A stretch of DNA of 64,000 nucleotides from an uncultured Alphaproteobacteria bacterium (GCA_949292205.1 CASEYR010000001.1:2721-66720), one strand, 5' to 3'; positions 1 to 64,000 are shown, counted from the first letter of the stretch. Made by a program: numbers and translations. Notes: a model not told the origin generated them from the letters alone.

Positions 1-1218
1 GCCGGATTTTATTTTTGTTTGAGTCAGAGCAATATGTCCCTTTAATACTTGAGTGTATCTTCGTTTCATAAGCTCGGTCGGTTTTCCGGTGCAAATCGTT
101 CGAGTCATATCTGTTGTCCCGTTTAAATAATTGCCTCCGGTATCAACCATTAATAGTGGTTCGCTGGCAATTAAAGTTGCTGTTTTTTCGGTTGCGTGAT
201 AGTGGGCTCGTGCGGCATGTTCTCCGGAGGCGGCAATCGTGTCAAAACTATCTCCGCGATACAGAGGATTTTCAGATCTTAACTGCTGTAATTTAATATC
301 ACAATCCCATTCGGTAATGTGATTTTTGCTTTGCTCTATCCAAGCTAAAAAGCGACATATAACAATGCTTTCAGACAAACATGCTTGACGGATATTGTTT
401 TGTTCGGTTTGATTTTTGATTGCTTTTAAAGGGGCTACAACATCCGGTATATTTTGAATGCGGACGTTTTCATTTTTTAATCGTTCACACAAAGCCTGTG
501 ATAAAGTTGTTAAATCTGCCCCAATTGTTTTATTTTCTAGTAGCTTGATTGTGTCTTCGCTCAGAAAGTGATAACTTCCATCTGCAAAAACAATAAGCCG
601 TTTAAAAATAACGGGGTATTCATGAACCCATAAGCTCCGCTTATTCAAAATCCACGATACACTGTCAGGGGATGCAAATAGAAAAGCCTCCAAATGGTGT
701 TCTTTTAATATGCCTGTTACTTGGTTTATTTTTTGATTTGTATCCAGCCCGCAATAGGACAAATCATAATCAAACTCATCTGGGGGCGTCATTTCATTCT
801 GAGGAGTAAAAAGAGTTTCCCAAATTTTTTTTGGTAAGCCCTTTAAATGAATGCCGGCTGTTTTCAGATGTAGAGTCATATAGCTAACCCAAGCAGCCGA
901 ACGTTGCTCGGTATAATAACCGATAGTCGTATCAGGTAAATTGTTTTTTAACCACTCAGAAGGAGTTGTTTGGGTTGGGATTTCAAGAACCTCAAATTGC
1001 GATTCGCTTTTTGCTTGTTCGGTATAGCGTGCATCAACAAACAGAACGGCTCTGTTTAGCGTGACAACAGCCATACCGGCAGATCCCGAGAATCCGGTAG
1101 CTAATAATAGCTGATTTTTTTCAGGCGGATAATACTCACCTAAAAAAGAGTCGGTACGCGTAATAATCAGAGCTTGTATGTTCTGTTGTTTTAAAAAATT
1201 GCGAATCGCCGTAATCAT
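1..1218 (-). CDS. Xaa-Pro aminopeptidase (aminopeptidase P, M24B family); N-terminal ~406 codons, C-terminus lies beyond the window start
   Basis: Absent from the ORF track because it has no stop in the window. My translation from ATG 1218 reads MITAIRNFLKQQNIQALIITRTDSFLGEYYPPEKNQLLLATGFSGSAGMAVV... It runs without stops to position 1 and reaches ...LLMVDTGGNYLNGTTDMTRT, the creatinase-N plus M24 metal-site region. Its ATG overlaps the prmA stop (ATGA). Confidence 0.75.
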   Translation of the reverse strand, partial: MITAIRNFLKQQNIQALIITRTDSFLGEYYPPEKNQLLLATGFSGSAGMAVVTLNRAVLFVDARYTEQAKSESQFEVLEIPTQTTPSEWLKNNLPDTTIGYYTEQRSAAWVSYMTLHLKTAGIHLKGLPKKIWETLFTPQNEMTPPDEFDYDLSYCGLDTNQKINQVTGILKEHHLEAFLFASPDSVSWILNKRSLWVHEYPVIFKRLIVFADGSYHFLSEDTIKLLENKTIGADLTTLSQALCERLKNENVRIQNIPDVVAPLKAIKNQTEQNNIRQACLSESIVICRFLAWIEQSKNHITEWDCDIKLQQLRSENPLYRGDSFDTIAASGEHAARAHYHATEKTATLIASEPLLMVDTGGNYLNGTTDMTRTICTGKPTELMKRRYTQVLKGHIALTQTKIKSG

Positions 1219-2090
1219 AGAGAGTCCTTCTGAACAACAATCGTACACCATCCTTTAACAGGGTAGCGCTTGATTACACGTAACCCCAAATCTGTGTGAG
1301 CTTTTGTAACCCAACGTTCTTGATGTGCTAAAAAGCCGGATAGAATGGCTCGTCCGCCCGGAGCCAGATGAACTTTTAACTCCGGAGCTAAGCGGATTAG
1401 CGGTTTTGCTAAAATATTACAAAAAATCAAATCATATTGGCGATGAACTTTATCGTAACCATCACTTTGCCAGACTGTTATTAGATTTTCTAAGCCGTTT
1501 TCTTTGGCGTTTTCAGCAGCAACATGAACAGACTCGGGATCAATATCAACGGCATCAACCGGTTTTCCTGTTGCTTTGGCAAAAGCCATGCCCAGAATTC
1601 CCGAACCGCACCCCACATCTAAAATACGTTCGGGGGAAACGTCTAAATCGCATAGGGCTTTCAGACATCCGTGAGTTGTTTGATGTTCTCCGGTTCCAAA
1701 AGCGGTAGCTGCATCAATTTTAAGGCAGATTTTGTCTTTAGGAAGTGGATCCGTGATATGAGAGCCATAGATATAGTATGGTCCTACGGATATCGGAGGA
1801 AAGCCTTGATAACTTGCTTTTAACCAATTGATATCAGGCATTTTTTTTATTCTGAAAAAAAGTGGTTTTATTTGGGCTTGTGCCGAGGCATTTGCGATTC
1901 GTTCTTTGATGATAGCTCTATCCGGTTTTTGTTCAAATATCGCTTGAAGCTCCCATTTTCCTTTGTTCTTTCCGTGCTCAATTTGAGTCGTTAAAACAGC
2001 TCCGGCAAACTCCTCCAAGGCGTTTTCGAAAAAAGGTAATGCTCGCGAGGGTAGTAAAAATTTTATTTCATACGGTATAGTTTCAGTCAT
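1215..2090 (-). CDS. prmA: ribosomal protein L11 methyltransferase
   Basis: 291 aa with the PrmA layout and the SAM motif ILDVGCGSGILGMAFAK. It ends in an ATGA overlap with the downstream aminopeptidase gene. Confidence 0.85.
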   Translation of the reverse strand: MTETIPYEIKFLLPSRALPFFENALEEFAGAVLTTQIEHGKNKGKWELQAIFEQKPDRAIIKERIANASAQAQIKPLFFRIKKMPDINWLKASYQGFPPISVGPYYIYGSHITDPLPKDKICLKIDAATAFGTGEHQTTHGCLKALCDLDVSPERILDVGCGSGILGMAFAKATGKPVDAVDIDPESVHVAAENAKENGLENLITVWQSDGYDKVHRQYDLIFCNILAKPLIRLAPELKVHLAPGGRAILSGFLAHQERWVTKAHTDLGLRVIKRYPVKGWCTIVVQKDSL

Positions 2091-2212
2091 TTTTTCTCCT
2101 TCAGTTAATTTTCAGTATGACAAAGTTTATTACAAAAAGCAAGATATCCGAATAAAACGTCTTGATTTTTCTTGCTTGATGAAATTAAATAACAGCGAAA
2201 GGGGAACAGATT

Positions 2213-3193
2213 ATGGTTCGGAAAAAGTCTTTTGCAAGTGGATATATATTGGATGGGCATGGCGGAGCAGAGCCGTTAGATATCAAAAAGATTGATGATT
2301 TGTCTGATTTTAAGCGTCCGGTTTGGGTTCATTTAAATCTATCGGATCCACGGGCTTTGCGTTGGCTTGAAAAGCGGGATGACTTAAGTTTATGGGTTCG
2401 AGAAAATTTAACTAATCCGAATATATCCGAACCGCATATTCGTATTCGTCAAGATAGTCTTTTACTTGTTTTAAGGACGGTTAACATTATGCCTGGGGCA
2501 GAGCCCGATGACTTGGTATTTTTACGTTTGTATGCAACGGATAAGATTTTGATTAGTACACGTCTTCATCCGGCGATTAACTTTGAGGAGATGGACGAGT
2601 TGTTTGCTGATAAAGACGGTCCGAAAGATATGAACGGGTTGATTTTATCGATTTTGGAAAATACGTTGGACGGAGTTTCCGATTCAATCGTTGGCATTGA
2701 AAATCAAGTTGATGAGTTAGAAGAAAAAATTATCGTTAATAATATTCCGCAAAACACATACCAACAGTTATCCGAGCTATTAAGACAAGTGATTGTTATT
2801 CGTCGTTTTATGGCGCCCGAGCGAGAGGCGATTGGCAATTTGATTCGTCATGGGTCTGTGTGGTTTACTGCGGATATGGATCGTGGGCTCAGGGATAATT
2901 TTGACTGGATACAACGGATTATTGAAGATATTGATTTGTTGGAAAAACGTATTCGTGTCAATCAAGACGCTTTAAAAAATATGGATGATAAGAAAGTCCA
3001 GCGGAATATGTATATGCTGTCTGTTATTGCGGGTATATTTTTGCCGCTGTCTTTTTTAGCCAGTGTATTCGGGATGAATTTAGAAGGGATTCCACTGGGC
3101 GGACATCGTTATGGTTTTTTAATGATAAGCCTGTTAATGGTATTTATTGGTTGTATCGTATTATTTGTTTTTAAGAAATTAAAATGGATTTGA
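2213..3193 (+). CDS. zntB: CorA-superfamily zinc transporter ZntB-like
   Basis: 326 aa. It aligns by eye along its length with E. coli ZntB (ILDGHGGAEPL, RRFMAPEREA) and has two C-terminal TM helices with GMNLEGIP (ZntB GVNLGGIP type). Confidence 0.75.
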   Translation: MVRKKSFASGYILDGHGGAEPLDIKKIDDLSDFKRPVWVHLNLSDPRALRWLEKRDDLSLWVRENLTNPNISEPHIRIRQDSLLLVLRTVNIMPGAEPDDLVFLRLYATDKILISTRLHPAINFEEMDELFADKDGPKDMNGLILSILENTLDGVSDSIVGIENQVDELEEKIIVNNIPQNTYQQLSELLRQVIVIRRFMAPEREAIGNLIRHGSVWFTADMDRGLRDNFDWIQRIIEDIDLLEKRIRVNQDALKNMDDKKVQRNMYMLSVIAGIFLPLSFLASVFGMNLEGIPLGGHRYGFLMISLLMVFIGCIVLFVFKKLKWI

Positions 3194-3248
3194 TGTTATT
3201 CAGAATAAGGTGTTTATTAACACTTTTGTGACAATTTAGGGATAAATC

Positions 3249-3277
3249 TTGCATTTCGCAAAAATGAATGCTATAAC
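3249..3277 (+). promoter_or_regulatory. sigma70-like promoter upstream of fabG (TTGCAT-17-TATAAC)
   Basis: TTGCAT at 3249-3254, a 17-nt spacer, then TATAAC at 3272-3277, 36 nt before the fabG ATG. Confidence 0.45.
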
Positions 3278-3312
3278 CGCAGTTGCTTAAAATCAAAAAC
3301 AAAGGAGAAAAA

Positions 3313-4050
3313 ATGTTAGATTTTACGGGTAAAACAGCGTTAATCACAGGGGCTACGGGTGGTATCGGGCGTCAAATCGCCAAGAAACTGCATGCTCAAG
3401 GTGCAACGCTGGCTTTGACGGATATGAATTTAGATACATTGAACGCATTTAAGGCAGAATTGGGTGACCGTGTTTACGTTTACTCGGCCAATTTAACGGA
3501 TGCGGACAGCTTGAATGAATTGGTGAAAAAAGCAGAAGCCGATATGGGTAAAATTGATATTTTAGTCAATAATGCCGGTATTACAAAGGACGGCTTATCC
3601 ATGCGTATGACAGATGATCAATGGCAAAAAGTTTTGGATATTAACTTAACTGCCGGCTTCCGTTTGGCTCGCGCCGTTATGCCGGGCATGATGAAGCGTC
3701 GTTTCGGTCGTATTATCGGAATGGCTTCTGTTGTTGGCGTAATGGGAAATGTGGGGCAAGCAAACTATGCAGCTTCAAAAGGGGCCTTAATTGCTATGTC
3801 AAAATGTATGGGTCAGGAATTAGCCAGCCGTGGTATTACGGTGAACTGTGTTGCTCCGGGTTTTATTGAAACACCAATGACGGATGTTTTGCCGGAAGAA
3901 GCCAAAGCGGCTTTGCTAAAGCGCATCCCGATGGCTCGTCTGGGGTCGGCTGAGGACATTGCAAACGCAGTTGTCTTTTTGGCAAGTGACGAAGCCTCTT
4001 ACATCACGGGTCAGACCATTCACGTTAATGGCGGCATGGTGATGATTTAG
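3313..4050 (+). CDS. fabG: 3-oxoacyl-ACP reductase
   Basis: MLDFTGKTALITGATGGIGR (TGxxxGIG), NNAG, and the YAASK catalytic Tyr/Lys. AGGAG lies 6 nt upstream of ATG 3313; the longer track ORF starts at a TTG without an SD. The gene sits directly upstream of acpP-fabF. Confidence 0.9.
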   Translation: MLDFTGKTALITGATGGIGRQIAKKLHAQGATLALTDMNLDTLNAFKAELGDRVYVYSANLTDADSLNELVKKAEADMGKIDILVNNAGITKDGLSMRMTDDQWQKVLDINLTAGFRLARAVMPGMMKRRFGRIIGMASVVGVMGNVGQANYAASKGALIAMSKCMGQELASRGITVNCVAPGFIETPMTDVLPEEAKAALLKRIPMARLGSAEDIANAVVFLASDEASYITGQTIHVNGGMVMI

Positions 4051-4221
4051 TTTTTGAGGATGGGGTAAAGATTTTATTTAACATATTGAAAGTAAAGTTA
4101 TTATGTTTGTTTTTACCCCAAAATCAAAAAAAAGACTGGACGAGCGGAAAAAAATGTGCTAAAACCTATTCCGATTTCGTCAGAAATGACAAAAATTAAT
4201 AAACAGAAAAGGAAATTTAAC

Positions 4222-4455
4222 ATGAGTAATATTGCAGAACGTGTCAAAAAGATTGTTGTTGAACATTTGGGCGTTGATGAAGCCAAAGTTCAGGAAAACT
4301 CCAGCTTTATTGATGATCTGGGTGCAGACAGTTTGGACACAGTCGAATTGGTTATGGCTTTTGAAGAAGAATTCGGTTGTTCCATTCCGGATGACGCTGC
4401 CGAAAAAATTCGTACAGTGAAAGATGCAATTGACTTTATTGAAAAACAAGCTTAA
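4222..4455 (+). CDS. acpP: acyl carrier protein
   Basis: [23 protein letters not shown]...[19 protein letters not shown] carries the DSLD phosphopantetheine site. The internal ATG 4222 gives the canonical 77-aa length. Confidence 0.95.
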
Positions 4456-4478
4456 TTTGTAGCTGTAGAGTTTATTAA

Positions 4479-4532
4479 AAGGAACGCTGTTGTATCTTTT
4501 TTCATAAAAAGGTGGCGTTCCTTGTTTTTTTT
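4479..4532 (+). terminator. hairpin plus T-run after acpP (partial terminator or attenuator before fabF)
   Basis: AAGGAACGC (4479-4487) pairs with GCGTTCCTT (4515-4523) and is followed by T8. The loop is long (~27 nt). Confidence 0.45.
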
Positions 4533-4552
4533 ATAGTTGTATAAGGAGAAAC

Positions 4553-5803
4553 ATGACAAGACGTGTTGTAATTACGGGAATGGGTATGCTGACACCTTTA
4601 GGTCGCGGGTTGAAGACGAACTGGTCTAGGATTACCGCTGGTGTTTCAGGGCTTTCCCGAATTAAATATTTTGATACCGAAAATTTTGTAGCAAAAGTTG
4701 CCGGACAAATTCCGGTTGGTGATGGAGAAGGTGAGTTTCAACCGGATTCCGTTTTAAGTCCGAAAGAACAACGTCATGTTGATCCTTTTATTTTATACGG
4801 ATTAGCTGCGGCAACAGATGCGGTTGAAGATTCTGGTTATTTGCCACAAACAGAAGAAGAGATGGAACGTTCCGGTGTTTTAATCGGATCAGGAATCGGG
4901 GGTCTTCAAGCTATAGAGGCTGGTGCTATTTTGGTTAAAGAGCAAGGGCCGCGTCGGTTGTCTCCGTTCTTTATTCCGTCGGCACTGATTAACTTGATTT
5001 CGGGACAGGTATCTATCAAGTATAATTTTAAAGGACCGAACCATGCCGTTGTAACGGCTTGCGCAACAGGAACACATGCTATTGGTGATGCTGTTCGTAT
5101 CATCAAAAATAATGAGGCAGATGTGATGATTGCAGGTGGTGCCGAAGCGGCTATTTGTCCGATAGGTATTGCTGGTTTCTCTCAAGCAAAAGCCTTGTCA
5201 ACACATTATAATGATAATCCGACGGAAGCTTCTCGTCCATGGGATAAGAACCGTGATGGCTTTGTTATGGGAGAAGGTGCCGGTGTCGTTGTTTTGGAAG
5301 AATATGAACACGCTAAAGCTCGTGGAGCCAAGATTTACGCTGAAGTTGTCGGTTATGCTATGACCGGAGATGCACATCACATTACAGCTCCGGGTGGAAA
5401 CGGTGGTTTGCGTGCCATGAAATTAGCATTGAAGAATGCCAGATTAAATCCGGAAGATGTTGACTATATCAACGCACACGGAACATCAACCCCGTTAGGA
5501 GATATGGTTGAATTTAATGCGGTTAAAGAGATTTTTGGTAACACAAAAGTATCTATGTCTTCAACAAAATCTTGTATTGGACACTTGTTGGGGGCAGCCG
5601 GAGCCGTTGAATCTATTTATTCTGTTTTGGCTATTCAAAATGGTGTCTTGCCTCCGACAATCAATCTGCATGATCCGGAAGAAGGAACAGAAGGATTTGA
5701 TTTAGTTCCGAACGTGGCAAAGGAAAAGACTGTCAATGTTGCCTTATCCAACTCGTTTGGGTTTGGTGGAACGAACGGCAGCTTGATTTTCAAAAAGGTA
5801 TAA
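4553..5803 (+). CDS. fabF: 3-oxoacyl-ACP synthase II
   Basis: 416 aa with the KAS II layout: active-site ACATG, HHITAP, NAHGTSTP and a GFGGTNGSLIF C-terminus. Confidence 0.9.
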   Translation: MTRRVVITGMGMLTPLGRGLKTNWSRITAGVSGLSRIKYFDTENFVAKVAGQIPVGDGEGEFQPDSVLSPKEQRHVDPFILYGLAAATDAVEDSGYLPQTEEEMERSGVLIGSGIGGLQAIEAGAILVKEQGPRRLSPFFIPSALINLISGQVSIKYNFKGPNHAVVTACATGTHAIGDAVRIIKNNEADVMIAGGAEAAICPIGIAGFSQAKALSTHYNDNPTEASRPWDKNRDGFVMGEGAGVVVLEEYEHAKARGAKIYAEVVGYAMTGDAHHITAPGGNGGLRAMKLALKNARLNPEDVDYINAHGTSTPLGDMVEFNAVKEIFGNTKVSMSSTKSCIGHLLGAAGAVESIYSVLAIQNGVLPPTINLHDPEEGTEGFDLVPNVAKEKTVNVALSNSFGFGGTNGSLIFKKV

Positions 5804-5805
5804 GG

Positions 5806-5831
5806 AAAAGCCTCTTTTTGAGGCTTTTTTT
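5806..5831 (+). terminator. intrinsic terminator after fabF
   Basis: GCCTC-TTTTT-GAGGC flanked by an A-run and T7, ending 6 nt before the mltG ATG. Confidence 0.6.
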
Positions 5832-5836
5832 ACTTT

Positions 5837-6955
5837 ATGCGACACGGTGTTTTGATTTATTTTTTACTGTTTTTTATCGGAGTTTCCTTAATCGGAGGCA
5901 GTGTTTTAACAACCTATACGCAGTTTGTTGAGGAGGGCCCCTTGGTAGAATCAAAAGAGGTTGTGATTCCCAAAGGGTTAAGTCTGAAACGGACGGCTTA
6001 TTTATTGAAATCAGAAGGTGTTATCAGAAGTCCTTCGATTTTTGAGCTAGGTGTGCGTGCAAGTGGTAACACCATGAAGATTAAAGCCGGAGAGTATCAG
6101 TTTCCCAGATATGCCAGTGCCAAGATGGTTATGGATATTCTGACCAGTGGTCAAACGGTTATCCGTCGTTTTGTTGCTCCCGAGGGGCTAACATCGGCAC
6201 AAATTGTTGATTTGATGGATTTATATAAGGGATTGACCGGAACGGTTAAGACAATTCCCAGAAACGGAACACTGTTGCCGGATACATATCATTACTCTTA
6301 TGGAGATACAAAAGAATCAATCATCAGACGCATGCAATCGGCAATGACACGCACATTGGATGAGCTGTGGCAAAATCGAGATCCGAATGTGCCATTTACA
6401 TCTCCGAATCAAGCTGTTGTTATGGCTTCGATTGTCGAAAAAGAAACAGCTCGTGATAGCGAGCGTAAGCGTATTGCCTCTGTTTTCTTTAATCGGTTGA
6501 GGAAAAATATTCGTCTTCAATCGGATCCGACCGTTATTTACGCCGTAACGGATGGTCGTTTGGATTTAAAAAGACGACTAACTTATAAGGATTTAAAGAT
6601 TCAACACCCCTATAATACCTATGTTATTTACGGGTTGCCGGAAGGAGCTATTTCTAACCCGGGAAGAGCATCGTTAGAGGCTGTTCTAAATCCGATTGAA
6701 TCGCCTTATTTTTATTTTGTGGCGGACGGAACCGGTGGACATGTATTTGCAGCTACTTACGAAGAACATCAGAAAAATGTTCAAAATTGGAGAAAGATTA
6801 GAAAAAATAAATCAGTGCCAACTGCAAAGAAAACAGTTGCTCCGCTTCCTCCTTCACAAACTACTTTGACGCATGCAAGAGAAAATTCAGCAGATAAAAT
6901 TGCAGAAATGATTGATGAAGTGGTAGAAGCTGAAAATACATTAAAGGGTGAATAG
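5837..6955 (+). CDS. mltG: endolytic murein transglycosylase MltG (YceG family)
   Basis: An N-terminal TM helix followed by a YceG-like domain (ASIVEKETARDSERKRIASVFFNRL, LQSDPTVIY, YNTY). It occupies the conserved position after fabF. Confidence 0.85.
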   Translation: MRHGVLIYFLLFFIGVSLIGGSVLTTYTQFVEEGPLVESKEVVIPKGLSLKRTAYLLKSEGVIRSPSIFELGVRASGNTMKIKAGEYQFPRYASAKMVMDILTSGQTVIRRFVAPEGLTSAQIVDLMDLYKGLTGTVKTIPRNGTLLPDTYHYSYGDTKESIIRRMQSAMTRTLDELWQNRDPNVPFTSPNQAVVMASIVEKETARDSERKRIASVFFNRLRKNIRLQSDPTVIYAVTDGRLDLKRRLTYKDLKIQHPYNTYVIYGLPEGAISNPGRASLEAVLNPIESPYFYFVADGTGGHVFAATYEEHQKNVQNWRKIRKNKSVPTAKKTVAPLPPSQTTLTHARENSADKIAEMIDEVVEAENTLKGE

Positions 6956-7045
6956 ATATTTTTCGGATAAAAACACATTTTTTGCTTGCAAAAGATGTTA
7001 TTTTTCGTTATTTGTGTTCTTATATTGAATCAGAGGAGTATATAA

Positions 7046-9517
7046 ATGGACGCTTTAACGAACATAAATCACGGTCGAAAACCAACGGCGGAACAGCTGC
7101 AGAAGCTCATTGAATGGCATTTAAAGTATTCTTTGTCCAAGCGTGTTTGCGAAGCTGATAAAGATCACTTATTTACGGCTTTAGCTATGGCCGTCCGTGA
7201 TTTGTGTATTGATGGTATGTTTGCAACAGCCGCTCGGCATGAACAAAAAGACCCAAAACGGGTCTACTATTTGTCTTTAGAGTACTTGCTGGGACGCTTA
7301 TTGCCCAATAATTTATACAGCTTTGAAATTATGGACTTACTGAATGAAATCCATTTGGATAATAAGATACCTTTGTCCGAGGTTTTAGACTGTGAATATG
7401 ATCCGGCTTTGGGTAATGGCGGATTAGGACGGTTGGCCGCTTGTATTTTGGATTCTATGGCAACACAAGGGATTCCGGGATACGGGTACGGTATTAACTA
7501 TCAGTTTGGCTTGTTTAAACAATACTTTAATAATGGTTGGCAAAAAGAACACGCAGATTCTTGGTTAGAGCGTTCTTCTCCATGGCAGATAGAGCGTGCC
7601 GATCGGTCTTATTTGGTTCAGATCGGTGGTCAGGTTATTTTTGAAGAGAAAGATGGCCATCGTGAGCCTCATTGGGTTAATACCAATCAGGTTTTAGGTG
7701 TTCCGTATGATATGCCCATCGTCGGCTATGGTGGAAAAACGGTTAATTACTTGCGACTGTTTTCGGCAAAGTCAACAAATACATTAGATATTGAAACATT
7801 TAACAAGGGCGGATATGTAGAAGCCGTTGAGCAAAACATTAAAACGGAAACGATTTCTAAAGTGTTGTATCCTTCTGATGCGGTAGAGCAGGGACGTTAT
7901 TTACGTTTAATGCAACAATACTTCTTTGTATCATGTGTTATCAATGATATTATTCGCCGTTTCTTAGAAGACCATACGGATTTTGAAGAGTTGCCAGATA
8001 AAGTAGTTATTCAATTAAACGACACGCATCCGACGCTGGCGATTGTTGAGTTAATGCGTATTTTGATGGATGTTTATCGATTGGATTGGGATAAAGCATT
8101 TCGGATTACGTCAAAGACGATGGCGTATACGAACCACACATTATTGCCGGAAGCACTTGAAAAGTGGCCGGTAGCTATGTTTGAAAAGTTTTTGCCGAGA
8201 CACCTATCTATCATCTATGAAATCAATGATTGGTTGATGCGTCAAGTTATGGATAAATATCCGGGGGATACAGGCAAATTGGCTCGGATGTCCTTGATTG
8301 AAGAAGGAAGCGAAAAGAAAATTCGTATGGCCCATTTGGCTATTGTTGGTAGTTTTTCTGTGAATGGAGTTGCAGAAATTCACACACAATTGCTAGAGCA
8401 TAATTTGATTCCTGATTTTTATGAGATGTGGCCCGAACGGTTCAATAATAAGACGAATGGTGTTACACCGCGCCGTTGGCTGTTCAACTCTAACCGAGGA
8501 TTATCGGCGTTTATCTCTAAGCATATCGGCAATGGTTGGATTACGGACTTATCACAGCTGAAAAAGTTAGAACATCTGGCAGAAAATGAGGAGGCATTAG
8601 ATGAGTTAATGGCGATTAAGTTAGAAAATAAAAAGAATCTAGCCGCCTTAATTGATCGGACAACCGGTATTAAAGTAGATCCAAATGCAATTTTTGATTG
8701 TCAGGTAAAACGGATTCACGAATACAAAAGGCAATTATTGAATGTATTGCATATTATTCATCAGTACTTGTCTATTGTAGAAGACGGCGTTAAGTTGACA
8801 GCCCCCCGCGTATATGTGTTTGGCGGAAAGGCAGCGCCCAGCTATGATATGGCTAAATTGATTATCAAGTTGATAAACAATATCGGTTCTGTTGTTAATA
8901 ATGACCCGCGCGTTGCTGGTCAACTGAAAGTTGTTTTTATTCCGGATTACAAAGTTTCCGTAGCGGAAGTTGTTTTCCCGGGGGCTGATGTCAGTGAACA
9001 GATTTCGACAGCCGGTTTTGAAGCTTCGGGAACAAGCAATATGAAATTTGCAATGAACGGAGCTTTGACAATCGGGACATTGGATGGTGCCAATATTGAG
9101 ATTATGCAAGAGGTTGGTGAGGAGAACTTCTATTTATTCGGCTTGACTGCCGAACAAGTGCATGAGCGTCAAAGAGCGGAATCGCATAAACCATGGGATT
9201 ATTATAATCAAGATGCCAATATTAAACGAGTTATGGATAGTTTAACATCGGGTATTTTTACACCTAAAGAGGATAAAAATCTCTTCGTTCCGCTATTCCA
9301 GAGCATTATGTTCAAAGACTACTATATGCTGTTAGCTGATTTTGAATCCTATGTCGGAACGCAAGAGCGACTGGCTCACGACTATCGGGATAAAAGATTG
9401 TGGGCTAAAAAAGCACTGTTGAATATAGCGCGTTCAGGTAAATTTTCAATTGATAGAACGGTTTCCGAATATGCCAAGGATATCTGGAACGTTCATAGCA
9501 GTTTGGATGAAGAATAA
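7046..9517 (+). CDS. glgP: glycogen/maltodextrin phosphorylase (GT35)
   Basis: 823 aa with LGNGGLGRLAAC, the EASGTSNMKFAMNGALTIGTLDGANIE PLP-lysine region, and NDTHP. AGGAG lies upstream of the ATG. Confidence 0.92.
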   Translation: MDALTNINHGRKPTAEQLQKLIEWHLKYSLSKRVCEADKDHLFTALAMAVRDLCIDGMFATAARHEQKDPKRVYYLSLEYLLGRLLPNNLYSFEIMDLLNEIHLDNKIPLSEVLDCEYDPALGNGGLGRLAACILDSMATQGIPGYGYGINYQFGLFKQYFNNGWQKEHADSWLERSSPWQIERADRSYLVQIGGQVIFEEKDGHREPHWVNTNQVLGVPYDMPIVGYGGKTVNYLRLFSAKSTNTLDIETFNKGGYVEAVEQNIKTETISKVLYPSDAVEQGRYLRLMQQYFFVSCVINDIIRRFLEDHTDFEELPDKVVIQLNDTHPTLAIVELMRILMDVYRLDWDKAFRITSKTMAYTNHTLLPEALEKWPVAMFEKFLPRHLSIIYEINDWLMRQVMDKYPGDTGKLARMSLIEEGSEKKIRMAHLAIVGSFSVNGVAEIHTQLLEHNLIPDFYEMWPERFNNKTNGVTPRRWLFNSNRGLSAFISKHIGNGWITDLSQLKKLEHLAENEEALDELMAIKLENKKNLAALIDRTTGIKVDPNAIFDCQVKRIHEYKRQLLNVLHIIHQYLSIVEDGVKLTAPRVYVFGGKAAPSYDMAKLIIKLINNIGSVVNNDPRVAGQLKVVFIPDYKVSVAEVVFPGADVSEQISTAGFEASGTSNMKFAMNGALTIGTLDGANIEIMQEVGEENFYLFGLTAEQVHERQRAESHKPWDYYNQDANIKRVMDSLTSGIFTPKEDKNLFVPLFQSIMFKDYYMLLADFESYVGTQERLAHDYRDKRLWAKKALLNIARSGKFSIDRTVSEYAKDIWNVHSSLDEE

Positions 9518-10257
9518 TGGAAAAACCAACGGAAGATAAGCGTTTTTTTGGACGGCGTAAGGGCAAACCCATAAAGGGATCTCGGCAAAAGTTGATTGAC
9601 GATCTGTTGCCAAAAGTTGTTTTAAAACAGCCGGAGAACGGTCAACAGATAGACTTGAGTACACTTTTTGGGATTAAACCGACGGAGGTTTGGTTAGAGG
9701 TTGGTTTTGGTGGCGGAGAACACGTAGCCGAATTAGCTTTACAGTATCCGACGGTTGGGTTTATTGGGGCAGAGCCGTTTATGAACGGAGTTGCTTCATT
9801 GTTGGCTCATCTGAACGGATCGCATATGAAGCAGGCAACCAATACGGATTTAGCTCCGGAAAGAACGGATAATGTGCGTATTTGGCCGGATGATATACGT
9901 CCTTTGTTTCTCCAATTTCCGACAGGTGGATTTGAACGTATTTTTATTTTATATCCGGATCCTTGGCCAAAGGCACGTCATGCCGAACGACGCTTTGTCA
10001 ATCAAAGAAATATCAAAGATTTAGCTCGTTTGGTTTCGGACACGGGGGCTGTTTATGTCGCCACTGATGTTTTGGAATATGCCGAGTGGGCAAAAGAGCA
10101 AATGGATTTGTCTGGCTTATTTACTCAAGTTCATAAGGATACAAGTCACCCACCAGAGGATTGGGTTCCGACAAGATACGAGAAAAAGGGTATTTTAGCC
10201 GGTAGAAAACCAACATACCTTGTTTTTCGTAAAAAAAATGCTAAATATGATAAATAA
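9517..10257 (+). CDS. trmB: tRNA (guanine-N7)-methyltransferase
   Basis: 246 aa with EVGFGGGEH, ILYPDPWPKARHAERRF and the TD..EY motifs of TrmB. The start overlaps the glgP stop (TAATG). Confidence 0.85.
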   Translation: MEKPTEDKRFFGRRKGKPIKGSRQKLIDDLLPKVVLKQPENGQQIDLSTLFGIKPTEVWLEVGFGGGEHVAELALQYPTVGFIGAEPFMNGVASLLAHLNGSHMKQATNTDLAPERTDNVRIWPDDIRPLFLQFPTGGFERIFILYPDPWPKARHAERRFVNQRNIKDLARLVSDTGAVYVATDVLEYAEWAKEQMDLSGLFTQVHKDTSHPPEDWVPTRYEKKGILAGRKPTYLVFRKKNAKYDK

Positions 10258-10316
10258 GGCTTGACGAAAGTTCAAAAATAGGCAAAGATAAAAAAAACAG
10301 TTAAGGAGATCAAAAC

Positions 10317-10622
10317 ATGAATTATAAAACAGTTGGTATTAAGGACGGTAAGGAGATAGTTATTTCCGGTTCTTTTACATTTCGGGATCATGATACGTTC
10401 TTTGAAATAGTATCGCTGATTAAAAGTGCTCAGGATAGAAAGGTTGTCTTTAATATGGCTGAATGTGATTTTATTGATTCCGCAGCATTAGGGATGTTTG
10501 TTATTGCACATGATGAAGCATCTTCCAAGGGGGTTAATCTTTCCATAAAGGGTGTTAAGGGAAAGGTTAAGGACGTTATGTATGCGGCTCGATTTGATAG
10601 CTTGTACTCGTTTGAGGATTAA
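10317..10622 (+). CDS. STAS-domain protein (anti-sigma-factor antagonist-like)
   Basis: 101 aa with FIDSAALGMFV, the typical SpoIIAA/STAS core. No partner kinase or phosphatase lies nearby. Confidence 0.65.
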   Translation: MNYKTVGIKDGKEIVISGSFTFRDHDTFFEIVSLIKSAQDRKVVFNMAECDFIDSAALGMFVIAHDEASSKGVNLSIKGVKGKVKDVMYAARFDSLYSFED

Positions 10623-10641
10623 GATATAATAGATTAAAATG

Positions 10642-10670
10642 AACCAGCAACATCTGTTGCTGGTTTTATA
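10642..10670 (+). terminator. intrinsic terminator after the STAS gene
   Basis: AACCAGCAAC-ATCT-GTTGCTGGTT followed by TTTAT. Confidence 0.55.
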
Positions 10671-10747
10671 AAGTTTAAAGCTTAACAAATATTTCACCCA
10701 GATACAAAAGAAATATTTATGGATGAAAGCATAATATTATAGATCAT

Positions 10748-10778
10748 AAAAAAAACCTCAACATTCTGTTGAGGTTTA
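10748..10778 (-). terminator. intrinsic terminator after ddh (minus orientation)
   Basis: On the minus strand, AACCTCAAC-AGAATG-TTGAGGTT is followed by T8. Confidence 0.6.
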
Positions 10779-10804
10779 ATTGCTTTCTGAAGAAGGCAGT
10801 GTAT

Positions 10805-11713
10805 TTAGTAACCCTCTAGTTTTTCATCTAATGTTTGTCCGGGAAGGTAATCAATCAAAGGGCGTTCAATAAATGTATATGTTCCATACTCACCACGATC
10901 TCGGGATGCAATACATGCACGAATACAAGAAACCATGATATTCGCAGTCCATTCCGGATTGTTTCCTTCGGCAGTATAGATTTGATTGACTTGCATGCCG
11001 GTTCTTTCAACGGCCCCTTCGTGATGAAGTGTATTATACTTATTAATATCCTTTACAAATTTTACCTCCGTGGGATCATTAACGAAATAAGCATCATTTT
11101 TAATGGCAGTTTCAACTTGCTGTGCATCAAATCCCGATAAAAGCTCAACATAGACTTGACGCTTATGTTTTCCGCGACCATTTTCCAAGGTAAGCGATAC
11201 GGCATCTTTTACACCGGGAATTGCTTTGACAGCGGCAGTGTGTCCCATGCTTCTTCCGCCTTTTTTACCGCCGAAAGTTGTAGTTGTGTGGCCGGTAATA
11301 GAGGCAATTTTCATAATTGCACGGATACCAGAGTCAGTGCCGGGGTCCCAACCTGTTGCAAAAATAGATACAACCTTTTTTGCTTTTGCGACAATATCCA
11401 ACTCTTTTTTAATACCGGGAATACGATCATGTTCATCAAAACTATCTACTGTACAAATACCTAAAGCCTGATATTCTTTAACACGATCGGGAACTTCTCT
11501 TGATGGAATACATAACAAAGCAACGTCTACTTTATCTAATTTTGTAATATCATCAACAACGTGAGTATTTTCTAAAGTCGGATCATGTTTTGCCAGCGAT
11601 GCAGGACGACGAACGACACCAGCCAAATATAAATCAGAGCTTTCGGCAATAGCACGTTTACATCCACGACCGACATTACCCCATCCAATAATAGCAACAG
11701 AAATTTTTTGCAT
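10805..11713 (-). CDS. ddh: meso-diaminopimelate D-dehydrogenase-like
   Basis: 302 aa. MQKISVAIIGWGNVGRG resembles the Ddh N-terminus (Corynebacterium MTNIRVAIVGYGNLGR). TGWDPGTDS is present and the length is about 300 aa. The ATG overlaps the glgA stop (TAATG). Confidence 0.65.
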   Translation of the reverse strand: MQKISVAIIGWGNVGRGCKRAIAESSDLYLAGVVRRPASLAKHDPTLENTHVVDDITKLDKVDVALLCIPSREVPDRVKEYQALGICTVDSFDEHDRIPGIKKELDIVAKAKKVVSIFATGWDPGTDSGIRAIMKIASITGHTTTTFGGKKGGRSMGHTAAVKAIPGVKDAVSLTLENGRGKHKRQVYVELLSGFDAQQVETAIKNDAYFVNDPTEVKFVKDINKYNTLHHEGAVERTGMQVNQIYTAEGNNPEWTANIMVSCIRACIASRDRGEYGTYTFIERPLIDYLPGQTLDEKLEGY

Positions 11714-13176
11714 TAATATCCTCCAGACATTTTTTGATAAAGTTTTTTATAATCATTTGACGATTTTGACCATGAATAGTTTTGTTTCATAGCCAAATGA
11801 CGCATTGAATGAATGTGTTGCGGGCGATCAAAATAAGTGGCGTTTGCCCAACCGATAGTATTATAAAGCGCCATCGGAGATATATCCTTAAACTTGAATC
11901 CCGTTCCGACGCCGTAATATTCATTATAATTATATACGGTATCGTCCAATCCGCCGGTGGCTCTGGCAATTGGTAATGCTCCATAGGTTTGGCTGACCAT
12001 TTGCTTTAATCCACAAGGTTCATACAGTGAGGGAACAAGAGAAAAATCACTTCCCGCATCAATCCAGTGTTCCATTTCCGGATCAAAACCAATTTTGACA
12101 GAGATTCGTCCGGGGTATTTTTTCGGTAGAGATTCAAAATAATTTTGAGCCCATTGATCTCCTTGTCCCATAATGACAAACTGGCATTGCATTGTGTTCA
12201 GAACAGGTTCAATGCATTGAGATAACATGCCGATACCCTTTTGCTCGGCCAATCGGACAGCCATGCCGAAGATTGGCTGAGACGCGCTAGCCAGACCTGT
12301 TCGACGCACAAGTTCTTCCTTATTTCTTTGTTTTCCTTCCTCAAAACTGTTTGCCGAATAACGTTTCGGGATGATTAAATCTTTTGCCGGATTCCATAAT
12401 TGTGTATCAATGCCGTTTAAGATACCACACAAGTCATTTTGTCTTTCACGAAGCAAAAAGTCCAATCCGGCACCGAATTCAGGAGTTAAAATCTCATGCG
12501 CATAATTAGGAGAAACAGTATTTAATTTATCAGCGAATCGCAGACCACCTTTTAAAAAGTTGATACATCCGTAATCCTCGAAAGCACCGGCATGAAAATC
12601 AGCCCAATCTATTTTGGCGTAAGGGACGACATCAGCAGGGAAACGTCCCTGATAGGGGAGATTGTGAATTGTTAATAGAGTCTTAGTCTTATCAAAGAAA
12701 GGATCGTGATCATGCTTGATGTAGTAGGGAATTAAAGAAGTTTGCCAATCATGGACATGGATAACATCCGGTTGATAGCGCAAGTCTTTTGCGACCTGTA
12801 GAGCAGCTCGACAGAAAAAGGCATAGCGATAGGCATTATCTTGATAAGCAATATGGCTTCCCCTATCATCATAAACACCGTTACGATAGAAATACTTATT
12901 AAACTCAATGAAGTAAGTTTCAACACCGGGGATGTAATTTGATTGGTGGACACAGAAAAATTCATGGCAATTACCCATTTCAACACAATTGCCTTCCATC
13001 ACCTTAAACAGACCATACTTCTGATAGTTAATTCCGGAATAGAGCGGAATAATTACTTTGACATGAACATCTTCATTTATTAAAGACTTCGGCAGAGAAC
13101 CCACGACATCACCCAATCCGCCTGTTTTGATGAAGGGGGTCATTTCACTGGCTATGAACAAGATATTTTGACTCAT
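11713..13176 (-). CDS. glgA: glycogen synthase (GT5)
   Basis: MSQNILFIASEMTPFIKTGGLGDVVGSLP is the KTGGL motif. The C-terminal half is GT-B (PSLYEPCGLKQM). AGGAG lies upstream of the internal ATG 13176; the track ORF extends 21 codons further without an SD. Confidence 0.9.
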   Translation of the reverse strand: MSQNILFIASEMTPFIKTGGLGDVVGSLPKSLINEDVHVKVIIPLYSGINYQKYGLFKVMEGNCVEMGNCHEFFCVHQSNYIPGVETYFIEFNKYFYRNGVYDDRGSHIAYQDNAYRYAFFCRAALQVAKDLRYQPDVIHVHDWQTSLIPYYIKHDHDPFFDKTKTLLTIHNLPYQGRFPADVVPYAKIDWADFHAGAFEDYGCINFLKGGLRFADKLNTVSPNYAHEILTPEFGAGLDFLLRERQNDLCGILNGIDTQLWNPAKDLIIPKRYSANSFEEGKQRNKEELVRRTGLASASQPIFGMAVRLAEQKGIGMLSQCIEPVLNTMQCQFVIMGQGDQWAQNYFESLPKKYPGRISVKIGFDPEMEHWIDAGSDFSLVPSLYEPCGLKQMVSQTYGALPIARATGGLDDTVYNYNEYYGVGTGFKFKDISPMALYNTIGWANATYFDRPQHIHSMRHLAMKQNYSWSKSSNDYKKLYQKMSGGY

Positions 13177-13318
13177 TTCTGTCTCCTTATACTCCTCATT
13201 ATTTAATAGCAGTATAAACGAGCAATTTTTGCTTTGCAAGACTTTTTACGGATTTTTTTCTTGATTTTAAATTATAAAAAAAGTATCCTAAAAAAAACGA
13301 AGAAAAGAAAGGTTTGTT

Positions 13319-15079
13319 ATGGCTGTTTTGGATGTGACGTGCTCGCTGAACGGATTGGCATGGGAGATGCCGTCGACAGATACCAGATTGGTTTTGGCAT
13401 TGACACAACGGTTTGATTTACCAGAGGTTGTAGCTCGAATTTTAGCTTCGCGTGGTGTGGGGTTGGACGCGGTAGAGGCTTTTTTATATCCGACATTAAA
13501 ACATAATTTGCCGAATCCACTCTCTTTAAAGGATATGGAAAAAGCGGCCAAACGAATGGCGGATGCGATTGAGGCCGGAGAACCGATAGGTTTGATGGGT
13601 GATTATGATGTGGATGGAGCAACATCAACGGCTTTATTGAAGATGTTTTTAGAAGAAATAGGCGTTTCTGTTTATACATTTATTCCGGAACGTGAAGAAG
13701 GATATGGTCCCAATGCATTAAAAATGAAAGAGTTTTATGATAAGGGATGTCGTTTGGTTGCGACTTTGGATTGTGGTATGACTGCTTTTGAGCCAATAGA
13801 AATTGGCACAAAACTAGGGTTGGACATTATCGTTTTGGATCACCATGATGCCGAGCAGAGTCTTCCGAATGCATATGCCGTTGTTAATCCGAAAAGGTTG
13901 GATGAGCCTGTTGGGCATCCCTGTCACTATATGGCAGCAGTTGGCGTTGTGTTTTTGTTTACGGTGGCTTTGAATACAATTTTAAGAGAACGAGGATTTT
14001 ATTTAAAAAGGAATGAACCGAATCTAATCCGTTTTTTGGATTTAGTTGCTTTTGGAACCGTGTGTGATGTGGTTCGTCTACAAGGGGTTAACCGACTCTT
14101 TGTCAAAGCCGGACTCAATCAGATGAAGAAAGGCGAAAATAAGGGACTAGTCGCTTTGGCTGAGCTTGTTGGATTATCCGAACCTCCTTCGGCATATCAT
14201 CTGGGGTATGTGTTTGGTCCCCGAGTGAATGCTTGTGGTCGTGTCGGGCAATCGGATATAGGAATGCAACTTTTGTCTTGTCAGGATCGGATTCAAGCAT
14301 CTGTTTTGGCGCATACGCTGGAAGAGCTTAATTTGCAACGACGAGATATAGAAGCAGCAGTTTTATTGGAGGCAATAGAGCAAGCTGATAGCAAGCCGGA
14401 GAATGACCCTTTTATTTTTGTTAAAGGTGAGCACTGGCATCAAGGAGTTGTCGGTATTGTTGCGGGACGCTTAAAGGATAGATATAATTTACCGGTTTTT
14501 GCTTTAAGTGTAGAGGGTGATGAAGTTAAGGGGTCTTCTCGTTCGGTACAAGGGGTTGATTTAGGGACCCTCGTTATGAATGCGATTAGCAAAGGGATTC
14601 TCTCTCGAGGAGGGGGACATCCGATGGCGGCCGGTTTTTCTCTTAAACGGGAAAAATTAGATGATTTCTATAGATATTTAAGGGAAAATATTACGCCGGA
14701 GATGACTACTCATAAAGCATCGACTTTGGAAATTGACGGTGTTTTGGATATTGGCGGTGCGACAGTTGAATTAGTTAATCAAATTAATATGCTGGCTCCT
14801 TTCGGTGAGGCTAATCCGGAACCTCGTTTTGTTATTAAAGATGTGATGATTAATCGATGTGTTCTGTTAAAGAATGGACATATTGGATGCACTTTAACGG
14901 GGCGAGGTGGCTTATATCTTCAGGCAATAGCTTTTCGGGCGGCGGATACAGAGATGGGACATCAACTGTTAAATTCTCGGAATGCTTATTTCCATGTAGC
15001 TGGTGTTTTAAAACAGGACTCGTGGCGTGGTCAGACAAAAATTCAATTTCAAATACAAGATGCGGTTAAATCGTTGTAA
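13319..15079 (+). CDS. recJ: single-stranded-DNA-specific exonuclease RecJ
   Basis: 586 aa with DHH motifs (GDYDVDGATS, VLDHHD) and DHHA1 (GGGHPMAAG). Confidence 0.9.
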   Translation: MAVLDVTCSLNGLAWEMPSTDTRLVLALTQRFDLPEVVARILASRGVGLDAVEAFLYPTLKHNLPNPLSLKDMEKAAKRMADAIEAGEPIGLMGDYDVDGATSTALLKMFLEEIGVSVYTFIPEREEGYGPNALKMKEFYDKGCRLVATLDCGMTAFEPIEIGTKLGLDIIVLDHHDAEQSLPNAYAVVNPKRLDEPVGHPCHYMAAVGVVFLFTVALNTILRERGFYLKRNEPNLIRFLDLVAFGTVCDVVRLQGVNRLFVKAGLNQMKKGENKGLVALAELVGLSEPPSAYHLGYVFGPRVNACGRVGQSDIGMQLLSCQDRIQASVLAHTLEELNLQRRDIEAAVLLEAIEQADSKPENDPFIFVKGEHWHQGVVGIVAGRLKDRYNLPVFALSVEGDEVKGSSRSVQGVDLGTLVMNAISKGILSRGGGHPMAAGFSLKREKLDDFYRYLRENITPEMTTHKASTLEIDGVLDIGGATVELVNQINMLAPFGEANPEPRFVIKDVMINRCVLLKNGHIGCTLTGRGGLYLQAIAFRAADTEMGHQLLNSRNAYFHVAGVLKQDSWRGQTKIQFQIQDAVKSL

Positions 15080-15124
15080 TTAAAAGGCTGAAGTTGTAAA
15101 AAAAGAGGGATTTCCTTTTTTTTC

Positions 15125-15152
15125 TTGCCTTTTTAAAATATTACGTTACAAT
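15125..15152 (+). promoter_or_regulatory. sigma70-like promoter upstream of plsY (TTGCCT-16-TACAAT)
   Basis: TTGCCT at 15125-15130, a 16-nt spacer, then TACAAT at 15147-15152, 30 nt before the plsY ATG. Confidence 0.4.
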
Positions 15153-15181
15153 AGTGTGTCACTTTTATAAAGGAGTTTAAT

Positions 15182-15793
15182 ATGTTCCCCGTTATATTTT
15201 CTTTGATTTTTGGATATTTACTTGGTTCTGTACCATTTGGGCTTGTGATTACGCGATTGGCAGGATTGGGAGATATCAGAAAAATCGGCTCAGGTAATAT
15301 CGGAGCAACCAATGTGTTGCGAACCGGACGCAAAGATTTAGCTTTTTTAACATTGGTTTTTGATTTGGGCAAAGCTGGATTAGCCGCTTTTCTATGTGAA
15401 TATCTATTTAAATCCGAAAATATGGGATTGATAGCCGGTTTTATGGCGGTTGTCGGGCATAATTATCCGATTTGGTTGCGTTTTAAAGGCGGAAAAGGTG
15501 TCGCGGCGACATTGGGAATGATGCTTGTTGTTACGCCGTTTGTTGGTGTTATGGCATGTTTAACGTGGTTGATTATGGCTGTTTTATTCCGCTACTCTTC
15601 CTTGTCGGCTTTGACGGCATTATGTTTGGCGCCGATTTACGCTTTTATTTGGGGAACACCAGAGGCTGTTGTTTGTTTTGCTGTTTTAGCTCTTTTATCT
15701 TGCTTTAGACACAGAAGCAATATTCAGAGATTAATACATGGAGAAGAAACAAAAATCAACTTAAAAAGGAAGAAAGATGCCACTCTCAAATGA
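15182..15793 (+). CDS. plsY: glycerol-3-phosphate acyltransferase PlsY
   Basis: 203 aa, polytopic, with GSGNIGATNVLR, HNYPIWLRFKGGKGVA. Confidence 0.9.
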   Translation: MFPVIFSLIFGYLLGSVPFGLVITRLAGLGDIRKIGSGNIGATNVLRTGRKDLAFLTLVFDLGKAGLAAFLCEYLFKSENMGLIAGFMAVVGHNYPIWLRFKGGKGVAATLGMMLVVTPFVGVMACLTWLIMAVLFRYSSLSALTALCLAPIYAFIWGTPEAVVCFAVLALLSCFRHRSNIQRLIHGEETKINLKRKKDATLK

Positions 15794-16904
15794 AGAAAAA
15801 GTAAATTGGCTCCGCTTGATGCTCAGTGAAAATGTCGGCCCGACGACATTTAATCAGCTCATTTCTTTTTATGGGAGCGCGACAGAAGCTATTCGTCATT
15901 TAGGCGAATTGGCTCGTCAAGGGGGACGAAGAAAGCCGATTGTTCCCGCAACGGTAGCTCATGCAGAAGAGCAATTAGAGTTAGCTACACGAACAGGCGT
16001 TCAAGTCCTTTTCTTGAAAGAGGTGGACTATCCAGCTCTTTTAAAACGGACATCTGATGCTCCACCGATTTTGTTTGTAAAAGGACAGGTAAAAACATTG
16101 GATAAGCCGGCTATATCAATTGTTGGAACAAGAAATGCCTCGGCAAATGGAAAGGGATTGGCTCGTCAATTAGCGCATGATCTTGTGCGTCATGGTTATA
16201 ATATTGTGTCCGGCATGGCGCGCGGTATAGATCGTTCCGCCCATCAAGGAGCATTATCTGTTATTGAGGATAGACCTGCTACAACGGCTGTTTTGGGAAC
16301 TTCTGTTGATGGGGTTTATCCTGAAGAAAATAGGGATATTTATACAGAAATCAGTCGCTACGGTTGCTTGGTTTCCGAATTTCCGTTCGGAACAATTTTG
16401 TCCCCTCGTAATTTCCCGCGTCGTAACCGAATTATTGCTGGGTTGTCTTTGGGGACAGTTGTTATTGAGGCGCAGGAGCGATCCGGTTCATTGATTACGG
16501 CAAGAGAGGCATTAAGTCAAGGTCGAGAAGTGTTTGCCGTTCCAGGCTCTCCTGTTGACCCCAGAAGTGCCGGTCCAAATGCCCTTATTCGGGATGGAGC
16601 GGTTTTGGTTGAGACTGCTGAAGATGTTTTAGCAACATTGGAACATTTAAAAACATTTAATCTTCGTGAGTTAGTGGCTGAAGACATATTTAAGCCCGAA
16701 CCAATTAACGATGATACTATTTCTTCGGCACGTGAAATGGTTGTGCATAATTTAGGACCTGAAATGGTTTCTGTTGAGCATATTATTCAAGAGACAGGAC
16801 TTGACGTTCGTCTGATTAACATTATTTTAGTTGAGCTGGAATTGGCCGGGCGTTTGGAACGATATCCGGGTAATCGTGTTTCACTCATTTATTCTAGGGA
16901 GTAA
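15777..16904 (+). CDS. dprA: DNA processing protein DprA (Smf)
   Basis: 375 aa with GTRNAS, SGMARGID, RNRIIAGLS and VIEA..RSGSLITA. It overlaps the plsY end by 17 nt. Confidence 0.85.
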   Translation: MPLSNEEKVNWLRLMLSENVGPTTFNQLISFYGSATEAIRHLGELARQGGRRKPIVPATVAHAEEQLELATRTGVQVLFLKEVDYPALLKRTSDAPPILFVKGQVKTLDKPAISIVGTRNASANGKGLARQLAHDLVRHGYNIVSGMARGIDRSAHQGALSVIEDRPATTAVLGTSVDGVYPEENRDIYTEISRYGCLVSEFPFGTILSPRNFPRRNRIIAGLSLGTVVIEAQERSGSLITAREALSQGREVFAVPGSPVDPRSAGPNALIRDGAVLVETAEDVLATLEHLKTFNLRELVAEDIFKPEPINDDTISSAREMVVHNLGPEMVSVEHIIQETGLDVRLINIILVELELAGRLERYPGNRVSLIYSRE

Positions 16905-16907
16905 GAA

Positions 16908-19391
16908 ATGAAACTTGTCATTGTGGAATCTCCATCAAAGGCGAAAACAATCAATAAATATTTAGGAAAAGATTATCTGGTCAAAGCCAGTTTTGGTCAT
17001 ATTCGCGATGTTCCGGCCAAGAACGGTTCTGTGCGTCCGGATGAAGATTTTGCAATGGATTGGGAGATTCAACCACGGGCCGAAAAGGTTGTGCGAGAGA
17101 TTGTTCAAGCCTTGTCTAAGGCAGATGCGCTTTATTTGGCCTCGGACCCTGATCGGGAAGGGGAGGCTATAGCATGGCATGTTTTGCAAGAGCTCAAACG
17201 TCGTAAAAAACTACCGGCGACATTACCGGTTTATCGCGTCGTTTTTCATGAAATTACCAAGTCGGCAATTACAGAGGCTATGAAAAATCCGCGAGAAATT
17301 GATATGCAACTTGTGGATGCTTATTTGGCTCGTCGTGCCTTAGATTATCTTGTGGGATTTTATATTTCTCCGTTACTATGGCGGAAACTCCCAGGGGCGA
17401 AATCAGCAGGTCGAGTTCAATCGGTTGCTTTGCGATTGATTTGTGAGCGTGAGGATGAGATAGCAGCATTTAAGCCCCAAGAATACTGGAGTATAGACGT
17501 TGATTTGAATACAATTCGTTCGGAAAAATTTCGAGCGAGGTTATCTCATGTTAACGGTAAAAAATTGACGAAGTTTGATTTAGCAAACGGGACAATCACT
17601 CAAGATGTTAAACGACGGGTAGAGTCGGCAGCTTTTTCTGTCGGAGCCATTGAGCGCAAGCAAGTTAAACGAAATCCGGCACCGGCATTTACGACATCAA
17701 CCTTACAACAAGAAGCTTCTCGCAAGCTTGGTTTTGCTGCCAAAAAAACGATGCAAATTGCACAAAACTTGTATGAAGGCGTTGATATTGGTGGGGAAAC
17801 AGCCGGTTTAATTACATATATGCGTACGGATAGTGTCGCTTTGTCAAATGAGGCTATAACGGCAACCAGAACGTTGATTGAGCAAAGTTATGGTAAGGAC
17901 TATCTGCCAGAAAAACCGCGTTTTTATAAGAATAATTCCAAGAATGCTCAAGAGGCGCACGAAGCAATTCGTCCGACCAATGTTATGAGGACTCCTGAAA
18001 AAATGGCAGCCTTTTTAACAGCGGATCAGTTGAAGCTTTATGAGTTGGTTTGGAAAAGAACCGTCGCCTGCCAAATGGAAAGTGCCCTTATGGATAAGGT
18101 TGGGATTGATATTCCGGCCTCGGACGGGAGTGTTCAACTGCGGGCAACGGGTCAAACAATAGCATTTCCTGGATTTATCAAGGTTTATAAAGAAGATATT
18201 GATGATGCCAAAGACGATGATGATAATACATTATTACCGCTGATGAATGAAGGTGAATCTTTGACGACATTGGATGTGTTGGCGGAACAACACTTTACCG
18301 AGCCGCCACCACGTTTTTCCGAAGCCAGTTTGGTTAAAAAGTTGGAAGAGCTAGGCATTGGTCGTCCATCGACATATGCGACGATTTTGTCGGTTTTGCA
18401 AGAACGTTCATATGTTAAGTTGGTATCCAAGCGTTTTATTCCGGAGGATCGCGGTCGAATTGTGACGGCTTTCCTTGAAAATTATTTTAATCAGTATGTG
18501 CAGTATGATTATACAGCTAATCTGGAAAACAAACTGGATGATATTACGAACGGACAAGTTCAGTGGAAACAGGTTTTAGGAGATTTTTGGAAACAGTTTG
18601 ATGCAACGGTCAAAAGTGTTGAACCTCATAAAATGGGAGAGGTTCTGGAAACAGTCGCAAAATCGTTGGAAAAGCATTTATTCCCGACAGAAGAATCTCG
18701 TATTTGTCCGGAGTGTAAGACAGGTAAATTGGCATTGCATGTTGGGCGCTTTGGGGCTTTTATTGGGTGCTCTAATTATCCGACGTGTAAGTATACGAAA
18801 CAGTTTGCAAGTATTGATGCACCTCGGGATGAAAATGGTCAGCCGATAGAGGAAACGCCGACAGAAAAGCAAGTCTTTGAATTGGGAAAAGATGCTTCTG
18901 GTGCCGATATAACCGTTCGCAAAGGACCTTATGGTTGGTATGTTCAACAGGGGTTGGGAAAAGATGTGAAACGTATTAGTTTGCCAAAGGGAATGGCTCC
19001 CGATAGTATAGATATTCAAAAAGCACTGTCATTATTGTCACTGCCACGTCCTTTAGGGAATGATCCGGAAACGAATGAGTTGATTGAGGCCGGCTTAGGC
19101 AAGTTCGGACCTTACGTCCGTCGTGGAAAGACATATAAGTCATTAGAGGCAACGGATGACGTTTTGACGGTTGATTTAGCGCGAGCCTTGACATTACTGA
19201 GTCAAGCAAGCGAGAAACAAAAAGTAACCAAGCTCGGTAAATGGGAAAATGAAGAGGTGACTTATCAAATCGGCCGCTATGGTCCTTATGTTAAGTGTGG
19301 TAAAATGATGGCTTCGGTTAAGAAAAAAGATGCCGTACCATCGTTGGAAGAGGCGATAGATTTATTACAGGCCAAAATGCATCAAAAATAA
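16908..19391 (+). CDS. topA: DNA topoisomerase I
   Basis: 827 aa with a TOPRIM N-terminus (MKLVIVESPSKAKTI), the active-site region ITYMRTDS, and a C-terminal Zn ribbon CPECKTG...CSNYPTC. Confidence 0.95.
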   Translation: MKLVIVESPSKAKTINKYLGKDYLVKASFGHIRDVPAKNGSVRPDEDFAMDWEIQPRAEKVVREIVQALSKADALYLASDPDREGEAIAWHVLQELKRRKKLPATLPVYRVVFHEITKSAITEAMKNPREIDMQLVDAYLARRALDYLVGFYISPLLWRKLPGAKSAGRVQSVALRLICEREDEIAAFKPQEYWSIDVDLNTIRSEKFRARLSHVNGKKLTKFDLANGTITQDVKRRVESAAFSVGAIERKQVKRNPAPAFTTSTLQQEASRKLGFAAKKTMQIAQNLYEGVDIGGETAGLITYMRTDSVALSNEAITATRTLIEQSYGKDYLPEKPRFYKNNSKNAQEAHEAIRPTNVMRTPEKMAAFLTADQLKLYELVWKRTVACQMESALMDKVGIDIPASDGSVQLRATGQTIAFPGFIKVYKEDIDDAKDDDDNTLLPLMNEGESLTTLDVLAEQHFTEPPPRFSEASLVKKLEELGIGRPSTYATILSVLQERSYVKLVSKRFIPEDRGRIVTAFLENYFNQYVQYDYTANLENKLDDITNGQVQWKQVLGDFWKQFDATVKSVEPHKMGEVLETVAKSLEKHLFPTEESRICPECKTGKLALHVGRFGAFIGCSNYPTCKYTKQFASIDAPRDENGQPIEETPTEKQVFELGKDASGADITVRKGPYGWYVQQGLGKDVKRISLPKGMAPDSIDIQKALSLLSLPRPLGNDPETNELIEAGLGKFGPYVRRGKTYKSLEATDDVLTVDLARALTLLSQASEKQKVTKLGKWENEEVTYQIGRYGPYVKCGKMMASVKKKDAVPSLEEAIDLLQAKMHQK

Positions 19392-19411
19392 GGTTGATTC
19401 ATCAAAATGAC

Positions 19412-19440
19412 TTGTCAAAGGAAGTGTTTTAAGATATAAC
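19412..19440 (+). promoter_or_regulatory. sigma70-like promoter (TTGTCA-17-TATAAC) upstream of the PpiD-like gene
   Basis: TTGTCA at 19412-19417, a 17-nt spacer, then TATAAC at 19435-19440. Confidence 0.45.
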
Positions 19441-19475
19441 GGATTCAGTTTGAGTAACAGAGGGGAATAAACATC

Positions 19476-21377
19476 ATGATGATATTTTTTAATAAAGTAG
19501 GTAATAGCTGGGTTGCGAAAGGTATTTTTACCGCGTTGGCGCTTAGTATGGTTGCTTTTTGGGGAATTGGTGGATTGTCTAATACGACACGGTATTCGGA
19601 TGAAGCTGTTCGAGTTGGCGATAAGACTATATCTCCAAACCAGATATTGCAGACTTTTGAACAAGAGCGTCAAAAATTAAATGGATTGGCCGGAGGATAT
19701 ATTTCTCCCAAAAAAGCAGTTGAAATGGGATTGGCGGATCGTGTTGTTGAACAACAAATCAATGCCTTGATTAACGAGCAAGTGAAAGAATTATTAGGCT
19801 TGATAGCCTCAAATGCCGCGGTCCAAAAGTATGTTGAGAAAAATCCGGCTTTTGCAGACGCATTAGGACAATTCGATAAGAATTTATTCTATGCGTATTT
19901 GCGTCAAATGAAAATGAGCGAGTCGGAATTAGCCGAGAAACTTCAAAATGAGCTAGCAATGCAACATTTGGTGTATGCTGTTAAGAGTATAGCATATACT
20001 CCTGAAAAATCAGCGAAAATATTGTATAAATATCAGAATGAAAAACGGGATGTGTCGGCGTTATTGATTGAGTCGGACAAGATTCAATTAAAGGAAAAGC
20101 CGACAGAGGAAGAGTTGAAGGAGTATTTTGAAGCTTATTCGGATCAGTTTATTTCTCCGGAATATCGGACGTTTAACGTCGTTCGTTTAACACCGGAAAT
20201 GATGTTAGATCGAGTTCAAGTTTCTGATGAAGAAATCAATGCGGTTTATGATGAGCAGAAAAATCAGTACATGACTCCTGAAAAACGAGCTGTTAGTCAA
20301 ATGCGTTTTGAAACAGAAGAGGCAGCTCGTTCTGCTCTTCAAGGGTTAACAGCGGAAAATTTTGCTCGTACAGCGGTTGATAAATTGGGGCAGACTTCCG
20401 AGCAAACAGATTTTGGGTATATTGTTCGTGAAGAGCTATTAGAAGAGTTGGTGGAGCCTGTTTTTACAGCCTCTCGGAATCAAATCATTGGACCGGTTCA
20501 AAGTCCTTTAGGATGGCATGTGTTGTTAGTGCGGGATATTCAAGCGGCAAAGACTCTGCCTGAAAAAGAAATTCGCGCTAAAATTAAGACATCATTGGCT
20601 CAGGAAAAGACGTATGATACGATGTATGAAACCGTTAAACAAATTGAGGATATTTTAGGGGCAGGAGATTCCTTAGAACGAGTTTCACAGCAATTGAATT
20701 TACCGCTTTTGACGGTTGAACGCGTCGATGTATCCGGAACGTTGGCTGATGGTCAAAAAGTGTCTGAAGATTTGAATAATCAGGAAATGCTGCAAAGTAT
20801 ATTTACGATTCAAAAAGGAGATACGACACCTTTAATTGAGAATGGAACAGGATATTTGGTTGCTCAGCTGACGGAAGTTATTCCGGTTTCTCAAAAAGAG
20901 TTTAACACGGTTCGTCCGGAACTGGTTCGTTTGTGGACGCAAGAAAAACAGAAAGAGCAACAAAATCAAATAGCTGAACAGATATTAGAGCGGACTCAAA
21001 AAGGATCATCATTATCGGCACAAGGTGTTTTTGGTAATTTTAAGATTATCCAAGCCAAGAACATTGACCGCAATAACCTCCAAGACTTACCCGCTGAAGC
21101 AACGGATGACGTCTTTATGCAAAAGACGGGAGAAAAGAATGCAGCTATGATTCCGGTTACGGAAGGCATTTTAATTGCCGTTACGGATAGAGTTACTTAT
21201 CCGGAGTTGAATCAAGACTCAGCCGAATATCAGCAGGTAAAAGCCTCTTTAAAAGATAGTATCGGCAATGAATTGGTAAGCGATATTGTTTCCTCTTATG
21301 CGGATACATTTGGTGTTTCTGTTAATGAAGGAGAGATTAAAAAGGCCTTTTCTGTTTATTCATCAGAAGCTGAATAA
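19476..21377 (+). CDS. periplasmic chaperone / peptidyl-prolyl isomerase, PpiD-like (SurA-N plus parvulin-like domain)
   Basis: 633 aa. An N-terminal membrane anchor (GIFTALALSMVAFWGIGG) is followed by a long helical chaperone region and a parvulin-like segment (GPVQSPLGWHVLLVRD). Confidence 0.7.
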   Translation: MMIFFNKVGNSWVAKGIFTALALSMVAFWGIGGLSNTTRYSDEAVRVGDKTISPNQILQTFEQERQKLNGLAGGYISPKKAVEMGLADRVVEQQINALINEQVKELLGLIASNAAVQKYVEKNPAFADALGQFDKNLFYAYLRQMKMSESELAEKLQNELAMQHLVYAVKSIAYTPEKSAKILYKYQNEKRDVSALLIESDKIQLKEKPTEEELKEYFEAYSDQFISPEYRTFNVVRLTPEMMLDRVQVSDEEINAVYDEQKNQYMTPEKRAVSQMRFETEEAARSALQGLTAENFARTAVDKLGQTSEQTDFGYIVREELLEELVEPVFTASRNQIIGPVQSPLGWHVLLVRDIQAAKTLPEKEIRAKIKTSLAQEKTYDTMYETVKQIEDILGAGDSLERVSQQLNLPLLTVERVDVSGTLADGQKVSEDLNNQEMLQSIFTIQKGDTTPLIENGTGYLVAQLTEVIPVSQKEFNTVRPELVRLWTQEKQKEQQNQIAEQILERTQKGSSLSAQGVFGNFKIIQAKNIDRNNLQDLPAEATDDVFMQKTGEKNAAMIPVTEGILIAVTDRVTYPELNQDSAEYQQVKASLKDSIGNELVSDIVSSYADTFGVSVNEGEIKKAFSVYSSEAE

Positions 21378-21382
21378 AATTT

Positions 21383-21409
21383 TCCCCTCCTTTTGGAGGG
21401 GATTTTTTT
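21383..21409 (+). terminator. intrinsic terminator
   Basis: TCCCCTCC-TTTT-GGAGGGGA followed by T7. Confidence 0.75.
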
Positions 21410-21410
21410 C

Positions 21411-21439
21411 TTGAAAAAATATATTAAAATATGTATCAT
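21411..21439 (+). promoter_or_regulatory. sigma70-like promoter (TTGAAA-17-TATCAT, TG-extended) upstream of the OMP gene
   Basis: TTGAAA at 21411-21416, a 17-nt spacer ending in TG, then TATCAT at 21434-21439. Confidence 0.45.
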
Positions 21440-21469
21440 AAAGAAGTTAATGAGAGAAAGGATTTTGGA

Positions 21470-22036
21470 ATGAAAAAATGGATTTTTGCTATGGCAGCGT
21501 TGATGATGTCCTCATCTGTTTTTGCCAAGACAAATAATGGTCCCTATCTTGCTGTTCGATTTGCCGGAACGGGGTTAGAGGCAGAGTTGGATGGCATTGA
21601 TCATTCAAAAGAAAGCAATACGGTATTTACATATGGGGCGGCTTTTGGGGTTCGTGTAAAGGATATTCGTGCTGAATTGGATTGGGCAAGCTCTTCTCGG
21701 GCAGATTACGGGGAATATAGCTATTTACAACAACGTGTTATGTTGCAACTGTATTATGATATTCCGATCAGATCTATCATTCGTCCTTTCGTTAATGTTG
21801 GCGCCGGATTTGCTTATACAGATTTTGAAAAACGGCATCACTCATCTTCTTATAATGAAGACGGTTCATCATTTGCCTGGAATGCCGGTGCCGGTTTAAC
21901 ATTGGCTGTTAGTCGTGCTTTGAATGTTGATTTGGGGTATCGCTATGTTGATGCCGGCAAAAAGGAATTTTATGATTGGCCAAAGTTAAAAATGCAAGCT
22001 CACGAAGGATATCTGGGCTTTAGATATACATTTTAG
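21470..22036 (+). CDS. small outer-membrane beta-barrel protein (Omp25/OmpA-like 8-strand family)
   Basis: Signal peptide MKKWIFAMAALMMSSSVFA, alternating beta-strand pattern, and a C-terminal GYLGFRYTF ending in Phe (OMP beta-signal). Confidence 0.7.
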   Translation: MKKWIFAMAALMMSSSVFAKTNNGPYLAVRFAGTGLEAELDGIDHSKESNTVFTYGAAFGVRVKDIRAELDWASSSRADYGEYSYLQQRVMLQLYYDIPIRSIIRPFVNVGAGFAYTDFEKRHHSSSYNEDGSSFAWNAGAGLTLAVSRALNVDLGYRYVDAGKKEFYDWPKLKMQAHEGYLGFRYTF

Positions 22037-22057
22037 TTCAATCTATTCTCATTGTTA

Positions 22058-22086
22058 AAGAGGCTTGTTAGAAGCCTCTTTTTTTA
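22058..22086 (+). terminator. intrinsic terminator
   Basis: AAGAGGCTT-GTTAG-AAGCCTCTT followed by T-run. Confidence 0.7.
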
Positions 22087-22142
22087 TAGGGTTATTTTTG
22101 AATATGCAGCATTACATGAGTAATGTGATTTTTTGAATATTG

Positions 22143-22171
22143 TTGACAGAAATTATAAGATATGGTAGATT
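22143..22171 (+). promoter_or_regulatory. sigma70-like promoter (TTGACA-17-TAGATT)
   Basis: TTGACA at 22143-22148, a 17-nt spacer, then TAGATT at 22166-22171. Confidence 0.4.
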
Positions 22172-22198
22172 AAATAGAATGGCTATGGAGGAATGAAT

Positions 22199-22561
22199 AT
22201 GCTAGAGAATCAGAGTAAAAAAAGGAAACTTTCCGGTTTTATATTAAAGTTTTTAGTTACGGGAGCGCTGCTTTCAGCTTTTTTAGGTGGAGTAGAAATA
22301 ATCCTTGGTCGTTCATTTGATACACAAAGTCTTTTGGATGAGCATGATAAAATTAATAACTTAAGAGATTTATTAAATAATAATCAGATGTTGACTCAAA
22401 CACAACGTCGGTTTTATCAGAAGTCACTGGATAGTATGGTTGAATCTCATATAACTTATCAGAAAGTGCCATTTCAAGGTCTGTTTTACAAATATTTTCC
22501 ATATACGCCAAAGTGTCCTCTTTGTGTGCAATTACGTTCAAATAATCAGAAAGAACGTTAG
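22199..22561 (+). CDS. hypothetical membrane-anchored protein
   Basis: GGAGGA lies 6 nt before ATG 22199. There is one predicted TM helix (FILKFLVTGALLSAFLGGVEIIL) and no recognisable domain. Confidence 0.45.
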   Translation: MLENQSKKRKLSGFILKFLVTGALLSAFLGGVEIILGRSFDTQSLLDEHDKINNLRDLLNNNQMLTQTQRRFYQKSLDSMVESHITYQKVPFQGLFYKYFPYTPKCPLCVQLRSNNQKER

Positions 22562-22605
22562 TAATGGTTTGTACTCAATACAATATGTGATATATGGGTG
22601 TGATA

Positions 22606-22646
22606 TAAAAAAACATCTCTCCGTTTGTTTCGGAGAGATGTTTTTA
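22606..22646. terminator. bidirectional intrinsic terminator between convergent genes
   Basis: A 12-bp stem, AACATCTCTCCG/CGGAGAGATGTT, flanked by an A-run and a T-run. Confidence 0.75.
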
Positions 22647-22661
22647 TTTCCTTGGGTCGTA

Positions 22662-25322
22662 TTAAGCCTTCTTCGCTTTAACGGCAGCCTGAGCTGCAGC
22701 CAAACGAGCGATAGGAACACGATACGGAGAACATGAAACACCGTCCAGATATTGATTCAAGTATTCAATAGAGGCCGGATCACCACCATGTTCACCACAA
22801 ATGCTGAGGTATAAACCAGCTTTTGTTGCACGACCGGACTTACAAGCCATAGCAATCAACTTGCCAACACCGTTTTGATCCAAAGATTGGAACGGATCGG
22901 CAGAATAGATGCCTTTTGTAACGAAAGTCGGCAAGAAACTACCGGCATCATCACGGCTCATACCCAAAGTTGTTTGAGTCAAGTCATTTGTTCCGAATTC
23001 AAAGAAATCAGCAACTTCGGCGATTTCGTCGGCCAAGATGGCAGCACGAGGCAATTCAATCATTGTACCAACGAAGTATTCAACTTTAGCACCTTTTTCA
23101 GCAAAGACTTTTTCAGCCGTTGTATCAATAATGTGCTTGCAGATTTCCAATTCTTTCTTAGAAGTAATCAAAGGAACTTCGATTTCCGGAATGACTTTGA
23201 TACCCTTTGAAGCGACTTCTAAAGCAGCTTCAATGATAGCCTGCGTTTGCATTTCACAAATTTCCGGATAAACGATAGCCAAACGGCAACCACGCAGACC
23301 CAACATCGGGTTAGCTTCGTGTAATTGAGCCGTCCGAGCAATAATCTCATCAACAGAAATGCCCATTTCTTTTGCGATTTCTTCTTGTTCTGAACGTTTG
23401 TTCGGCAAGAATTCATGCAAAGGAGGATCTAACAGACGAATCGTAACAGGCAGACCATCCATAATTGTGAATAAGTCAACAAAGTCCTGACGTTGATAAG
23501 GCAACAATTTAGCCAAAGCTTTACGACGATCGGCTTCATTGTTAGCCAAAATCATTTCACGCATGTGGTTAATCCGAGACGGATCAAAGAACATGTGTTC
23601 TGTCCGGCACAAACCGATACCTTCGGCACCAAACAATTTAGCTGTTTTAGCATCTGTCGGTGTTTCGGCATTAGCACGGACACGCAGTTTACGAATGCTG
23701 TCAACCCAGCCCATAAACTCACCGAAATCGCCAGCCATTTCAGGAACGACTAATTTCAAAGCGCCGGCCATAACTTGACCTGTTGTTCCGTCGATAGAGA
23801 TCATATCACCGGCTTTCAAGGTAACACCATCAACAGTTAATGTTTGAGCAGTGTAATCGATTCGCAAGTTAGGAACACCGGAAACACAGGGTTTACCCAT
23901 ACCACGAGCAACAACGGCAGCGTGTGAAGTCATACCACCGCGAGCGGTCAAGATGCCTTGAGAAACATGCATACCGGCAATATCTTCCGGAGATGTTTCA
24001 ACACGAACCAAAACGACCTTACGTCCTTCGCCGGCAGCTTTTTCAGCATCTTCAGCCGAGAAAACGATTTCACCGACAGCAGCTCCCGGAGAAGCAGGTA
24101 AGCCAGTTGCGATAACGTCTTTTTTCTCATTCTTATCAAACATCGGGTGCAACAATTGATCCAATTGAGCAGCTTCAACACGCAAAATAGCTGTTTCTTT
24201 GTCGATTAAGCCTTCACGCACCATATCAACAGCGATTTTCAAAGCAGCTGTTCCCGTCCGTTTTCCGTTACGTGTCTGCAACATCCACAATTTACCGTCT
24301 TGGATTGTGAATTCCATATCCTGCATGTCTTTATAGTGAGCTTCTAATTTAGCCCGAATATCAGACAATTCTTTGAACAGAGCGGGGAATTCTTCTTCCA
24401 TACACGGTAATTCAATACCACGGCGTTCTTTGACTAATTTTGTCATTGGTTGCGGTGTCCGAATACCGGCCACAACGTCCTCACCTTGAGCATTCTTCAA
24501 GTATTCACCGTAGAAGTAGTTTTCACCGGTTGCCGGGTCACGAGAGAAGCAAACACCGGTTGCCGAGTTATCGCCCGAGTTACCGAAGACCATTGTTTGA
24601 ACGTTAACAGCAGTACCCCAGTCACCAGGAATATTGTTGAGCTTACGATAGTAGATAGCACGATCAACCATCCAAGAACCAAAGACGGCACCGATACCGC
24701 CCCACAATTGATCGATTGGATTTTGAGGTAACGGATGACCATCATCTTCACAGATTTTCTTGAATTGTTCAACAACATCTTTCAATTGTTCAACAGTCAT
24801 CTGGTTGTCGAATTGATATCCGTTTGTTTCACGAACTTGATCCAGAACATGTTCAAATTTGTGAGAGTCAACACCCATCACAACATCACCGTACATTTGG
24901 ATGAAACGACGATAGCTGTCATAAGCAAACTTTTCATTTCCGGAAATTTTAGCCAAGCCTTTTACTGTTTCATCGTTTAAACCTAAGTTCAAAACCGTAT
25001 CCATCATACCGGGCATGGAAACACGAGCACCGGAACGAACGGAGAACAGCAACGGATTTTCGGCATCACCAAACTTCTTACCCATTTTGGCTTCGATTGC
25101 GGATAAAGCAGCCATAACCTGATCTTTTAAATCAGCAGGATATGAATGATTGTTTTCATAATAATACGTACAAACTTCTGTCGTAATCGTGAAACCCGGT
25201 GGAACAGGCACACCGACACGGCTCATTTCGGCCAAGTTAGCACCCTTACCACCCAACAGATTACGCATGCTGGCGTCGCCTTCTGCGGCTCCGTCACCAA
25301 AAGTATAAACCCATTTTGTCAT
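22662..25322 (-). CDS. ppdK: pyruvate, phosphate dikinase
   Basis: 886 aa from MTKWVYTFGDG. It has GGKGANLAEM, the phospho-His region GGMTSHAAVVARG, and a C-terminal PEP-utilising TIM domain (GLCRTEHMF, SCSPYRVP). Confidence 0.95.
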   Translation of the reverse strand: MTKWVYTFGDGAAEGDASMRNLLGGKGANLAEMSRVGVPVPPGFTITTEVCTYYYENNHSYPADLKDQVMAALSAIEAKMGKKFGDAENPLLFSVRSGARVSMPGMMDTVLNLGLNDETVKGLAKISGNEKFAYDSYRRFIQMYGDVVMGVDSHKFEHVLDQVRETNGYQFDNQMTVEQLKDVVEQFKKICEDDGHPLPQNPIDQLWGGIGAVFGSWMVDRAIYYRKLNNIPGDWGTAVNVQTMVFGNSGDNSATGVCFSRDPATGENYFYGEYLKNAQGEDVVAGIRTPQPMTKLVKERRGIELPCMEEEFPALFKELSDIRAKLEAHYKDMQDMEFTIQDGKLWMLQTRNGKRTGTAALKIAVDMVREGLIDKETAILRVEAAQLDQLLHPMFDKNEKKDVIATGLPASPGAAVGEIVFSAEDAEKAAGEGRKVVLVRVETSPEDIAGMHVSQGILTARGGMTSHAAVVARGMGKPCVSGVPNLRIDYTAQTLTVDGVTLKAGDMISIDGTTGQVMAGALKLVVPEMAGDFGEFMGWVDSIRKLRVRANAETPTDAKTAKLFGAEGIGLCRTEHMFFDPSRINHMREMILANNEADRRKALAKLLPYQRQDFVDLFTIMDGLPVTIRLLDPPLHEFLPNKRSEQEEIAKEMGISVDEIIARTAQLHEANPMLGLRGCRLAIVYPEICEMQTQAIIEAALEVASKGIKVIPEIEVPLITSKKELEICKHIIDTTAEKVFAEKGAKVEYFVGTMIELPRAAILADEIAEVADFFEFGTNDLTQTTLGMSRDDAGSFLPTFVTKGIYSADPFQSLDQNGVGKLIAMACKSGRATKAGLYLSICGEHGGDPASIEYLNQYLDGVSCSPYRVPIARLAAAQAAVKAKKA

Positions 25323-25354
25323 TAGTAGTTCCTTTATTTTTTTCTCTAAGTTAA

Positions 25355-25377
25355 TAAAAACCACAGGTCATTTGTGG
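25355..25377 (-). terminator. weak hairpin plus U-run downstream of the 25460 ORF, inside the ppdK upstream region
   Basis: On the minus strand, CCACA-AATGACC-TGTGG is followed by TTTTTATT. Confidence 0.35.
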
Positions 25378-25459
25378 AAAATGACTTTTTTTACTCAAAA
25401 TCTGTATCACTTTTTCAAAATGATTGCAAGTATTTTTTTTGGTGTTTTTTTATAAAATA

Positions 25460-25966
25460 CTATTGAAAGATATATCCATTAAAGCGAATTTTTGTCAGAT
25501 AGAGTGTTGTCGCCTCTTTTTTTATGATATTTCTCCCATTTTTTAGCTCAACCTTTCCCTGGTTAGTTGCTTGAGTGCTAGATTTTTCAGAAGATGCGCT
25601 TACATTTTTCAATTCTGTTGTATATCCTTCAAATTCGGCAATGTCCCCCTTTTTTAGAAGAGAGAGGGCAGCTTCTACTTTTCTGTTAGAGGGAATTATG
25701 ATATAATTTTCAAATTCGTCAGCATTAAAAGGACCGTGCCATTGTCCTGTCACTTGAGCGGAAAAGTATCTATAATCTGACTTAATTTCCATAAGCTTTA
25801 AATTATCTTTATTGGCTGCAACTCCGCAAGCAAGTGCCACATCAAAAGGGGCTATTTTGTCATATAAAGCATTTCCGCGACTACCCCTGGCATAGGTTCC
25901 CCAAAATCCATATTTCTGAATATTTAGGACGGTAGCGGTTACATTTATTTTTTGTTTAAAAATCAT
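25460..25966 (-). CDS. hypothetical protein, possibly the 3' remnant of a disrupted gene (see findings)
   Basis: 168-aa ORF with no recognisable domain. The upstream sequence carries an in-frame stop and a frameshift relative to a TM-helix-encoding mini-ORF. Confidence 0.45.
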   Translation of the reverse strand: MIFKQKINVTATVLNIQKYGFWGTYARGSRGNALYDKIAPFDVALACGVAANKDNLKLMEIKSDYRYFSAQVTGQWHGPFNADEFENYIIIPSNRKVEAALSLLKKGDIAEFEGYTTELKNVSASSEKSSTQATNQGKVELKNGRNIIKKEATTLYLTKIRFNGYIFQ

Positions 25967-26346
25967 TTGGACATCAACATTAATTCCTCGGATAACAGAA
26001 GATTGTATCGGTGTCTTTTTTTTCCAAATTTTGTCGATCTATTAGAGAGGAAATCTCAAGTTTGTCAAAATCCGGCGTTCCGTAAATTCGACGTATAAAA
26101 GGAGAACGAATTACAAAAAACTAAAGTAATAGTAAAACGACAATAACGCCGATCGCTAATTCTATCGCTTGAATCAGTAAAAAGCGATGACTTCTGACAT
26201 AATCAATATTTTCTAATTCTTTTTCAAACATACCCTATATTAAAAAAGTTTTTTAAAAAATTGCAAGAAAAATATTTTTTTACTTTTCTTTTGCTGAAAA
26301 ACAATGCTATAAGAAGACAGAAACAAAAAGTGATTAGGGGAGAATT

Positions 26347-28635
26347 ATGAGCTCAATTTTAGAAAGTAATCAAGTAGAAGCTTTAGTAAATGGTTCTTTT
26401 TACGGAGATCCGTTTTCGGTTCTTGGTATGCATCAAGGACAAGATATAGAAGGAAATAATGTTTTGTTTATCAGGACGATTCAACCGCAGGCAACTGATG
26501 TTGAAGTTATACGTCGAGACAATGGTCTTTCTATCGGTCAGATGAAATGTATTCATCAAGGCGGATTATTCCAATTGGATATTTCAAACGAGATTGCTTT
26601 TTTTGATTATTTCTTTAGGATAAGATTATCAAACGGAAGTGTCTATGAATCTGAAGATGTCTACCGTTTTCTTCCTGTTTTAGGTGAGCTAGATTTATAT
26701 TTATACGGAGAAGGAAAACATCTTTGTATTTATGACAAGTTAGGAAGTCATCTGATAACCCATCAAGGCATTCAAGGCGTTTCTTTTGCAGTTTGGGCGC
26801 CTAATGCCAAGCGAGTCAGTGTTGTTGGTTCCTTTAACGGATGGGATGGACGACGTCATATGATGCGTCCACGAGGTAGTTCCGGTATTTGGGAGCTGTT
26901 TATTCCCGGATTGCAAGAGTGGGATATTTATAAATATGAATTGATAGGGGCACAAGGCAGACTGATGCCACTTAAATCAGATCCGTTCGGATTTGCTTTT
27001 GAAATGAGACCTAAGACAGGAACACTTGTTTTTGATAGAAGTAGGTATCACTGGCAAGACGATGATTGGTTGGCAGGTGGTCGTGCTCAATCAAATGATT
27101 TGAATCGTCCTATTTCTGTTTACGAAGTACACTTGGGTTCATGGCGTCGTCATGCTTTGGAAGGAAATAGATGGCTAACCTACCGTGAAATGGCGAAAGA
27201 ACTACCGGCATATTTGAAAGAGATGGGATTTACTCATGTCGAGTTTTTACCTCTTGCAGAGTATCCGTTTGATGGATCTTGGGGGTATCAAGTAACTGGT
27301 ATGTATGCACCGACAAGTCGTTACGGAACGCCGGATGATTTTAAATATTTAGTTGATACGCTTCACCGTTCGGGTATTGGCGTCATTATGGATTGGGTGC
27401 CGGCTCATTTTCCGCGAGATGCGTTCGGATTGGCAGAGTTTGATGGAACGGCACTGTATGAACACGCCGATCCTAAAAAGGGAGAACATAAAGATTGGGG
27501 AACAAAGATATATAACTATGGTCGGAACGAGGTTTCCAACTTTTTAATTGCGAATGCTTTATTTTGGATAAAAGAATACCATATAGACGCATTGCGCGTT
27601 GATGCGGTGGCCAGTATGTTGTATTTGGATTATTCTCGTAAAGAGGGAGAATGGATTCCGAATCAATACGGAGGTCGAGAAAATCTGGAAGCGATTGCCT
27701 TTTTGCGTCGTTTGAATGAAGTTGTTTTTGCCGAAGGGAAAGGGGCAACAACTTTTGCCGAAGAGTCAACGGCATGGCCAATGGTTTCTCGTCCGACATA
27801 CGTCGGAGGATTGGGATTTGGATACAAATGGAACATGGGCTGGATGCATGATACAATGCATTATATGTCCGAAAATCCGATTTATCGTAAGTATCATCAT
27901 AACGAATTAACGTTTAGTTTATTATATGCCTTTTCCGAGAACTTTATTTTGCCTTTATCACACGATGAAGTTGTTCATGGTAAAGGTCCAATGATTGATA
28001 AAATGCCGGGGGATGAGTGGCAAAAATTTGCAAACTTAAGGTTATATTATAGCTATTTGTTTATGCACCCCGGTAAAAAGTTGCTATTTATGGGGAATGA
28101 ATTGGCGGTTCGTAGTGAGTGGCGTTACGGCGATAGTCTGGATTGGGACTTATTAAAGCAAAAGAAGCACCAAGGTGTTCAAAAATTGATAGCGGATTTA
28201 AATGCATTATATCGTCAAACGCCGGCATTATATGAAGTTGATTTTGAATCCAGTGGATTTGAATGGGTTGATGGAAATGATTTTGAAAACTCTTGTTTTA
28301 CATTTATACGTCACGGTCGGAAACAAGATGAAACAATCGTTGTAGCTTGTAATTTTACGCCTGTCCCACGTTATAATTATCGGGTCGGGGTCAATGAGTC
28401 AGGAGTTTATCGTGAAATTTTTAACTCCGATGCTACGTGTTATGGAGGTTCCGGAGTATCTAATGAGGGAGATATCCAAACAGAAGAACCCGGTTGGAAT
28501 TTTAAACCTTATGCACTTCAAGTTGTTTTACCCCCTCTTTCAGTTGTGTGCTTTAAGTTAATTCAACCGAGTTTCTCCAGAGAAAGAATAGGATTTTCGG
28601 AAAAAGGAGAATCTGGAGATGGCTCAAGTCAATAG
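26347..28635 (+). CDS. glgB: 1,4-alpha-glucan branching enzyme (GH13)
   Basis: 762 aa with the CBM48 region, DWVPAHF, LRVDAVASMLY, EESTAWP and SHDEVVHGK, the conserved GH13 regions. Confidence 0.95.
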   Translation: MSSILESNQVEALVNGSFYGDPFSVLGMHQGQDIEGNNVLFIRTIQPQATDVEVIRRDNGLSIGQMKCIHQGGLFQLDISNEIAFFDYFFRIRLSNGSVYESEDVYRFLPVLGELDLYLYGEGKHLCIYDKLGSHLITHQGIQGVSFAVWAPNAKRVSVVGSFNGWDGRRHMMRPRGSSGIWELFIPGLQEWDIYKYELIGAQGRLMPLKSDPFGFAFEMRPKTGTLVFDRSRYHWQDDDWLAGGRAQSNDLNRPISVYEVHLGSWRRHALEGNRWLTYREMAKELPAYLKEMGFTHVEFLPLAEYPFDGSWGYQVTGMYAPTSRYGTPDDFKYLVDTLHRSGIGVIMDWVPAHFPRDAFGLAEFDGTALYEHADPKKGEHKDWGTKIYNYGRNEVSNFLIANALFWIKEYHIDALRVDAVASMLYLDYSRKEGEWIPNQYGGRENLEAIAFLRRLNEVVFAEGKGATTFAEESTAWPMVSRPTYVGGLGFGYKWNMGWMHDTMHYMSENPIYRKYHHNELTFSLLYAFSENFILPLSHDEVVHGKGPMIDKMPGDEWQKFANLRLYYSYLFMHPGKKLLFMGNELAVRSEWRYGDSLDWDLLKQKKHQGVQKLIADLNALYRQTPALYEVDFESSGFEWVDGNDFENSCFTFIRHGRKQDETIVVACNFTPVPRYNYRVGVNESGVYREIFNSDATCYGGSGVSNEGDIQTEEPGWNFKPYALQVVLPPLSVVCFKLIQPSFSRERIGFSEKGESGDGSSQ

Positions 28636-28646
28636 GGGGATAACAA

Positions 28647-30680
28647 ATGAAACATGATTTAGAAGTTTTATCAGGATTGCCTTATCCATTAGGAGCTAAT
28701 TTTGACGGGAACGGAGTTAACTTTGCTTTATTTTCCGCCCATGCTGAACGTGTGCAGGTCTGTTTATTTAATAAGAATGAAAATGGAGAAATTCGTATTG
28801 ATTTACCGAAGTATACGGATGAAGTTTTTCATGGATATATAAAAGGACTCAAGCCGGGGCAACTTTACGGATATCGAGTTTATGGTCCGTATGAGCCCGA
28901 GAAAGGACACCGATTCAATCATCACAAGTTATTGGTTGATCCATATGCCAAGATGTTAACAGCGCCATTTATCGGACATAATGCCATGTTAGGGTATCGT
29001 CCAGAATCCCCGCAAGCTGATTTGTCTTTTAGCCGTATTAATTCGGCACCGTATGTGCCAAAATGCATTGTGGTAGATGATAATGATTATAACTGGAAAT
29101 CTGTTTCAAAGCCCAAGTTGCCGTGGGATTCTGAAGTCATTTACGAAGCTCATTTAAAAGGTTTTACGGCGCGCAATCCGGACGTGGATGCGGCGTTACG
29201 CGGAACTTTTGCGGGCATGAGTGTTCCTAAAGTTGTTTCTTATTTAAAGAGCTTGGAAATTTCAGCGATTGAATTACTGCCGATAGCGGCTTTTATGACA
29301 AACGGCTTTTTGTTGGACAAGGGATTAACAAATTATTGGGGATATGACCCGATTAGTTTTATGTCTCCGCATGCATTATATTTGTCTCAAAGACGATTAG
29401 CTGAAATCAAGGATATGGTTCGTGTTTTTCATGAAGCGAACATAGAGGTTATTTTGGATGTTGTTTATAACCACACGGGCGAAGGTAACCAAATGGGGCA
29501 AACACTTTGCTATCGAGGAATTGATAATGCTGTTTATTATCGCCTGAATAAGGATAATCCAAGATATTATGATGATACGACGGGATGTGGTAACTCCTTT
29601 AATTTAGATCACCCAAGGGCTCTTCAACTTGTGATGGATTCTTTACGCTACTGGGCTGATATTATGCAGATAGATGGTTTCCGTTTTGATTTGGCAACGA
29701 CATTAGCTCGAGACGATAATAACCAGTATACCATTAACAGTGATTTTCTGGCAACGGTTCAGCAAGATCCGACATTACAACGCTTAAAGCTGATTGCCGA
29801 ACCATGGGACTTAGGGTGGGGAGGCTATCAAGTTGGTTCTTTCCGCCCTGGTTGGGCTGAGTGGAATGATAAGTTCCGAGATACGGTACGCCGTTTTTGG
29901 AAAGGAGATGAAGGACAGGCAGCCGATTTTGCCAGCCGTATAACCGGATCTTCGGATGTGTATGATAAGAAGGGGCGGAAGCCTTGGGAGAGTGTGAATT
30001 TTATTACGGCACACGATGGGTTTACACTGTATGATCTTGTGTCTTATAATACCAAGCACAATCAGGTAAATGGGGAAGAAAATCGGGATGGTTCAGATAA
30101 TAATAATTCATGGAATAGTGGAGCGGAAGGAGAAACAAAAGATAAAAATGTTTTGACTTTGCGTGAAAAGCGGGCGCGTGGATTAATGGCATCACTTTTG
30201 CTCTCTTTCGGTACGCCGATGATTCAAGCGGGAGACGAAGTGTTAAGAACATCTTTCGGCAATAATAATACGTATGCTCAAGATAATGTGTATTCTTGGA
30301 TTGATTGGACGAATGTAACTCCGGCCGGAAAACGAATGCAGGAATTAGTGAAAGATTTGATGCGTATTCGTCGAACTTACCCGATTATGGAAACAGACGA
30401 GTTTTTTGATAAAGAAGGCTTTATCTGGTATCGTCCGGATGGACAAGTGATGCAACATCAAGATTGGGTAGGATATGTGCGAGCTATTTCTTGTTGGATA
30501 AAAGGCGGGAAAAATAATTTGTTTTTTATTTTTAATGCCTATAATCAACCATTAACATGGACGTTGCCGACAGGTTATTGGAAAATGATATTGGATACAT
30601 CAAAAGAGGCGGTTTTTGATTCTCAAAAAGGAACAGCTCCGGCTTGGAGTGTTTTAGTTTTCAGGGAAGATGTGGCATGA
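28647..30680 (+). CDS. glgX: glycogen debranching enzyme (isoamylase-type, GH13)
   Basis: 677 aa with YPLGANFDGNGVNFALFS, DVVYNHT, GFRFDLA, EPWD and ITAHDGFTL. Confidence 0.9.
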   Translation: MKHDLEVLSGLPYPLGANFDGNGVNFALFSAHAERVQVCLFNKNENGEIRIDLPKYTDEVFHGYIKGLKPGQLYGYRVYGPYEPEKGHRFNHHKLLVDPYAKMLTAPFIGHNAMLGYRPESPQADLSFSRINSAPYVPKCIVVDDNDYNWKSVSKPKLPWDSEVIYEAHLKGFTARNPDVDAALRGTFAGMSVPKVVSYLKSLEISAIELLPIAAFMTNGFLLDKGLTNYWGYDPISFMSPHALYLSQRRLAEIKDMVRVFHEANIEVILDVVYNHTGEGNQMGQTLCYRGIDNAVYYRLNKDNPRYYDDTTGCGNSFNLDHPRALQLVMDSLRYWADIMQIDGFRFDLATTLARDDNNQYTINSDFLATVQQDPTLQRLKLIAEPWDLGWGGYQVGSFRPGWAEWNDKFRDTVRRFWKGDEGQAADFASRITGSSDVYDKKGRKPWESVNFITAHDGFTLYDLVSYNTKHNQVNGEENRDGSDNNNSWNSGAEGETKDKNVLTLREKRARGLMASLLLSFGTPMIQAGDEVLRTSFGNNNTYAQDNVYSWIDWTNVTPAGKRMQELVKDLMRIRRTYPIMETDEFFDKEGFIWYRPDGQVMQHQDWVGYVRAISCWIKGGKNNLFFIFNAYNQPLTWTLPTGYWKMILDTSKEAVFDSQKGTAPAWSVLVFREDVA

Positions 30681-32893
30681 GTGCATTGGAGCTTTTATGT
30701 GAAAAACTGGGTATATGGAGTTCTTTTTCGGATAATGGTCAGGTATATCTGACAGATACAAAAACCAAAAAAACTTTGTGTCGTGCGCTGGGATATCCGG
30801 CAGATACGGTATCAGAGATTGAAAACTCTTTGTCTCGTTTTGAAGACGAACGATTTGAAAACTTTGTTTTGCCCGTTCAAGTTGTGCGTGAGTGGGAACT
30901 GACGCCTTTTTCATTGGATATAGTTACTCTATCGACCGAAGATGAAGAATCTGTTATTGCTTGGTTTTTAACGTGTGAAGATGGTGAAACGGTTAGTGGT
31001 CAACAGTTATTAAAGGAAACACCGCTTCTTGAAACAAGAATTGTTAAAGGAAAAGAGTATCAACGCAGGCGATTGTCATTTATGTTAGATGTCCCTTTAG
31101 GGTATCATTCAATGACATTCCTATTAAACGATAAAAAGCCGGAATCAAATGCAACGCTTCGTTTAATTGTAGTTCCAAATACATGTTATGTTCCGGATAC
31201 GCTTCAAAAAGGATATCGTATGTGGGGTATTCCTTTGCAACTATATGCGATGTCATCATCTCATAATTGGGGTATGGGAGATTTCACAGATCTTAAAAAC
31301 TTCCAATCTATCGCCACTCATTTGCAGGCATCTATCGTAGGCGTTAATCCGTTAAATGCGTTGTTTCCGGATAGTCCGAAAGATGCCAGTCCTTATTTTA
31401 CATCATCACGATTGTTTTTAAACCCGCTCTATATTGATACGGATGCCATTCCAGAGGCAGAAACAGTTACATCCTATACGCAGTATTTGAAATCGCCCCG
31501 TTTTATAGAGCTTGTAACAGCTTCCAAGTCATCGGATACAGTAGAGTATGAATATCTGGCTGAAATGAAGTATACGGCTCTGGGTATTTTATATGATGCT
31601 TTTAAAAATCTTCATTTAACGAATGATTTTCAGGCGATTACGCCTCGCGGACAGTCTTTTCTTGACTTTTGTGAAGCAGCAGATCCCTATTTGACGGAGT
31701 TTGCTACTTTCCATGTTTTGCGTAGTTATTTTTTTAGTAAGGGTAAAGACGCTGATTGGCATACATGGTCAAAAGCTTACAAGACACCTAATACGTCCTT
31801 TGTTAAAACTTTTCAAGAAAAATATGCGGATAGTATTTGGTTTATTCGTTTTCAGCAATTTATTGCGTTTGAACAATTTGAAGAAGTTCGTAAAGTATAT
31901 GATACACCGGATATTCCGATTGGGCTATATACGGATTTACCGGTAGGTGTCAGTCATCACAGTGCCGAAGTGTGGTCAAATCAAGATTTATTTTTAAAAG
32001 ACATTTCTGTCGGAGCACCTCCTGATGTTTTTAATCCGAAAGGTCAAGATTGGGCGTTGGCAGCATTTAACCCTATTATGATGAAGAAGACAAGCTATGA
32101 CTTTTTCATTCGCATTATTCGGAATGTTATGCGTCCGGCGGGAGCGGTTCGCATAGACCATGCTTTTTCGTTGATGCGTCTTTTTTTGCGTGTGTCTGGT
32201 GGCAGTGGCGCTTATTTAAGCTATCCGTTTTCTGATTTGCTGGGAATTATCGCTTTAGAAAGTGTGCGTAATAAAACTTTGGTTATCGGTGAGGATTTAG
32301 GAGTCGTTCCGCCCGGTTTTATGGAAGTAATGGCTCAAGCTAACGTCTTATCATTTCGTATCTTTCATTACCAAAAGTATGGAAATACATTGATGCCTCC
32401 CAAGGCATATGAACATCGATGCTTGGTTGTTGCGGGAACACACGATATGCCAACCTATGCAGCCTTTTGGGAAGGGTTGGATTTAGATTTAAAACGGCGA
32501 TTAAAGTTGATAACCTCCCAACAATATGATAAAGCAATCGCAGAAAGACAAGAAGAACGACTACAATTTCAGAATGCTTTTATTGCTGAAGGTTTGTTGC
32601 CTGAAGCGAGTAGGGAAGAATCACAATTAACATCTGAATTACCAGAGTGGTTTATTCCGAATACATATGCGTATTTGGCAAGATCATCAAGTTTGTTACT
32701 TATGGCGCGATTAGAGGATATGGTAGAGCAAATAGAACAAGTTAATGTTCCCGGAACATACCTGAATTATCCGAATTGGCGATATAAGTTACCAGTGTTA
32801 TTAGAGAATATTTCAACGGATGAACGAATACTTCGAGTATGCCAAGTTATCCAAAAAGAACGTCCGTTTTCGGAGGAAAACAGAAATGGATAA
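30677..32893 (+). CDS. malQ: 4-alpha-glucanotransferase (amylomaltase, GH77)
   Basis: 738 aa from MSALELLCEKLGI. It has a long N-terminal extension like E. coli MalQ and GH77 motifs (DLPVGV, RIDHAFSLMR, VIGEDLGVVP, THD). The ATG overlaps the glgX stop (ATGA). Confidence 0.9.
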   Translation: MSALELLCEKLGIWSSFSDNGQVYLTDTKTKKTLCRALGYPADTVSEIENSLSRFEDERFENFVLPVQVVREWELTPFSLDIVTLSTEDEESVIAWFLTCEDGETVSGQQLLKETPLLETRIVKGKEYQRRRLSFMLDVPLGYHSMTFLLNDKKPESNATLRLIVVPNTCYVPDTLQKGYRMWGIPLQLYAMSSSHNWGMGDFTDLKNFQSIATHLQASIVGVNPLNALFPDSPKDASPYFTSSRLFLNPLYIDTDAIPEAETVTSYTQYLKSPRFIELVTASKSSDTVEYEYLAEMKYTALGILYDAFKNLHLTNDFQAITPRGQSFLDFCEAADPYLTEFATFHVLRSYFFSKGKDADWHTWSKAYKTPNTSFVKTFQEKYADSIWFIRFQQFIAFEQFEEVRKVYDTPDIPIGLYTDLPVGVSHHSAEVWSNQDLFLKDISVGAPPDVFNPKGQDWALAAFNPIMMKKTSYDFFIRIIRNVMRPAGAVRIDHAFSLMRLFLRVSGGSGAYLSYPFSDLLGIIALESVRNKTLVIGEDLGVVPPGFMEVMAQANVLSFRIFHYQKYGNTLMPPKAYEHRCLVVAGTHDMPTYAAFWEGLDLDLKRRLKLITSQQYDKAIAERQEERLQFQNAFIAEGLLPEASREESQLTSELPEWFIPNTYAYLARSSSLLLMARLEDMVEQIEQVNVPGTYLNYPNWRYKLPVLLENISTDERILRVCQVIQKERPFSEENRNG

Positions 32894-33611
32894 ATATAAA
32901 AAAACGTATATAATCAAAAGTTATGAATGCGATATTAAAGCAAAGCTGCGCATTAGAAGTTTGTTTAACTTATTTCAAGATATGGCAGATGAGCATGCTG
33001 ACAAGATGGGGTTGGGGTATCACTATTGTCATGAGCGTGGAATCGGTTGGATTGGTGGTGGGTACCATGTCGAGATTAAAAAATTGCCAACATGGGGGGA
33101 TATGATAACAATTGAAACATGGCCCTCGGGAATGACGGCGGCAACCGGTATTCGTGATTTTCAAGTCAAAGATGATAAGGGGCGTATATTAGTTAATGCA
33201 ACCAGTCAGTGGGTATTAGTTGATATGAAGCGAATGAGGCCGATACCGGTTGCAAAGCATTTACCATCTTATGAATTGCTAAATGAACATGCTTTGGTTT
33301 CTGAATTTAATAAAATAATTCCAGTGGAAGGGACACCAAGCATTATTTCCTTTCCCGTTCATGTAGATGATATTGATTTAAATGCTCATGTGAATAACGC
33401 CCTGTATCCGACTTGGGTTATGGATACCGTGTCCGAGTTGTCTTTAGATAATCATTATCCAAGTGAGATTCAAGTTAATTTTAAACATCCCGCAAAGTAT
33501 GGAGACGTGATTCGCATCAAGACATATCACACAGATTTAACAACTGTTCATTTGCTTGAAAATGCGAATGATACAACCGAATTTGCGCGCATTTGTGTGC
33601 GATGGTCTTGA
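32886..33611 (+). CDS. acyl-ACP thioesterase (FatA/FatB-type, tandem hotdog)
   Basis: 241 aa from MDKYKKTYIIKSYECD. It shows the typical pattern (LFQDMADEHA, WPSG..., DIDLNAHVNNALY). The start overlaps the malQ end by 8 nt. Confidence 0.7.
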   Translation: MDKYKKTYIIKSYECDIKAKLRIRSLFNLFQDMADEHADKMGLGYHYCHERGIGWIGGGYHVEIKKLPTWGDMITIETWPSGMTAATGIRDFQVKDDKGRILVNATSQWVLVDMKRMRPIPVAKHLPSYELLNEHALVSEFNKIIPVEGTPSIISFPVHVDDIDLNAHVNNALYPTWVMDTVSELSLDNHYPSEIQVNFKHPAKYGDVIRIKTYHTDLTTVHLLENANDTTEFARICVRWS

Positions 33612-33636
33612 TTTTATAATCAAAAAGAGGTATACT
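33608..33636 (+). promoter_or_regulatory. sigma70-like promoter upstream of hfq (TTGATT-17-TATACT)
   Basis: TTGATT at 33608-33613, a 17-nt spacer, then TATACT at 33631-33636. Confidence 0.45.
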
Positions 33637-33662
33637 CTTTCTCCAAAAGAAAGGGTATAAAA

Positions 33663-33872
33663 ATGTCAAATATAGAAACGACTTATATTGATAAGTTAAT
33701 TTCAGGCAAGCATGCTGTTACGGTTTTTTTGGTTTGCGGTGTCAAGTTGCAAGGTATTTTGACGCATGCGGATGAAACAACGGTATTATTGAGACGGGAT
33801 GCTCATTGTCAGCTTATTTATAAGCATGCCATTTCAACAATTATGCCGGTTGAGCCGGTACTTCCGGATTAA
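33663..33872 (+). CDS. hfq: RNA chaperone Hfq
   Basis: 69 aa with Sm1 (VTVFLVCGVKLQG) and Sm2 (YKHAISTIMP). It has essentially no C-terminal tail. Confidence 0.9.
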   Translation: MSNIETTYIDKLISGKHAVTVFLVCGVKLQGILTHADETTVLLRRDAHCQLIYKHAISTIMPVEPVLPD

Positions 33873-33877
33873 AGGAT

Positions 33878-35164
33878 TTGACTTTGACACAACAAAAAGC
33901 CATTGTTATTCTACCGTATTCTAAACAGGAGGAGGCTTCTCCCAGATCTCCGCAAGCACGTTTATCCGAAGCTGTCTCTTTGACACAAGCCATAGATTTA
34001 GATGTTGTTTGGCAAGAAGCCGTTTCTTTACGTGAGATTAAAGCCAATGCTTTTTTGGGCAAAGGGACGATAGAGCGGTTTGCTCCGATTATTCGTGATA
34101 ATCAAGTAGACGTTGTTATAATGGCTTGTGTTTTATCACCGTTGCAACAGCGTAACTTGGAAAAGGCATGGCACACAAAAGTTATTGATAAAACAGCCTT
34201 GATTTTAGAGATATTCGGACAACGAGCCCGAACCAAGGAAGGTGTTTTACAGGTTGAATTAGCTCATTTAACGTATGCGCGTTCTCGTTTGGTTCGTTCG
34301 TGGACACACTTGGAACGTCAGCGAGGCGGCTCCGGATTTTTAGGTGGCCCCGGTGAAACACAGATAGAGTTGGACAGACGTTTAATTGATGATGATATTA
34401 TTAAGATAAAGAAAGAGCTTAATGAGGTTAAAAAGACGCGAGAATTACATCGGCGAGCCCGTCGTCGCGTTCCATTTCCGATTGTTGCTTTGGTAGGCTA
34501 TACAAATGCCGGAAAATCGACTTTGTTCAACTATCTGACCAAAGCGGAAGTTTTTGCAAAAGATATGTTGTTTGCGACACTTGATCCGACGATGAGGCAT
34601 GTTCGACTACCTGGGGGAACAGATGTTATTTTATCCGATACGGTTGGTTTCGTTTCCGATTTGCCGACCGAGCTGGTTATGGCCTTTCGAGCGACATTAG
34701 AGGAGGTTTTAGAGGCTGATATTATTGTTCATGTGCGGGATTTTTCTCATCCCGATACCGAGGCTCAAAAGAAAGATGTTGAATCGGTTTTATCCGATTT
34801 AGGAGTAAAAGATAAAGTCGATAACGGGCTGATAGAGGTTTTAAACAAGATAGATTTATTGGATGAATCAGAGCAAGAGCGTATTTTTAACCAGAAAAAG
34901 CGGTTTACGAATGAATGGCCTATTTCAGCGAAAATAGGGCAGGGGATAGAGGCTTTTTTGCATCGCATAGAGCAAGAACTACAAAAAGATTATCAGACAA
35001 TAGATATCGTTATTCCCATTGAAAGAGGAGATTTATTAGCTGCTTTGTATCGTAAAGGGCAAATTTTAGAACGGAAAGATACAGAGGAAGAGATTCATCT
35101 GCGTGTTTGTTTGCCTCCGAAAGAAGCAATTGTTTTTCAGAGTTATGAAAGGAACAAGAAATGA
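33878..35164 (+). CDS. hflX: GTPase HflX
   Basis: 428 aa with TTG start after AAAGGA; the N-terminus KAIVILPY fits HflX. It also has GGPGETQIELDRR, G1 GYTNAGKST and DTVGF. It occupies the conserved position after hfq. Confidence 0.9.
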   Translation: MTLTQQKAIVILPYSKQEEASPRSPQARLSEAVSLTQAIDLDVVWQEAVSLREIKANAFLGKGTIERFAPIIRDNQVDVVIMACVLSPLQQRNLEKAWHTKVIDKTALILEIFGQRARTKEGVLQVELAHLTYARSRLVRSWTHLERQRGGSGFLGGPGETQIELDRRLIDDDIIKIKKELNEVKKTRELHRRARRRVPFPIVALVGYTNAGKSTLFNYLTKAEVFAKDMLFATLDPTMRHVRLPGGTDVILSDTVGFVSDLPTELVMAFRATLEEVLEADIIVHVRDFSHPDTEAQKKDVESVLSDLGVKDKVDNGLIEVLNKIDLLDESEQERIFNQKKRFTNEWPISAKIGQGIEAFLHRIEQELQKDYQTIDIVIPIERGDLLAALYRKGQILERKDTEEEIHLRVCLPPKEAIVFQSYERNKK

Positions 35165-35547
35165 CATTAACGGCTCAATTTACAAGACGTAAAGAAGATT
35201 TTACCTGTGATGTATGTGAAACGGACGTCAAGGGGAACGGATATACAAATCATTGTCCGGAATGTTTATCCAGCAAGCATGTAGATATCAATCCGGGGGA
35301 CAGAGCCTCTCCCTGTAAGGGGACAATGTTAGCTGTTTCATTAGAAAGCAAGAACGGACAACAGTATATTGTGCATAAATGTGAAAAATGTGGTTTTGTT
35401 CGTCGTAATAAAGTAGCTCCGAACGATAATTTTAATGCGATATTGGCTTTATCTAATGGAACCATAGACGCCTATCGGCAAGAGCTTATTTTAAGAAAGC
35501 GACTAGAAAAGCAACTTTTAGTTAACGTCAAGCAATCAACACGTTAA
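35161..35547 (+). CDS. RNHCP-domain zinc-ribbon protein
   Basis: 128 aa with FTCDVCE, YTNHCPECL (the RNHCP signature) and HKCEKCG. Its ATGA overlaps the hflX stop. Confidence 0.6.
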   Translation: MTLTAQFTRRKEDFTCDVCETDVKGNGYTNHCPECLSSKHVDINPGDRASPCKGTMLAVSLESKNGQQYIVHKCEKCGFVRRNKVAPNDNFNAILALSNGTIDAYRQELILRKRLEKQLLVNVKQSTR

Positions 35548-35587
35548 GATTTTCATTGCTAGCGTAATTTATATCAAGTGAATATCC

Positions 35588-36940
35588 TTATTTTTTCACT
35601 TTTCTGTGATTGATAATGGATTTTTTCCAATAGCCTTGATAGAAATAGAACAAGGACATTAAGATTTGAGGAATAGTTGCTAATGGGAGAGCAAAACCGG
35701 CTTGAAAAAGAGTCGTTGCTTTTGATATTAACGGGATTCTAAAAAGCAGAGTTGAGATCAAGTTATTTGTCATTGTAAATGTTGTTCGTCCACATCCATT
35801 TAGGAAGGCATTTAAACAAAAGACAAGACTTAAGAGGATACAATCCGGACTGTATGCCAAAATAAAATCAGAACCGGCTTGAATAATATCGGAATTATCC
35901 GTAACCAACCGCATAACAAACGGAGCGTGATAGTATAAAACATAGAACGAAGGCGCTCCAAAACAGAGAGCCATCAAAAAACCGGTATAAAAAGTTTCTT
36001 TTGCACGTCTTAATTGTCTGGCGCCAATGTTTTGTGCCGTCATAACGGAGACGGCAGAGGCAAAAGCCAGTGAAGGCATAATCATAAACCCATCTATTTT
36101 AGTCGTGACACCAACAGCAGCCGAAGCGATGACACCCATTTTATTGACGATAGCGGTCATGATGGTGAATGAGGTAAAAATAACAGTTTGTTGAATAGCT
36201 GACGGGATTCCAAGTTTTAAAATTTTCTTTGCTTTTTCAGGGTAAAATCTAAAGCTCTTAATGGAAAAGTCAAAGATAAACTTTCTGTGCCGTAAATACA
36301 GAACCGCAACAAGAACACTAAAAGCTTGAGATATAACCGTTGCTGCAGCGGCACCGGCAGCTCCCCATTTAAAGACAGCCACAAAAAGCAGATCTAAAAT
36401 GATATTCATAAGACAAGCCGTTGCAATAAACTTTAACGGATTTTTTGAATCTCCCAATCCTCGTAAAATAGCGCTGATAGACTCATAAGCGAAAGTAAAA
36501 ATCAAGCCTCCGCCACAAATCATAATATAATGACTTGCTGCCTGAAAAGCCTCCGGAGGGGTTTCCAAAAGAGCCGTTATCGGTTTTGCAAAAATTAACA
36601 TAAAAATAGAACCGAGGAAGGCAGTTATAGCAAACAAAGAAAAAACGGTTTGAATGGTTTCGATAACGTCCTGTTCTTGTTTTGCCCCGAAGTATTGTCC
36701 GATTAAGATCGTTCCGCCCAAGGTTAGCCCGATTGCCAAAGCCATCATTGTAAAAACGGCTTGAGCTCCCGTAGCCGTAGCAGCCAAAGCAGATGGGCTT
36801 GCAAAATAGCTGACGATAAAGACATCAACCGCGCCATAAAGAGCGACCAAAAAATTAGCCCCCAAATAAGGAAGAGCAAATTTTAAAAGAGTCTTTGCGA
36901 TATGACCGTCGGTCAGACGATGAGCGTCTGGAGATAACAT
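35588..36940 (-). CDS. MATE-family efflux transporter
   Basis: 450 aa from MLSPDAHRL, with 12 predicted TM helices and the typical N-terminus (LLKFALPYLGANFL). Confidence 0.85.
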   Translation of the reverse strand: MLSPDAHRLTDGHIAKTLLKFALPYLGANFLVALYGAVDVFIVSYFASPSALAATATGAQAVFTMMALAIGLTLGGTILIGQYFGAKQEQDVIETIQTVFSLFAITAFLGSIFMLIFAKPITALLETPPEAFQAASHYIMICGGGLIFTFAYESISAILRGLGDSKNPLKFIATACLMNIILDLLFVAVFKWGAAGAAAATVISQAFSVLVAVLYLRHRKFIFDFSIKSFRFYPEKAKKILKLGIPSAIQQTVIFTSFTIMTAIVNKMGVIASAAVGVTTKIDGFMIMPSLAFASAVSVMTAQNIGARQLRRAKETFYTGFLMALCFGAPSFYVLYYHAPFVMRLVTDNSDIIQAGSDFILAYSPDCILLSLVFCLNAFLNGCGRTTFTMTNNLISTLLFRIPLISKATTLFQAGFALPLATIPQILMSLFYFYQGYWKKSIINHRKVKK

Positions 36941-37035
36941 ACTGTTTTCCTTTCTGAGGTTATATATCACTTAAGCGATGAATGGTCAAGAAAAAACTTG
37001 TTTTTTTGAATTTTTCTGATAGTATTTCGGATAAG

Positions 37036-38868
37036 ATGATAGATATAAATGATGTTACGGTTCGTATTGGCTCCCGTGTTTTATTAGACCATGCTTCTTT
37101 GCATATTTCTGATGGACAGCGGGTTGGTATTGTTGGATTGAACGGTTGTGGCAAATCAACCCTCTTTCGAGTATTACGTAATGAAATGGACATTGAAACA
37201 GGTCAAATTTCATTTCCGAACAAAGCCCGAGTTGTTTCTGTTACGCAAGAGTTTGCATGTACGGATATTCCGATTTTAGAGTATGTTTTATCACATGATA
37301 TAGAGTTGGAACGATTAAGACAAGCCTTATCACAGGCCACGGATATTGAACGTCCGGATATTTTAGAGCGGTGGCAATTGATTAACGGAGATGCCGCTCC
37401 GGCAAAGGCGGCTCAAATTTTGAACGGATTAGGTTTTAAAGAGGCTGATTTAACAAAACCAATGTCAGAGTTTTCCGGTGGTTGGCGGATGCGATTGGCT
37501 CTGGCAGCCGCTTTATTTCAGCCCTCTACGATTTTGCTTTTAGACGAGCCGACAAACCATTTAGATTTAGAATCAACGTTATGGTTATTGAATCATCTGA
37601 AAAAGTACACGGGGACGTTGATTTTAGTCAGTCACGACCGCGTCATTTTAAACGAATTGTGTGACCATATTGTTCATTTTGATCGTCAGAAGTTAACGCT
37701 ATATACAGGCAATTACGATACATTTCAAACAACCTATGCCGCACAACTTGATTTATTGGCGAAACAAATAGCGCGTCAGGCTCAAAAGAAAGCGCATTTA
37801 CAATCATTTGTTGATCGGTTTAGATATAAGGCTACCAAGGCAAAACAAGCGCAGAGCCGTTTAAAACAACTGGAAAAGATGGCGGATTTACCCGATTTAC
37901 CGGGAAAAGTCGAATCTCATTTTGAATTTCCGAAACCGACTAAATTAGCGCCACCGTTAATAACATTAGATAGTGTTAGTGTCGGTTATAGAGATAAAGA
38001 AGTTTTAAAGAACTTGTCTTTTTCCATTGGAGCGCATGATCGTATAGCCTTAATGGGTGCAAATGGAAACGGTAAATCAACGCTGGCAAAACTACTTGTC
38101 GGACGTTTGGAACCGATGGCGGGGAATATACGTCGCTCGTCGCAATTAAGTATTGGTTATTTTGCTCAACATCAAACAGAAGAACTACCTTTAAGCTTGA
38201 CTCCGTTATTGTTTATGTCAAAACTGCTGCCCGAAGTAACGGAAACAAAATTAAGGACACATTTAGCACGATTTGGATTGACGGGAGAAAGAGCTTTGAC
38301 ACGGATTGAGTATTTATCCGGCGGTGAAAAAGCACGCCTGCTATTTGCGCAAATGACGATTCACGATCCCGCTCTTTTAATTTTGGACGAACCGACGAAC
38401 CACTTGGATATTCAAGGACGAGAAGCTTTAATAGATGCTCTGAACGAGTACGGTGGCAGTGTGATTTTAATCGCACATGATTTGAATTTAATCGAGCTGG
38501 TAGCAGATGATCTTTGGTTAGTTCAAGACAGAAAATGTTGTCCTTTTGAGGGTGATTTAGAGGCCTATAAAAATCAAATTCTGAATCTCCCTTCTGAAAA
38601 ACCAATCAAAAAAGAGCCACGTGTTCCTGAAAAAAATACGCACAAAACCCATGCGTCAGCCGAAATACGTCAGGTTAAAGCCAAAATGGGATTATTAGAG
38701 AAGGAATTAGAAAAATTAAGTCTTCACAAGACCGATCTGGAAAAATCTTTTGAAACACCATTAAGTGCAGAGCAAATTCGTCAAACAACGGAAGAATTAA
38801 AAGTTTTGAATGTAAAAATAACTGAAATAGAAGAAAAATGGCTTGAATTATCCGAGAAAATTGTATAA
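37036..38868 (+). CDS. ABC-F family ATPase (two ABC domains, no TM domain)
   Basis: Two Walker A sites (GLNGCGKST, GANGNGKST), two signatures (FSGGWRMR, LSGGEKAR), an inter-domain linker and a C-terminal coiled coil. Confidence 0.85.
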   Translation: MIDINDVTVRIGSRVLLDHASLHISDGQRVGIVGLNGCGKSTLFRVLRNEMDIETGQISFPNKARVVSVTQEFACTDIPILEYVLSHDIELERLRQALSQATDIERPDILERWQLINGDAAPAKAAQILNGLGFKEADLTKPMSEFSGGWRMRLALAAALFQPSTILLLDEPTNHLDLESTLWLLNHLKKYTGTLILVSHDRVILNELCDHIVHFDRQKLTLYTGNYDTFQTTYAAQLDLLAKQIARQAQKKAHLQSFVDRFRYKATKAKQAQSRLKQLEKMADLPDLPGKVESHFEFPKPTKLAPPLITLDSVSVGYRDKEVLKNLSFSIGAHDRIALMGANGNGKSTLAKLLVGRLEPMAGNIRRSSQLSIGYFAQHQTEELPLSLTPLLFMSKLLPEVTETKLRTHLARFGLTGERALTRIEYLSGGEKARLLFAQMTIHDPALLILDEPTNHLDIQGREALIDALNEYGGSVILIAHDLNLIELVADDLWLVQDRKCCPFEGDLEAYKNQILNLPSEKPIKKEPRVPEKNTHKTHASAEIRQVKAKMGLLEKELEKLSLHKTDLEKSFETPLSAEQIRQTTEELKVLNVKITEIEEKWLELSEKIV

Positions 38869-38893
38869 TCCTATTTATTGTAGGAGGTCTATT

Positions 38894-39820
38894 ATGTTTT
38901 CATTTTTCAAAAAAGAGGTAAAGCCCTATGATGCCGGTTGGCTTTCTGTGGGGCAGGGGCATGAGATTTATTATCAACAATTTGGTAATCCGAAAGGATT
39001 CGTTGTTTTGTCTTTTCATGGTGGCCCAGGGGGATGTGGAAAAGCAAAACATACTGCACACTACGATTTAAAAAAGTGGCGCGTTATTTTATTTGATCAA
39101 CGTGGATGTGGCCTATCGCGTTATACGAATTTATTAAAGGATAATACGGCGCCGGCAGCCGTTCAAGACGGAAAGAAGTTATTGGATTATTTAAAAATAA
39201 AAGGGAAAGTTACGGTTGCGGGAGGTTCCTATGGTGCGGGGCTTGCTCTTTTATTTGCCGAGACATATCCCGAGCGAGTAAAACAACTCATTTTAAATTC
39301 GGTTTTCTTAATGCGCCGGCAGGATTATGAGTGGGTTTCTCACACAAGCCGTTTGTTTTATCCTGATTTAATCGATGAGATGCGCCAACAAGCCGGAACG
39401 GATGACATCGTTTCATTTTATCATCGACTGATTTTTTCTGATAAGTACAGAGACTTACAGCAAGTTCAAAAATACTATGGCTGTTATGAAAAGCTATTGG
39501 GGCAGGTTTGTGCTTCTTTTGAACAAACACCGGCACTGACAGATGCGAGTATTCGGTTTACACAGATTTATCTACACTACGAAAAAAATCATTTCTTTGT
39601 GAAGGAAAATCAAATCCTAAAAGACATTCAAAAAATAAAGCAGATACCGACACTAATCGTTCACAATCGCTTGGATTTTTGTTGTCCTGTTTGTCAAGCC
39701 TATGATTTGCATCAAGTCTTACCCAAATCAAAGCTCGTTATTGTTCCTGATAAAGGTCATAGTAGTCCTCTACTTTTTAACGTTCTGGAAAAAGAGGTAG
39801 ATTTGGCTATCAAAAAATAG
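38894..39820 (+). CDS. pip: proline iminopeptidase (alpha/beta hydrolase S33)
   Basis: AGGAGG lies before ATG 38894. The protein has HGGPGG, the nucleophile elbow GGSYGA and a C-terminal GHS. Confidence 0.8.
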   Translation: MFSFFKKEVKPYDAGWLSVGQGHEIYYQQFGNPKGFVVLSFHGGPGGCGKAKHTAHYDLKKWRVILFDQRGCGLSRYTNLLKDNTAPAAVQDGKKLLDYLKIKGKVTVAGGSYGAGLALLFAETYPERVKQLILNSVFLMRRQDYEWVSHTSRLFYPDLIDEMRQQAGTDDIVSFYHRLIFSDKYRDLQQVQKYYGCYEKLLGQVCASFEQTPALTDASIRFTQIYLHYEKNHFFVKENQILKDIQKIKQIPTLIVHNRLDFCCPVCQAYDLHQVLPKSKLVIVPDKGHSSPLLFNVLEKEVDLAIKK

Positions 39821-39821
39821 T

Positions 39822-39849
39822 TTGACTTTATATAAAGATGTGATACACT
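39822..39849 (+). promoter_or_regulatory. sigma70-like promoter (TTGACT-16-TACACT, TG-extended)
   Basis: TTGACT at 39822-39827, a 16-nt spacer ending in TGA, then TACACT at 39844-39849. Confidence 0.45.
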
Positions 39850-39886
39850 GGAAAGGTGAGGAGATGTTTTTTAGAAAGGAGAGGTT

Positions 39887-40489
39887 ATGACACTTTTATT
39901 GAATAAATGTGAACATTATGCCAGAAAATTACATGAAGATGTTGTTTACGGCGGTGGCTTGAATATGATGGATCAAGTTAAAGGAACGGTTGCATTGATA
40001 GCTAAACATTCTCGTTTAACCGGAGAGGATAAGGAAACGGCATTGGCGGCAGCATACTTACATAAATGTTTTGAACCAAAGCGAATTAAGGAAGGTGTTG
40101 CTCCGTTAACAATGGAACAAGTGGAACAGATTGCCGGTGCAAAAGTTCGATCTGTGGTTGAAGAGCTTTCTACAGAGCCAGAAACAGAGACATTGTCAAA
40201 AGTTGAACAATGGAAAGAAAAAGCTGATTGGGCTCAAAAATTATCTCCGGCAGCTCAAGAAATTTTGTTAGCTGAGAAAGTATTGAATTTCGAAGTATCT
40301 CGGGATCGTCCTAATCCAAAGAAGCCGTTAACGTGGCACAAAGAATACTTTGAAACACGGATGTTGATGGTAGATAAGATTAAGGATACAAATCCTGAGT
40401 TATATCGTGTAGCAACACAAACACGTGATCAAGCTTTGGTAAAGATTAACGCCTTATTGGCCAAGCAGAGCGGTCATGATGGTCGTTAA
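39887..40489 (+). CDS. hypothetical protein; possible degenerate HD-superfamily (RelA/SpoT-hydrolase-like) fold
   Basis: 200 aa. The layout YARKLHEDV...VALI...AAAYLHKCFEP...VRSVVEELSTEP resembles HD_4 domains but has HK where HD is expected. The functional call is by eye only. Confidence 0.5.
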   Translation: MTLLLNKCEHYARKLHEDVVYGGGLNMMDQVKGTVALIAKHSRLTGEDKETALAAAYLHKCFEPKRIKEGVAPLTMEQVEQIAGAKVRSVVEELSTEPETETLSKVEQWKEKADWAQKLSPAAQEILLAEKVLNFEVSRDRPNPKKPLTWHKEYFETRMLMVDKIKDTNPELYRVATQTRDQALVKINALLAKQSGHDGR

Positions 40490-40492
40490 TTA

Positions 40493-41377
40493 CTAAAATA
40501 CATAAAACAGGAGAGGAGGGGTTATCCCCTCCTTTTTGTTATTCTTTTTCCTTAAGAAAGAGCTTTCTGGTTCTGATAATTTCTGAAGGTTTGTCTTTAT
40601 TTTTTTTAAGAATTGTAGAGTTCGCTCATATAGATTTGTTTCTGGTTGTAGGCCGACGATGTCGTCCATGTAGCTGTATTTTTGAGTTGCCTCTTGATAA
40701 GGGTGTCTTGAACCATCAGACCAGAGGTATCTTTTTGACCAAAGCGGATCATCTTTATACAAATAGCAGCATAATTTATCAACAATTCTTTCTTTTTCAA
40801 AATGTTTAATCGGAGGAGGATTTTCATGATTTGGATTGACAATTAGATATTCTATACCGGTATGAACCATTTTATGAACAATTGTTCCCTTTATTTTTTC
40901 TAGAGAAATACCATTTGTAAGTCCAAGAATAATAATTCCTGTATTTTGTTCTTCGTCTGGCCAATATTTTCCGCCACAACAGAATAAATCAGGTCGTATT
41001 TGGTATTTGGGCCATATTTTGAATCCCCAAGACTCATTTAAAGCCAACATTTTAGGATAAATTGGTTGAATAAGAGGTAATATCTGTTTGATATCTTGTT
41101 GAAATTTTAAGTATATGTTTTGAGAGGGAATATAGATGCTTTGAATGAAATCGTCAAAATATTTTTGTTTAAAAGTTGATTTGGGTAGCTTTGACAATTC
41201 ATCAAATGAATACTCTTTTAGTATTCTTTGAATCAGTGGATAGGGACTATTTTGAAATAACTCAACTCGTTGTTGATATCCATTTTTTTTGTACCAAATA
41301 AGGCCTCTAATGTCACCTGATAACAATTCAAAAGCTTCATTATCGGTGGGAATGTGTATATCAAAATTAAATTTCAT
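40493..41377 (-). CDS. hypothetical protein (no recognised domain)
   Basis: 294 aa from MKFNFDIH, with AAAGGA 5 nt upstream. It overlaps the end of the upstream methyltransferase gene by 11 nt. An HKMVH motif is present but there is no HExxH. Confidence 0.6.
   Translation of the reverse strand: MKFNFDIHIPTDNEAFELLSGDIRGLIWYKKNGYQQRVELFQNSPYPLIQRILKEYSFDELSKLPKSTFKQKYFDDFIQSIYIPSQNIYLKFQQDIKQILPLIQPIYPKMLALNESWGFKIWPKYQIRPDLFCCGGKYWPDEEQNTGIIILGLTNGISLEKIKGTIVHKMVHTGIEYLIVNPNHENPPPIKHFEKERIVDKLCCYLYKDDPLWSKRYLWSDGSRHPYQEATQKYSYMDDIVGLQPETNLYERTLQFLKKIKTNLQKLSEPESSFLRKKNNKKEGITPPLLFYVF
40514..40538 (+). terminator. intrinsic terminator (inside the 3' end of the convergent gene)
   Basis: AGGAGGGG-TTAT-CCCCTCCT followed by TTTTTG. 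Confidence 0.55.
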
Positions 41378-41984
41378 TTGTATCCTTTCGTGCAACCAGT
41401 TTAACGATACCATGTATATGTGGTCCCATTGGGGCGTGATTATCGGAAATTATATCTTCATTGTACTCTATGATGCATAATTTATTTTTGCTACACCATT
41501 CTCTTAGTTCGTTATGATTAAAATGCCCGCCACTGGATAATTTTTTAAAGCTACAATCGTCATTAGTGAAAGATTCTATAAACAGGAGACCTCCAGAAGT
41601 TAGGCTTTTGATTATTTTATTCAAAACAGCTTGTTGAGTTTTCTTATCTATGAACTGAAGAACATTGATTGCAAGAATGACATCATAAGATTCAAAAATA
41701 AAATCTCTGACATCTGTTTCAATAAATTTGATGCTCTGACAAGGTAGAACATTCGGAAGAGCCTTATCAATAGCCGTTACGGATAATCCCATTTGAGCAA
41801 GTTGATAACTCCGGCTACCATGAGCACAACCGATATCTAAAGCTGTTTTTTTTATTTTCAGTAGAGCTTCATATTGCTGTATCCAAGGAGAGGGGCAACA
41901 TCCGAATGGATTCATATTTTTCTTAAAATCAATCCAAATAGGTTCTTGATATAATAGTGGATTAAATTTCTTATAAAAATACAA
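41367..41984 (-). CDS. class I SAM-dependent methyltransferase (TehB-like size)
   Basis: Motif I is ALDIGCAHGSRSYQLAQMG, followed by AIDK. The start is ambiguous: TTG 41984 or ATG 41915. Confidence 0.7.
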   Translation of the reverse strand: MYFYKKFNPLLYQEPIWIDFKKNMNPFGCCPSPWIQQYEALLKIKKTALDIGCAHGSRSYQLAQMGLSVTAIDKALPNVLPCQSIKFIETDVRDFIFESYDVILAINVLQFIDKKTQQAVLNKIIKSLTSGGLLFIESFTNDDCSFKKLSSGGHFNHNELREWCSKNKLCIIEYNEDIISDNHAPMGPHIHGIVKLVARKDTNEI

Positions 41985-42040
41985 ATGTTTTTGCCAAACA
42001 GGATTATTTTTATTTTTCTGAATATAAGGTATATTATCAA

Positions 42041-42889
42041 TTAATTTGGCGCATTGAATAATGATAGCTTCTTTATTTTTTCAACTTCATCCAGATAGAG
42101 ATTGTTACTGTCTTTATTAATCTCCATATTTAAAATAGTCAATGAATGAATAAGATTTGCCTGAAAATCACCAAATTTTTGCCGGATGTCATTAATCTTT
42201 ATTTTTGTTTCTTGGGTGATATCGCACATGAGAGCAGCTTGTAAAATTGGGACAGGATAGCCTTTTCCAAATAGTTGTTGACAAACGCGAATGGAGTGTA
42301 GTAGGACTGATTTTTCATTATCTGCATCTATGCAAGCGTTAACCGTAAAGATAAGAGTTTCCTCTAACTCCTTGCAAGGGTGTTCAATCAAGAATGAAAT
42401 GGCATGGAATAACTCCCAAGTTCTCTGTTCGCGTTTTTCAAAAAGAGCTTGATTTTCAGGAAAAGCACATTTGTGTTTTTTGTATAGGAAGTTTAAATAA
42501 TAATCGCGTGTTTCTGCTAAAGTTTGACCGCGAGCATAACCCGTTAAAATACTTTTGATAAACAAGAAATCATCATTTCCCTCTAACAGGTGCATATCAT
42601 GAATCAAAGATCCTTCAAAAGTGACAGGATACTTGTTTTTTAGACTATCTTTGGCAATTTGAATAATTGTTTCAAGTGGTAGATTATATGAAGATAAAAG
42701 CTCTCTTATCTTAGATTCATGTGTTTCAATCAAGCCGTGAAGCCAAATTGCCAATACAGTTGTATCAGTTAGCTTTATGTATTGATTTGATTTTTCAAGT
42801 AGTCGTTCAATATGGGCTATGCCGTGCATTGAATCTTTTTGAGTGTATATCTGCTGACAAAATGCTAGGATAGTGGCAGCTATTGTCAT
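42041..42889 (-). CDS. hypothetical protein with HD-superfamily-like motifs
   Basis: 282 aa from MTIAATILAF. It has HGIAHIERL...AIWLHGLIE and a C-terminal AALMCDITQET resembling degenerate HD motifs. Its ATG overlaps the stop of the HAD gene (ATGA). Confidence 0.55.
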   Translation of the reverse strand: MTIAATILAFCQQIYTQKDSMHGIAHIERLLEKSNQYIKLTDTTVLAIWLHGLIETHESKIRELLSSYNLPLETIIQIAKDSLKNKYPVTFEGSLIHDMHLLEGNDDFLFIKSILTGYARGQTLAETRDYYLNFLYKKHKCAFPENQALFEKREQRTWELFHAISFLIEHPCKELEETLIFTVNACIDADNEKSVLLHSIRVCQQLFGKGYPVPILQAALMCDITQETKIKINDIRQKFGDFQANLIHSLTILNMEINKDSNNLYLDEVEKIKKLSLFNAPN

Positions 42890-43470
42890 TTTACATCCTC
42901 TATTGTTTGAAATAAAATAGCTTTCATGTTTAATTGGCGAGCGGTCTGACAATTATCCGGATTATCATCAATCAGACATATTTCTTGAAAAGGGGTTTGG
43001 AGCGTTTTCTGAGCACTTATAAAGAAAGCCGGATCAGGTTTTGCAACGCCCAATCGATCAGAAGTAAAAACATGGTCAAAAACAGGATGCCATTCTGGTC
43101 TGTTTTGCCATAAATAGCTCATTCTGATTTCCGGTTGATTGCTGGCAATAGAAAAGTGATGTCCTTTTTGTTTTTGATTACAAATCCAAGACCATAGATT
43201 TTGATTCTGATTGTTATCTCTGGAAAGCCAGTAAGTTAAAAAAGATTCTGGTTCCATATTAATCTGATGCTTTTTTAAAAAAGCCGTCACGTAATGATTG
43301 AGGTTAATGTCGGGTTTAAATAAGCCTGCAAAAAAATCATCTAAAATAGAGATAGATTTATTAAAATCCTTTTCAAAATTCTTTGTCCAATGAAAGGATA
43401 TTTTGCCTGAATTATCAAAATAACATGTGTGGAGCAAGGTATTATCCAAATCAATCAAATAGTGAGTCAT
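42886..43470 (-). CDS. HAD-superfamily (subfamily IA) phosphatase
   Basis: Motif I is LIDLDNTLL (DxDxT), motif II is ASNQ, the Lys is in GVAKPDP, and motif IV is LIDDNPDN. Confidence 0.8.
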   Translation of the reverse strand: MTHYLIDLDNTLLHTCYFDNSGKISFHWTKNFEKDFNKSISILDDFFAGLFKPDINLNHYVTAFLKKHQINMEPESFLTYWLSRDNNQNQNLWSWICNQKQKGHHFSIASNQPEIRMSYLWQNRPEWHPVFDHVFTSDRLGVAKPDPAFFISAQKTLQTPFQEICLIDDNPDNCQTARQLNMKAILFQTIEDVK

Positions 43471-43591
43471 ATATTAATCCTTTCTTATAAGAATATAATA
43501 TTTTTTTTAAAAAGCAAATAAAATAGGTCAAGATACTTGATTTTAAATGACTGATATACCAAATAGTGGGATATACAAAATGGGGGATAAA

Positions 43592-44893
43592 ATGAAAATA
43601 GGAATCATAGGGACGGGATACGTCGGGTTACCGACGGGTGTCGGTTTTGCTGAATTAGGAAACACGGTTGTTTGTGTTGATAAGAATGAAAATAAAATCA
43701 AAGCATTAAAAAACGGTAAAATTACGTTGTATGAAGAAGGATTGGAAGATCTTTTTCATAAGAATGTTAAGAATGGCCGTTTAACGTTCACGACATCTAT
43801 CAAAAAGGGAGTATCAGATGCCGATTTAGTTATTATAGCCGTTGGTACACCACCGCATCCGGTTACAAAAGAAGCCGATTTGCGTTTTGTGTATGAAGCG
43901 GTTGGTGAGATGGCAGATTACCTGAATCAGTATACGGTTATTGCGACAAAGTCAACGGTACCTGTTGGAACAGGGGATCAGCTTGAAAAAATCATTTCAG
44001 AAAAGAATCCGAAAGCTGACTTTGATGTTATTTCTTTGCCTGAATTTTTAAGAGAAGGATTTGCTGTTCATGATTTTTTCCATCCGGATAGAATTATTGT
44101 CGGTACGAATTCAAAGCGGGCAGAGGCTGTTATTCGGAAATTGTATGAGCCCTTTGAGGGAAAAACAAATTTTTTATTTGTTAAACGTCGTTCCAGTGAA
44201 ACAATAAAATATGCCTCTAATGCTTTTTTAGCGATTAAAATTCATTATATTAATGAAATGGCTGATTTCTGTGAAAATATGAATGCAGATGTGTTAGAAG
44301 TAGCCAAAGGAATGGGGATGGATTCTCGTATAGGGTCTCGCTTTTTGATACCGGGCCCCGGATATGGTGGCAGCTGTTTTCCGAAAGATACACAGGCAAT
44401 GGCTTGCATGGGGCGTCAAAACGGAACACCGATGACCTTGATTGAAACAGCCATTAAAGGCAATCAAGCCCGTAAAAAGAAAATGGCTTGTCGAATTTTG
44501 AATATGGTTCAAGATATTTCATCACCGAAGATTGCTGTTTTAGGATTAGCATTCAAAGATGGGACGGATGACTGTCGAGAAAGTCCGGCAATGGATGTTG
44601 TGTGTGAGCTTTTACAAAAGGGAGCAGAAATTATAGCATATGATCCGAAAGCCCTATCAACCGCCAAAAGTATTTTAAATGATAAAATAAAATATACAGA
44701 TTCTTTGTATAATGCGGCACAAGGAGCTGATGTTTTAGTTATTTTGACAGAGTGGAAAGAGTTTAAGAACATTGATTTTGAACGCTTGTCTCAGGCTATG
44801 CAGCGTCGCAAGATAGTTGATTGTCGTAACATGTTGAATGCAGAAATAGCCAAACGGCATGGATTTGAATATCGCGGTATTGGTCGAGTTTAA
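43592..44893 (+). CDS. ugd: UDP-glucose 6-dehydrogenase
   Basis: MKIGIIGTGYVGLPTG, the catalytic region GYGGSCFPKD, and the C-terminal UDP-binding domain. Confidence 0.9.
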   Translation: MKIGIIGTGYVGLPTGVGFAELGNTVVCVDKNENKIKALKNGKITLYEEGLEDLFHKNVKNGRLTFTTSIKKGVSDADLVIIAVGTPPHPVTKEADLRFVYEAVGEMADYLNQYTVIATKSTVPVGTGDQLEKIISEKNPKADFDVISLPEFLREGFAVHDFFHPDRIIVGTNSKRAEAVIRKLYEPFEGKTNFLFVKRRSSETIKYASNAFLAIKIHYINEMADFCENMNADVLEVAKGMGMDSRIGSRFLIPGPGYGGSCFPKDTQAMACMGRQNGTPMTLIETAIKGNQARKKKMACRILNMVQDISSPKIAVLGLAFKDGTDDCRESPAMDVVCELLQKGAEIIAYDPKALSTAKSILNDKIKYTDSLYNAAQGADVLVILTEWKEFKNIDFERLSQAMQRRKIVDCRNMLNAEIAKRHGFEYRGIGRV

Positions 44894-44927
44894 AAAAGGG
44901 GATTTTATTGAATCCCCAATTTTTTTC
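44892..44927. terminator. bidirectional hairpin between convergent ugd and the UDP-xylose synthase gene
   Basis: GGGGATT-TTATTG-AATCCCC flanked by A6 and T7. It overlaps the last codons of the minus-strand gene. Confidence 0.55.
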
Positions 44928-45855
44928 TGAAATAAGCAATTGTTTTGATGAGTCCTTCGTCCAAAGGAATTTTAGGTTGCCAGCCTAATTTTTCTCGAGC
45001 CAAAGAAATATCCGGACGTCTTTGAGTCGGATCATCTTTCGGTAGATCACAATAAACAATCTTTGATGATGTTTTGATAAGAGTTAACACTTTTTCTGCT
45101 AGTTCTTTCATCGTAAATTCGCCGGGGTTTCCCGTATTAACGGGGCCTGTGAATCCTTTTTCAGAGTTCATCATAAGAATCATAACGTCAATTAAATCAT
45201 CTACATAACAGAAAGAGCGTGTTTGCTCTCCGGTTCCATAGATTGTGATATCTTCACCCTTTAAAGCCTGACAAATAAAATTACTGATAACCCGTCCGTC
45301 CTTTGGATCCATTCCCGGTCCGTATGTATTAAAGATACGAATGACTTTTATATCAACGCCTTTATGCCTATGGTAGTCAAAGAAAAGACTCTCGGCACAC
45401 CGTTTACCTTCGTCATAGCAGGCTCGGATACCGATTGGATTGACGTTTCCGCGATAGGTTTCGGGTTGCGGATGAACAAGAGGTTCTCCGTAAATTTCTG
45501 AAGTCGATGTCTGTAAAATAGTCGCCTTGTTTTTATAAGCCAGTTCTAGCATATTTAAGGCACCTAATACACACGTTTTTGTTGTTTCAATAGAGTGCAT
45601 ACCTTGATAAGCCGGTGGAGAAGCAGGGCAAGCCAAATTATAAATCTGATCTATTTTTAGATTGAGGTTCAGCGGTTGAGTAACATCGTGCTCAATAAAG
45701 GTAAAATAAGGATTTTGAATGATGTCCTCCACATTATTCAAAGATCCCGTATAGTTATTATCCAAGCAAATAACTTGATTTTCTTCTTTTATCAGGCGTC
45801 TACATAAATTAGAGCCCAAAAAACCGGTTCCACCGGTAACTAATATCTTTTTCAT
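44905..45855 (-). CDS. UDP-glucuronate decarboxylase (UDP-xylose synthase-type SDR)
   Basis: 316 aa with [17 protein letters not shown], the catalytic YDEGKR, and overall similarity by eye to UXS1-type enzymes. Confidence 0.8.
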
Positions 45856-45926
45856 TCTTTATCTCCCTAAGATGTATATAGGGAGCTGTTTAAAAAAAAG
45901 ATACCCACAAATCTTATTTTTTCAGA

Positions 45927-46472
45927 TTATTTTTGTTTCTTTGTATTTATCCAGACAGAACACTCTAAATGATTGTCAATTTCAATAACGGGACGCTCAT
46001 AACCACCTAACTCACGCATTACAGAAGTCATTACTCGATAAGAGGCGGTATTTTTTTGATTACAACACACTAAAACAGAGTCCAGTTTTAGGTTTGAATA
46101 ACACCACTCTAATACTAACTTTAATCCTTCTTTTACATATCCTTTTTGTCGTTCTGACGGGATGATTTGATAGCCAATGTGTCCGCCTTGCTTTTGTAAA
46201 GCCTCTGTCAAGAAGTGACGAATATCGTATAATCCGATAAACTGATTATCATTCATTAACCACAAACAAGTACTGGGGACATATCCCTCTGGTTGATTAT
46301 CAGATTGTTTCTGTTTCAGATAATCCCAATAACCCTCAAAATTGTTATCCATGAAAGAAATAGCTTGCTGAACAGAGTGCAAATCATAGGGCGTCCTGTT
46401 CTCTTTTATTTCCGAAATCCCTTTTCTAAAGGTATCTATATAATCTAAAGTTGGTTGAACAAGACGTAGCAT
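45927..46472 (-). CDS. GNAT-family N-acetyltransferase
   Basis: 181 aa with the acetyl-CoA-binding pattern IIPSERQKGYVKEGLKL. Confidence 0.65.
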   Translation of the reverse strand: MLRLVQPTLDYIDTFRKGISEIKENRTPYDLHSVQQAISFMDNNFEGYWDYLKQKQSDNQPEGYVPSTCLWLMNDNQFIGLYDIRHFLTEALQKQGGHIGYQIIPSERQKGYVKEGLKLVLEWCYSNLKLDSVLVCCNQKNTASYRVMTSVMRELGGYERPVIEIDNHLECSVWINTKKQK

Positions 46473-46525
46473 TAATAATTTCCTCCCAACTTTAAGGATA
46501 TTAAGGATATGACTTCAAGTCAAGT

Positions 46526-46551
46526 AAAAAGCGGGATAATCCCGCTTTTTT
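46526..46551 (-). terminator. intrinsic terminator after the ferritin-like gene
   Basis: GCGGGA-TAA-TCCCGC flanked by A5/T6 and abutting the stop codon. Confidence 0.65.
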
Positions 46552-46846
46552 ATTTTTGTAGATTTTCTATTGTTTCTTGTTCGCCATGTTGGTATTCTTT
46601 CTCATCTTCGGGAGATAAGATTGCTAATAATTTCCGTAATTCACCAACATGGTGTTTTTCTTCTTTTGCGATATCGGATAAAACAATTTTAACATCGTTA
46701 TTATCGGTAGATTCCATTATTTGCTGATAAACTTGAATGGCTTCATATTCCGAAGCAATAGCAAATTTAACGGCTCGTAATACTTCTAACGAAGTTAGTT
46801 TTTTATTGGGCGTATAGATGCTGTGTATATCTGCAAATTCAGGCAT
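46550..46846 (-). CDS. small ferritin-like (EncFtn-type half-ferritin / rubrerythrin-family) protein
   Basis: 98 aa with SEYEAIQVY and KEEKHH (Glu, Tyr and Glu-x-x-His in the spacing of encapsulated ferritins). GGAGGAG lies upstream. Confidence 0.6.
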   Translation of the reverse strand: MPEFADIHSIYTPNKKLTSLEVLRAVKFAIASEYEAIQVYQQIMESTDNNDVKIVLSDIAKEEKHHVGELRKLLAILSPEDEKEYQHGEQETIENLQK

Positions 46847-47026
46847 ATTTTCTCCTCCTTGAAATGAACTACATAACAGATATAGGAGAATAAACGAATA
46901 ATGGCAAGATATACGAATTTCTTTAATATGTAATCTCGTTATAATATTAAATAATCTATAGAATGATTAGATAAAAAAGATTATTTTTTTGATATATTGT
47001 TATGAATTTGTATTATCAAACTATAA

Positions 47027-47052
47027 CAAGCGGAAATATAGTTTTCCGCTTG
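47027..47052 (-). terminator. hairpin downstream of the flavodiiron gene
   Basis: CAAGCGGAAA-TATAGT-TTTCCGCTTG. The U-run on the minus strand is weak. Confidence 0.45.
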
Positions 47053-47087
47053 TATTCAAATATACTTTTTACAATTTTTTAGTATAA

Positions 47088-48296
47088 TTATTCCGACGTT
47101 TCATCAGATAATAATTCTATTGATAATCGTTCTATTTCTTCCGCTTGGTTTGGTTTCAAAGCAGAAGTTATGGTTATTGTCTGGTTGCATAGTTTAATAC
47201 CTTTCATATCGGATAGTAGGGCTGACATCAGTTTTCCACTTGCCGGAGCCCAAGACCCATTCTGAATCAAAGCTATTTTACGATTTTGTAAGTTATGCGC
47301 TTTCAGAGCCAATAATACTGACTCCATCGGCGGAAAGATACCATTGTTATAAGTGATAGAAGCCAAAACCAGATGACTGAACCGAAAGGCTTCGGCAATA
47401 ATATACGACAGATCGATTTGCGAGACATCATATAAACGGATGTTAGACAATCCTTGCTGTGATAGTTTTTGAGCCAAAACCTCGGCAGCATTTTTCGTAT
47501 GTCCGTAAATAGAGCCATAGACGATAACAACGCCTTTTTCTTCAGGTGTATAGGTGCTCCATTTCTGATATTTATCTAATAGCCAAGGCAGATTTTGACG
47601 CCAAATCGGACCGTGTAGCGGACAAATCATTTGAATATCCAAGCCACTGGCTTTTTTTATCAGAGTTTGAACAGAAGGACCATATTTTCCAACGATGTTT
47701 GCATAATAGCGTCTGGCTTCCGGTAGCCAATCTTTTTCTATATCTCGTTGATCGGCGAACAGACATTCGTTTGTTATCCCGAATGAACCGAAAGCATCTG
47801 CCGAAAATAAGACTTTATCTGTTTCATCATAGCTGACCATAACCTCGGGCCAATGAACCATAGGAGCCATAAAAAATGAAAACGTGTGTCTACCGGAGGA
47901 GAGAGTGTCTCCTTCTTTTACGCTTATGACTCGTCCAGAGATATCTCGATTAAAAAATTGCCCGATCATTGTTTGTGTTTTTGCATTACATACGACTTGA
48001 GCTTGAGGAAACAGAGTCAAAACTTCGTCCAAAGTAGCACAATGATCCGGCTCCATATGATGAACAAACACATAATCCAAAGTTCGACCATTTAAAGCCG
48101 CCATTAAATTTTCCAAGAATTGTTCACGAACAGATGTATCACAAGTATCCATTAAAACCGTTTTATCGTCGGTAATTAAATAGGAGTTGTAGGACATGCC
48201 GTTTGGTATCGGATAGATATTTTCAAACAAGTGATGATGTGTATCGCAAGATCCGATATAGTAAATATCAGAAGTTATTTTTTGAATCGTTTGCAT
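47088..48296 (-). CDS. flavodiiron protein (metallo-beta-lactamase-like plus flavodoxin domains; O2/NO reductase type)
   Basis: 402 aa with the di-iron motif HHMEPDH and a C-terminal flavodoxin fold (VIVYGSIYGHT). Confidence 0.85.
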   Translation of the reverse strand: MQTIQKITSDIYYIGSCDTHHHLFENIYPIPNGMSYNSYLITDDKTVLMDTCDTSVREQFLENLMAALNGRTLDYVFVHHMEPDHCATLDEVLTLFPQAQVVCNAKTQTMIGQFFNRDISGRVISVKEGDTLSSGRHTFSFFMAPMVHWPEVMVSYDETDKVLFSADAFGSFGITNECLFADQRDIEKDWLPEARRYYANIVGKYGPSVQTLIKKASGLDIQMICPLHGPIWRQNLPWLLDKYQKWSTYTPEEKGVVIVYGSIYGHTKNAAEVLAQKLSQQGLSNIRLYDVSQIDLSYIIAEAFRFSHLVLASITYNNGIFPPMESVLLALKAHNLQNRKIALIQNGSWAPASGKLMSALLSDMKGIKLCNQTITITSALKPNQAEEIERLSIELLSDETSE

Positions 48297-48398
48297 AACT
48301 AGATCTCCTATTTTATTATATGAAAATAATTATTTTATTTCTCTATTTAAAAATGAAAGAAAAGATTTTATAAAGCTGATATTTATTAACCATACACT

Positions 48399-49400
48399 TC
48401 ATCGACTGCCATCATGGAGGGATACAACAGATTTCGGTTTAATTTCATTCTGTTTTTTCTTTTTGGAATCTTGTGTGGCAAATGAAGATAGCAATTCAAT
48501 TTTCCATGCATAGGAGGCCGGAGTTATTTCATCTCGTTGTTTATCAGCCAACTTTAAAGAGTCCAGTTCATCAAGATAGGGGGCTCCTTTCATCCAAAGA
48601 GATTCTGCCATTTCGGGTGTGTTGGCATATCTTATCAATTGCGAATCTTTTACGGTTGCGCCAGCTGTAAATAATTCATTAGTTTGTTTTAGATTGTTTG
48701 ATGAAATTGCTTGATAAAGCAAAGGTTGTAGGATTTTTTTTCCCGTCGCTGTTTCAAAAGCGGAATGTCCTTGATTGTCTGACACAGCTAATGTTGCTCC
48801 GATTGATGCTAAATAAGCAGCTGTTTTGAAATGTCCTGCACGTCCTGCATACCAAAGTGCGGTTTTACCCTCTTGATTGGGAGTATCTACATGAATTTTT
48901 CCGCTTTTAAATAAAAACTTCACTAGATCTGTATCGTCTCGCAGAGCGGCAGCTCTGAATTCATGAGCGATTTGTTCGGGGCGAGCATGTTTTAACCATA
49001 TCTGTTTTTGTTCATTAGATCGATTTTTTTGAGTCATAAACGTTGTACCATCGGGCAGGGCAGATCCTAATGAAATACCTCCCATTCGACAGAAAGCAAT
49101 ATTTTCTGGTGTCAGAGAGTTTAAGTCACGAAACATCACATTTTGAATTATTTTTTTTAAGTGATTTTTATCTGATGGATAGATATGTTGTGCCATCAAT
49201 TTCTTAATGGTATTCATTGATGTACTGCAGTCCAAAATATGTTTCCCGTTAGGAGTTTCTTCCTTAGCCCCCTTTGACCTGTAATACAACACGGCATCTA
49301 TGTCACCTTGGCGAACCGCCTCTTCAATCGGACGCAATCCAGTCTTTTTATCCGGTTTATCACCAAAAATGGCATACTTTACTTTATCAATCAGTTTCAT
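48399..49400 (-). CDS. ankyrin-repeat protein
   Basis: 333 aa with ANK-like units, for example GKTALWYAGRAGHFKTAAYLASIGATLAVSDNQGHSAFETA. AAGGAG lies upstream. There is no signal peptide. Confidence 0.7.
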   Translation of the reverse strand: MKLIDKVKYAIFGDKPDKKTGLRPIEEAVRQGDIDAVLYYRSKGAKEETPNGKHILDCSTSMNTIKKLMAQHIYPSDKNHLKKIIQNVMFRDLNSLTPENIAFCRMGGISLGSALPDGTTFMTQKNRSNEQKQIWLKHARPEQIAHEFRAAALRDDTDLVKFLFKSGKIHVDTPNQEGKTALWYAGRAGHFKTAAYLASIGATLAVSDNQGHSAFETATGKKILQPLLYQAISSNNLKQTNELFTAGATVKDSQLIRYANTPEMAESLWMKGAPYLDELDSLKLADKQRDEITPASYAWKIELLSSFATQDSKKKKQNEIKPKSVVSLHDGSR

Positions 49401-49476
49401 GAAACACGCTCCTTTATGAATGATGAAATGATATCACTTTTTAACCTCTTTGTAAATATAAAAAGGTATTTTCACC

Positions 49477-49505
49477 TTGATTGCTTGTCTAGAATGTGGT
49501 ATTTT
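49477..49505 (+). promoter_or_regulatory. sigma70-like promoter (TTGATT-17-TATTTT, TG-extended)
   Basis: TTGATT at 49477-49482, a 17-nt spacer ending in TGG, then TATTTT at 49500-49505. Confidence 0.4.
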
Positions 49506-49534
49506 ATGTTCAATTTTCAAGAAAGGGTATAATA

Positions 49535-50506
49535 ATGGCTATTGATTTTTCAAAAATATCGGTTATCGGGTGCGGACGATGGGGCGGCTTTTTAGGTTAC
49601 TATATCGCAAAGTATAAAAAAGCAGATACGTTGATGTTTGGGTTAAAAGAAGATCCGGCTTATCAAGCTTTAATCAAAACAGGCAATAACGGTTACGTTA
49701 CTATGCCGTCAAATGTGTCCTATACAACCGATATTAATGAAGCCTTAAAACGACAATTTATCGTCGTTTCTATCGGGTGCCAAGGATTGCGTGGCTTGTG
49801 TAAACAACTAAATGCGTTTGATTTGCGAGGTAAGCGGTTTTTGTTGGCAATGAAGGGGTTGGAGGAAAGTACCGGAAAACGATTAACGGAAGTATTTCAT
49901 GAGGAAATTAAACAACCTGATGTTCAGGTTGCTGCCTTAATGGGGCCCGGACATGTTCAAGATTATTTAAATGAGATTCCAAGTTGCGTCGTTATAGATT
50001 CTGATGATGAGGTGGCTAAAAAGGAAATTGCTGATTTTATGAATAGTTCATTAATACGAGTATATTACGGAAGTGATTTGATTGGTAATGAAATCGGTGC
50101 CGCTTTGAAAAATGTTATTGGTTTAGCTGCCGGTATTCTGGATGGACTCAACTGGGCAGGACTTAAAGGGGCTTTGATGGCTCGGGCACCGGTTGAAGTC
50201 GGACGCTTGATCTCCTATTACGGGGGGAATCCGAAGTCAGCTTATGGATTGGCTCATTTGGGGGATTATGAGGCAACTCTTTTTTCACCCCACAGTCATA
50301 ATCGTGCTTATGGAGAAAGTCTTGTTAAAGGTCCCAGATTTGAAAAATTAGCTGAGGGTGTTCCGACATTAAAAGCCGTTTATGATCTGCGAGATAAAGT
50401 GAATATGCCGATTTGTCAGGTGTTGTATGAGGTTGTTTACAACAACAAAGATCCCAAAGAGCAAATCAATCTACTGTTCCAAAGACCGAATAAGTCCGAG
50501 TTTTAG
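49535..50506 (+). CDS. gpsA: NAD(P)H-dependent glycerol-3-phosphate dehydrogenase family, divergent
   Basis: 323 aa from MAIDFSKISVIGCGRWGG. The conserved core is GNEIGAALKNVIGLAAGILDGL, plus GLAHLGDYEATLFS and EGVPTLKAV. The dinucleotide-binding and GPSHAEE regions are atypical. Confidence 0.65.
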   Translation: MAIDFSKISVIGCGRWGGFLGYYIAKYKKADTLMFGLKEDPAYQALIKTGNNGYVTMPSNVSYTTDINEALKRQFIVVSIGCQGLRGLCKQLNAFDLRGKRFLLAMKGLEESTGKRLTEVFHEEIKQPDVQVAALMGPGHVQDYLNEIPSCVVIDSDDEVAKKEIADFMNSSLIRVYYGSDLIGNEIGAALKNVIGLAAGILDGLNWAGLKGALMARAPVEVGRLISYYGGNPKSAYGLAHLGDYEATLFSPHSHNRAYGESLVKGPRFEKLAEGVPTLKAVYDLRDKVNMPICQVLYEVVYNNKDPKEQINLLFQRPNKSEF

Positions 50507-50559
50507 ATTCTTGATCAGAAGTGTCGATTGAACGAGTTGTCTGGTGCTAAGGAGAGAAT

Positions 50560-51045
50560 ATGGCATACTATCCAAGCAAATGCTTTGTCTACTATCAAGA
50601 CACACTTCTGGGACGCATCGGTTTGGTTGAGGAATCCGGTTTTTTGATTCGGGTATTGTATGCTGATTTAGAGCAAAAAGAGGGTGTTTTTGTTCAAGAA
50701 ACACCACTTATTCGGAATGGTTTTTGTCAGATAAAAGAGTATTTATCAGGGAAACGCCCATTTTTTGATCTGCCGATTTTAACGAAAGGAACGCCTTTTC
50801 AAAAACGTGTTTGGCAAGCACTGCAAGATATTCCGTATGGTACAACTGTCAGCTATCAGGATTTAGCGGATAAAATCGGGAATCCCAAAGCAGCCCGAGC
50901 CGTAGGAATGGCTAATCATCATAATCCTTGTCCTATACTAATCCCATGCCATCGTGTTATCGGAAAAAGCGGGAGGCTTGTCGGATATGCCGGTGGCATA
51001 GAGCTAAAACAAAAATTATTGGATTTGGAAAGACAAAATCGGTAA
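50560..51045 (+). CDS. ogt: methylated-DNA-protein-cysteine methyltransferase
   Basis: 161 aa with the active site IPCHRVIG, preceded by YGTTVSYQDLA. Confidence 0.85.
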   Translation: MAYYPSKCFVYYQDTLLGRIGLVEESGFLIRVLYADLEQKEGVFVQETPLIRNGFCQIKEYLSGKRPFFDLPILTKGTPFQKRVWQALQDIPYGTTVSYQDLADKIGNPKAARAVGMANHHNPCPILIPCHRVIGKSGRLVGYAGGIELKQKLLDLERQNR

Positions 51046-51058
51046 GAGTATATGAAGT

Positions 51059-51087
51059 GAAGCGGGATAAACCCGCTTCTTTTTTTG
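51059..51087 (+). terminator. intrinsic terminator after ogt
   Basis: GAAGCGGG-ATAAA-CCCGCTTC followed by T7. Confidence 0.7.
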
Positions 51088-51504
51088 TCAGCGATACAAA
51101 CGAATGCCGGCTCTATCCAATTCAGCCCGCCCTTGCGGATCATACTGATAGTAATACAACATTTCCCGTTTGTTAATTGTGTTAGCATCAACAGCTGCTT
51201 CGGGGACACCCCAAATAACTGAAATCGGCCAAAACAAGAAATTCAAAACGCCGTAAAGGGCATGTGATGAATCGCTTCCATTGCCGGTGGCTAAATAAAA
51301 GTTGCCAATACCGGGTAGAATATTCAGCATCGCCGCGCCAACCGGACTTGCCGGTGGCTCAAAAGAGCCAATCGGGCGATCAATCGTAACACCATGCCCT
51401 TTTAGTTGCTGTAATTGAATTTCTTCTTGACGTGTTAGATGTGTACATCCACAGGTTAACAAACAAGAAATTAATCCGAAGGTTCCTATTTTATTGATTA
51501 TCAT
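51088..51504 (-). CDS. small putative lipoprotein/membrane protein
   Basis: 138 aa. The signal-like N-terminus has Cys residues (GLISCLLTCGCTH), followed by a hydrophobic segment (VLNFLFWPISVIWGV). The SD GGAAG lies 3 nt upstream. Confidence 0.6.
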   Translation of the reverse strand: MIINKIGTFGLISCLLTCGCTHLTRQEEIQLQQLKGHGVTIDRPIGSFEPPASPVGAAMLNILPGIGNFYLATGNGSDSSHALYGVLNFLFWPISVIWGVPEAAVDANTINKREMLYYYQYDPQGRAELDRAGIRLYR

Positions 51505-51523
51505 AAACTTCCTTTCACCTAAG

Positions 51524-51627
51524 AAAAAAGCGTCCTGGTGAGGGACGACCGGAAGTTAGAACCTACCTTACGAATAGAGTGATATATTCATCGGTAAACC
51601 GATCTATTTTATCACCTTCCGATCGTC
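51524..51627 (-). promoter_or_regulatory. structured 5' leader with terminator-like hairpin (riboswitch/attenuator candidate, class unknown)
   Basis: On the minus strand, a 12-bp P1 (51627-51616 with 51555-51544) encloses two further stems. P1 shares 4 nt with a GC hairpin (51547-51531) that is followed by a U6 tract. The mismatches are G-U only on the minus strand. Confidence 0.45.
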
Positions 51628-51714
51628 AGAATAAAATAGTTTTGTCAATTTGACCTAACGATGTAAAGAGGGGGATTTTAATCCCCGGAACGATTTTTAA
51701 TCATTCCGATAAGA

Positions 51715-51743
51715 AGCATAGTTTTTTTCTCAACAAATGGCAA
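51715..51743 (-). promoter_or_regulatory. sigma70-like promoter for the leader and lipoprotein transcript (TTGCCA-17-TATGCT)
   Basis: On the minus strand, TTGCCA at 51743-51738, a 17-nt spacer, then TATGCT at 51720-51715. Confidence 0.4.
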
Positions 51744-51756
51744 GATATTTTTCGGA

Positions 51757-51785
51757 TTGACCCAAAATCTCTTTTTTGATATAAT
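51757..51785 (+). promoter_or_regulatory. near-consensus sigma70 promoter of the merR-family gene (TTGACC-17-TATAAT, TG-extended)
   Basis: TTGACC at 51757-51762, a 17-nt spacer ending in TGA, then TATAAT at 51780-51785, 26 nt before ATG 51811. Confidence 0.6.
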
Positions 51786-51810
51786 AACTCTTAATTTAAA
51801 AGGAGAATAT

Positions 51811-52257
51811 ATGGGATATTCTATCGGTCAAATTGCCAAGAAAATAGGTCTGACAACACATACGTTGCGGTATTACGATAAAGAAGGTTTATTGCCGTTT
51901 ATGCAAAAAAGCAAATCGGGATTACGTGTGTTTGGCGAAAAAGATATAGAATGGCTAGTGCTTATTGAATGTTTAAAAGGTGTCGGTATGACATTGAAAG
52001 ACATTAAGCAATATATTCATTGGGTTCAAGAAGGGGATTCGACTCTTGAAAAACGTCTGGACTTGTTTAAAAAACAGAAAGAAAAATTAAATGCTCAGAT
52101 GGTTCAATTAAAGCAGTATCAGAAAAAAATTGATTATAAAATAGCTTATTATACCGAGGCTGTTAAAAAAGGCACAATCAATGCGGCGGAAAATAATGCT
52201 TGCCTGAAGGCTGAAAAAGAACGTATTTTTGGAAAAACGCTCGGTAAGGGAAACTAG
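51811..52257 (+). CDS. MerR-family transcriptional regulator
   Basis: MGYSIGQIAKKIGLTTHTLRYYDKEGLL is the HTH, followed by a coiled-coil dimerisation helix. There are no C-terminal metal-binding Cys. AGGAG lies upstream of ATG 51811. Confidence 0.8.
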   Translation: MGYSIGQIAKKIGLTTHTLRYYDKEGLLPFMQKSKSGLRVFGEKDIEWLVLIECLKGVGMTLKDIKQYIHWVQEGDSTLEKRLDLFKKQKEKLNAQMVQLKQYQKKIDYKIAYYTEAVKKGTINAAENNACLKAEKERIFGKTLGKGN

Positions 52258-52258
52258 A

Positions 52259-53215
52259 ATGGATCTGACCCCCGAATTAAAAAACGCGATTGATACGTTA
52301 AGTTCTGCCTATTCTTTGTCAGAGTTATCAAAGGAATCTGCTTGTATCAGTCATCGTTACAGAAATGCCGAACGATTGGGACAACGATTGCTGACAACCG
52401 AACAACAAGCCGTAGCCTATGCGGTTACTCGGATGCCGGCGACGTTCGGAGCACTCTCATCCGTATTAAAAGATATCCAAGATTTGGTAGGGAATATAAA
52501 AACGGTTACGGACGTTGGTTCCGGAACGGGTGCGGCGGCTTGGGCGGCGGATACTGTTTTGGCGGTTGATAAAATAACTTGCTTAGAGCGAGAGGATTGT
52601 ATGCGTTTTATCGGGCTTCGTTTAATGTCCGGCACAAAAACGGGAGATAAAACATCTTGGATGTCGTTTGATTTGGCGGATTTAAAAATACCTCCTTCAT
52701 CTGATATGGTTATTGCCGGCTATGTTTTAAACGAACTGTCTTCAAGTATTCAAAGGCAAGTTATATTAAATTTGTGGGAATCGGCACAATCTGTTTTAGT
52801 TATTGTTGAGCCGGGGACTCCGGCTGGATATCGGAATATATTGTTGGCTCGGGATACTTTAATTTCTGCCGGCGGATATATTTGGGCACCATGTCCGCAT
52901 CAGAGTTTATGTCCGTTAGAGCAAAATGATTGGTGTCATTTTGCCTGTCGTGTTGCCAGAACAAAACAGCATAGACTGTCAAAAGGGGGCGTGGCACCTT
53001 ACGAAGATGAAAAGTTCTCTTTTTTAGTCGTCGGTCGGTATCCGTCCGATAAATCGTATGCTCGTGTTTTAAGACATCCTCTTATCCGAAGCGGATGTGT
53101 CGGATTGACGCTTTGTTCGGCAGAGGGTGTTCAAAATACGGTTATCAGTCGTCGTGATAAAAAAAAGTTTCAATCGGCTAAAAAAGCAGTATGGGGCGGT
53201 CGTTTCGGCCAGTAA
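52259..53215 (+). CDS. Rsm22-family SAM-dependent methyltransferase
   Basis: 318 aa with YAVTRMPATFGA, DVGSGTGAAAWA, and the C-terminal Cys cluster PCPHQSLCP...WCHFACRV typical of bacterial Rsm22 homologues. Confidence 0.7.
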   Translation: MDLTPELKNAIDTLSSAYSLSELSKESACISHRYRNAERLGQRLLTTEQQAVAYAVTRMPATFGALSSVLKDIQDLVGNIKTVTDVGSGTGAAAWAADTVLAVDKITCLEREDCMRFIGLRLMSGTKTGDKTSWMSFDLADLKIPPSSDMVIAGYVLNELSSSIQRQVILNLWESAQSVLVIVEPGTPAGYRNILLARDTLISAGGYIWAPCPHQSLCPLEQNDWCHFACRVARTKQHRLSKGGVAPYEDEKFSFLVVGRYPSDKSYARVLRHPLIRSGCVGLTLCSAEGVQNTVISRRDKKKFQSAKKAVWGGRFGQ

Positions 53216-53234
53216 AAAACGGTATATTTGATGG

Positions 53235-54428
53235 TCAGTTGTTTGGTAAGGGGATTATCTGATTTTCTTTAATTTTTTTTAATGATAGCAATCCCCTTAT
53301 GATTGGTTCATTTGGATAGCCTATAACCTTAAAAATATTTTCCGAGGGTGTCGCGAAAAATAATGAAGAACGATAGCCTGCAACAAAATCTACTGAATTC
53401 GTTAACAGCAATGTTTCAAGTGGAATTTGGGATTGAATCAGAGGTAGATTTGAAAATTCTTTTCGAATTTTCTTATTTTGTTTGGTGGCGGAATAAGAGG
53501 GATGTAGTTTTAGAAACCAAATAATATCTTTCGGGGCGTCTGCTATTATTTGTTTTAAGGCAGTGATTTCCGAGTTTATCTCTTTTTGATTAAATAAAAA
53601 ACCACTACACAAAATGCCGACACGCCGTCCCTTTGTTTTTTGTATAAAGTCAATGTAATTAAATCCCAGCATATCCATTAGTAGTTTTATTTGTGATTTT
53701 GATAGATTTTTTTTTATCTCTGAAATAGAAACATTTTTAATAGTTGCGTTTCGTAAAAAATGCTGAAAAACCTTAAAGGAAGGGTCTTTTCTGGATATTA
53801 ATATGTCTTTGAATGGAATATGGTAAGTAACGGGATACATCCGATACATCCATATAGTCGCTAACCAATCATTTTTGCACTTGCCTGAAATACACGCTTT
53901 AACTCTGTCTTGTAAATTTTTATCTGTTAACATGGTCATTTTTTTTACGTTGTGGTAACCTGAGCTACCAAATCCATCCTCAAAAAGGTGAATGTTTTTT
54001 ATCCGTTTAGGATCTATATTTCGTAATAGTCTGGCGTATGTTTTGAAAAAATGTTCTCTGTTTCCGTATAACACAAGGGGATTTTTTTCATATTTTTTTA
54101 GATATATTTCTAATATTTCATAAAATTTTTCAACAGATATAGAATAGAGTCCTTCGGTGTTTTTAATGTTTATTTCTACAGCATTGATTGATTTTAAATC
54201 AACTAACTTTGATCTTTGCGGAAAGCGGTGAAATGCAAAAAACTTGGGTTCGTTTTTGGGTAATTGAACCATTTCAATCATTTCTAAAAATGCAGGAGTT
54301 GTTGCATAGACTTCAAGGAAAATATGGACGGGTGGGGGTGTTATGGATTTTACCAAACAGGATAGCAAGTAACCCCAAAAAAGTAAAAGAATAAAACAGG
54401 AAAACCACCATATTTTCAAATAATGCAT
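53235..54428 (-). CDS. membrane-anchored GT-B glycosyltransferase, sialyltransferase-like (EDG and HP motifs)
   Basis: 397 aa with an N-terminal TM helix, LFEDGFGS (D/E-D/E-G), KLHPS (HP), PLE and GYRSSL in the order seen in GT80/GT52-type sialyltransferases. The gene is AT-rich. Confidence 0.55.
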   Translation of the reverse strand: MHYLKIWWFSCFILLLFWGYLLSCLVKSITPPPVHIFLEVYATTPAFLEMIEMVQLPKNEPKFFAFHRFPQRSKLVDLKSINAVEINIKNTEGLYSISVEKFYEILEIYLKKYEKNPLVLYGNREHFFKTYARLLRNIDPKRIKNIHLFEDGFGSSGYHNVKKMTMLTDKNLQDRVKACISGKCKNDWLATIWMYRMYPVTYHIPFKDILISRKDPSFKVFQHFLRNATIKNVSISEIKKNLSKSQIKLLMDMLGFNYIDFIQKTKGRRVGILCSGFLFNQKEINSEITALKQIIADAPKDIIWFLKLHPSYSATKQNKKIRKEFSNLPLIQSQIPLETLLLTNSVDFVAGYRSSLFFATPSENIFKVIGYPNEPIIRGLLSLKKIKENQIIPLPNN

Positions 54429-54454
54429 TAATAGCCCCTTATATATAATTCAAG

Positions 54455-55537
54455 TTATCTTTTTTGCATGACGCATAAAAAGAAACCGTCGGTTTCTGTT
54501 CGCCAAGGTGAAAAACGTTTTTGTTTTAAAACGGCATATCTTGGATGGTGTTGTAGGAAAGTTTCTATTTGATTTTCATTTTCGTCTTTTGTTAAAGAGC
54601 ATGTGATATACGACAAATAATGCCCTGGTTTAACGTAGGCTTCTGCTCGATTTAAAATATCCGATTGTAGGGTTGTAATGTTTTTTAGTTGCTTTTCGGA
54701 CAATTTCCAACGCATATCCGGTGTTCGTCGCCATGTTCCTGTTCCCGAACAAGGAGCATCTACAACAACATGGTCAAATTTTTTAAACGGTTCCGGCAAT
54801 TTTGTTACAATTTTGATAATGCTGACATGAGCACGATTCGCTCGCTTAACCAACTCGAACAGCCTTTTAGGGGCAGCGTCATAAGCTTGGATAAACCCCT
54901 TGTTTTGCATGAGTTGAGCAAAAATAAGAGATTTTCCACCCGCACCGGCACAAAAATCAAAAACATCTTGCTTGGGTTTAACGCCGATTTCAAGAGCTGT
55001 TAGTTGAGCGCCCTCATCCTGAATTTCTAAAAGTCCTTTTTTATAAGCTTTTGTGTCAGACAGATTTCTGAACTCTGATAAAACCATTCCGAAAGGTGAG
55101 CGAGAGCAGGGCTCAACCAACAAACCTTCCTCCCGCAGAGAAGCCATAATTTGTTCTCGATTTCCGTTGGCTCGCAAGACAATAGGGGCTTGTCCTAACA
55201 AAGCGGGTAGCTCGTGTTCGGCCTCGGGGACATGAGCCGAAAACCATTCCGGAACTTCCCAACGAACCCAATCCGGTGCGTCCGAGGTATCGGGAATGCC
55301 GTTTTCTTCCATTTTTTCTAATCGCGTCAGCCAATTGTCCTGTGGGTAAGCATATGCTAAACGAGCTTTCGCACGAATCGCGGACCATACAAGATCTAAT
55401 AAAAGGCTACGTTCCTCTGCGGCAATGTAGCGGTGTGTCCGTGTATAATCGTTAATGATATCATTTGCCGGTGTATTGCGTGAATCAATTCTGTCTAGCA
55501 GAAAAGCGGCCGTTTTTAATAATTCATCCCGAGTCAT
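54455..55537 (-). CDS. rRNA cytosine-C5 methyltransferase (NOL1/NOP2/Sun, RsmB/RsmF-like)
   Basis: 361 aa from MTRDELLK, with GAGGGA upstream. It has FDFCAGAGGKS, DAPCSGTGTWRR and ITCSL. The 83-codon N-terminal extension in the ORF track would overlap pflB and has no SD. Confidence 0.8.
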   Translation of the reverse strand: MTRDELLKTAAFLLDRIDSRNTPANDIINDYTRTHRYIAAEERSLLLDLVWSAIRAKARLAYAYPQDNWLTRLEKMEENGIPDTSDAPDWVRWEVPEWFSAHVPEAEHELPALLGQAPIVLRANGNREQIMASLREEGLLVEPCSRSPFGMVLSEFRNLSDTKAYKKGLLEIQDEGAQLTALEIGVKPKQDVFDFCAGAGGKSLIFAQLMQNKGFIQAYDAAPKRLFELVKRANRAHVSIIKIVTKLPEPFKKFDHVVVDAPCSGTGTWRRTPDMRWKLSEKQLKNITTLQSDILNRAEAYVKPGHYLSYITCSLTKDENENQIETFLQHHPRYAVLKQKRFSPWRTETDGFFLCVMQKR

Positions 55538-55687
55538 AAAAAATCCCTCTTGCAGAATGTTCTGTATATCATAAAATAAGGGATAAAACAATCCTATTTT
55601 TATATAAAGAAATGCTTGCTTTTTTAAAAATTTCACTGTAAGGTATGCAGGACAGAAATTTTTAGAGTAACCATGAAAGGAAAAAGT

Positions 55688-57949
55688 ATGTTTACAGAAG
55701 ACATTAAACAAGCAAATGCGACCGCATGGGAAGGATTTGTTTCCGGAAAGTGGACGGATTCTATTGATGTGGTTGATTTTATTCAAAAGAACTATACGCC
55801 TTATGAAGGGGATGACTCTTTCTTGGCAGGTCCGACAAAGCGGACAAGCGATATGTGGGCTGTTGTTTTGGATTTGATGAAAAAAGAAACGGCTAACAAC
55901 GGATTGTTGGATGCAGATGTGTCAACGCCATCGGCTATTGATGCTTATGCTCCGGGATACATTGATAAAGAAAAAGAAATTATCGTTGGGTTGCAGACAG
56001 ATGCTCCGTTGAAACGTGCTATTATGCCGTATGGTGGCTGGCGTATGGTTGAAGCTTCCTGTGAAGCCTATAACTTGCCGGTTGATGAACGGGCAAAGGA
56101 AATCTTTACAAAGTACCGTAAAACACATAACGAGGGTGTGTTCCAAGCTTATACACCGGAAATTCGTGCTTGCCGGAAATCTGCTATTATCACAGGGTTG
56201 CCGGATGCTTATGGTCGTGGACGTATTATCGGCGATTATCGTCGTGTCGCTCTGTATGGTATTGATGCATTGATTCAAGAAAAAACAGAGGAAAAGAATT
56301 CGTCTAACCATATGGCAATGACGGCAGATGTTATTCGTGAACGGGAAGAATTATCCGAACAGTTATTGGCTTTAGAGGCGATGAAGCGGATGGCTGAATC
56401 TTATGGCTGTGACATTTCTAAACCGTCCAAGACATTCAAAGAAGCCGTTCAAGCCGTTTACTTTGGTTATTTGGCTGCTGTTAAAGATCAAAACGGTGCA
56501 GCTATGTCTTTGGGACGTGTTTCATCGTTCTTGGATATTTATGCTGAACGAGATATGAAAAATGGTGTCTTGACAGAAGAACAAGCTCAGGAAATCATGG
56601 ATGATTTCATCATTAAGTTGCGTATGATTCGCTTCTTGCGGACACCGGAATACAATGAATTGTTCAGTGGCGATCCGGTATGGGTTACGGAATCTATCGG
56701 TGGTATGGGCTTGGATGGCCGGACATTGGTAACGAAAAACTCGTTCCGTATTTTGCACACGTTGACAAACTTGGGACCGGCTCCGGAACCGAATATGACT
56801 GTTTTGTGGTCAACAAAATTACCGCAAGGATTCAAAGATTTCTGTGCTAAAATCTCTATCACAACATCTTCCATCCAATACGAAAATGATGATTTGATGC
56901 GTCCGATGTTTGAAAGTGATGACTACGGTATCGCTTGCTGTGTGTCCCCGATGATTATCGGTAAAGAAATGCAGTTCTTTGGTGCTCGTGCTAACTTGGC
57001 AAAAGCCTTGTTATACAGCATTAACGGTGGTGTCGATGAACGCTTGGGTATGAAAGTTGTTGACGGCTTTGAACCGATTACGTCCGAGTACTTGGATTAT
57101 GACGAAGTCTGCAAAAAGTTCGATGCTATGATGGAATGGTTGGCAAAAACATATGTTAACGCCTTGAATATCATCCACTTTATGCATGATAAATACTACT
57201 ATGAAAAAGCTCAGTTGGCTTTGATGGACAAAGACGTTGTTCGTAAATTGGGCTGTGGTATTGCCGGTTTCTCGGTCGTTGTAGACTCGTTATCTGCCAT
57301 CAAGTATGCAAAAGTTAAGCCGATTCGGAATGAACAAGGTATCGCCGTTGATTTTGAAATTGAAGGCGACTTCCCGAAATATGGTAACAATGATGAGCGT
57401 GTTGATGAAATTGCAACGAAGTTGGTTGAGCAATTTATGGAAAAAGTCCGTCAAAATCCGACCTATCGTGATGCAATTCACACACAATCCATCTTAACGA
57501 TTACATCTAACGTTGTTTACGGTAAAAAGACCGGAAATACACCGGATGGTCGTAAAGCCAATGTTCCGTTTGCTCCGGGGGCTAACCCGTTGCATGGTCG
57601 TGATGAATGCGGTGCTTTAGCTTCGTTGTGTTCTGTTGCCAAGCTGCCGTTCAAGCATGCAAAAGATGGTATTTCCAACACATTCACAATTTTGCCCGGT
57701 TCTTTGGGTAAAGATATGGATGAACGGATTAAGAACTTAATCGGTTTGTTGGATGGTTATGCAACACGAAACGGACAGCATTTGAACGTCAATGTTTTGA
57801 ATCGTGAGACATTGGAAGATGCTATGGAACATCCGGAAAATTATCCGCAATTAACAATCCGTGTTTCCGGCTATGCCGTTAACTTCATTAAGTTGACACG
57901 GCCGCAACAATTGGATGTTATTTCACGGACATTCCACGAAAAACTCTAA
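55688..57949 (+). CDS. pflB: formate C-acetyltransferase (pyruvate formate-lyase)
   Basis: [17 protein letters not shown]..., the active-site Cys pair in IACCVSP, and the glycyl-radical motif [16 protein letters not shown] lies 6 nt before ATG 55688. Confidence 0.95.
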
Positions 57950-57961
57950 TTTTAAGGAGTT

Positions 57962-57992
57962 AAAGGCAGAGGTTTTTCCTCTGCCTTTTTTT
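57962..57992 (+). terminator. hairpin plus T-run between pflB and pflA
   Basis: AAAGGCAGAGG-TTTTT-CCTCTGCCTTT followed by T-run, ending 6 nt before the pflA ATG. Confidence 0.6.
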
Positions 57993-57997
57993 ATCAT

Positions 57998-58741
57998 ATG
58001 GGTACACAAGGATATATTCACTCTATTGAAACGGGTAGCGCTATTGATGGCCCCGGTCTTCGCTCGGTTATTTTTCTGCAAGGGTGTCCCTTTCGGTGTT
58101 TGTTTTGCCATAATCCGGATACATGGACACAGATTGAAAGCCATAAAAAGTCTGTTGATGAGGTCTTGAAAGAGGCTTTGAAATACGAAGACTTTTATCG
58201 GTTATCCGGTGGCGGTGTTACGTTGTCGGGGGGAGAGCCTTTATGGCAACCGATATTTGTATCCGATCTCTTTGGAAAACTACAGGCAAGACACATCCAT
58301 ACGGCTTTAGATACATGCGGTTATGTTGATTTGACTCCGGAAATCAAAGAAGCCGTTAAAAAAACAGACTTATTTTTGCTGGACATAAAACACTTGCATC
58401 CTGATATGCATAAAAAGCTAACGGGAAAGCCAAATGATAAGGTCTTAACTTTTTTGAATTATCTGAAAGATTGCGGAAAGGATATTTGGATTCGAGTTGT
58501 TTTGGTTCCGGGGTATAGTACGGATACAGCGTACGCACAGGAATTGGCAAGTTTCTTAAAAAGTTATCCGACCGTTCGTAAAGTTGAACTTTTACCGTAT
58601 CACGAAATGGGAAAAGTTAAATGGGAAAAACTGGGATATACCTATCCTTTAACGGTAACACCTCCGGATAGAGCCACCGTTCAAGCTATTACGCAAGTAT
58701 TTGCAGATAACGGGTTTACGGTTTTAGTTAGTAAACCATAG
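57998..58741 (+). CDS. pflA: pyruvate formate-lyase activating enzyme (radical SAM)
   Basis: 247 aa with [24 protein letters not shown] (CxxxCxxC) and the [11 protein letters not shown] motif. Confidence 0.9.
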   Translation: [247 protein letters not shown]

Positions 58742-58751
58742 TATTTTAGGC

Positions 58752-58779
58752 TTGCAATCTACTGATTCTATGTTACACT
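58752..58779 (+). promoter_or_regulatory. sigma70-like promoter (TTGCAA-16-TACACT)
   Basis: TTGCAA at 58752-58757, a 16-nt spacer, then TACACT at 58774-58779. Confidence 0.4.
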
Positions 58780-58800
58780 CATTAGATAAAGAGGTGTAAT

Positions 58801-60180
58801 ATGGCTGTTAATCTGTTAAATGAAAAGGATTTGAATACCTATTTAGAGTCTCTCGTATTTTCAAAGCAGGAAGCGGTGGATACTCGGACAGAGTTATCTA
58901 TTCCAGAGCTTTTGAAAAATAAAGATAGACTAGCTTATTCGATGGTTCAGAAATGGCTGCAATTCAGAGTCAGAGATTTTTTTGAACAGTATGAAGGGAG
59001 TACTTTTTTAGAAACGGCTAAGGCAACGGATACTGATTTGCCGGACTGGGCAAAGCGTAACTTGTCAGAGGGTATTCCTGTTTATCGGTTTCATCCCGAG
59101 TATATTCCGACAGCACTACATAGAACACTCAACAAATTGATTCCTTTTTTACATCAGGAAGCAATGAGCTATCTTGAAAAGCGGGACTCTTTTTCTCACG
59201 CTCCGCATAAAAAAATGCCAACTTTCCGACTGGATTATCTGAAAATGAAGAATAAGCCAGAGCTCCAATCCGTGGAGGGAGCTTTATTAGCTATAGAGCG
59301 GCAGGAACGGCAACAATATCTTGAAAAAATAAGAAAAGAACAAGAAGCTTCTTTGTTGTCAGGCATTGAAATAGTGATGACGTTTGACAACGGTATGCAA
59401 CTTGTTTTACTCAAAACAAAGCAATCTATAGAACAGGAAGGCAAGTTAATGGATCATTGTGTTGGTTCAGGAGTTTATTACTACTATAATAAACCGGATG
59501 AAACAACGAAAGTATACTCTTTGCGAGATAAAAAGGGAAATCCTCATGTTACAATTGAGGTTAGAGGTAACGCACTAACTCAATGTCGGGGACGAAGAGA
59601 TTCTTGTCCGACAGAACGATATACCCCTTATATTCAGCATATTGTCAAGAAATTTAATTGGGATATTCAGGGCGATATACCGGCTGTCGGTCTGATAAAA
59701 CAAGAGGGGAAGTATTATAATTTATGGCAGTTGCCGGTAGGTATGGTTATTCGTCAGGATTTAGATTTTTCAAAAGTCCCTTGGTCGAAATTGCCGGATT
59801 TGTCTCAGACAGTTTTAGCCGGAAATTTTTTGTGTAATCGTGCAAAAATTGAAACGTTGCAGGGTATGCCTAAAGAAGTCCATGGTAATGTAGAATGCTG
59901 TTTATGCCCTTGTCTGAAAAGTATGGAGGGTATTTCTCGGTATGTTAGCGGATTTGTTAAAATTCGAGGTTGTGATTCACTTGTTAGCACAAAAGGTTGT
60001 CCGGATTTTATCGGCGGATTTTTTGATTTATCTCATTGTAATAATTTAGAAGATTTGTCTGTTGTTCCATCGCATTTAGGTGATACAATTTTGACAGAGG
60101 GGTGTCTTAAAATAAAAAACAGGTCGCTGTTAGATAGTAAGCCTGTTTTGATGTTTTCCAATACTTTGGAGCGAAATTGA
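58801..60180 (+). CDS. PcfJ-like domain protein with C-terminal Cys-containing LRR-like repeats
   Basis: 459 aa. The central EQEGKLMDHCVGSGVYYY...VYSLRDKKGNPHVTIEV...QCRGRRDSCP matches the PcfJ-like signature as I remember it. The C-terminus has ~22-residue G-x-F-x-C...L...G-x-P units. Confidence 0.55.
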   Translation: MAVNLLNEKDLNTYLESLVFSKQEAVDTRTELSIPELLKNKDRLAYSMVQKWLQFRVRDFFEQYEGSTFLETAKATDTDLPDWAKRNLSEGIPVYRFHPEYIPTALHRTLNKLIPFLHQEAMSYLEKRDSFSHAPHKKMPTFRLDYLKMKNKPELQSVEGALLAIERQERQQYLEKIRKEQEASLLSGIEIVMTFDNGMQLVLLKTKQSIEQEGKLMDHCVGSGVYYYYNKPDETTKVYSLRDKKGNPHVTIEVRGNALTQCRGRRDSCPTERYTPYIQHIVKKFNWDIQGDIPAVGLIKQEGKYYNLWQLPVGMVIRQDLDFSKVPWSKLPDLSQTVLAGNFLCNRAKIETLQGMPKEVHGNVECCLCPCLKSMEGISRYVSGFVKIRGCDSLVSTKGCPDFIGGFFDLSHCNNLEDLSVVPSHLGDTILTEGCLKIKNRSLLDSKPVLMFSNTLERN

Positions 60181-60236
60181 TAAAAAAAGATAATTTTTTT
60201 CTTTAAATAAACTTTGAAATATCATATACTGCCAGC

Positions 60237-60893
60237 ATGGAACACAAAAACAATCAACAGCTTCCGCCAGAGATTATGAGGCGTGCCGTTCAGGGAATCG
60301 GATACATCGGTCATCCCTTGCGGTTGCGTATTTTAGAGTTTTTAGATGTTAATGGAGCCTCTTCTGTTTCTGAAATTACTAAAAATATGAATGAAGAACA
60401 AGCCATTGTTTCTCAAAGCTTGAAAAAGATGAGGGAGATGAATCTTGTCAAAAGTCAAAGAAAGGGTATTTTTGTTTATTATGATATTAATCAAGAGTAT
60501 CCGGCAAGTGTTTTTGTTTGCTTAAGAAAATTGTATGGTTATATGACAGATAGCTTTCATTTCTTGCAAGATGGTTTTAAGGCTTTGTTACCATCGGATT
60601 ATACGATGATGACAGCAAATCGAATTAAGTTGTTCGCTAATTTTGATAAGATGCGTATTTTAGAGTACTTGACACTTTACGGTCCGCAATGTGTTTGTGT
60701 GATCGCGGACTCAATCGGAAGTCCGTGTTTGAAAGTATCACAGTATTTGAAAAGATTGAAAGATGACGGGTTTGTTAACTGTAGAAAAGAGGGGCGCTTT
60801 ATGCGGTATGAAATCACTTCAGGTATCCACAAAACTGTCATAGAGTGTATTCGGAAAAGGTATAATAGTTTAGAAAATAAAGATGATTTTTAA
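60237..60893 (+). CDS. tandem (duplicated) ArsR/SmtB-family winged-helix regulator
   Basis: 218 aa with two ArsR-type units (LRLRILEFLDVNGASSVSEI...LKKMREMNLV and KMRILEYLTLYGPQCVCVIADSIG...LKRLKDDGFV). Only the second has the CVC metal or arsenite motif. Confidence 0.75.
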   Translation: MEHKNNQQLPPEIMRRAVQGIGYIGHPLRLRILEFLDVNGASSVSEITKNMNEEQAIVSQSLKKMREMNLVKSQRKGIFVYYDINQEYPASVFVCLRKLYGYMTDSFHFLQDGFKALLPSDYTMMTANRIKLFANFDKMRILEYLTLYGPQCVCVIADSIGSPCLKVSQYLKRLKDDGFVNCRKEGRFMRYEITSGIHKTVIECIRKRYNSLENKDDF

Positions 60894-60917
60894 TTTTGAT
60901 TTTTTTAATTTTTATAC

Positions 60918-60953
60918 TTGACAATTTTTATATATAGTGATAATGCTATATAT
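60918..60953 (+). promoter_or_regulatory. putative promoter (TTGACA-15-GATAAT) overlapped by a perfect 8-N8-8 palindrome (candidate ArsR operator)
   Basis: TTGACA at 60918-60923 and GATAAT at 60939-60944. ATATATAG (60930-60937) and CTATATAT (60946-60953) form a perfect inverted repeat around the -10. Confidence 0.4.
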
Positions 60954-60987
60954 TGTTGAAATTAAATAAACCTATGAGGAGGAAAAG

Positions 60988-61575
60988 ATGGTAAAAGCAC
61001 AAAATGTAAAAGAGTTTGTTGAAAAAATAGATGCATCAAAGAAATTAAATCCCAAGGATTTATCTTCGGATCAAGACTTGACGATTGCCATTATGAATTT
61101 GATTTCAATTGAAGAGCATTTGATGTTTTCCGGAGCTAAAACAGGAAAGACAAGCTTTTTTGATATGATTCAAAATATTCGTGAAATGCGTAAGAACCTG
61201 ATGCAGAAAGTAATTCCTGCTTATGAAGGGGAGGTCTGGTGTATTTCTAAGCATTTATTGGCAACCAGTATGCGATTGATGGAAGTTGGAACAAAACAAC
61301 AAAGTATGAATAATCCCGAAGAAGCATACAAACTATTTAATCAAGCCTATGATTTATATTGTCTGTTTTGGGGGCTTAATATGAATTTGATTGACACAAA
61401 AGATGTCAAGTGGATTGAGCCTCCTGTTGAAGAAATTAAAAAAGTTTCTGCTAAAATCGAGAAAATGGATTTGTCGGCTCTTGATGAAAAAGAGGTTGTC
61501 TCAACGGATTCTGAAAGTGGTTTTTCAAAAATGAAAGCCTTTATCCGAAAAGCTGTTAACTGTTGTATTGAGTAA
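60988..61575 (+). CDS. hypothetical protein (no recognised domain; C-terminus NCCIE)
   Basis: 195 aa, with GAGGAGG upstream. It is predicted helical and has no TM helix or signal peptide. It is followed after 5 nt by the thioredoxin-fold gene. Confidence 0.6.
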   Translation: MVKAQNVKEFVEKIDASKKLNPKDLSSDQDLTIAIMNLISIEEHLMFSGAKTGKTSFFDMIQNIREMRKNLMQKVIPAYEGEVWCISKHLLATSMRLMEVGTKQQSMNNPEEAYKLFNQAYDLYCLFWGLNMNLIDTKDVKWIEPPVEEIKKVSAKIEKMDLSALDEKEVVSTDSESGFSKMKAFIRKAVNCCIE

Positions 61576-61580
61576 TTGCC

Positions 61581-62048
61581 ATGAAAAATTTTATTTTTAT
61601 TCTGATTTTTGTTATTGCGGCTGTTTTTGTCTATATGGCTCGTCCCGATAATTCACTCCCTGTAGATAGGTTGATTGTTTTTTCACAAGAGCAATGTCCG
61701 CATTGTCATGATGCTTTGGCTTTTATTGACAAGCAAATCCGCCCTAAATATCAAAATTTAAAGATTGATGTTTTAGATATTGCCGATAGAAGTAATATGA
61801 ATAAGCTTTTATCTTTGATATCCAAACGTCAGATGGATAAAAATACGATTGGAACACCGGTTATCGTTTTGGGTGATACGACCTTGGTTGGATGGACGGC
61901 AGCGAATGAAGTCAAGCTACTGAATGCGGTACGGCAGTTTGTGGGAGAGGTTTCTCCGACGATGCCTGATACGCTACAAGCTTCATCTCAAACAGGAAAT
62001 GACACAGGCTTGTGTCAACCGGGAGATACAGAACACTGTATAGAATAA
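61581..62048 (+). CDS. membrane-anchored thioredoxin/glutaredoxin-fold oxidoreductase with CPHC active site
   Basis: 155 aa with an N-terminal TM helix (FIFILIFVIAAVFVY), the CPHC motif (the DsbA-type dipeptide), and a cis-Pro-like GTPVIVLG. Confidence 0.7.
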   Translation: MKNFIFILIFVIAAVFVYMARPDNSLPVDRLIVFSQEQCPHCHDALAFIDKQIRPKYQNLKIDVLDIADRSNMNKLLSLISKRQMDKNTIGTPVIVLGDTTLVGWTAANEVKLLNAVRQFVGEVSPTMPDTLQASSQTGNDTGLCQPGDTEHCIE

Positions 62049-62070
62049 TGTTGGATAGCTGTTTTTATCA

Positions 62071-62098
62071 AAAGACCACTTGTAATAAGTGGTCTTTT
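62071..62098 (+). terminator. intrinsic terminator
   Basis: AGACCACTT-GTAAT-AAGTGGTCT followed by TTTTG. Confidence 0.7.
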
Positions 62099-62556
62099 GA
62101 ATAGAACTGACTATTTTTTAGCTATTTTATTTTTAGATAATTTTACAGATACCATCATATCGTGATTATATTTGCGGATACATTGTATATCTATCAGATT
62201 ATTTGTATGTTCTAGAGGATAGTTTAGAACAGTGTGTTTGCAGTAATCGTGATATGTGTGAGGTATATCAAGAAATAAAGAAGAAAGCGTAAGGTAATTC
62301 CATGGTTATTTGATTGAATAACAAATTGAATTTTTATGATGTATTGCTCCGTTATAGAGAGCGATAAAGTTTATTTGTTATTTTTTTAGTATACAACAGT
62401 TTTTTGTATCTCAGATAATCATCAGTACAGACGTAATCTCATGCAAAAATAGATAAAATGGGATACTATGCTACACCCCTTTTTTTCTCTCGACAGTTGA
62501 TCAATGATAGAAAGCGAAAGGATATCCTGTCACTTTCTATCATCTAAGAATGCGTT

Positions 62557-62582
62557 AAGAGGCTCTGTTCGAGCCTCTTTTT
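62557..62582 (+). terminator. plus-oriented intrinsic-terminator-like hairpin with no annotated plus-strand gene upstream
   Basis: AAGAGGCTC-TGTTC-GAGCCTCTT followed by TTTTTA on the plus strand. There is no U-run in the minus orientation. Confidence 0.45.
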
Positions 62583-63108
62583 ATTTGCACAGAGCTCTGT
62601 AATCACATGACCATCCGCAAGAGTAGTTAAGTACTCTGGTCGAGTAAATATAACTGTTTATATCACTACCGGGGGCAATATGGTTTCCGTTTGAGCACGT
62701 TCCTGGATTTTTATTACCCCAATCAAAAACACAATAGTATTGACAATCGTGGTAAGAATGGCAAATACAGGCTCCGTTTTCGTAAACCCCATCGCACTCT
62801 GATCCGTCATCACAGGCCTGAGCATTCGAGCACTTACCGTTAATACAGGATTGTCCTTGTTCACAACAAGTAGAGCTGCAGCTATATTGCGGTGCACAAA
62901 CGCACAAATTATTTTGACACGTTTCATTGACGGCACATCCTGATTGACCAACACAGTTTTTTAGTCCATCCAAGCACCCTTCGCAAGAACTTAAATCCTT
63001 CAGAAAGAAAAAGGAAAGTAGATTTGATATGCCAGAGCAGGCACTTTCATCAGCAGAAGTCAAGACTTTATCATTAGCTTTAATTTGAATAGGCTTTTTA
63101 AAATCCAT
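62581..63108 (-). CDS. cysteine-rich hypothetical protein (23 Cys in 175 aa)
   Basis: Long ORF in an AT-rich region with a dense C-x(n)-C pattern. It has no signal peptide and no SD before the ATG. It is in frame with the upstream Nudix gene. Confidence 0.55.
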   Translation of the reverse strand: MDFKKPIQIKANDKVLTSADESACSGISNLLSFFFLKDLSSCEGCLDGLKNCVGQSGCAVNETCQNNLCVCAPQYSCSSTCCEQGQSCINGKCSNAQACDDGSECDGVYENGACICHSYHDCQYYCVFDWGNKNPGTCSNGNHIAPGSDINSYIYSTRVLNYSCGWSCDYRALCK

Positions 63109-63174
63109 TTTTGCAATTTGCTTGCAAACCTCTCGAGTTGCCTCAGAAACATCAATTCGGAAAAATACGTTAAT

Positions 63175-63606
63175 TCATCTGCTTTTATCTTCATACAATG
63201 CCTTCTTAACTAATGGTTTAATACCATTCCAGAATTGAATTAAATTTGGATATGATAGAGTTTTATCAACCTTATCATAAGGAACCCAAATAATTTCATG
63301 CACAAGATCTGGATTAAAACTTGTTGTGGAAGGCCCTATATCTTGTGCTAAAAAATAAAAAGCTTCTGTTTTATCACCTTTTGAATCTATGTACCTTAAA
63401 ACCGGAAGCGGTTGTGATGGAATAATGGCACACATCCGCCCTGTTTCTTCTTCCGTTTCTCTCATAGCACATTCTTCTAAAGTTTCTCCCTCTTCTAAAT
63501 GACCTTTTGAAAAAGAATAATCTTTTTGCTTTTGTCTATAGATCAACCCAATCATTTTTGTTTTTTTATTTATTAAAATACAGCCGGCTTTTTTAACAAT
63601 TGTCAT
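63175..63606 (-). CDS. NUDIX hydrolase
   Basis: 143 aa with the Nudix box GHLEEGETLEECAMRETEEETG. AGGAG lies 7 nt upstream. Confidence 0.85.
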   Translation of the reverse strand: MTIVKKAGCILINKKTKMIGLIYRQKQKDYSFSKGHLEEGETLEECAMRETEEETGRMCAIIPSQPLPVLRYIDSKGDKTEAFYFLAQDIGPSTTSFNPDLVHEIIWVPYDKVDKTLSYPNLIQFWNGIKPLVKKALYEDKSR

Positions 63607-64000
63607 ATGAAACTCCTTTTTAAGTTAGATTAGTACCTAAAAAGAAAAGTATAATTTTAGAAAAAACAATGCAATAATTTTGTGGTTAAATGAGAAAAAA
63701 ATATCTTTGCCAAAAATTCTTTGAGTGGCAAAGAAAACACGAATATTTTTGTAAAGATATGTCATTAATATAAGCAAAATCAAAGTTGAAAAGATGAATA
63801 GTATTTGATATCAAAAATATGTTTTTTCGCTTTTTATTTATGTCCTGCTTGATAGAATAGGAAAAAAAGAGAAGGCCTAAAAATGCGTTTTTAAAGTGTA
63901 GCAAGGTTTGACAGGTATATGTGACTGAAGTTCACTTGACACATATCTGATAAGTATATTTTTTAACAGGAAAGTATATGCTAAACGGAAATAATTGCGC

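Follow-up and report, generated by a model that had tools for sequence, protein, structure and literature searches.

A conserved leader RNA with mutually exclusive folds upstream of a small lipoprotein gene in uncultured Alphaproteobacteria, a riboswitch candidate resembling sRNA-Xcc1

Introduction

A small lipoprotein gene in the genome of an uncultured alphaproteobacterium is preceded by some 200 nt of sequence in which an initial annotation, made from the sequence alone, had seen a riboswitch-like leader: a long irregular stem and an intrinsic terminator that compete for the same nucleotides, in an RNA that its author could assign to no known class. The locus raises the question of whether this stretch is an mRNA leader, whether its alternative structures are conserved in a form that could control the gene, and whether the RNA has relatives among the known families. 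Two of the checks named in the initial annotation, the conservation of the stems in related genomes and a scan of the leader against Rfam, are part of the analysis reported here. The DNA analysed, referred to below as the window, is a stretch of 64,000 nt (GCA_949292205.1, CASEYR010000001.1:2721-66720). Coordinates are counted from its first nucleotide, and all leader features lie on the minus strand and are described in the 5' to 3' direction of the RNA.

Results

The sequence upstream of the lipoprotein gene is best explained as encoding the leader at the 5' end of the lipoprotein mRNA, some 185 nt long when measured to the U-run of its terminator and about 205 nt to the ATG. A consensus scan of the intergenic region returned a single promoter-like site on the minus strand, a sigma70-like promoter at 51743-51715 (TTGCCA 51743-51738, a 17-nt spacer and TATGCT 51720-51715), from which transcription would start at about 51708. 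Two hairpins of the predicted fold follow: H1 (51707-51687), the sequence of which varies across the family while the position of the hairpin is kept, and H2 (GGGGA-UUAAAA-UCCCC, 51686-51671). The linker 3' of H2 (51670-51661) contains the motif CUUUAC (51668-51663), one strand of a long-range helix termed PK1, and leads to a third hairpin, H3, with an A-rich stretch behind it (51659-51639); H3 appears both in the predicted fold and in the family alignment, where it is paired in 86.8% of cells. Next comes an alternative hairpin, P0 (51631-51617), in which UUCUGA (51631-51626) pairs with UCGGAA (51622-51617), and which is weak in the window.

The central element is a three-way junction (51627-51544), recognised by covariance models, by covariation and by its likeness to the Rfam family RF02221. 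In the window its long stem is closed by GACGAUCGGAAG/CUUCCGGUCGUC (51627-51616 with 51555-51544), in which a P1 core of 9 bp (51624-51616/51555-51547) is lengthened by an extension specific to this copy, out to 51627/51544. The junction model further contains P2 (51615-51610/51584-51579) and an inner stem P2a (51603-51599/51594-51590; named P3 in the initial annotation), with the motif AAUA (51608-51605) between P2 and P2a and the motif GAAUA (51589-51585) between P2a and the 3' strand of P2. A conserved hairpin, P3 (51577-51573/51567-51563), and the junction strand J3/1 (51562-51556) complete it. An intrinsic-terminator-like hairpin (CGUCC/GGACG, 51547-51531) is followed by C and U6 (51529-51524), by the Shine-Dalgarno (SD) sequence GGAAGUU (51512-51506, with its GGAAG core at 51512-51508) and by the ATG (51504-51502) that opens the reading frame of the 138-aa lipoprotein (51504-51088). 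The gene is ended by a terminator at 51079-51059.

The promoter, H1, H2, P1, P2, the inner stem, the terminator, the SD and the ATG are all present where the initial annotation had placed them, and the two G·U wobbles it described (51622/51549 and 51703/51691) are correct. It went astray over the 23-nt segment 51578-51556, which it took to be unpaired. This segment holds the P3 hairpin and J3/1, so that the long irregular stem, whose helices are real, has the shape of a three-way junction set in a larger, pseudoknotted leader. The choice of strand stands: the minus-strand RNA of 211 nt folds with a minimum free energy of -66.3 kcal/mol (z = -4.41), equalled by none of 200 shuffled sequences, against z = -1.69 for the plus strand of the leader in the same kind of shuffle test. 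So does the reading of the stretch as a 5' leader, not an ORF, transcribed from the proposed promoter. A site of the form TTGnnn-17-TAnnnT, counted at a score of at least 8 of 12, recurs upstream of H1, at a distance of 67-112 nt from P1, in 22 of the 39 members examined; an in-gene control gave 2 of 39.

A scan of species-representative genomes yielded 205 stretches encoding the 138-aa protein, nearly all of them from metagenome-assembled genomes of uncultured gut or rumen Alphaproteobacteria, and 80 loci were fetched for comparison. BLASTN of the leader against these loci revealed likeness in the part from the junction to the SD, 5' of the orthologues, and 11 sequences, once aligned, yielded a clear consensus in which compensatory changes were visible. 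The first covariance model (R1) found 42 instances on the strand of the gene in the 80 loci, and the second (R2) placed the junction in 40 of these 80 loci, directly 5' of the orthologous gene and on the same strand. The instances lie 33-65 nt before the start codon, and the junction of the window scores 80.6 bits with R1 and 63.6 bits with R2. Across 41 instances, 94.6% of the cells in P1, P2, P2a and P3 are paired, as opposed to just 27-44% when the partners are slid by 1-3 columns. Double-sided changes occur in 17 of the 22 junction pairs, which bears out the conservation of the stems in relatives. The P1 core itself covaries, alternating between GGAAG/CUUCC, GGAUG/CAUCC, GGAGG/CCUCC and GGGAG/CUCCC. 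The leader has in common with riboswitches a structured domain of the 5' UTR that is backed by covariation.

Tandem copies of the RNA are found in three loci, and in one locus (L002) the unit of promoter, RNA and terminator is complete with no gene directly behind it. Among the remaining loci a second form of the leader, type B, precedes the same lipoprotein family (10 aligned loci, about 20 in all by eye); the layout is shared, and the P2 domain is different. This exchange of the P2 domain with its GAAUA...GAAUA loops argues against P2 as a ligand pocket common to both forms.

The 3' strand of P1 is drawn into two further structures. A hairpin with a U-run stands directly after P1 in 38 of 39 instances, with a median stem of 8 bp. 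How far its 5' arm reaches into the 3' strand of the 9-bp P1 varies: the overlap is 4 nt in 28 instances, 8 nt in 3 and 1-3 nt in 7. Because the shared bases form the terminator pairs adjoining the U-run, the full P1 and the full terminator exclude each other, and the overlap that had been noticed in one sequence proves to be a property of the family. In the window the terminator shares 1 nt with the 9-bp P1, or 4 nt when the 3-bp extension of P1 is included; the full P1 gives an energy of -56.2 kcal/mol, and the terminator together with the inner 8 bp of P1 gives -52.3 kcal/mol.

The second structure is a pairing with the SD. The complementarity of CUUCC to the SD, likewise pointed out initially, is real and covaries: the anti-SD of the window, AACUUCC (51557-51551, the end of J3/1 and the P1 3' strand), is complementary to GGAAGUU (51512-51506), and, of 14 leaders of the GGAAG type, 13 have A behind the AGGA of the SD, where 21 leaders of the GGAUG type have U or C and never A. 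Cognate anti-SD:SD duplexes have a mean energy of -9.2 kcal/mol against -5.65 kcal/mol for non-cognate ones, and the helix is paired in 88.9% of cells among 17 GC-rich members. The SD thus covaries with P1, a covariation that few independent evolutionary events may underlie. Between the terminator and the ATG of the window the consensus scan predicted no promoter-like site, and the U-run and the SD are too close to leave space for one; transcription of the gene must consequently run through the element.

Immediately 5' of the junction lies a segment complementary to the 5' strand of P1 and, in GC-rich members, also to the 5' strand of P2 (for example, UUCCAACC/GGUUGGAA in L022 and CUCCGACC/GGUUGGAG in L018b). 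The helix it forms is P0. The initial annotation was right about the exclusivity of P1 and the terminator, and had neither this competitor, nor the two long-range pairings described below, nor the similarity to sRNA-Xcc1. P0 is 96% paired in an alignment of 17 sequences, and at one position, where P1 has an A·C mismatch in 10 of the 17, P0 alternates between U-A and C-G. Cognate P0 duplexes have a mean energy of -17.6 kcal/mol and non-cognate ones -10.2 kcal/mol, with 4.5% of the non-cognate duplexes as stable. When the segment from P0 to the U-run was folded, the combination of P0 and terminator was the minimum free energy structure in 35 of 38 members, and forcing P1 to form cost a mean of 4.9 kcal/mol. 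Since the P0 fold is lower in energy, the conserved and covarying junction is not the ground state in the absence of extra stabilisation, which is what a switch predicts. A mutually exclusive expression platform, as found in riboswitches, is present in the overlap of the terminator with P1, in the competition of P0 with P1 and in the anti-SD:SD pairing. An antiterminator made of the upstream A-run and segment 1 of the leader, paired with the 3' arm of the terminator and the U-run, was considered as well and rejected (cognate -6.2 kcal/mol, non-cognate -6.6 kcal/mol).

Two long-range helices connect the junction with the 5' part of the leader. PK1 joins the linker 3' of H2 to the whole P3 loop over 7-12 bp, and its sequence differs in nearly every lineage (compare ACACAAUCAG/CUGAUUGUGU in L070 with CUAAAUGAAUCUA/UAGAUUCAUUUA in L046); among the 17 aligned sequences double-sided changes affect 7 of its 8 pairs, and 85.7% of the cells are paired. 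PK1 is short in the window, where CUUUAC (51668-51663) pairs with GUAAGG (51571-51566, the P3 loop and 3' arm), and it differs from the PK1 of the closest relative, L001, by compensatory changes. PK2 joins the H2 loop to J3/1 over 7-10 bp; about 98% of the cells of its seven pairs are paired in the family, and three of the pairs show double changes. Of 19 distinct J3/1 sequences, 16 find their best partner upstream in the H2 loop, as an uninterrupted duplex, and the remaining three pair, by reading, with a nearer hairpin loop. In the window PK2 brings 51681-51674 (the H2 loop and its 3' side) together with 51563-51556 (J3/1 and the base of P3 next to it), with 7 of 8 positions paired and one A·C mismatch. 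The two helices are symmetric—each of the two hairpins pairs by its loop with the strand that directly follows the other—and may belong to the junction fold (fold A), to the P0 fold (fold B) or to both, docking H2 onto the junction in fold A or forming an alternative extended duplex. An assignment of PK1 to fold B only became one possibility among these once PK2 had revealed the symmetry.

The window is one of the three exceptions to the rule that the P0 fold has the lowest energy, the others being L001 and L041. No family member has a weaker P0 (-6.4 kcal/mol), and the 5' arm that P0 has in relatives is decayed here, with UUUUAUUC at 51636-51629 against UUCCGGUC in L001. Fold A, at -56.2 kcal/mol, is favoured over fold B at -52.7 kcal/mol. 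With P0, PK1 and PK2 weakened and P1 extended, the copy in the window is biased towards the ON state, and is an intact but ON-biased member of the family.

The 138-aa lipoprotein carries a lipobox (LTCGC) and the conserved motifs PGIGNFYL and WPxSxxWGxP, and has 84 homologous protein clusters. It matched no Pfam or NCBIfam family, and its AF2 model, all-helical with a pLDDT of 80, matched no fold in the PDB. The merR, ogt, rsm22 and gpsA synteny is common to the window and L001 only, so the merR neighbourhood is incidental; MerR was rejected as a linked regulator, the adjacency not being conserved beyond L001. The leader RNA occurs 5' of the lipoprotein gene in varied chromosomal contexts. The same RNA also stands before two other, unrelated small lipoprotein genes, in a second copy in L018 and on two metagenome contigs; the metagenome scan used a DNA pattern specific to the paralogue and gave two loci, a generic DNA pattern with at most two gaps being too unspecific. 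The genes associated with the RNA thus belong to three unrelated families of small lipoproteins, with antirepressors and symE added by the Xcc1 relatives. The downstream genes, as small lipoproteins without an assigned function, point to no particular ligand.

Searches against Rfam 15, comprising riboswitch classes, T-box and other families, gave no match at the gathering score anywhere in the window, and in 20 related loci only tRNA and RNase P reached it. Weak matches to preQ1-II, plastid and miRNA models within 51400-51900 were set aside as chance. That the initial annotation recognised no known riboswitch class is accordingly borne out at the level of gathering scores, but a relative does exist. 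The best match below threshold, RF02221, the model of sRNA-Xcc1, scores 25.8 bits on the window (E 0.028), short of its gathering value of 53, and 36.3 bits (E 6e-5) on L041, the best member tested; none of the 20 loci attains the gathering score, and true Xcc1 loci give 69-73 bits under Rfam's own model. The similarity is reciprocal. Five true Xcc1 loci are found at 27-41 bits by models built from alphaproteobacterial leaders alone: R1 detects L082 at 28 bits, R2 detects L081-L084 at 27-41 bits (E 1e-7 to 7e-4), and the alphaproteobacterial family model detects L087 at 35.9 bits.

The resemblance extends to the details of the structure. Xcc1 and the leader share a three-way junction with a P1 of 9-10 bp and an SD-like 5' strand, a P2 with the internal loop AAUA...(P2a)...GAAUA, a P3 hairpin, and a U-rich J3/1 (UUUYNNAAC, with RCC behind it) that ends in AAC or AGC. 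Upstream of the Xcc1 junction, too, stands an H2-like hairpin, the loop of which is complementary to J3/1 and the next linker to the P3 loop. This wider layout was seen in Xcc1 loci of Neisseria, Aeromonas, Nitratidesulfovibrio, Pseudomonas and an E. coli O157 prophage, which suggests that the 87-nt model of Rfam covers just the 3' domain of a larger leader. Xcc1 also lies, like the leader, directly 5' of a co-oriented gene: 45 nt before Ant in the E. coli O157 prophage, directly before a BRO family protein gene in one locus, and before genes for ORF6N- or KilA-N-like proteins as read from ORF translations. It has been described 5' of an ORF6N domain protein in APSE phages (10.1101/2020.03.17.996009) and 5' of the symE toxin gene in Xanthomonas integrons (bioRxiv 10.1101/2025.06.18.660453).

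The two RNAs differ in host, location and composition. Xcc1 is carried by integrons and prophages of Xanthomonas, E. coli O157 and Xylella and by APSE phages, whereas the leader belongs to uncultured gut and rumen Alphaproteobacteria and to a chromosomal lipoprotein gene, not symE, Ant, BRO or ORF6N; it is not located in an integron, prophage or plasmid 5' of symE or a gene of the antirepressor type. The leader adds P0 and a separate overlapping terminator. No P0 was seen in two Xcc1 loci checked by eye, and a hairpin with a U-run after P1 is absent from all four that were inspected. Xcc1 is annotated as a trans-acting sRNA, of which only the 87-nt junction is modelled. It was detected as an 88-nt RNA by Northern and RACE in Xanthomonas (PMC2996969), is abundant and almost without ribosome coverage in enterohaemorrhagic E. 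coli O157 (PMC5331693), and has been called trans-acting (PMC2996969, PMC5331693). In both organisms it is a discrete species that begins and ends at the junction. Judged by sequence and structure models, the junction of the leader is a distant relative of RF02221 sRNA-Xcc1. Our literature search found no paper that recasts Xcc1 as a riboswitch or describes the alphaproteobacterial leader.

Discussion

Each set of helices in the leader exists and covaries, the two sets exclude each other, and a separate promoter would not fit between the terminator and the gene. We think it probable, on this basis, that the leader is a cis-acting conformational switch with two states. The minus strand would be transcribed from the promoter at 51743-51715. 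In fold A (ON), the junction with the full P1 would hold both the basal nucleotides of the terminator 5' arm and the anti-SD AACUUCC, RNA polymerase would read through, and the SD would be free. In fold B (OFF), the upstream segment would take the P1 5' strand as P0, and the freed P1 3' strand would complete the terminator or, in transcripts that are read through nevertheless, pair with the SD. We infer that the junction is the ON state and that stabilisation of the pseudoknotted junction fold turns the gene on. A small ligand is the most likely stabiliser, a protein or folding kinetics being possible; for a small ligand as the actual trigger of the switch our expectation stays clearly below an even chance. 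Counting against the switch are the L002 unit without a gene directly behind it, the abundance of the related Xcc1 as a short RNA, and, in the window, the overlap of just 1 nt between the terminator and the core P1 together with the weak P0, PK1 and PK2. The term riboswitch is used for the leader hypothetically, to denote a candidate.

The proposed switch has counterparts among characterised systems. The adenine-sensing pbuE and add leaders are examples of transcriptional and translational ON riboswitches, and in such riboswitches, as in the leader, the P1 that closes a three-way junction has its 3' strand in common with a terminator or an anti-SD. Also common to both are a conserved junction that is not the lowest-energy fold without help and the occurrence of tandem copies. 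Unlike them, the leader matches no riboswitch family, precedes genes without a metabolic clue, and possesses both a competitor 5' of the junction, P0, and two long-range helices that reach back to a 5' hairpin. Attenuators of the trp type (1:2, 2:3, 3:4) resemble it in having four successive segments that pair alternatively: the upstream segment with the P1 5' strand, the P1 5' strand with the P1 3' strand, and the P1 3' strand with the terminator or the SD. They differ from it by their leader peptide. A peptide over segment 1 was examined in 42 upstream regions and rejected, since candidate ATGs are kept neither in occurrence nor in reading frame; only a subset has ATGAT in its H1 loop, and GC-rich members have no conserved ORF.

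The alternative that fares best is a switch that needs no ligand, a serious reading if a rather unlikely one. A co-transcriptional folding programme, passing from P0 to P1, the terminator and the anti-SD:SD helix, would keep the gene tightly off, and its readout would be an RNase, an RNA-binding protein, temperature or the speed of the polymerase. Metastable leaders of type I toxin mRNAs work by such programmes. P0 suits one well, being local, formed before the P1 3' strand is made, and part of the lower-energy fold in nearly all members, and the repeated SD-like and anti-SD-like segments of the leader and the difference in the P2 domain between its two variants point the same way. The relatives that precede symE toxin and antirepressor genes serve genes that need held-off expression (bioRxiv 10.1101/2025.06.18.660453). 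However, an RNA with the junction, the two long-range helices and conserved unpaired GAAUA loops common to Xcc1 from distant phyla exceeds what simple sequestration would need, and no candidate factor was identified.

Distinctly less probable is a free small RNA as the main product in the manner of sRNA-Xcc1 or c4, released by termination or processing and acting through the P3 loop and J3/1 in trans or within the same operon, with expression of the lipoprotein by read-through as a secondary matter. The c4 RNA acts by pairing at two sites, and the covarying PK1 and PK2 segments recall this arrangement, since both RNAs present two short, lineage-specific complementary segments for RNA-RNA contact. 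The antirepressor connects c4 with the Xcc1 relatives: the c4 antisense RNA of phages P1 and P7 (RF01695) controls Ant (PMC8201110), the type of gene that follows Xcc1 in the E. coli O157 prophage. The reciprocal similarity to RF02221, the detection of Xcc1 as a short RNA (PMC2996969) that is abundant and hardly covered by ribosomes (PMC5331693), and the L002 unit with no gene directly behind it also favour a free RNA. Yet in the alphaproteobacterial leaders PK1 and PK2 find their partners on the transcript itself, behind a single conserved promoter; these partners are situated upstream in the leader, not at the ribosome-binding site of a target. The architecture is not that of c4, whose Rfam model finds no match at E up to 10 in the window region and none at the gathering score in the Xcc1 loci. 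The RNA is always co-oriented with, and at a short distance from, a gene that has no promoter of its own, and the SD of that gene covaries with P1.

A chance or degenerate intergenic feature, without function in the source genome, could account for the weak P0, the mismatched PK2 and the short PK1 of the window, but is very improbable in view of the covariance scores, the intact junction, terminator, promoter and anti-SD pairing, and the compensatory change in PK1 relative to L001.

If the model of a two-state leader holds, the family comprises nine or more covarying helices, of which two are long-range, with one evident pair of helices that exclude each other, and would define a large and complex regulatory RNA in poorly known, uncultured gut and rumen Alphaproteobacteria. 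It would be an orphan riboswitch candidate with a clean expression platform of P0, P1 and terminator. In that case sRNA-Xcc1, which many pathogen genomes list as an sRNA acting in trans and linked to virulence, would amount to no more than the 3' domain of a longer leader with a gene invariably behind it. This would redirect work on Xcc1 in Xanthomonas, Xylella and the prophages of E. coli O157, and would tie the regulation of small lipoproteins to that of antirepressors and toxins. More tentatively, and with greater doubt than the switch itself, the whole sRNA-Xcc1 superfamily, the leader included, might constitute a widespread and so far overlooked riboswitch class of cis-acting, ligand-sensing RNA, double-pseudoknotted and about 190 nt long. 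Were this true, the class would govern small lipoproteins in Alphaproteobacteria of the gut, and antirepressors and toxins on prophages and integrons of Proteobacteria, and the 88-nt 'sRNA' of the catalogues would represent just the junction domain of this RNA, left by termination or processing.

Balance between the alternative folds

The third pair of P1 is an A.C mismatch in 10 of the 17 GC-rich family leaders (alignment A6, columns 110/191). The same base remains Watson-Crick paired, as U-A or C-G, in P0, the alternative hairpin that pairs with the 5' strand of P1 (columns 95/110). Judged from the alignment, the balance between the P0 and P1 folds seems to be tuned by selection.

Distribution and variants of the leader

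The lipoprotein family is also preceded by a second form of leader, type B, located about 200 nt upstream of the gene (loci L008, L019, L024, L028, L030, L031, L034, L036-L038, L042-L044, L050, L052, L071, L014, L017, L005 and L067; 10 loci were aligned and folded, and the remainder identified by eye). Type B shares the layout of the studied leader: H1, H2 (GGAGACUACAAAAUCUCC), H3, a segment (CCCCGAC), P1 (GGUCGGGGAG/CUCUCCGACC), P3, J3/1 (UUUCGAAC or UUUGUAC), the terminator and, 3' of it, the SD (GGAGA). Its P2 domain, however, is long and unrelated, and lacks the GAAUA loops. The H2-H3 linker is complementary to the P3 loop in type B too, as in L042 (ACAUAACG/CGUUAUGU).

Copies of the leader RNA also occur before other genes. 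Two further small lipoprotein genes, unrelated and encoding 129 and 109 aa, are preceded by it; the copies on metagenome contigs L085 (3141-3652) and L086 (5131-5572) score 59-70 bits, and the gene downstream of a second copy in L018 (58-136, minus strand) extends beyond the fetched locus. Tandem copies are found in L001, the closest relative (2547-2631 and 2875-2959), in L074 (2631-2713 and 2871-2954), where the first copy is the junction alone, without H1-H3, and in L002 (2630-3000), where two full promoter-leader-terminator units stand in succession with no gene directly after the first.

Genomic neighbourhood

A strong GC hairpin between A- and T-runs (51059-51079) separates the convergent lipoprotein and ogt genes and is probably a bidirectional terminator; the lipoprotein gene would therefore be monocistronic. 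Divergent from it lies a MerR-family gene (51811-52257, plus strand) that most resembles stress regulators of the NmlR type, with a score of 96.6 bits, under the cutoff. In the ORF listing this gene runs into the beginning of one for an Rsm22-like methyltransferase (52229-53215, plus strand). Only L001 has this neighbourhood in common with the window. The window also encodes a 333-aa ankyrin-repeat protein (48399-49400, minus strand); such a protein is unusual in bacteria that live freely and would fit a host-associated lifestyle.

Wider layout of sRNA-Xcc1 loci

In the bona fide sRNA-Xcc1 elements (L081, 1380-1570; L082, 1380-1569; L083, 1370-1572; L084, 1400-1580; L087, 2390-2584), J3/1 pairs with the loop of an upstream hairpin, and the P3 loop pairs with the linker 3' of that hairpin. 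The linker is followed by a hairpin that resembles a terminator and carries a run of U6-U7, after which AUGCC stands in three of the five loci. Given the upstream hairpin, linker pairing and terminator-like hairpin, the Rfam sRNA-Xcc1 model seems to describe just one part of a larger element.
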